Below are positions 1 through 64,000 of a DNA stretch of 64,000 bases, piece after piece; within the stretch, counting starts at the first letter, position 1, and the number at the start of each line of letters is the position of its first letter. The stretch lies in NCBI RefSeq assembly GCF_041886205.1, contig NZ_CP169029.1. The stretch is one strand, 5' to 3'. The stretch comes from Escherichia coli (GTDB taxonomy: Bacteria > Pseudomonadota > Gammaproteobacteria > Enterobacterales > Enterobacteriaceae). The notes beneath the pieces are model-generated. The model was not told the DNA's origin. It ran no database searches and was given only the letters and a program-made list of their open reading frames with translations. The position numbers and the translations under genes are program-made.

Positions 1-15999: not shown

Positions 16000-16140
16000 T
16001 TCCAGATACGGGAGGCGAAGTCATTTCTTCCTTCGCCCTGGTGGCAATCTTTACGAGCATTGTCACGGCCAAAGCACCGTATCAGTTGACCCAGGTGCAG
16101 AGGCTAGAGTGTTTAGTGGTTAAGCCGATACTAGCGTGTA
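16000..16140 (-). ncRNA. probable Moco riboswitch in the moaA 5' leader
   Basis: long structured untranslated leader directly upstream of moaA; a Moco RNA motif is known at this position in E. coli; boundaries approximate. Confidence 0.4.
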
Positions 16141-16327
16141 AATGAGATTTTTACCATCCACACTTTCGCTATGTAATCATGTATATAGCGTCATGATCGT
16201 GCTATTTCGCTACAGAATAAGGGAAAATGGCGGTTTTACTTTGATATACATCATCAGGGAGGCATAGCGTGCATCGTCCTTTAGAGGTAGAAGAAAATAG
16301 TTTGTATCCTCAATATTGGCAGGTTAA

Positions 16328-17296
<969 letters not shown>

Positions 17297-17351
17297 CGGA
17301 AATCCGAAGGAAAATTCCGGCTTCCTATTGAAGACAAAGTGCGCGTTGTTT

Positions 17352-17450
17352 ATGCCGGATGCGGCGTGAACGCCTTATCCGGCCTACAAACCGCGCAAAT
17401 TCAATATATTGCGGAGAAAATGTAGGCCTGATAAGCGTAGCGCATCAGGC
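17352..17450. repeat. BIME/REP elements between ybhK and uvrB
   Basis: two inverted REP copies (GCCGGATGCGGCGTGAACGCCTTATCCGGCCTAC and GTAGGCCTGATAAGCGTAGCGCATCAGGC). Confidence 0.8.
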
Positions 17451-17487
17451 TGTTTTCCGTTTGTCATCAGTCTTCTTCGCTATCCTG

Positions 17488-19509
17488 TTACGATGCCGCG
17501 ATAAACAGCTCACGCAGCTGATGCAACTGGTCACGAATTTGCGCCGCTTCTTCGAACTCCAGATTCTGCGCGTGTTGCATCATCAACCCTTCCAGCTCAT
17601 GGATTTTCTGCTGCAACGCTTTAGGCGACATATCCATCGGCACATTATCCGGCTCAACAATCGGGCGCGATTTTCCTCTGCCCTTCGCTTTGGTTTTGGC
17701 AATGTTCTGCCCCAGCGCCAGGATATCGACCACTTTCTTGTTCAAGCCTTGCGGCGTAATTCCGTGTTCCTCGTTGTACTTCTGCTGTTTCTCACGGCGA
17801 CGTTCGGTTTCGCCAATCGCTTTCGCCATTGATGGGGTGATCTTATCGCCGTAGAGAATCGCTTTACCGTTAACGTTACGTGCCGCACGACCAATGGTCT
17901 GGATCAACGAACGTTCGGAACGCAGGAAGCCTTCTTTGTCAGCGTCGAGGATCGCCACCAGCGACACTTCCGGCATATCCAGACCTTCGCGCAGTAAGTT
18001 GATCCCTACCAGCACGTCGAACTCACCCAGACGCAAGTCGCGGATAATCTCCATACGTTCGACGGTGTCGATATCTGAGTGAAGATAACGCACGCGCTCG
18101 CCATGTTCTTCGAGATATTCGGTAAGATCTTCCGCCATCCGCTTGGTCAGTGTGGTGACCAGTACGCGTTCGTTAATTGCCGCTCGCTGACGAATCTCCG
18201 AAAGAAGATCATCAACCTGTGTCGCCACCGGCCGCACTTCGATAATCGGGTCAAGCAATCCGGTTGGACGCACCACCTGATCCACCACATCGCCGCCGGA
18301 TTTTTCCAGCTCGTAATTACCCGGCGTCGCCGAAACATAGATGGTTTGCGGCGCTAATGCTTCGAACTCTTCAAACTTAAGCGGACGGTTATCCAGCGCT
18401 GATGGCAGGCGGAAGCCGTACTCCACCAGTGTCTCTTTACGCGCCCGGTCACCGCGATACATGCCGCCAATTTGTGGAATGGTGACGTGAGATTCATCGA
18501 CGACCAGCAGCCCATCGGCAGGCAGGTAATCAAACAGCGTCGGCGGTGGCTCACCCGGTCCACGACCGGAGAGGAAGCGCGAGTAGTTCTCAATCCCGGA
18601 ACAGTAGCCCAGCTCGTTCATCATCTCCAGATCAAACTGGGTACGCTGGGTCAGCCGCTGCTCTTCCAGCAGTTTGTTGTTTTCCAACAGCACTTTGCGT
18701 CTGGCGGCCAGCTCTTCTTTGATCTCCTCCATCGCCTGTACGATGCGCTCGCGCGGTGTGACGTAGTGCGTTTTCGGGTAGATGGTAAAACGTGGAATAG
18801 TGGAAACAATCTGCCCGGTCAGCGGGTCAAATAACGACAATCGTTCCACTTCCTCGTCAAACAGTTCCACGCGAAGTGCAATGTCATCCGATTCTGCCGG
18901 GAAGATATCTATCACCTCGCCACGAACGCGGAAAGTACCACGCTGGAATGCCTGATCATTACGAGCGTATTGCAGCTCCGCCAGTCGGCGCAGAATCGCG
19001 CGCTGATCGATAATCATACCGACCGTGAGATGGAGCATCATCTTGAGATATAAATCAGGATCGCCCAGACCATAAATCGCGGAAACAGACGCCACCACAA
19101 CCACATCACGCCGCTCCAGCATCGCTTTGGTGGCGGACAAACGCATCTGCTCAATATGTTCGTTAACCGAGGCATCTTTCTCAATGAAGGTGTCGGAACT
19201 CGGTACATAGGCTTCCGGCTGATAGTAGTCGTAGTAGGAGACGAAATACTCCACCGCGTTTTCCGGGAAGAACTCTTTCATTTCTCCATACAGCTGGGCC
19301 GCCAGCGTTTTGTTGGGCGCAAGTACCATGGTTGGGCGCTGAAGGTCAGCAATGACATTGGCAATGGTGAAGGTTTTCCCGGAGCCAGTCACGCCAAGTA
19401 ACGTCTGGTGCGCCAGGCCATCTTCCAGCCCCTCTTCGAGACGTCGAATCGCCTCTGGCTGATCGCCAGAAGGTTTAAAAGCGGAATTCAGTTTGAACGG
19501 TTTACTCAT
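17488..19509 (-). CDS. uvrB: excinuclease ABC subunit B
   Basis: 673 aa, helicase motifs ([12 protein letters not shown]), C-terminal UvrC-interaction domain. Confidence 0.95.
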
Positions 19510-19585
19510 GAGTCTCTACCTGAAGGAGTTGGGCGGGCAGGTATGTAATTTTACTCGTCGTACTTAATTATGCCAACAAATTATA

Positions 19586-19601
19586 CTGGATAAAAAAACA
19601 G
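19586..19601 (-). promoter_or_regulatory. LexA (SOS) box of the uvrB promoter
   Basis: CTGTTTTTTTATCCAG on the uvrB strand fits CTGT-N8-ACAG. Confidence 0.75.
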
Positions 19602-20087
19602 TTCATCACCATAATATTTCTGATACAGCGTAAAATCCGCTGTCAATCATGAGCAAAATTTACTCTGTGGCGAGATAAAACTCCGGCCTTACCGGGTTAT
19701 CCCCAAAGCAACGGCTTTTTTAACATTTGTCAAGATGAGTGATGACAGTTTTATGGCAAGAGATGCCTGTTCAGTGACTGCCATTGCATTTATCTAACCA
19801 GTTAAAAAATAAAAGATATTTCATTGAGCCGTCTTTAACGCCAATTCGCGTGCAAGCCGCGTATTCTCTCGCTTGCCTCGTGTTTTCTAACTCTAATACA
19901 CATGGTTATCCACAGGAATAGTGGATAACTGTCTGCAGCCCCTATCCCCCGCCGCCTGGGCAATTCCCACATTCGCCGCATGATGCGGAAGTAAAATTTT
20001 TTTCGTGATTATTTTAGAATTTAATTGGTTAAATTGCAGTCAATCGAAGACGCGATCTCGCTCGCAATTTAACCAAATACAGGATGG

Positions 20088-20771
20088 CTACAACAAGGCA
20101 AGGTTTATGTACTTTCCAGTTGCCGCATTTTCTGGATTTTCTGCAAGCCAGGGGATCTCTCCCAGCAGCGGCGCGGGAATCATGCGGGTGAGCGTGGCCT
20201 TATATTCAGCGTGACGTTTTCCAGGAGGCGTGACATCATTCGCCACCCAACCCGCCAGCGTTAGTCCGGCGTGTTGTATGGCCTGTGCAGTCAACATCGC
20301 GTGATTAATACAGCCGAGTTTCACGCCAACCACCAGTATTACCGGCAGTTGTTCCTGTGTTACCCAATCCGCAAAAGTGAAAGTTTCAGAAAGCGGCGTA
20401 AACCAGCCGCCAGCGCCTTCCACTAACACCCAGTCAGCCTGTTGTTCAAGCGCGCGTAATCCGGCGCTCATTACCAATGATTCTATCGGCCTGCCCTCTT
20501 GCGCGCTGATGATGTGCGGCGAAGTGGGTTCTGCGAAGGTGTAAGGATTTACTGTTGCGTAATCCAGCTGCAGGCTGCTGTTGCGCTGTAACGCCAGCGC
20601 GTCGCTATTGCGTAAACCTTCCGGGGTCTTTTCGCTGCCAGAGGCGACCGGTTTATAACCTGCCGTCCGGTAGCCTGCTGCCTTTGCGGCTTGTAAAAGT
20701 GCACAACTGGCGACAGTTTTCCCCACTTCGGTATCCGTTCCGGTGACAAAATAACGTTTACTCACGAGCAA
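20088..20771 (-). CDS. bioD: dethiobiotin synthetase BioD
   Basis: P-loop [10 protein letters not shown]; true start is probably the GTG two codons inside the track ORF. Confidence 0.9.
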
Positions 20772-21513
20772 TCACTCCCAAAAAAAGATGATACGTCAGA
20801 GGATATCGCCCCTGCTGTTGCGGCCAGGCCAGTTGCAATCGCTGCAACTGCGAACGCGTTAATATTCGCGGGTCGCGCCCTTCATGAAGATGCGTGGCAC
20901 CGATGCCTTTCAGCGAACGCATGGCACTGAGCGCATCATCAAACCACAGCGTGATGGGCTGAATATGATGTTGATAATGCACGCCGTTCAGCGACTGTTC
21001 GATTTCATCTGGCGGTAAAAAGCGATTAGCATGCGGACGCTCGTCCACCGCCTGCCACGCCTGATGCAGTTCGGGTAACGATCCCTGCACCAGCGTGGTA
21101 AACGCGACCACGCCTTTGGGGCGCACCACCCGATACAGCTCGCGGAGTGCCGTGGATAAATTACCGCACCACTGCACTGCGAGATTGCTCCATGCAAGAT
21201 CGAACGTCGCAGTCGCTAACGGCAGGGATTCGATATCTCCCGCCAGATAATGGTCTGCGGCATCCTTCTGGCGTGCCTGAACAAGCATTGGCGGCGAGAG
21301 ATCTAAGGCCGTCACCTGCGCGTGACGTTCCCGCCAGTGGCGGCTCATCCAGCCAGGTCCACAACCCGCGTCCAGTACGTGGGTGTATTTACGCTGTGGA
21401 AGCATTGCCAGTAAGGCGTCAGCACTCTGGCGCTGTAGATCTGCATGTTGCTCATAGTGTGCGGCTGCCCGACCAAATGCCGCTGCAATGGCTTGTTTAT
21501 TAACCGTTGCCAT
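20758..21513 (-). CDS. bioC: malonyl-ACP O-methyltransferase BioC
   Basis: SAM-methyltransferase motif (LDAGCGPG); start taken at MATVNKQ. Confidence 0.9.
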
Positions 21514-22654
21514 GCAGCACCTCCAGCAGACGGTCGATATCCTGCATTTCATGCGCAGCGGTTAGCGTTAAGCGCAGTCGCGCAGTACCAGCGGGTACGG
21601 TTGGCGGGCGAATCGCCGTGACCCAGCAGCCTTGCTGGCGCAGTTTTTCTGCCAGTTGTAACGCACGGCTGTTATCACCGACAATCAATGGCTGGATGGC
21701 GCTGCATGAATCAGCAAGCGTAAACGGCAAATCCTGTACTCCGGCACGAAAACGCGTAATGAGTGCCGCCAGTTTTTCGCGCCGTGCATCACCCTCATCA
21801 CTGCGAATGACCGCCAGCGACGCACGTAATGTCTGCGCCTGAGCGGGCGGCATACTGGTGCTGTAGATAAGGTGGCGGGCGAATTGCAGCAGATAATCCG
21901 CCACCGTACTGGAGCAAAGCACCGCTGCCCCGCTGACGCCAAATCCTTTGCCAAAAGTCACCACCAGCAATTCTGGTTTTACCTTTTGCAGCCAGCAGCT
22001 GCCGCGCCCCTGCTCCCCGATAACGCCCGTGCCGTGGGCATCATCGACCATCAACCAGCCATTGTGCTGTTGCGTTACCTGCTGGATTTCCGCCAGTGGC
22101 GCACTATCGCCGTCCATGCTGAACACGCCTTCTGTCACCACCATTTGCTGCCCCGGACAGGGGGAAGCAAGCAATCGCGCCAAATGAGTGACATCGTTAT
22201 GAGCAAAACGGCGAAGCTGCGACGGGCTTAAACTGGCAGCTTCCAGCAATGAGGCATGGCTAAGCCGGTCGGCAGCAATACGGTCCTCTTTCGCCATCAT
22301 CGCGGCAATAACTGCCTGATTAGCGGCGAAACCAGAGATAAACAGCAGTGCCCGCGAATAGCCAAGCCACTCGGCCAGCTCTTCTTCCAGTGCCTGATGC
22401 ACCACGCTATAACCGCTGACGTGACCGGAGCCGCCGCTACCGATGCCAAATTGCTCCGCCCCCTGCTGCCAGGCACGGATAATTTGCGGATGATGGCTTA
22501 AACCTAAATAATCGTTACTGGAAAAGTTCAGATACTGGCGATCATCCGCCACCAGCCAGCGTCCGGCTCCTTGCGCCACCGGATAACGGCGACGCAGGGC
22601 ATCGGCAGCACGCCGCGCATCGAGCGCCGCGTTGATTTTCTCCAGCCAGCTCAT
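21500..22654 (-). CDS. bioF: 8-amino-7-oxononanoate synthase BioF
   Basis: 384 aa PLP-dependent aminotransferase class II. Confidence 0.9.
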
Positions 22655-23691
22655 AATGCTGCCGCGTTGTAATATTCGTCGGTGTCCGGGGTCATCAGCG
22701 CCTGTTCAAGACGTTGCTGTTGTTCGTTATCCCCTGCCAGCACGGCAGTTTGCTGCGGATTTAGCCCCAGTTTGCGGAACAGTTGCAGGTCTTTATCTTC
22801 TTCCGGATTCGGCGTGGTCAGCAGTTTGCAACCGTAGAAAATCGAGTTTGCGCCTGCCATAAAGCACATCGCCTGAGTCTGTTCGTTCATCTGCTCGCGT
22901 CCGGCAGAAAGGCGCACGTAAGAGGTTGGCATCATGATCCGCGCGACCGCAATGGTGCGAATAAAATCAAAGGCATCGACATCATCGTTATCGGCAAGCG
23001 GCGTGCCTTTCACCTTCACCAGCATGTTGATTGGCACGCTTTCCGGCGGCGTCGGCAGGTTTGCCAGTTGCAGCAATAATCCGGCGCGATCTTTTACCGT
23101 TTCGCCTAAGCCCACAATGCCGCCAGAACAGACTTTGATCCCGGCATCGCGCACTTTTTCCAGCGTATCGAGGCGTTCCTGATAAGTGCGTGTGGTGATG
23201 ATATTGCCGTAAAACTCCGGCGAGGTGTCCAGGTTGTGGTTGTAGTAATCCAGCCCGGCGTTCGCGAGGCGCTGCGCCTGAGATTCACTCAACGTGCCCA
23301 GCGTCATACACGCCTCCAGCCCCATCGCTTTTACCCCCTGCACCATTTGTTCCAGGTACGGCATATCGCGTTCGTGGGGATTCTTCCACGCCGCGCCCAT
23401 ACAGAAGCGCGTCGATCCTGCCGCTTTCGCTTTGCGCGCCGACTCCAGCACCTGTTCAACTTCCATCAACCGCTCGGCTTCCAGCCCGGTTTTGTAGCGC
23501 GAGCTTTGCGGGCAGTATTTGCAATCTTCCGGACAAGCTCCGGTCTTAATCGACAGCAACGTGCTGACCTGCACCTGACGAGGATCGAAATGCTGGCGAT
23601 GCACCTGCTGCGCTTCAAACAGCAGATCCAGCAACGGTTTTTCAAATAATTCTGTGACTTGCGACAATGTCCAGCGTGGGCGGTGAGCCAT
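22651..23691 (-). CDS. bioB: biotin synthase BioB (radical SAM)
   Basis: 346 aa with CPEDCKYC cysteine motif. Confidence 0.95.
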
Positions 23692-23736
23692 GGGGCTTCT
23701 CCAAAACGTGTTTTTTGTTGTTAATTCGGTGTAGAC

Positions 23737-23770
23737 TTGTAAACCTAAATCTTTTCAATTTGGTTTACAA
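23737..23770. promoter_or_regulatory. bio operator (BirA binding palindrome) within the divergent bioA/bioBFCD promoter
   Basis: TTGTAAACC...GGTTTACAA inverted repeat between bioB and bioA. Confidence 0.85.
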
Positions 23771-23777
23771 GTCGATT

Positions 23778-25067
23778 ATGACAACGGACGATCTTGCCTT
23801 TGACCAACGCCATATCTGGCACCCATACACATCCATGACCTCCCCTCTGCCGGTTTATCCGGTGGTGAGCGCCGAAGGTTGCGAGCTGATTTTGTCTGAC
23901 GGCAGACGCCTGGTTGACGGTATGTCGTCCTGGTGGGCGGCGATCCACGGCTACAATCACCCGCAGCTTAATGCGGCGATGAAGTCGCAAATTGATGCCA
24001 TGTCGCATGTGATGTTTGGCGGTATCACCCATGCGCCAGCCATTGAGCTGTGCCGCAAACTGGTGGCGATGACGCCGCAACCGCTGGAGTGCGTTTTTCT
24101 CGCGGACTCCGGTTCCGTAGCGGTGGAAGTGGCGATGAAAATGGCGTTGCAGTACTGGCAAGCCAAAGGCGAAGCGCGCCAGCGTTTTCTGACCTTCCGC
24201 AATGGTTATCATGGCGATACCTTTGGCGCGATGTCGGTGTGCGATCCGGATAACTCAATGCACAGTCTGTGGAAAGGCTACCTGCCAGAAAACCTGTTTG
24301 CTCCCGCCCCGCAAAGCCGCATGGATGGCGAATGGGATGAGCGCGATATGGTGGGCTTTGCCCGCCTGATGGCGGCGCATCGTCATGAAATCGCGGCGGT
24401 GATCATTGAGCCGATTGTCCAGGGCGCAGGCGGGATGCGCATGTACCATCCGGAATGGTTAAAACGAATCCGCAAAATGTGCGATCGCGAAGGTATCTTG
24501 CTGATTGCCGACGAGATCGCCACCGGATTTGGTCGTACCGGCAAACTGTTTGCCTGTGAATATGCAGAAATCGCGCCGGACATTTTGTGCCTCGGTAAAG
24601 CCTTAACCGGCGGCACAATGACCCTTTCCGCCACACTTACCACGCGCGAGGTTGCAGAAACCATCAGTAACGGCGAAGCCGGCTGCTTTATGCATGGGCC
24701 AACTTTTATGGGCAATCCGCTGGCCTGCGCGGCAGCAAACGCCAGCCTGGCGATTATCGAATCCGGCGAATGGCAGCAGCAGGTGGCGGCTATTGAAGTG
24801 CAGCTGCGCGAGCAACTGGCACCAGCCCGTGATGCCGAAATGGTTGCCGATGTGCGCGTACTGGGGGCAATCGGTGTGGTCGAAACCACTCGTCCGGTGA
24901 ATATGGCGGCGCTGCAAAAATTCTTTGTCGAACAGGGTGTCTGGATCCGGCCTTTTGGCAAACTGATTTACCTGATGCCGCCCTATATTATTCTCCCGCA
25001 ACAGTTGCAGCGTCTGACCGCAGCGGTTAACCGCGCGGTACAGGATGAAACATTTTTTTGCCAATAA
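23778..25067 (+). CDS. bioA: adenosylmethionine-8-amino-7-oxononanoate aminotransferase BioA
   Basis: start taken at [10 protein letters not shown] giving 429 aa; PLP class III aminotransferase. Confidence 0.95.
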
Positions 25068-25125
25068 CGGGAAGTCCGCGTGAGGGTTTCTGGCTACACT
25101 TTCTGCAAACAAGAAAGGAGGGTTC

Positions 25126-25602
25126 ATGAAACTCATCAGTAACGATCTGCGCGATGGCGATAAATTGCCGCATCGTCATGTCTTTAACGGCATGGGTTAC
25201 GATGGCGATAATATTTCACCGCATCTGGCGTGGGATGATGTTCCTGCGGGAACGAAAAGTTTTGTTGTCACCTGCTACGACCCGGATGCGCCAACCGGCT
25301 CCGGCTGGTGGCACTGGGTAGTTGTTAACTTACCCGCTGATACCCGCGTATTACCGCAAGGGTTTGGCTCTGGTCTGGTAGCAATGCCAGACGGCGTTTT
25401 GCAGACGCGTACCGACTTTGGTAAAACCGGGTACGATGGCGCAGCACCGCCGAAAGGCGAAACTCATCGCTACATTTTTACCGTTCACGCGCTGGATATA
25501 GAACGTATTGATGTCGATGAAGGTGCCAGCGGCGCGATGGTCGGGTTTAACGTTCATTTCCACTCTCTGGCAAGCGCCTCGATTACTGCGATGTTTAGTT
25601 AA
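25126..25602 (+). CDS. ybhB: PEBP-family protein YbhB
   Basis: 158 aa; last chromosomal gene before the prophage attR. Confidence 0.85.
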   Translation: MKLISNDLRDGDKLPHRHVFNGMGYDGDNISPHLAWDDVPAGTKSFVVTCYDPDAPTGSGWWHWVVVNLPADTRVLPQGFGSGLVAMPDGVLQTRTDFGKTGYDGAAPPKGETHRYIFTVHALDIERIDVDEGASGAMVGFNVHFHSLASASITAMFS

Positions 25603-25692
25603 TCACTCTGCCAGATGGCGCAATGCCATCTGGTATCACTTAAAGGTATTAAAAACAACTTTTTGTCTTTTTACCTTCCCGTTTCGCTCAAG

Positions 25693-25707
25693 TTAGTATA
25701 AAAAAGC
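25693..25707. other. prophage attR core (lambda att common core, P-O-B' arrangement)
   Basis: TTAGTATAAAAAAGC (reverse complement of GCTTTTTTATACTAA) flanked by the bacterial B' arm (CTTGAGCG) on one side and a lambda-like P arm on the other. Confidence 0.85.
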
Positions 25708-25852
25708 TGAACGCGAAACATTAAAAACCATTAATATCAATGTGTTACAATATCTTTAGTCTAAAAAATAGACTACATGATGCTACAAAACACAACATAT
25801 CCAGTCACTATGAATCAACTACTTAGATAGTATTAGTGACCTGAGACAGAGC

Positions 25853-25894
25853 ATTAGCGCAAGGTGATTTTTGTCTTCTTGCGCTAATTTTTTG
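25853..25894 (+). terminator. intrinsic terminator, probably the tI/sib-equivalent of the int transcript
   Basis: perfect 11 bp stem (ATTAGCGCAAG/CTTGCGCTAAT) followed by a T-run, about 150 bp beyond the att core on the P-arm side. Confidence 0.5.
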
Positions 25895-26055
25895 TTATCA
25901 AACATGTCGCACTCCAGAGAAGCACAAAGCCTTGCAATCCAGTGCAAAGATTTGTGTGCCTCAGTTTTGTCTAAGTGTTCTACTGAAAACATAGTAAAAT
26001 CGGCAACAGCTGGAAATCATTCAATACTCGCACTATCGAAAGTTCACCAGCCAAC

Positions 26056-26095
26056 CGCAGCACGTTCTTGCATACGACGTGCTGCGGTTTTCTTT
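26056..26095 (+). terminator. intrinsic terminator hairpin
   Basis: CCGCAGCACGT...ACGTGCTGCGG stem followed by TTTTCTTT. Confidence 0.5.
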
Positions 26096-26246
26096 ATGAT
26101 TTATGCACAATGGACAATTTGAAATTATTGATGATTGTATGGTGCATCGTTTTCTGAACCTACACTGATTTTTTGGTATAGCCTTGCCTAGCCAGTCTTA
26201 CCGGATCAAACTCTTCGCTATTGCAATACTAACCAAAATCATCAAT

Positions 26247-26276
26247 TTGACAGCGATTAACCAGAATAATAGTATA
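26247..26276 (+). promoter_or_regulatory. candidate sigma70 promoter for the GGDEF gene
   Basis: consensus -35 TTGACA, 17 bp spacer, -10-like TAGTAT, about 75 bp upstream of the start codon. Confidence 0.4.
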
Positions 26277-26347
26277 CTATCACCAGTAAGAAATTATCGT
26301 TATTTGTAGCGATACATATTATATATATATCATTCTCAGGTGCGTAC

Positions 26348-27679
26348 ATGATTATCAACCAGGTACCTATAAAAATAAAAATCTTCATCTTTTTATTTTC
26401 ATGCATCTCTATTATATTTTTGTTACTGCATGAAAATAATGGAATATACATAACACAAACAACACAAATAAGTTATAGTGTTTTCATTATTGGGCTTTTT
26501 TTCATAAACCTGATGATTTTTATTTTTCTATTGCTTTACTATGTTTCTAATCAGAGACAAAGTTATCTCTTAATTCTTTCATTCGCGTTTTTGAGCAACA
26601 CGTATTATTTATTAGAAGTGGCTATTATTTCTTTATCTCCGTTAGGTAACGATTTATCTACAATCTATCAGAAATCAAATGATATCGCAATATATTATCT
26701 ATTCCGTCAGCTCAGCTTTATATCTATAATCTTTCTGGCTGTTTATTCCACCAATGTTAAAAATAAAAGTGTTTTAGAAGATAAAAGAAACATAATAATT
26801 GTTGTTTTGTCAATATTAATTCTTTTTATTACTCCGTTTGTAGCAAAAAATCTAAGCAGTGACAATATAAAATATAGTCTTAATATTATACAATACTCGC
26901 TGAATCGTCATTTGCCGACGTGGAATATCGTGTACACCAAAATAATATCAGTATTTTGGCTTGTATTACTTATCAGCTCATGCATCAGCATACGTAATTA
27001 CTCAAAAATATGGTTGTGTATAATACTTATTAGTATAGTGTCAGTATGCAATAATCTAATTTTATTGTATTTTATTGATAAATCCCATCCTGCATGGTAC
27101 ATGACAAAATTTCTTGAGTTGATATCAATGATTTATATCATTTCAACACTCATGTATTATGTTTTCAGGAAATTAAATCATGCTAATCATATGGCAATTC
27201 ATGATCCACTAACGAATACATACAATAGAAGATACTTTATTGACTCATTGAAGAATATATCAAAACACCATGATTTCTCAGTAATAATGTTAGATATTGA
27301 CAGTTTCAAAAGCATCAATGACAAATGGGGGCATCATATGGGTGATCAAGTCATAGTAATGGTTACCAGAATAATAAAAAAATCCATCAGGAAAGAGGAT
27401 ATATTAGGGCGCTTAGGCGGTGAGGAGTTCGGTATTATCATTAAAGGTAATACTCAAAAGCTCTTGCTATCAATTGCAGAGCGAATCAGAAAAAACATTG
27501 AAGAGCAATGCTCGGAAAAATTATTATCGCATGGACCTGAGAAAATAACTGTCAGTATTGGTTGCTTTACTTCAAAAGAGAATAATCTCAGCCCATCTGA
27601 AATGTTAGTCAATGCCGATAAAGCGTTATATCAAGCCAAAAGAACCGGAAAAAACAAGGTGATAATTCACTCAAAATAA
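26348..27679 (+). CDS. dgcX: membrane-anchored diguanylate cyclase (GGDEF domain), DgcX-like prophage cargo gene
   Basis: 443 aa; about 270 aa very hydrophobic multi-TM N-terminus, C-terminal GGDEF domain with active-site GGEEF and an RKED (RxxD) I-site five residues upstream; strongly AT-rich; symbol assigned from memory of a DGC reported at this locus. Confidence 0.8.
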   Translation: MIINQVPIKIKIFIFLFSCISIIFLLLHENNGIYITQTTQISYSVFIIGLFFINLMIFIFLLLYYVSNQRQSYLLILSFAFLSNTYYLLEVAIISLSPLGNDLSTIYQKSNDIAIYYLFRQLSFISIIFLAVYSTNVKNKSVLEDKRNIIIVVLSILILFITPFVAKNLSSDNIKYSLNIIQYSLNRHLPTWNIVYTKIISVFWLVLLISSCISIRNYSKIWLCIILISIVSVCNNLILLYFIDKSHPAWYMTKFLELISMIYIISTLMYYVFRKLNHANHMAIHDPLTNTYNRRYFIDSLKNISKHHDFSVIMLDIDSFKSINDKWGHHMGDQVIVMVTRIIKKSIRKEDILGRLGGEEFGIIIKGNTQKLLLSIAERIRKNIEEQCSEKLLSHGPEKITVSIGCFTSKENNLSPSEMLVNADKALYQAKRTGKNKVIIHSK

Positions 27680-27708
27680 ACACCTTTTTAAAATACAGCC
27701 CCAATAAA

Positions 27709-27741
27709 CTGCAGAATATTATCCCATATAATATCCTGCAG
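27709..27741. terminator. bidirectional hairpin between the convergent GGDEF and tfa genes
   Basis: near-perfect 14 bp inverted repeat CTGCAGAATATTAT...ATAATATCCTGCAG. Confidence 0.5.
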
Positions 27742-27752
27742 TTCGTAATGCA

Positions 27753-28337
27753 CTATTCGATAATGGGTACTGTTGGCCATTCAATATCCGGTGCAGTTGT
27801 TGTATTAACACGGTTCAGCAACACCCGATATTTTTTCCAGGCTTCCAGCAATGAGGTTTCTTCCTCCGTTGCGATCTCCAGATCTACAGCATCCTGAAGT
27901 GGCGCTATATGCTCACTGGCTACCTGCATCAGGCTGTTTTTTGTTTCTTCCGCCTCCCGGATCCGGAACAGTTTTTCTGCTTCCGTATCCTTCACCCAGG
28001 CTGTGCCGTTCCACTTCTGATATTCCCCTTCCGGCGATAACCAGGTGACATTTTCCGGTAACGAGCCAAGTTCAGAAATAAATAACGCGTCGCCGGAAGC
28101 CACGTCATAGACGGTTTTTCCCCGATGATCTTCAACGAGATGCCACGATGCCTCATCACTGTTGAAAACAGCCACAAAGCCAGCCGGAATATCTGGCGGT
28201 GCAATATCGGTACTGTTTGCTGGCAGACCTGTATGAGGCGGAATATATGCGTCACCTTCACCAATAAATTCATTAGTTCCGGCCAGCAGATTATAAATTT
28301 TTATGGTCCGTGGTTGTTCACTCATTCTGAATGCCAT
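27753..28337 (-). CDS. tfa: tail fibre assembly protein Tfa (lambda-like)
   Basis: 194 aa, recognisably lambda Tfa. Confidence 0.85.

Positions 28338-64000: not shown

Follow-up and report, generated by a model that had tools for sequence, protein, structure and literature searches.

The window (the whole stretch of DNA that was analysed, 64 kb in length) is a piece of the E. coli chromosome, and uvrB and bioD border the spacer under study. Because uvrB is read on the minus strand (Table 1), upstream of uvrB means towards higher window coordinates, and bioD is the upstream neighbour that defines the intergenic region of 578 bp (19510-20087). RefSeq annotates zero features in this spacer. An Rfam scan of 19400-20200 with a permissive E-value returned only two meaningless matches to eukaryotic families, far under their gathering scores, and no known RNA family. 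The earlier note had taken the region for the control region of uvrB and for conserved backbone. The flanking genes, uvrB and bioD, agree with the former description, and the presence of the spacer in 5424 of 5426 complete E. coli genomes agrees with the latter. The copy in strain H15 was 100% identical, and the whole 578 bp was at least 99% identical in only 417 of the 5426 genomes.

Table 1. Features and compared segments of the bioD-uvrB locus in window coordinates; the last line gives example sites from the sample of other species
Feature	Position	Strand	Sequence or count	Basis
uvrB coding sequence, 673 aa	17488-19509	-		ORF; 100% identical to UvrB WP_000042533.1 in two RefSeq genomes
uvrB promoter, probably P1	19548-19576	-	-35 TTGGCA (19576-19571), 17-nt spacer, -10 TAAAAT (19553-19548)	Consensus scan, 10/12 matches
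Hexamer, likely -10 of LexA-controlled P2	19580-19585	-	TATAAT	Read from the sequence; assignment to P2 putative
LexA (SOS) box, 20-mer	19584-19603	-	AACTGTTTTTTTATCCAGTA	Exact match to published box
LexA (SOS) box, 16-mer core	19586-19601	-	CTGTTTTTTTATCCAG	Exact match to published box
Isolated DnaA-box-like 9-mer between P3 and P2	19697-19705	+	TTATCCCCA, 1 mismatch	Box count in spacer
43-bp segment further towards uvrB	19803-19845		Identical in 204/5426 genomes	Comparison with complete E. coli genomes
uvrB-proximal flank of DARS1 core, probable regulatory region	19846-19893	-	Includes block GTTAGAAAAC	Conservation; borders putative
43-bp segment, uvrB-side flank	19846-19888		Identical in 5386/5426; 26 more with one mismatch	Comparison with complete E. 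coli genomes
43-bp segment, core	19889-19931		Identical copy in 5423/5426	Comparison with complete E. coli genomes
DnaA box III	19894-19902	+	TAATACACA, 1 mismatch to TTATNCACA	Same orientation as box II, 3 bp from it
DnaA box II	19906-19914	+	TTATCCACA, perfect consensus	Motif search
DnaA box I, inverted	19920-19928	-	TTATCCACT (plus-strand reading AGTGGATAA), 1 mismatch	5 bp from box II
43-bp segment, bioD-side flank	19932-19974		Identical in 2632/5426; 2745 more with one mismatch	Comparison with complete E. coli genomes
bioD coding sequence	20088-20771	-		ORF
DARS-like cores, example sites	L025 2843-2877, L084 2219-2241, L018 5694-5728, L078 1539-1561, L043, L103, L028 5157			Sampled loci L003-L122

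The LexA box and the promoters of uvrB

An SOS box had been proposed in front of uvrB, and the window carries a 20-mer identical to the published uvrB SOS box AACTGTTTTTTTATCCAGTA (PMC6015884), located 92 bp before the uvrB ATG. The inner 16-mer CTGTTTTTTTATCCAG fits the CTG-N10-CAG palindrome with an AT-rich centre, 9 of its 10 central bases being A or T. The bare skeleton CTGT-N8-CCAG is not rare, as two copies were found in the window against 1.22 expected, and the identification therefore rests on the match to the published 20-mer, on the position and on conservation in the Enterobacterales. Among the listed loci of other species, all five other Enterobacterales in which uvrB was complete, as well as one Vibrio, had a CTG-N10-CAG box 56-112 bp ahead of the uvrB ATG. 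Binding of LexA to this site (LexA-box1) has been published as tight for the identical sequence, and a DNase I footprint of LexA is likewise available for a sequence identical to the window box (PMC6015884).

The LexA box directly abuts a TATAAT hexamer and thus overlaps a core promoter of uvrB. This hexamer is likely the -10 element of the LexA-controlled P2; in the published map LexA-box1 lies between the -35 and the -10 of uvrBp2, and P1 is placed downstream of the LexA box (PMC6015884). We infer from the order of these elements that the TTGGCA-17-TAAAAT promoter is P1. A LexA dimer on the CTG-N10-CAG box would keep P2 off, and RecA-stimulated cleavage of LexA after DNA damage would free it. 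P1, which adjoins P2, would supply the basal expression.

Alignment to the map of P1, P2 and P3, which had been suggested as a check, gave agreeing positions. As in the described P1-P2-P3 cluster of uvrB (Sancar 1982; van den Berg 1985; Wurihan 2018, PMC6015884), the identical LexA 20-mer lies inside P2 and the DnaA boxes lie within the P3-active fragment, and we found no difference from that cluster. The activity of P3 is carried by a fragment from -567 to -280 (PMC6015884). With the P1 start at about 19541, this fragment corresponds to about 19821-20108 and includes the DnaA-box cluster that is identified below as DARS1. The boxes are located about 365-390 bp upstream of the P1 start and about 300 bp upstream of the LexA box. 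A consensus promoter scan and a search by eye at the DnaA boxes revealed no convincing -35 and -10 hexamers of P3, and this promoter is placed here by the literature only.

The isolated DnaA-box-like 9-mer TTATCCCCA between P3 and P2, with a single mismatch, is a possible minor DnaA site; extra candidate boxes between P2 and P3 have been proposed before (PMC6015884). A terminator-like hairpin on the uvrB-sense strand (19683-19705; CCGGTAAGGCCGG followed by AGTTTTATCT) directly abuts this 9-mer and lies between DARS1/P3 and P2. Its fold of -13.5 kcal/mol (z = -1.49) is not exceptional. The hairpin could halt or attenuate P3 transcripts ahead of uvrB.

Three DnaA boxes and their identity with DARS1

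Far upstream of the LexA box the spacer contains three 9-bp DnaA boxes, here called I, II and III, with 1, 0 and 1 mismatches to the consensus TTATNCACA, respectively. Box I is opposite to boxes II and III, so that I and II stand head-to-head. The spacer between I and II is the 5-bp GGAAT (19915-19919) and that between II and III is the 3-bp TGG (19903-19905). Single boxes are not above chance in the 64-kb window, in which TTATNCACA was found 4 times against 2.06 expected. The arrangements are much rarer: the inverted pair TTATNCACA-N5-TGTGNATAA with up to two mismatches gave one match in the window against 0.03 expected, and the direct pair of II and III at 3 bp also gave one match against 0.03. 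Within the 578-bp spacer, boxes with at most one mismatch numbered 4 against 0.72 expected, a count that was reached in 2 of 500 shuffles. Boxes with two mismatches (10 against 7.4 expected) were not above chance in the spacer and were therefore left out of the list of parts; the further DnaA and LexA boxes put forward in PMC6015884 were, by count in the spacer, not above chance either.

The earlier note had recognised an inverted pair of DnaA-box-like sequences, which is the pair counted above. It named GTGGATAAC as the inverted member, and this sequence is present at 19921-19929 as half of a perfect palindrome, GTTATCCAC / GTGGATAAC, whose 9-bp arms are separated by 7 nt; the canonical partner box, however, is AGTGGATAA at 19920-19928. 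The end that had been given to the region, 19915, was thus too short, as the inverted partner extends to 19928 or 19929.

A second perfect DnaA box TTATCCACA occurs in the window at 34384-34392. It is a lone box with no partner at 2-5 bp, and the AT-rich patch around it lies inside or borders a 491-aa ORF (33497-34972, minus strand). Lone consensus DnaA boxes are mostly unbound in vivo (PMC11317965).

The layout I-5-II-3-III is the core of DARS1 (DnaA-reactivating sequence 1). A DARS core is described as three boxes of which I is opposite to II at a distance of 5 bp (PMC6868365). At DARS1, box II is the only complete match to the consensus (PMC6868365, PMC11724364) and the others have one mismatch each (PMC11724364). 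The spacing is equal at DARS1 and DARS2, and DARS1 is an intergenic element of 101 bp at 17.5 min (PMC5742627). The string given for DARS1 in Table 1 of the DnaA ChIP-seq study of MG1655, cTAATACACAtggTTATCCACAg, located upstream of uvrB under a 16-fold peak (PMC11317965), occurs verbatim as a 23-mer at 19893-19915 of the window. The location also agrees, since the boxes lie between bioD and uvrB and within the fragment that is active as P3.

The K-12 element (Fujimitsu et al. 2009, described in PMC6868365, PMC5742627, PMC4585315) has the same flanking genes, boxes, 5- and 3-bp spacings and uvrB-side flank, with no substantive difference from the window. The spacer differed from that of a K-12-like strain at 6 of 578 positions. 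One of the differences is a C for G at 19934, 5 bp outside box I, and the other five lie elsewhere in the spacer; none of the six falls in the LexA box, the three DnaA boxes, the P1 and P2 hexamers or the uvrB-side flank of the core, and the interval 19846-19931 is free of differences. DARS1 consists of the core and of about 50 bp of flanking DNA beside the last box, and this flank enhances ADP release in vitro (PMC4585315, PMC5742627). Full activity requires the three boxes together with this flank, and their conservation has been described for 59 genomes (PMC4585315). In the window, the conserved interval 19846-19893 is the probable regulatory region of DARS1.

The relatives of this element place it among known systems. 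DARS2 of E. coli, upstream of mutH, has the same layout of III-3-II-5-inverted I, and reads TTCTTCACA-act-CTATCCACA-gaaaa-GGTGAATAA in the K-12-like genome (L123 23495-23529). Box III points towards mutH at DARS2, at a distance of 492 bp, and towards uvrB at DARS1, at 384 bp. All boxes of DARS2 are imperfect (TTCTTCACA, CTATCCACA, TTATTCACC), whereas box II of DARS1 is perfect. DARS2 is the stronger of the two in vivo and depends on IHF and Fis sites within a regulatory region of about 400 bp; for DARS1, no accessory proteins are required in vitro (PMC5742627, PMC11724364). Enrichment in ChIP-seq was modest at DARS1, 16-fold, compared to 78- to 213-fold at DARS2 (PMC11317965). The ColE1 plasmid carries a DARS of 70 bp with three boxes, the first DARS described, which is plasmid-borne and is likened to DARS1 by description only; two correctly oriented boxes are essential in it (PMC5835720). 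The 'double DnaA box' operators of nrdA, polA, purH and mioC (PMC11317965) have a same-orientation 3-bp pair like III and II but not the inverted third box by which a DARS core is defined. Such a same-orientation 3-bp pair is the best predictor of DnaA binding in vivo (PMC11317965).

The mutH-rppH spacer of the K-12-like genome holds a second cluster (L123 23180-23220), CTTACACCA-tg-TTATCCACA-gaaag-CTGGGATAA. Here a perfect box has one neighbour in the same orientation, 2 bp away, and an inverted but degenerate partner 5 bp away; the cluster corresponds to the second DARS2 site seen by ChIP-seq (PMC11317965).

We are confident that the bioD-uvrB spacer comprises two separate, well-characterised protein-binding modules, the LexA operator and DARS1. 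The element between bioD and uvrB is strongly conserved and already known, being the same locus as DARS1 of K-12, and the SOS box of uvrB, the DnaA boxes at P3 and DARS1 are all textbook biology of E. coli. The SOS box reportedly dates from 1982 (Sancar), and DARS1 is said to have been described in 2009 by Fujimitsu et al. The corrections to the first reading, namely the name of the cluster, its main function and the missed third box, are useful.

Conservation within E. coli and in other species

We compared 43-bp segments of the spacer against 5426 complete E. coli genomes (Table 1). According to the segment counts, the core and its uvrB-side flank form an island of near-invariance, and this fits the published need for the boxes and the flank (PMC4585315). 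The low count of the segment further towards uvrB arises because the window has a rare allele at 19823. At this position the window has T and the K-12-like strain has A (on the uvrB-sense strand, CAATGAAAT versus CAAAGAAAT). It is a minority allele in no obvious functional site, and may be useful as a lineage marker.

For the wider comparison, 100,044 species genomes were searched with TTATCCACA-N6-GTGGATAA, which gave at least 120 loci as an arbitrary sample. Because the pattern demanded both boxes I and II, their invariance across species is not independent evidence; box III, the spacers, the position and the orientation are. About 15-16 of the matches listed lay beside uvrB and/or bioD. They came from E. 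albertii, Citrobacter, two Enterobacter, Superficieibacter, Photorhabdus, Providencia and one uncultured member of the Enterobacterales and, outside this order, from two Vibrio, two Shewanella, two Pseudoalteromonas and Aliidiomarina. In all listed loci linked to uvrB or bioD, a TGTGnAnnA box was found exactly 3 bp past box II, and box III was always on the side towards uvrB. The distance from the core to the uvrB ATG was 352-433 bp in most of the listed loci and 587 bp in one Shewanella; it was 1.8-3.3 kb in Pseudoalteromonas and Aliidiomarina, with other DNA between. The flank GTTAGAAAAC...GCGAGAGAATACGCGGCTTGC was also kept across the Enterobacterales among the listed loci. Some of the listed species have the core upstream of uvrB even though the gene upstream of it is other than bioD.

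These results bear on the idea that the motifs are chance matches in an AT-rich spacer. Taken singly, the motifs are indeed not rare, as the counts of 4 against 2.06 for TTATNCACA and of 2 against 1.22 for CTGT-N8-CCAG indicate. However, each of the paired arrangements was expected only 0.03 times, 5423 of 5426 genomes share an identical core whereas the flanks are variable, the arrangement is conserved beside uvrB across orders, and the sites match experimentally characterised ones exactly. The probability of a chance origin is in our view practically negligible.

The inverted repeat GTTATCCAC / GTGGATAAC could also be regarded as an RNA hairpin, either a terminator or a stabilising 3' stem-loop of read-through from bioBFCD, in which the likeness to DnaA boxes would be incidental. 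A terminator scan did flag it on the minus strand, with a 9-bp stem, a 7-nt loop and the tail CATGTGTATT, and its fold has -16.5 kcal/mol (z = -2.95). However, only 4 of the pairs in the stem are G-C, and a clean U-run is missing from the tail. Both arms fit the DnaA consensus, and the third box is outside the stem at a fixed spacing in about 15-16 listed species. DnaA binding has been published in vitro and in vivo (PMC6015884, PMC11317965). The core is present upstream of uvrB also at listed loci where the upstream gene is not bioD, and compensatory changes in the arms that would break the DnaA consensus and keep the pairing were not seen. A hairpin or terminator as the main function was rejected on account of the outlying box III, the consensus match of the arms and the published binding of DnaA; we consider it highly improbable, and the repeat is read here as part of the DARS1 core.

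Another inverted repeat lies 9 bp past the bioD stop (20022-20079); its 16-nt arms are 94% complementary, with 26 nt between them. The fold on the bioD-sense RNA has -20.9 kcal/mol (z = -4.18), with no shuffle as good, and the A/U-rich tail behind it lacks a clean U-run. The repeat may be the 3' stem-loop or terminator of the bioBFCD transcript.

Function of DARS1 and DARS-like cores near repair genes

The best-documented role of DARS1 is the nucleotide exchange of DnaA for the control of replication, not the regulation of uvrB. For the identical K-12 sequence, loss of ADP by ADP-DnaA and regeneration of ATP-DnaA have been published (PMC6868365, PMC5742627). In the proposed mechanism, ADP-DnaA would first occupy box II, and further protomers would be recruited to box I in head-to-head and to box III in head-to-tail orientation. 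The head-to-head contact of the protomers on I and II, through Gln208 of DnaA, would then open the nucleotide pocket and let ADP out; such a contact on boxes I and II is reported to drive the release of ADP (PMC6868365). Apo-DnaA would leave the site and rebind ATP, and this would enlarge the pool of initiation-competent ATP-DnaA. Occupancy by DnaA would also repress the weak distal promoter P3, since the latter overlaps these boxes. Sequence identity, layout, spacing, location and conservation are findings of the present analysis. Binding, ADP release and the effects on promoters are carried over from experiments in K-12 on the basis of sequence identity, and very probably apply to the window copy as well.

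Binding of DnaA at a uvrB promoter, to which the earlier note had referred, is borne out by the footprints and the repression of P3 (PMC6015884) and by the ChIP-seq peak (PMC11317965). The footprinting data that it named as a check are available too, as protection of DARS1 by DnaA against DNase I has been published (PMC6015884). Its reading of the boxes as elements of uvrB control is right as far as it goes, but incomplete, because the third box was missed and the cluster is DARS1.

This leads to the question of whether the boxes are, as the earlier note implied, an operator only, which would control the distal promoter P3 of uvrB and play no role in nucleotide exchange. DnaA footprints the site, and a TG-to-CA change in the central box (box 6) raised P3-lacZ 5.9-fold; according to the authors, P3 'completely overlaps' DARS1 (PMC6015884). 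The first reports of DnaA boxes upstream of uvrB date from 1985-86 and were made in the context of an operator. However, the head-to-head pair at a fixed distance of 5 bp defines a DARS, ADP release in vitro depends on it, and DARS2 shows this layout as well. For an operator, the inverted box and the conserved flank would be superfluous. In addition, deletion of DARS1 lowers the origin concentration, to a mild extent (origins per mass of about 0.8), with a fitness cost in LB and in the mouse gut (PMC4585315). A role as operator only is thus very unlikely, and it is this exclusive form that we reject; the roles of the boxes as a P3 operator and as DARS1 are compatible.

The search of other species gave a further lead. 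Among the at least 120 loci matched, 86 sites had the full layout I-5-II-3-III, and the neighbour of each site was called as the first ORF with its 5' end facing the site, followed by a Pfam scan. On the side of box III, the listed loci had UvrB in 9 cases, XseA in 4 and MutS in 1. On the side of box I they had PriA in 15-16 cases, always on this side, a DUF1232 protein in 7 (Pseudomonas) and UvrC in 2. About 38 of the 86 listed sites adjoined a gene for DNA repair or replication restart, including incomplete uvrB/bioD loci, and the gene differed by clade. Among the matches listed, uvrB was the neighbour in Enterobacterales, Vibrionales and Alteromonadales; priA in Xanthomonadales, Burkholderiales and other gammaproteobacteria, with Xanthomonas, Luteimonas, Stenotrophomonas, Oxalobacteraceae, Cycloclasticus and MAGs among the matches; xseA in Neisseriaceae, Nitrosomonas and MAGs; uvrC in Acetobacteraceae; and mutS in Conchiformibius (Neisseriaceae). 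The identical core TTATCCACACAAATTGTGGATAACCTTGTGAACAG was found beside the DUF1232 gene in 7-9 Pseudomonas species among the matches listed. The layout of the DARS core was thus widespread in Gamma-, Beta- and some Alphaproteobacteria in the matches listed, and mutH at DARS2 of E. coli fits the pattern of repair genes.

It is possible that the link between DARS1 and uvrB is one case of a wider and older pairing and not a quirk of E. coli, an idea suggested by the neighbouring genes that we hold to be rather doubtful. The pairing with repair genes is a lead and not a result, because the sample was arbitrary, the lineages are not independent and the ORF calls were crude. In the literature that we searched, the conservation of DARS is described only among relatives of E. 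coli. This limited search found no DARS-type elements outside these relatives, nor beside priA, xseA or uvrC, which is not proof of novelty.

Legionella had many near-identical three-box cores of the form TTATCCACAAAATCTGTGGATAA-N3-TGTG[TA]A[TAG][AC]G. There were at least 6 sites in L. rowbothamii (L087-L091) and at least 9 in L. nagasakiensis (L105-L111), two of the latter being on a single locus at distances of about 1.3 kb and 2.6 kb. Their neighbours included a HhH-GPD glycosylase and the 3' end of recG. These cores may represent several titration sites of the DARS/datA type or else a small repeat element.

For the present window, the value of the finding lies in the correct annotation. 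The spacer holds one of the three non-coding loci (datA, DARS1 and DARS2) that set the ATP/ADP state of DnaA and hence the timing of initiation, and besides it a classic SOS operator. A deletion or engineered change in the spacer affects both the control of replication and the expression of uvrB. If the cores in other species are functional elements of the DARS type, the recycling of DnaA or the sensing of its state would be coupled to promoters of repair genes as a general feature of proteobacteria. Such a coupling, if confirmed, would bear on how the initiation of replication is coordinated with DNA repair.

Follow-up and report, generated by a model that had tools for sequence, protein, structure and literature searches.

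The non-coding segment at positions 25,708 to 26,347 of the 64-kb E. coli stretch analyzed here (the window) is best explained as a whole, with a probability of about 0.85, as the attR-proximal end of a decayed, defective lambda-type prophage of about 20 kb at att-lambda. Rightwards from the att core, the order of elements is P arm, sib/tI, a segment that we call block B, a 96-bp repeated block and the dgcX promoter. The locus is an ordinary one, composed of the lambda sib/tI element, leftovers from the integration regions of other phages and the promoter of dgcX, all of it already known. The finding re-identifies the classical lambda sib/tI at an attR junction next to the already described dgcX, and is of little import for the locus itself.

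The attR end of a lambda-type prophage

To one side of the prophage lie bioBFCD, bioA and ybhB, to the other ybhC. It has int, xis and both att cores, and its gene content is that of a defective phage. Directly after ybhB (25126-25602) comes the att core (O) of attR (P-O-B') at 25693-25707. This 15-mer, TTAGTATAAAAAAGC, is the reverse complement of the lambda core, GCTTTTTTATACTAA, and is found exactly both here, where the misc_recomb feature of lambda aligns, and at the attL core (45634-45648), the prophage lying between ybhB and ybhC. The P arm of a lambda-type attP follows, at 25708-25852 by alignment to lambda. The lambda 'int 1' and 'int 2' binding features, mapped by alignment, mark the Int arm sites P2 (~25797-25816) and P1 (~25829-25848), and two IHF consensus sites are present, at 25735-25747 and 25813-25825, with matches CAGTCACTAT and WATCAANNNNTTR. 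Together with the core, these sites show that the labels 'P arm' and 'attR', given to this stretch in an earlier reading of the sequence only, were right. Over 25689-25960 the window is 88.6% identical to lambda 27742-27471. The lambda-type int at the other end of the prophage (44490-45560, plus strand) encodes a protein of 356 aa with Phage_integrase and lambda Arm-DNA-binding domains, 99.4% identical to the Int of HK97, and xis (~44293-44511) lies just upstream of it.

The first hairpin and lambda sib/tI

Judged by its sequence and position, hairpin 1 (25853-25894) is the lambda sib/tI element, which occupies 25846-25900 on the plus strand, with the tI hairpin at 25853-25888 and the U-tract at 25889-25894. 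Its arms, ATTAGCGCAAG and CTTGCGCTAAT, form a perfect 11-bp stem (12 pairs with a G.U) over 25853-25888, followed by TTTTTTG to 25894. The sequence-only reading had placed here a terminator with a perfect 11-bp stem, on the strand and side where the int transcript of the circular phage would end, had named sib/tI as a possible identity, and had proposed alignment to lambda and RNA structure prediction as checks. The hairpin is real, lies on the plus strand and has a U-rich tail, and both checks bear the identity out. A run of 47 consecutive nt (CAGAGC...TTTTTTGT) is identical to lambda 27537-27583, and the minimum free energy (MFE) of the fold over 25853-25894 is -18.8 kcal/mol (z = -7.1), with 0/200 shuffles as good, against -24 kcal/mol and likewise 0/200 shuffles for hairpin 2. 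In support of that, the distance from hairpin to core equals that of lambda, 153-194 nt (lambda core 27724-27738, hairpin with U-tract 27537-27578), and the homologous position in HK97 is annotated as 'sib retroregulation site'. After excision, the hairpin lies on the P-arm side, beyond int across attP and on the int-sense strand. Moreover, a cognate lambda-type int with xis and an intact attL core is found within the same element.

With its flanks (25845-25900), hairpin 1 folds at an MFE of -25.6 kcal/mol (z = -6.75). The lambda counterpart adopts the same structure at -24.3 kcal/mol, the z value being about -6.7 for both lambda and the window. Seven additional pairs in this longer fold come from the U-tract and GUU, as they do in lambda, and the longer stem (25845-25896) can be formed by read-through transcripts. 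This stem is probably the counterpart of the RNase III (sib) site of lambda, so that the window would contain a putative RNase III site, and termination at hairpin 1 in this strain is likewise a prediction. Mutations of sib map within the stem of the lambda tI hairpin, and the RNase III step of lambda sib retroregulation was reportedly worked out by Guarneros in 1982 and Schmeissner in 1984.

The retroregulation of int by sib is established (Schindler & Echols 1981, as cited in PMC5300877). While the phage DNA is circular or infecting, transcripts of int would traverse attP into sib/tI. Those from pI would end at tI and be stable, and antiterminated transcripts from pL would pass tI and complete the longer stem, leading to an RNase III cut and to decay of the int mRNA from its 3' end. 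In the integrated state sib is uncoupled from int because the two lie about 19 kb apart, at opposite ends of the prophage, and sib would serve only as an ordinary terminator for transcription leaving bioA-ybhB. The element resembles that of lambda in the hairpin and U-tract, identical over 47 nt, and in the same predicted extended stem. It differs in its location within an integrated, defective prophage, physically separated from int, in two flanking bases per side (GAGA in the window versus GTAA, and GTTATC versus GTCATC), and in what comes after it, which is HK106/phi80-like in the window, whereas in lambda it is the ea59 region.

Four loci in the 64-kb window have a perfect inverted repeat with a stem of at least 11 and a loop of 3-15, versus a mean of 0.22 (maximum 2) in 100 block shuffles, and of these four only hairpins 1 and 2 have T-rich tails on the plus strand. 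A standard terminator scan with a loop limit of 8 called none of the three hairpins of the interval; hairpins 1 and 2 were missed because of that limit.

A mosaic between the hairpins

The approximately 160 nt between hairpins 1 and 2 are a mosaic of three unrelated pieces, namely a linker, block B and the first 60 nt of the 96-bp block. The lambda-type linker (25901-25917) is conserved in lambda, HK106 and phi80; 434 has another sequence in its place, and HK97 has lost it. Block B (25918-25992, plus strand) comprises a third hairpin and a linker. The hairpin, imperfect and absent from the sequence-only reading, reads GCACAAAGCCTTGCA-ATCCAG-TGCAAAGATTTGTGTGC at ~25922-25957, with the tail CTCAGTTTTGTCT, and is kept in lambda (27473-27510), 434, HK106, phi80, the Stx2 phage 1717 and HK542; block B folds at -17.2 kcal/mol, with z values of -2.8 on the plus and -3.1 on the minus strand. 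In the alignment of IntS-type loci, homology to block B begins at the intS stop codon, and remnants of the intS 3' end are still found upstream of block B in 1717 and 434. This suggests that block B is a fossil 3' flank of a different integrase module, its own hairpin included, at which transcription in this strain may terminate.

The boundaries of homology fall at different points within the segment. Lambda homology stops at 25960, that of HK106 and phi80 extends to 26097, HK97 lacks about 25897-25992, which is two thirds of the inter-hairpin segment, and the homology of strain M8 and of the lambda b-region copy of the 96-bp block both begin at 25986. HK97, HK106 and phi80 have in common with the window the order int-attP-sib-(block B)-96-bp block-convergent tail-fibre genes, an identity of 93-97% from the core to 26097, and a tail after hairpin 2 in which the stop of the converging tail-fibre gene survives. 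Unlike them, the window has a 1.65-kb dgcX cassette between hairpin 2 and tfa; moreover, HK97 is without block B, and both HK97 and HK106 have a 1-nt bulge in hairpin 2. The sib-block-dgcX arrangement is found in ~760 genomes.

The 96-bp block (25993-26088, plus strand) is a homologue of an ecpE-ykgJ intergenic sequence and ends in hairpin 2. Its 5' part is near-invariant, with a stem GCUGG (26009-26013) / CCAGC (26047-26051). The block was found in 5416 of 5426 complete E. coli genomes (~99.8%), at a median of 4 copies; the window holds a single one. The core-genome copy, between ecpE and ykgJ at about 304204-304310 on the minus strand of NC_000913.3, is 87.9% identical to that of the window, and the lambda copy lies in the b region, between ea31 and ea47. 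Nearly half of the distinct copies (30/64) begin where a dinI-like gene ends, directly behind its stop codon; an integrase gene, of one of at least five types, is found upstream on the same strand in 30/80 copies. A dinI remnant was sought in the spacer at 25895-25992, where no significant similarity was seen beyond ~17 nt beside the block. Many lambdoid phages carry the block just downstream of int/att, where it most often forms the 3' UTR of a dinI-like gene, and one copy has become fixed between ecpE and ykgJ in E. coli. As a whole, the block is a recurrent recombination joint. Neither Rfam nor genome annotation has an entry for it. More generally, sib/tI, block B and the 96-bp block are left unlabelled by annotation pipelines, though few non-coding sequences are repeated as widely in E. 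coli prophages.

The second hairpin

Hairpin 2 with its U-rich tail (26053-26099, plus strand) has the arms AACCGCAGCACGT and ACGTGCTGCGGTT, which form a perfect 13-bp stem at 26053-26089 (14 pairs in the fold), the loop TCTTGCATACG and the tail TTCTTTATGA, in which TTCTTTATG directly follows the stem. The z value of its fold at -24 kcal/mol is -5.4, and 7 T are found in the 9 nt after the stem CCGCAG...CTGCGG. In the alignment of the block, which comprised 57 distinct copies, both sides had changed in 8 of the 13 pairs. Compensated cells numbered 43 versus 12 +/- 4.8 in shuffles (0/500), and slid controls scored much lower. The ratio of G.U to A.C across copies, 53:15, favours an RNA of the plus strand. 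These data point to hairpin 2 as a hairpin of the intrinsic-terminator type on the plus strand, its structure kept by compensatory change, which would work as a terminator or as a 3'-end hairpin; termination activity in this strain is a prediction. In about 60% of copies, 5 or more of the 9 nt following the hairpin are T. Since the remaining ~40% have no T-rich tail, hairpin 2 does not make a full terminator in every copy. The tail TTTATGA doubles, in phi80 and HK542, as the last codon and stop (TCATAA) of the convergent tail-fibre gene.

The 'second strong terminator' claimed for 26056-26095, which falls within hairpin 2 and its tail, is a real, covarying plus-strand hairpin, but it is the 3' end of a 96-bp repeat and not specific to this locus.

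The 96-bp block as a possible attachment site

Nakamura 2021 (PLoS Pathog, PMC8112680) described a 96-bp att sequence, 'attB-in-PP_2', which is homologous to the ykgJ/ecpE intergenic region and flanks lambda-like prophages nested in defective prophages (prophage-in-prophage) in EPEC and STEC. Going by the coordinates and percentages in the text of that paper, the 96-bp block of the window appears to correspond to attB-in-PP_2 by position. The flanks given there account for 184 + 96 + 29 = 309 of the 312 bp between ecpE and ykgJ, so the block begins at position 185, and the window matches positions 185-293 of the intergenic region at 88%. Moreover, the identity for Stx2a-yecE-type phages, 84%, is the same as the figure in Nakamura 2021. 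The two sequences are alike in that 25993-26088 is 88% identical to the designated part of the ecpE-ykgJ region and lies near the end of a defective lambda-like prophage. In contrast to the published sites, the copy in the window is associated with dgcX rather than with a type III effector locus and has no phage integrated at it, and the relatives found here occur in nearly all E. coli and in lambda, whereas the paper reports prophages of EPEC and STEC.

Among the alternatives, the one that survives best, though we consider it doubtful, is that the block is a live secondary attachment site beside dgcX, at which another lambda-like phage could insert to yield a prophage-in-prophage, its inverted repeat being a recombinase core site rather than primarily an RNA element. 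Besides the homology of the 96-bp att sequence of Nakamura 2021 (PMC8112680) to the same part of the ecpE-ykgJ region, this reading can draw on the fact that homology between contexts breaks exactly at both ends of the block, on the loop TTCTTGCATACGA, which is more conserved than the arms, and on the defective state of the host prophage, a situation that is favourable according to the same paper. However, the arms covary with frequent G.U pairs, which is a signature of RNA and not of protein half-sites. No integrase is tied to the block, which lies downstream of at least five integrase types, and an identity of ~100 bp common to many prophages could yield the same junctions via homologous recombination. 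The window contains one copy, not a pair enclosing an integrated prophage and its cognate integrase; the site is therefore unoccupied, with nothing integrated there now. An assignment of the block to IntS-type integrases, suggested by loci with intS, block B, the block and a ykgJ-like flank in a row, was rejected because argW, upstream of intS, is where these elements are inserted, and their ykgJ-like gene is an internal paralogue. As a recurrent mosaic joint and reported attachment sequence, the block may explain the movement of dgcX-like cargo between prophages, and it may mark where further phages could dock in this strain.

RNA and protein readings of the segment

It is unlikely that the 96-bp block is a conserved regulatory RNA derived from a 3' UTR, or a sib-like, general retroregulatory element of the 'end of int operon' type, domesticated at ecpE-ykgJ. 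If true, the block and block B would constitute an undescribed RNA module controlling the expression of int and dinI or of host targets. The first 60 nt of the block show no stronger conservation than does the dinI gene next to them where that gene is intact, and for this reason their conservation may reflect recent spread rather than function and is in itself no argument for a function as RNA.

Slightly less probable still is that a small RNA or stable 3' fragment, as the sequence-only reading had proposed for the ~160 nt separating the hairpins, with a function of its own, comes from these ~160 nt or from the ~100 nt up to and including hairpin 2. Such a molecule could be a processed product of read-through at tI or of a dinI-type 3' UTR, binding Hfq or ProQ. 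The region 25895-26105 does fold at -57.9 kcal/mol (z -3.7), and the 96-bp block alone at -32.2 kcal/mol (z -3.65); the segment ends in a covarying plus-strand hairpin with a U-tail; the block hardly varies in its 5' 60 nt from one unrelated context to the next; and preservation is higher for the ecpE-ykgJ copy (88%) than for the dinI remnant beside it (about 76%, by eye). However, intact dinI is as conserved as the block. The promoter scan gave no plus-strand promoter-like site at 25212-26247, where the best candidate found by hand scored 8/12, and the flanks upstream of the block vary by context. Rfam, searched with this region of the window and with its counterparts in lambda, DN1, HK97 and HK106, gave no family at threshold and only a sub-threshold match, to CssrB. 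The block is unannotated in curated K-12 and RefSeq records. Literature searches for the block sequence and for small RNAs of the ecpE-ykgJ region found no paper with this sequence and no small RNA at the block, nor is there one in the text of the Hfq-CRAC supplement of Tree 2014. Furthermore, HK97, a viable phage, does without two thirds of the inter-hairpin segment. The analysis gave no sign of a new small RNA gene at this locus, and the proposal finds no support in a mosaic segment with no plus-strand promoter-like site and no Rfam family at threshold that is mostly missing in HK97. Two candidates from elsewhere were also set aside: EcsR2 (Raghavan 2015) belongs to the neighbouring yagU-ykgJ region, and an 'antisense RNA' annotated in phage DN1 (from BL21(DE3)) on the minus strand, over the lambda stretch that corresponds to 25898-26059, is unsupported in Rfam and RefSeq.

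We regard it as very improbable that hairpin 2 serves the minus strand, whether as the 3' end of a CssrB-like RNA, as the end of a leftward transcript from near the dgcX start, or, in intact relatives, as the end of a late tail-fibre operon. The Rfam model of CssrB (RF02799), the Shigella flexneri chromosomal sRNA B, with a northern band of ~180 nt in that species, aligns with 26056-26151 through hairpin 2 at 44.1 bits (E 1.4e-7). In addition, phi80 and HK542 have a distance of 4-5 nt between the end of the convergent tail-fibre gene and the hairpin, and the minus strand has a weak promoter-like site at 26358-26329. Yet 44.1 bits are far under the gathering threshold of 76 bits. Only the terminal hairpin aligns, on the opposite strand, and ~120 nt from the body of the model have no counterpart here; the sub-threshold match is explained by the hairpin sequence that the two have in common. 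The 3' end of CssrB itself comes from a terminator prediction and not from mapping. As for the minus strand of the window, no U-tract follows hairpin 2 (GGCUGGUG), and the G.U:A.C ratio of 53:15 favours the plus strand.

The least credible reading is that of a small protein, of 57 aa (minus strand, 25992-25819) or of 83 aa from TTG (plus strand, 25871-26122), or of a CII-dependent promoter driving such an ORF. Both ORFs are open, and several phage records annotate a 'hypothetical protein' here, OL657226 having CII boxes and a 49-aa ORF. They were rejected, however, as neither has a Shine-Dalgarno sequence and both overlap the sib hairpin, in which a 1-nt insertion in HK106 and phi80 shifts the frame, and HK97 deletes most of the segment; their N-termini vary from phage to phage, as homology stops at 25960. 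The earlier judgement that the segment holds no convincing ORF was correct. A CII-dependent promoter is annotated in one phage 434 record, and its motif, TTGCN6TTGC (25934-25947, minus strand), is kept in lambda, 434, HK106, phi80 and the window. The idea was nonetheless discarded, since the motif occurs 6 times in the window versus about 2 expected and is not distinctive, and since its presence is explained by its location inside the palindrome of the block B hairpin; the would-be -10 (TTCTCT) is also poor.

The dgcX promoter region

To the right of hairpin 2, the AT-rich stretch at 26104-26347 is the promoter region of dgcX on the plus strand. It includes TTGACA-17-TAGTAT (26247-26275), the top promoter-like site of the scan (10/12), and a Shine-Dalgarno sequence, AGGTG (26338-26342), ahead of the gene. 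The product of dgcX (26348-27679, plus strand), a prophage cargo gene, is a MASE4-GGDEF diguanylate cyclase (Pfam MASE4 7.8e-36, GGDEF 3.5e-44). Richter 2014 (EMBO Mol Med, PMC4287979) described dgcX at the lambda attB locus, beside lambdoid prophage DNA, and found that a single-copy dgcX::lacZ fusion was very strongly expressed, with contributions of sigma-70 and RpoS. The primers of that study match the window, and the published fusion covers about 25945-26365 of it. As this promoter fragment includes the strong terminator hairpin, the active promoter must lie in the 250 nt after it. The locus in the window is the same as the published one in gene, attB position and upstream region (Richter 2014, PMC4287979); the paper is silent on sib, block B and the 96-bp block, all of them located in or next to its promoter fragment. 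EAEC 55989, O104:H4 and ETEC H10407 are among the dgcX-positive strains.

The three tandem plus-strand hairpins may insulate the strongly expressed dgcX cassette from leftward or upstream transcription, and in the intact relatives the same tandem hairpins would insulate the convergent tail-fibre genes. A region homologous to the dgcX upstream region is also found in strain M8. The last 250 nt of the interval, which the sequence-only reading had left unexplained, are the dgcX promoter region.

The attR junction and its sib/tI hairpin

In the chromosomal flank of the element, bioF and bioB are minus-strand genes and bioA and ybhB (25126–25602) plus-strand genes; a λ att core (TTAGTATAAAAAAGC, 25693–25707) lies downstream of ybhB. 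A second λ core (45634–45648) lies just after xis and the λ-type int gene (44490–45560; Phage_integrase and λ arm-binding domains) and before ybhC. A defective lambdoid prophage fills the approximately 20 kb between the two cores. If a 1307-bp insertion of the window is disregarded, the genome NZ_AP045833 is 99.98% identical to it; the annotation of that genome lists remnants here, among them truncated J, lom and O, and as cargo a diguanylate cyclase, a porin, trkG and emrE. The core positions, with int and xis at the other end, thus make the junction beside ybhB attR (P-O-B'), as the sequence-only reading had it. At attL, a perfect 14-bp inverted repeat (TGCTTTTTTATAAT...AGTATAAAAAAGCA; 45614–45649) is made up of the core together with the P' sequence next to it. 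The 1307-bp insertion (39900–41206), IS-like by its size, contains three short plus-strand ORFs (108, 129 and 163 aa).

In λ, pI transcripts terminate at tI, while at sib RNase III cuts antiterminated pL transcripts (work of 1982–84), upon which int mRNA decays; integration separates sib from int. Hairpin 1 (25853–25894), previously read as an intrinsic terminator, pairs perfectly over 11 bp (12 pairs counting a G·U; 25853–25888), continues with six U, and folds with −18.8 kcal/mol (z −7.1). Window 25689–25960 is 88.6% identical to λ 27742–27471, and a 47-nt run of the alignment, CAGAGC to UUUUUUGU, is the same in the window, λ and 434. The hairpin stands as far from the att core as in λ, the P arm retains its Int arm sites and IHF consensus sites, and in HK97 the homologous stretch is annotated as 'sib retroregulation site'. 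Hairpin 1 is λ sib/tI, which supports the possibility raised by the sequence-only reading, and its biology is already known from textbooks; PMC5300877 cites Schindler and Echols (1981) for the retroregulation of λ int by sib. When the flanks were included in the folding, the window and λ gave the same longer stem incorporating the U-tract (−25.6 and −24.3 kcal/mol), the predicted form open only to read-through transcripts. In the window, sib is parted from int by the entire prophage, and in the present integrated state its sole possible action would be to stop transcription out of bioA–ybhB.

The segment between the two hairpins is a mosaic

Rather than being one unit, the 160 nt that separate the hairpins form a mosaic. 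Homology to λ ends at 25960, that to HK106 and phi80 extends to 26097, HK97 is devoid of about 25897–25992, and a start at 25986 is common to λ's own second match and the dgcX locus of strain M8. Part of the mosaic, which we call block B (25918–25992), contains an imperfect but conserved third hairpin (about 25922–25957; −17 kcal/mol, z about −3 on either strand), found also in λ (27473–27510), 434, HK106, phi80, Stx2 phage 1717 and HK542. In IntS-type elements the block B sequence starts at the intS stop codon and is followed by the same linker and then by a 96-bp block, which in the window occupies 25993–26088 and ends in hairpin 2; in phages 1717 and 434, remnants of the intS 3' end precede block B. 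From this arrangement, 25918–25992 looks like the 3' flank of another integrase module, a relic of int/att module exchange.

That the segment has no convincing ORF was borne out. Its 57-aa minus-strand ORF and its 83-aa plus-strand ORF (TTG start) lack a Shine–Dalgarno sequence, and both are broken in relatives, by one additional nucleotide in the sib loop in HK106 and phi80 and by the deletion of approximately 95 nt in HK97. The minus-strand sequence TTGCACTGGATTGC (25934–25947) fits the CII box TTGCN6TTGC; it lies within the palindrome of the block B hairpin, TTGCAA being self-complementary, and since the motif is present six times in the window, the match is probably fortuitous. In the phage 434 record OL657226, a CII site (1838–1861 in the fetched sequence L007) is annotated together with a 49-aa ORF.

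The sequence-only reading had also seen a possible stable 3' fragment or small RNA here. Although the segment is structured and has a good terminator at its end, the promoter scan found no plus-strand promoter-like site between 25212 and 26247, and no Rfam family reached its threshold in the window or in the λ, HK97, HK106 and DN1 loci; a CssrB match scored 44 bits against the required 76, lay on the opposite strand and covered the hairpin alone. Neither curated K-12 nor RefSeq annotation marks the segment or the 96-bp block, and the sequence was not found in the literature and supplements searched. With the mosaic make-up of the segment, this leaves the proposal unsupported, and an independent or processed functional RNA is quite improbable. 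In phage DN1 (MF374379; 1799–1960 in the fetched sequence L006, minus strand), a 162-nt 'antisense RNA' is annotated by similarity to BL21(DE3) CP001509. It corresponds roughly to λ 27372–27533 and window 25898–26059, nearly filling the inter-hairpin space on the strand opposite to the proposed small RNA, and has no Rfam family or RefSeq annotation in support.

Hairpin 2 covaries within a widely repeated 96-bp block

In hairpin 2 (26053–26089), a perfect 13-bp stem, with 14 pairs when folded, is followed by the tail UUCUUUAUG; like hairpin 1, this structure is predicted to fold stably (−24 kcal/mol, z −5.4). Perfectly paired inverted repeats (stem of at least 11, loop of 3–15) occur at four loci in the 64 kb, compared with 0.22 per shuffle, and a T-rich plus-strand tail comes after hairpins 1 and 2 only; the built-in terminator scan missed both because its loop limit is 8. 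The hairpins noticed in the sequence-only reading are confirmed. Inside the prophage, a perfect 13-bp inverted repeat rich in AT (34822–34856; TTATAAAGAAAAC...GTTTTCTTTATAA-like) is flanked on either side by A-rich and T-rich sequence and is a possible bidirectional terminator.

Among 57 distinct aligned copies, 8 of the 13 pairs of hairpin 2 show changes on both sides. The compensated cells number 43, against 12 ± 4.8 in shuffles (none of 500 reached 43), and slid controls gave far lower values; the inner stem GCUGG/CCAGC is invariant and hence uninformative. The prevalence of G·U over A·C (53:15) points to selection on the plus-strand RNA. The 5' 60 nt of the block, in copies with an intact dinI, are conserved no better than dinI, so their near-invariance is no evidence of an additional RNA function. 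The second strong terminator proposed at 26056–26095 is therefore a genuine covarying hairpin, but one that belongs to a widely repeated and previously reported 96-bp block.

A 115-nt query (25986–26100) matched 5416 of 5426 complete E. coli genomes, in each at up to 12 places (median 4). The near-universal copy (87.9% identity) lies between ecpE and ykgJ, where in K-12 and nearly all E. coli it directly follows a degenerate dinI-like 3' end. It bears no annotation, has compensatory changes in its hairpin and is probably the ecp operon terminator. In K-12 it is at about 304204–304310 of NC_000913.3, minus strand (3205–3311 in the fetched sequence L014); the corresponding stretch of L012 is 2930–3107. 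Phage copies start right after a dinI-like stop codon in 30 of 64 distinct cases, and five follow sib as in the window. The λ copy (89% identity; NC_001416 about 24162–24265, L009 1563–1666), on the leftward strand between ea31 and ea47, has no U-tail after the hairpin and is unannotated in the reference record. Of 80 copies, 30 have an integrase gene 95–540 nt upstream and in the same orientation, with at least five integrase types represented, and flanking homology stops exactly at both block ends.

According to Nakamura 2021 (PMC8112680), a 96-bp att sequence, 'attB-in-PP_2', bounds λ-like prophages nested in defective prophages; its origin is placed in the ykgJ/ecpE intergenic region, where the homologous flanks measure 184 and 29 bp, and it has 84% identity in Stx2a phages at yecE. 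In our comparison the ecpE–ykgJ region is 312 bp long, the block starts at its position 185, and identity to a phage of the Stx2a-yecE kind is 83.96%. By these published lengths and percentages, not by alignment, we equate window 25993–26088 with a copy of attB-in-PP_2. As only one copy is present in the window, it is unoccupied at present, and no integrase was identified that uses the block. IntS was considered as its user and rejected, since IntS-type elements are located at argW, on the upstream side of intS. There, the 'ykgJ' that follows the block is not the chromosomal gene but a paralogue within the element. One argW-integrated element (L088, 1009–2948) has, in a row, tRNA-Arg(CCU), intS, block B, the 96-bp block and a 110-aa ykgJ paralogue, an order that suggests a prophage origin for the surroundings of the chromosomal ykgJ as well. 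The viral contig L124 carries two dinI-plus-block copies 4 kb apart (318–712 and 4428–4810), the second abutting a ykgJ-like start; they could be a junction pair of the Nakamura 2021 kind.

The dgcX side of the interval

The tail UUUAUGA after hairpin 2 is the last codon and stop of a convergent tail-fibre gene in phi80 and HK542. Homology to these phages ends after it, and an AT-rich region then runs to the plus-strand MASE4–GGDEF gene at 26348–27679. This gene is dgcX, as the primers of Richter 2014 match the window; that study placed dgcX at λ attB, adjoining lambdoid prophage DNA. An argW prophage of strain M8 unites the block, the promoter region and dgcX, and thus the block marks the left joint of the dgcX cassette. 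The right-hand approximately 250 nt of the interval are the known dgcX promoter region. The single-copy dgcX lacZ fusion of Richter 2014 maps to about 25945–26365 and so includes hairpin 2; the promoter is therefore most likely downstream of this hairpin. The best candidate in the promoter scan, TTGACA-17-TAGTAT (26247–26275), is conserved in M8 only in part. In the space separating the stop codons of dgcX and the convergent tfa (27680–27752), an inverted repeat (CTGCAGAATATTAT...ATAATATCCTGCAG) is likely a terminator common to both genes.

What the first reader, a model, noticed from the sequence alone, without database searches (positions are those of the whole stretch)
26348..27679. Prophage-borne membrane-anchored diguanylate cyclase (DgcX-like) as cargo between tfa and attR
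A 443 aa ORF with a large multi-TM N-terminus and a complete GGDEF domain (GGEEF active site, RxxD I-site) sits in the lambda b-region slot, transcribed opposite to the tail genes. It is markedly AT-rich relative to its flanks and has a near-consensus sigma70 promoter (TTGACA-17-TAGTAT). This puts a c-di-GMP synthase on a locked-in prophage; the N-terminal membrane domain has no obvious known sensor fold and its signal is unknown. From memory, a highly expressed DGC called DgcX was reported at the lambda attB locus in enteroaggregative/O104:H4-type E. coli; this looks like that gene or a close relative.
Basis: partly seen in the sequence, partly recalled or inferred. Interest (0 to 1): 0.7.

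Follow-up and report, generated by a model that had tools for sequence, protein, structure and literature searches.

The report
Known prophage-borne diguanylate cyclase DgcX

Summary
There is a 443-aa ORF at 26348-27679 (+) with 29.9% GC against 50.3% for the window. It has an eight-helix membrane N-terminus and a complete GGDEF domain (GGEEF 357-361, RxxD 348-351). It lies between tfa and the attR core, inside an att-bounded ~20 kb lambdoid remnant.

The protein matches E24377A at 441/443 residues and EAEC 55989 at 437/443, and the DNA is 99.3% identical to O104:H4. Richter et al. 2014 named the gene in exactly these strains.

One point needs correcting. The N-terminal domain is not unclassified. 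It is Pfam MASE4 (E 1.3e-35), shared with K-12 DgcT and CdgI, although its signal is unknown and no solved structure exists.

The gene is common: 770 of 5,426 complete E. coli genomes carry it, 592 of them in this same attB arrangement.

Small additions from this work:
- The cargo segment is about 26098-27764.
- It stays linked to tfa at three different integration sites.
- The phage attP arm and sib site separate it from host DNA, which fits a phage moron better than the specialized transduction proposed in 2014.
- No deposited phage genome carries it.

Novelty: already known. Interest is low.

The parts
25693..25707 (-). attR core (lambda att core GCTTTTTTATACTAA), next to ybhB/bioA
   Evidence: Exact match; 2 matches in the window against 0.11 expected by chance. 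ybhB ends at 25602.
25846..25895 (+). sib retroregulation site / tI of the phage backbone (P-arm side of attP)
   Evidence: Window 25689-25895 is 98% identical to HK97, and the segment ends on HK97's annotated 'sib retroregulation site'.
26053..26088 (+). Backbone stem-loop followed by a T-run; the last element shared with HK97/HK106 before homology ends at 26097
   Evidence: RNA fold gives -24.0 kcal/mol for 26045-26105. HK106 homology covers 25689-26097 at 93.4%. The hairpin travels with dgcX in other contexts, where shared DNA starts at 25986.
26098..27764 (+). AT-rich cargo segment (30.7% GC) holding the promoter region, dgcX and the inter-stop hairpin; it supplies the last 4 codons and the stop of tfa
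   Evidence: Left limit is the end of HK106/HK97 homology. Right limit is the start of lambda-type tfa homology at query position 206-216, i.e. window 27765-27775. GC.
26247..26275 (+). Sigma-70-like promoter candidate TTGACA-17-TAGTAT
   Evidence: 10/12 match. Identical in the window, E24377A, TOK-001 and EC50, with 55989 differing only by one base just upstream of the -35. In the 94% allele the -35 is degraded to TTAATA and the spacer is 1 bp longer. The start site has not been mapped.
26348..27679 (+). dgcX coding sequence, 443 aa (RefSeq WP_001685800.1)
26369..27187 (+). MASE4 membrane domain, eight predicted TM helices (residues 8-280) with a beta-hairpin at residues 181-192
   Evidence: Pfam PF17158, E 1.3e-35. 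AlphaFold2 model with pLDDT 81.8 and pTM 0.84. Hydropathy peaks.
27194..27658 (+). GGDEF catalytic domain (residues 283-437); RxxD I-site at 27389-27400, GGEEF at 27416-27430
   Evidence: PF00990, E 5e-44. TIGR00254 scores 161.9 bits against a cutoff of 37.4. PleD alignment.
27707..27743 (.). Inverted repeat between the convergent dgcX and tfa stop codons
   Evidence: Fold energy is -15.8 kcal/mol on the + strand (no U-run follows) and -22.1 kcal/mol on the - strand. Not called by the terminator scan.
27753..28337 (-). tfa (tail fibre assembly), the constant neighbour of dgcX
   Evidence: tfa or a tfa remnant ends 74 bp after the dgcX stop at attB, at the Rac/uspF site and at the argW site.
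44490..45560 (+). Intact tyrosine integrase of the remnant (xis lies just upstream)
   Evidence: 356-aa ORF. Annotated as integrase, with an adjacent excisionase, in the near-identical strain wlxctx60.
45634..45648 (-). attL core, next to ybhC
   Evidence: Exact core match. ybhC is at 45695..46978.

Best explanation
The ORF is dgcX, a horizontally acquired inner-membrane diguanylate cyclase. Its eight-helix MASE4 domain anchors the protein in the membrane and presumably gates it. The cytoplasmic GGDEF domain condenses two GTP into c-di-GMP, and product feedback acts through the RxxD I-site. The gene has its own promoter and sits as a moron-type cargo segment (about 26098-27764) in the b-region slot of a lambdoid prophage, between tfa and the phage sib/attP arm. 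Here the prophage has decayed to a ~20 kb remnant at lambda attB, so the gene is now effectively a fixed host gene. Its expected effect is a higher c-di-GMP supply, leading to more cellulose/curli-type matrix and less motility. Shown here: identity, domain architecture, intact catalytic residues, position inside the att sites, prevalence. Taken from the literature: strong sigma70/sigmaS-dependent expression, and GGEEF-dependent cellulose and motility phenotypes. Inferred: gating by MASE4, the actual transcription start, and activity in this particular strain.
For: Identity: 441/443 to E24377A and 437/443 to 55989, with the same ybhB-dgcX-tfa order. Richter 2014 names dgcX in these strains, describes the A-site, the I-site and a ~270-aa 8-TM N-terminus, and reports the highest expression of any E. 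coli DGC gene. Domains: GGDEF and MASE4. Catalytic residues aligned to PleD are all present: D316, N324, D333, R348xxD351, R355, G357GEEF361, R379, K431, and K435 in place of an Arg. The six differences from the 55989 protein (L122F, P190S, I194T, K245Q, S319N, I440T) avoid these positions. Function: PMC10459773 shows that overexpression induces cellulose, and that this is lost in the GGEAF and GGAAF mutants. Cargo status: exact att cores at 25693 and 45634 bracket the gene, the phage P-arm and sib lie between it and ybhB, GC is 30%, and tfa linkage is conserved at three integration sites.
Against: No enzymatic or expression data exist for this strain or this exact allele. The promoter call rests on a consensus match in AT-rich DNA, where such matches are not enriched, and the -35 is not conserved in the 94% allele. 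DNA with 30% GC is a typical target for H-NS silencing. Deleting dgcX in strain Fec101 had only a minor effect on the rdar morphotype, so the contribution in a given strain may be small. No deposited phage genome carries the gene, so transfer by phage is inferred rather than seen.
Confidence: 0.93

Rival explanations
1. dgcX was a chromosomal gene next to attB that lambdoid phages picked up by aberrant excision (specialized transduction), as Richter et al. 2014 suggested, rather than being internal phage cargo.
For: The suggestion is in PMC4287979. Of 770 carrier genomes, 592 have the gene at attB.
Against: The gene lies inside the att cores. About 390 bp of phage attP P-arm, sib and a backbone hairpin, 93-98% identical to HK106/HK97, separate it from bacterial DNA. 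A bio-side transducing event would instead leave bacterial DNA next to the gene. At the Rac/uspF and argW sites the constant neighbour is tfa, not ybhB.
Confidence: 0.07
2. The protein is a catalytically inactive c-di-GMP receptor or scaffold, like its paralogue CdgI/YeaI.
For: CdgI has the same MASE4-GGDEF architecture at 37% identity and binds c-di-GMP through an intact I-site (PMC5635695).
Against: [quoted passage not shown] The reported phenotypes depend on the GGEEF motif.
Confidence: 0.02
3. In this strain the gene is silent cargo, for example H-NS-silenced AT-rich DNA in a dead prophage, with no physiological role.
For: GC is 30%. The prophage is heavily decayed. The Fec101 deletion phenotype is minor.
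Against: The ORF is intact, as it is in 766 of 770 carrier genomes at >=80% coverage, and the divergent allele keeps 94% protein identity (98% positives) with all motifs. That pattern points to purifying selection. A single-copy lacZ fusion from the outbreak strain gave the highest expression of any DGC gene in a K-12 background. The promoter region here differs from the 55989 sequence at only two positions, neither within a hexamer.
Confidence: 0.08
4. The prophage carries dgcX mainly as a superinfection-exclusion or anti-phage function, for example a matrix that shields receptors or loss of flagella.
For: The position next to the tail-fibre genes is typical of lysogenic-conversion and exclusion morons (general knowledge). 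c-di-GMP changes surface structures.
Against: There is no hit to any PADLOC defence model. [quoted passage not shown] No direct data exist.
Confidence: 0.05

Closest known systems
DgcX of EAEC/STEC O104:H4, EAEC 55989, ETEC E24377A and H10407 (Richter et al. 2014, EMBO Mol Med, PMC4287979)
   Same: Same gene. Protein identity is 98.6-99.5% and DNA identity 99.3%. It has the same attB locus, the same orientation against tfa, and the same GGEEF, RxxD and 8-TM N-terminus.
   Different: The allele is WP_001685800.1, with six substitutions relative to 55989, none at a catalytic position. The host appears to be a commensal-type strain; the closest genome, wlxctx60, came from bear faeces. The adjacent prophage is a 20 kb mosaic remnant, not the near-complete prophage of 55989.
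DgcT (YcdT) and CdgI (YeaI) of E. coli K-12, the other MASE4-GGDEF proteins
   Same: Same two-domain architecture, with 35% and 37% full-length identity. The shared invariant MASE4 residues include N111, D112, R120, W192, W204, W222, W250 and E257.
   Different: These are core-genome genes with 38.5% GC. The literature reports them as CsrA-repressed and weakly expressed. Their leaders contain GGA motifs, while the 75 nt before the dgcX ATG contain none. [quoted passage not shown]
PleD / WspR-type GGDEF cyclases with an RxxD I-site
   Same: The catalytic domain is alignable over ~170 residues (E 2.6e-24 to PleD), with the metal, guanine, phosphate and I-site residues conserved.
   Different: The input is an integral-membrane MASE4 domain rather than receiver domains. 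No structure of this input domain is known.
Lambda b-region / lambdoid morons (e.g. lom, bor, the 'ea' genes)
   Same: An autonomous AT-rich gene with its own promoter candidate, inserted between tfa and sib/attP and transcribed in the same direction as int and the lambda 'ea' genes.
   Different: It was not found in any of 50,697 deposited phage records. No canonical terminator follows it on the coding strand.

Membership tests
GGDEF diguanylate cyclase (PF00990 / TIGR00254) | Significant match to the family profile over the whole domain | tested here: met
   PF00990 E 5e-44, model positions 1-161 of 161. TIGR00254 scores 161.9 bits against a cutoff of 37.4.
GGDEF diguanylate cyclase (PF00990 / TIGR00254) | Intact GG(D/E)EF A-site plus the metal-, guanine- and phosphate-binding residues (PleD D327, N335, D344, R366, E370, E371, K442, R446) | tested here: met
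   D316, N324, D333, R355, E359, E360 and K431 are conserved. K435 replaces R446, a conservative change.
GGDEF diguanylate cyclase (PF00990 / TIGR00254) | RxxD inhibitory site five residues upstream of the A-site | tested here: met
   R348-K-E-D351, then ILGRL, then GGEEF. R379 aligns with the secondary I-site Arg of PleD.
GGDEF diguanylate cyclase (PF00990 / TIGR00254) | Synthesis of c-di-GMP from GTP | not testable with these tools
   Only indirect evidence exists: GGEEF-dependent cellulose and motility phenotypes for the Fec101 allele in PMC10459773.
DgcX orthologue group | Near-identity to the protein of the strains in which DgcX was defined | tested here: met
   441/443 to E24377A and 437/443 to 55989. 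99.3% DNA identity to O104:H4.
DgcX orthologue group | Location directly beside lambdoid prophage DNA, usually at attB between ybhB and ybhC | tested here: met
   Order is bioA-ybhB-attR-dgcX-tfa ... int-attL-ybhC. The same junction occurs in 592 genomes.
DgcX orthologue group | Very high sigma70/sigmaS-dependent expression | not testable with these tools
   Reported for the outbreak-strain allele. Here there is only a 10/12 promoter match with an upstream region nearly identical to 55989.
MASE4 membrane sensor domain (PF17158) | Profile match over the full domain, multi-pass membrane topology, N-terminal to a GGDEF domain | tested here: met
   E 1.3e-35, model positions 4-237 of 239. The model has eight helices. 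All significant AFDB50 neighbours are MASE4/GGDEF proteins of Enterobacterales.
Phage moron | Lies inside the phage genome between backbone genes, with deviant base composition | tested here: met
   Inside the att cores, between tfa and sib, and 30.7% GC.
Phage moron | Own promoter and own terminator | tested here: inconclusive
   There is a promoter candidate. The hairpin at 27707-27743 has no U-run on the coding strand.
Phage moron | Present in genomes of functional, packaged phages | tested here: not met
   None of 50,697 phage records carries it: only the attP/sib part matches at DNA level, and tblastn finds only GGDEF-domain hits of <=38% identity. The 55989 prophage is near-complete, but its terminase is frameshifted.
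GPCR-like 7TM fold (considered for MASE4; not adopted) | Significant structural similarity to solved 7TM receptors | tested here: inconclusive

The most novel reading that the evidence does not exclude
Probability: 0.12. Interest if true: 0.5.

Novelty: already known. Interest (0 to 1): 0.15.

Why it matters
DgcX is regarded as a biofilm- and virulence-associated addition to the c-di-GMP network of EAEC/O104:H4-type strains. This instance adds no new biology. It does show that the gene is widespread: 14% of complete E. coli genomes carry it, including apparently commensal strains from animals. It also shows that the gene is internal prophage cargo tied to tfa, rather than a chromosomal neighbour of attB. 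The open question, what MASE4 senses, is the same for DgcX, DgcT and CdgI and is not answered here.

Tried and rejected
1. Deposited phage genomes. A DNA search and a tblastn search of 50,697 phage records found only attP/sib or tfa homology and distant GGDEF-only hits. There is therefore no direct evidence that dgcX is packaged.

2. Anti-phage defence. PADLOC returned no hit, and the literature shows that c-di-GMP favours N4 infection.

3. NCBIfam. Only the generic GGDEF domain model passes its cutoff, and there is no equivalog. PHROGs matches cover only the GGDEF domain, in families of unknown function.

4. Regulatory RNA in the leader. There was only a sub-threshold CssrB match (44 bits against 76) over the backbone hairpin, which I treat as chance.

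5. Promoter enrichment. The number of promoter-like sites is not above shuffles. The -35 is not conserved in the 94% allele.

7. A distant AT-rich donor. Full-length relatives fall off from 85% to 51% identity within Escherichia, then Citrobacter at ~42%, then the DgcT/CdgI level. No donor outside the Enterobacterales was seen.

8. Source strain. I first took the window to be strain wlxctx60. It is nearly identical but carries an extra IS3-family insertion.

Full report
**Observation**

An AGGTG Shine-Dalgarno sequence lies five bases upstream. The base composition drops to 27-29% GC across it. The CDS is 29.9% GC, against 50.3% for the window, 52.4% for ybhB and 47.9% for tfa.

Pfam finds a full-length GGDEF domain (residues 283-437, E 5e-44). 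It also finds a full-length MASE4 membrane domain (residues 40-274, E 1.3e-35).

The TTGACA-17-TAGTAT site exists at 26247-26275 and is the best promoter-like site in the region. However, such sites are no more frequent here than in shuffled sequence (14 against 12.3 +/- 2.7), so the match alone is weak evidence.

**Context**

The left flank is bioA and ybhB, and the right flank is ybhC. The exact 15-bp lambda att core occurs twice, at 25693-25707 and 45634-45648, against 0.11 matches expected by chance.

- The core next to ybhC is preceded by intact xis and int, so it is attL.
- The core next to ybhB is attR.
- Window 25689-25895 is 98% identical to HK97 and ends on HK97's annotated sib retroregulation site.
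- Window 25689-26097 is 93% identical to HK106 and ends just after a strong stem-loop at 26053-26088 (-24 kcal/mol).
- On the other side, homology to lambda-type tfa begins at about 27765, four codons before the tfa stop.

The AT-rich cargo segment is therefore about 26098-27764. It sits in the b-region slot and is transcribed in the same direction as int and convergent with tfa. In HK97 and HK106, which lack dgcX, tfa lies only about 120 bp beyond the same hairpin.

**State of the prophage**

The att-bounded element is only about 20 kb. By comparison with the annotation of the near-identical strain wlxctx60, it contains:

- tfa, an stf fragment, a frameshifted lom and a truncated J;
- Rac-type trkG and ynaK;
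- a DLP12-type block (lysis genes, an ompC/nmpC-like porin, quuD, rusA, ybcO, ninE, ybcN, emrE);
- ren, a frameshifted P and a truncated O;
- intact xis and int.

There is no immunity region and there are no head genes. It cannot make phage, so "locked-in" is fair in that sense. The recombination sites and enzymes for excision nevertheless look intact.

**Identity**

The protein is 441/443 identical to that of ETEC E24377A and 437/443 identical to that of EAEC 55989. The DNA is 99.3% identical to O104:H4 FDAARGOS_348. In both E24377A and 55989 the gene sits at the same distance from ybhB and tfa.

Richter et al. 2014 (PMC4287979) defined dgcX in exactly these strains. They described the following:

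- the GGEEF A-site, the RxxD I-site and a ~270-aa, eight-helix N-terminal domain shared with YcdT and YeaI;
- the location at attB next to lambdoid prophages;
- expression higher than any other E. coli DGC gene, from both sigma70 and sigmaS RNA polymerase.

A 2023 study (PMC10459773) calls the protein MASE4-GGDEF. It shows that overexpression induces cellulose, and that this effect is lost in the GGEAF and GGAAF mutants. A deletion in strain Fec101 had only a minor effect.

**Catalytic competence**

Alignment to PleD shows the following positions conserved:

- the metal ligand D316;
- the guanine contacts N324 and D333;
- R355;
- G357-G-E-E-F361;
- the I-site R348xxD351 and the secondary Arg R379;
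- K431.

K435 stands in for an Arg, which is a conservative change. The six differences from the 55989 protein (L122F, P190S, I194T, K245Q, S319N, I440T) avoid these positions. Position 319 is variable across the family. The refutation criterion is not met.

**The N-terminal domain**

It is not unclassified. It is MASE4, and the protein is 35% identical to K-12 DgcT and 37% identical to CdgI over the full length.

The family is very narrow. Only 29 representatives (50%-identity clusters) out of 1.84 billion proteins match the domain at E <= 0.001. All significant AFDB50 structural neighbours are MASE4/GGDEF proteins of Enterobacterales.

An AlphaFold2 model built from 21 diverse sequences is confident (pLDDT 81.8, pTM 0.84). 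It has eight helices and a beta-hairpin in the TM5-TM6 loop, in agreement with Richter's eight helices rather than the six reported by SMART in the 2023 paper.

Assuming a cytoplasmic GGDEF domain, most of the conserved polar residues (N111, D112, E257, S170, S171, Y43, Y251) fall in the periplasm-facing halves and loops. R120 does not; it falls in a cytoplasmic half.

**How the gene moves**

Richter et al. proposed hitch-hiking by specialized transduction. The anatomy here argues against that. The gene is inside the att cores, and phage attP-arm and sib DNA separate it from the host.

The constant neighbour elsewhere is tfa, not ybhB:

- At the Rac/uspF site (strain EC50) the upstream neighbour is sitABCD.
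- At the argW-dsdC site (ETEC1721, a 94% protein allele) it is a hydrolase gene.
- In both, tfa or a tfa remnant ends 74 bp after the dgcX stop, and the shared DNA starts at window 25986.

This fits a moron that moves between lambdoid prophages by recombination in the flanking backbone. Against a simple phage-cargo picture, none of 50,697 deposited phage records carries the gene.

**Prevalence**

Of 5,426 complete E. coli genomes, 770 (14%) carry the CDS: 623 at >=99% identity, 60 at 95-99% and 86 at 90-95%. Of these, 592 have the contiguous ybhB-attR-sib-dgcX junction seen here.

**Expression**

The promoter hexamers are identical in the window, E24377A, TOK-001 and EC50. The 55989 sequence differs by one base just upstream of the -35. 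The 94% allele has a degraded -35 and a spacer 1 bp longer.

The 75 nt before the ATG contain no GGA motif, unlike the leaders of dgcT and cdgI, which the literature reports as CsrA-repressed. This is consistent with the reported high expression, but it is only a reading of the sequence.

**Verdict**

The gene is already known and common, so interest is low. The modest additions are the precise cargo boundaries, the moron-versus-transduction argument, the prevalence figures, and a confident eight-helix model of MASE4.

Noticed in passing
window 39900-41206: A ~1.3 kb IS3-family element is inserted in ybcN of the prophage remnant. Its transposase is split into three ORFs (39952-40278, 40275-40664, 40675-41166). 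It is absent from the otherwise near-identical strain wlxctx60 (6 mismatches in ~20 kb of alignment), so the window comes from a close relative rather than that strain.
   Followed up: partly
window 27796-27994 (-): A full-length match to Rfam family IS009 (RF02111) scores 225 bits against a gathering score of 117. It lies inside the 3' half of tfa, about 120 bp from the dgcX stop. It was not examined further.
   Followed up: partly
window 25693-45648: The att-bounded element is a mosaic. It combines lambda-type tfa, stf, lom and J fragments, Rac-type trkG and ynaK, a DLP12-type block (essD, rrrD, rzpD, nmpC/ompC-like porin, quuD, rusA, ybcO, ninE, ybcN, emrE) and a lambda-type int/xis/ea8.5 end. 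It therefore carries several other host-useful cargo genes (a K+ transporter, a porin and an SMR efflux pump) besides dgcX.
   Followed up: partly
L010 (E. coli EC50) 2096-7332: At the Rac/uspF site the dgcX segment lies directly downstream of the sitABCD iron/manganese transporter genes, so two accessory cargo modules are stacked at the tfa end of that prophage.
   Followed up: no
P0024: One E. coli protein of 403 aa combines DUF1722/YbgA-type domains (PF04463, PF08349) with a GGDEF part that is 97% identical to the C-terminal quarter of DgcX. It is probably a deletion fusion within a prophage; TOK-001 has a ybgA-family gene in its attB prophage.
   Followed up: no
window 25819-25992 (-) and 25871-26122 (+): Small ORFs of 57 and 83 aa overlap the sib region and the backbone hairpin between attR and dgcX. 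They are not annotated in RefSeq or in the HK97/HK106 records, and they are probably non-coding.
   Followed up: no
E. coli genome collection: Three of the 775 dgcX places are on plasmids, and some genomes carry two copies. Their contexts were not inspected.
   Followed up: no
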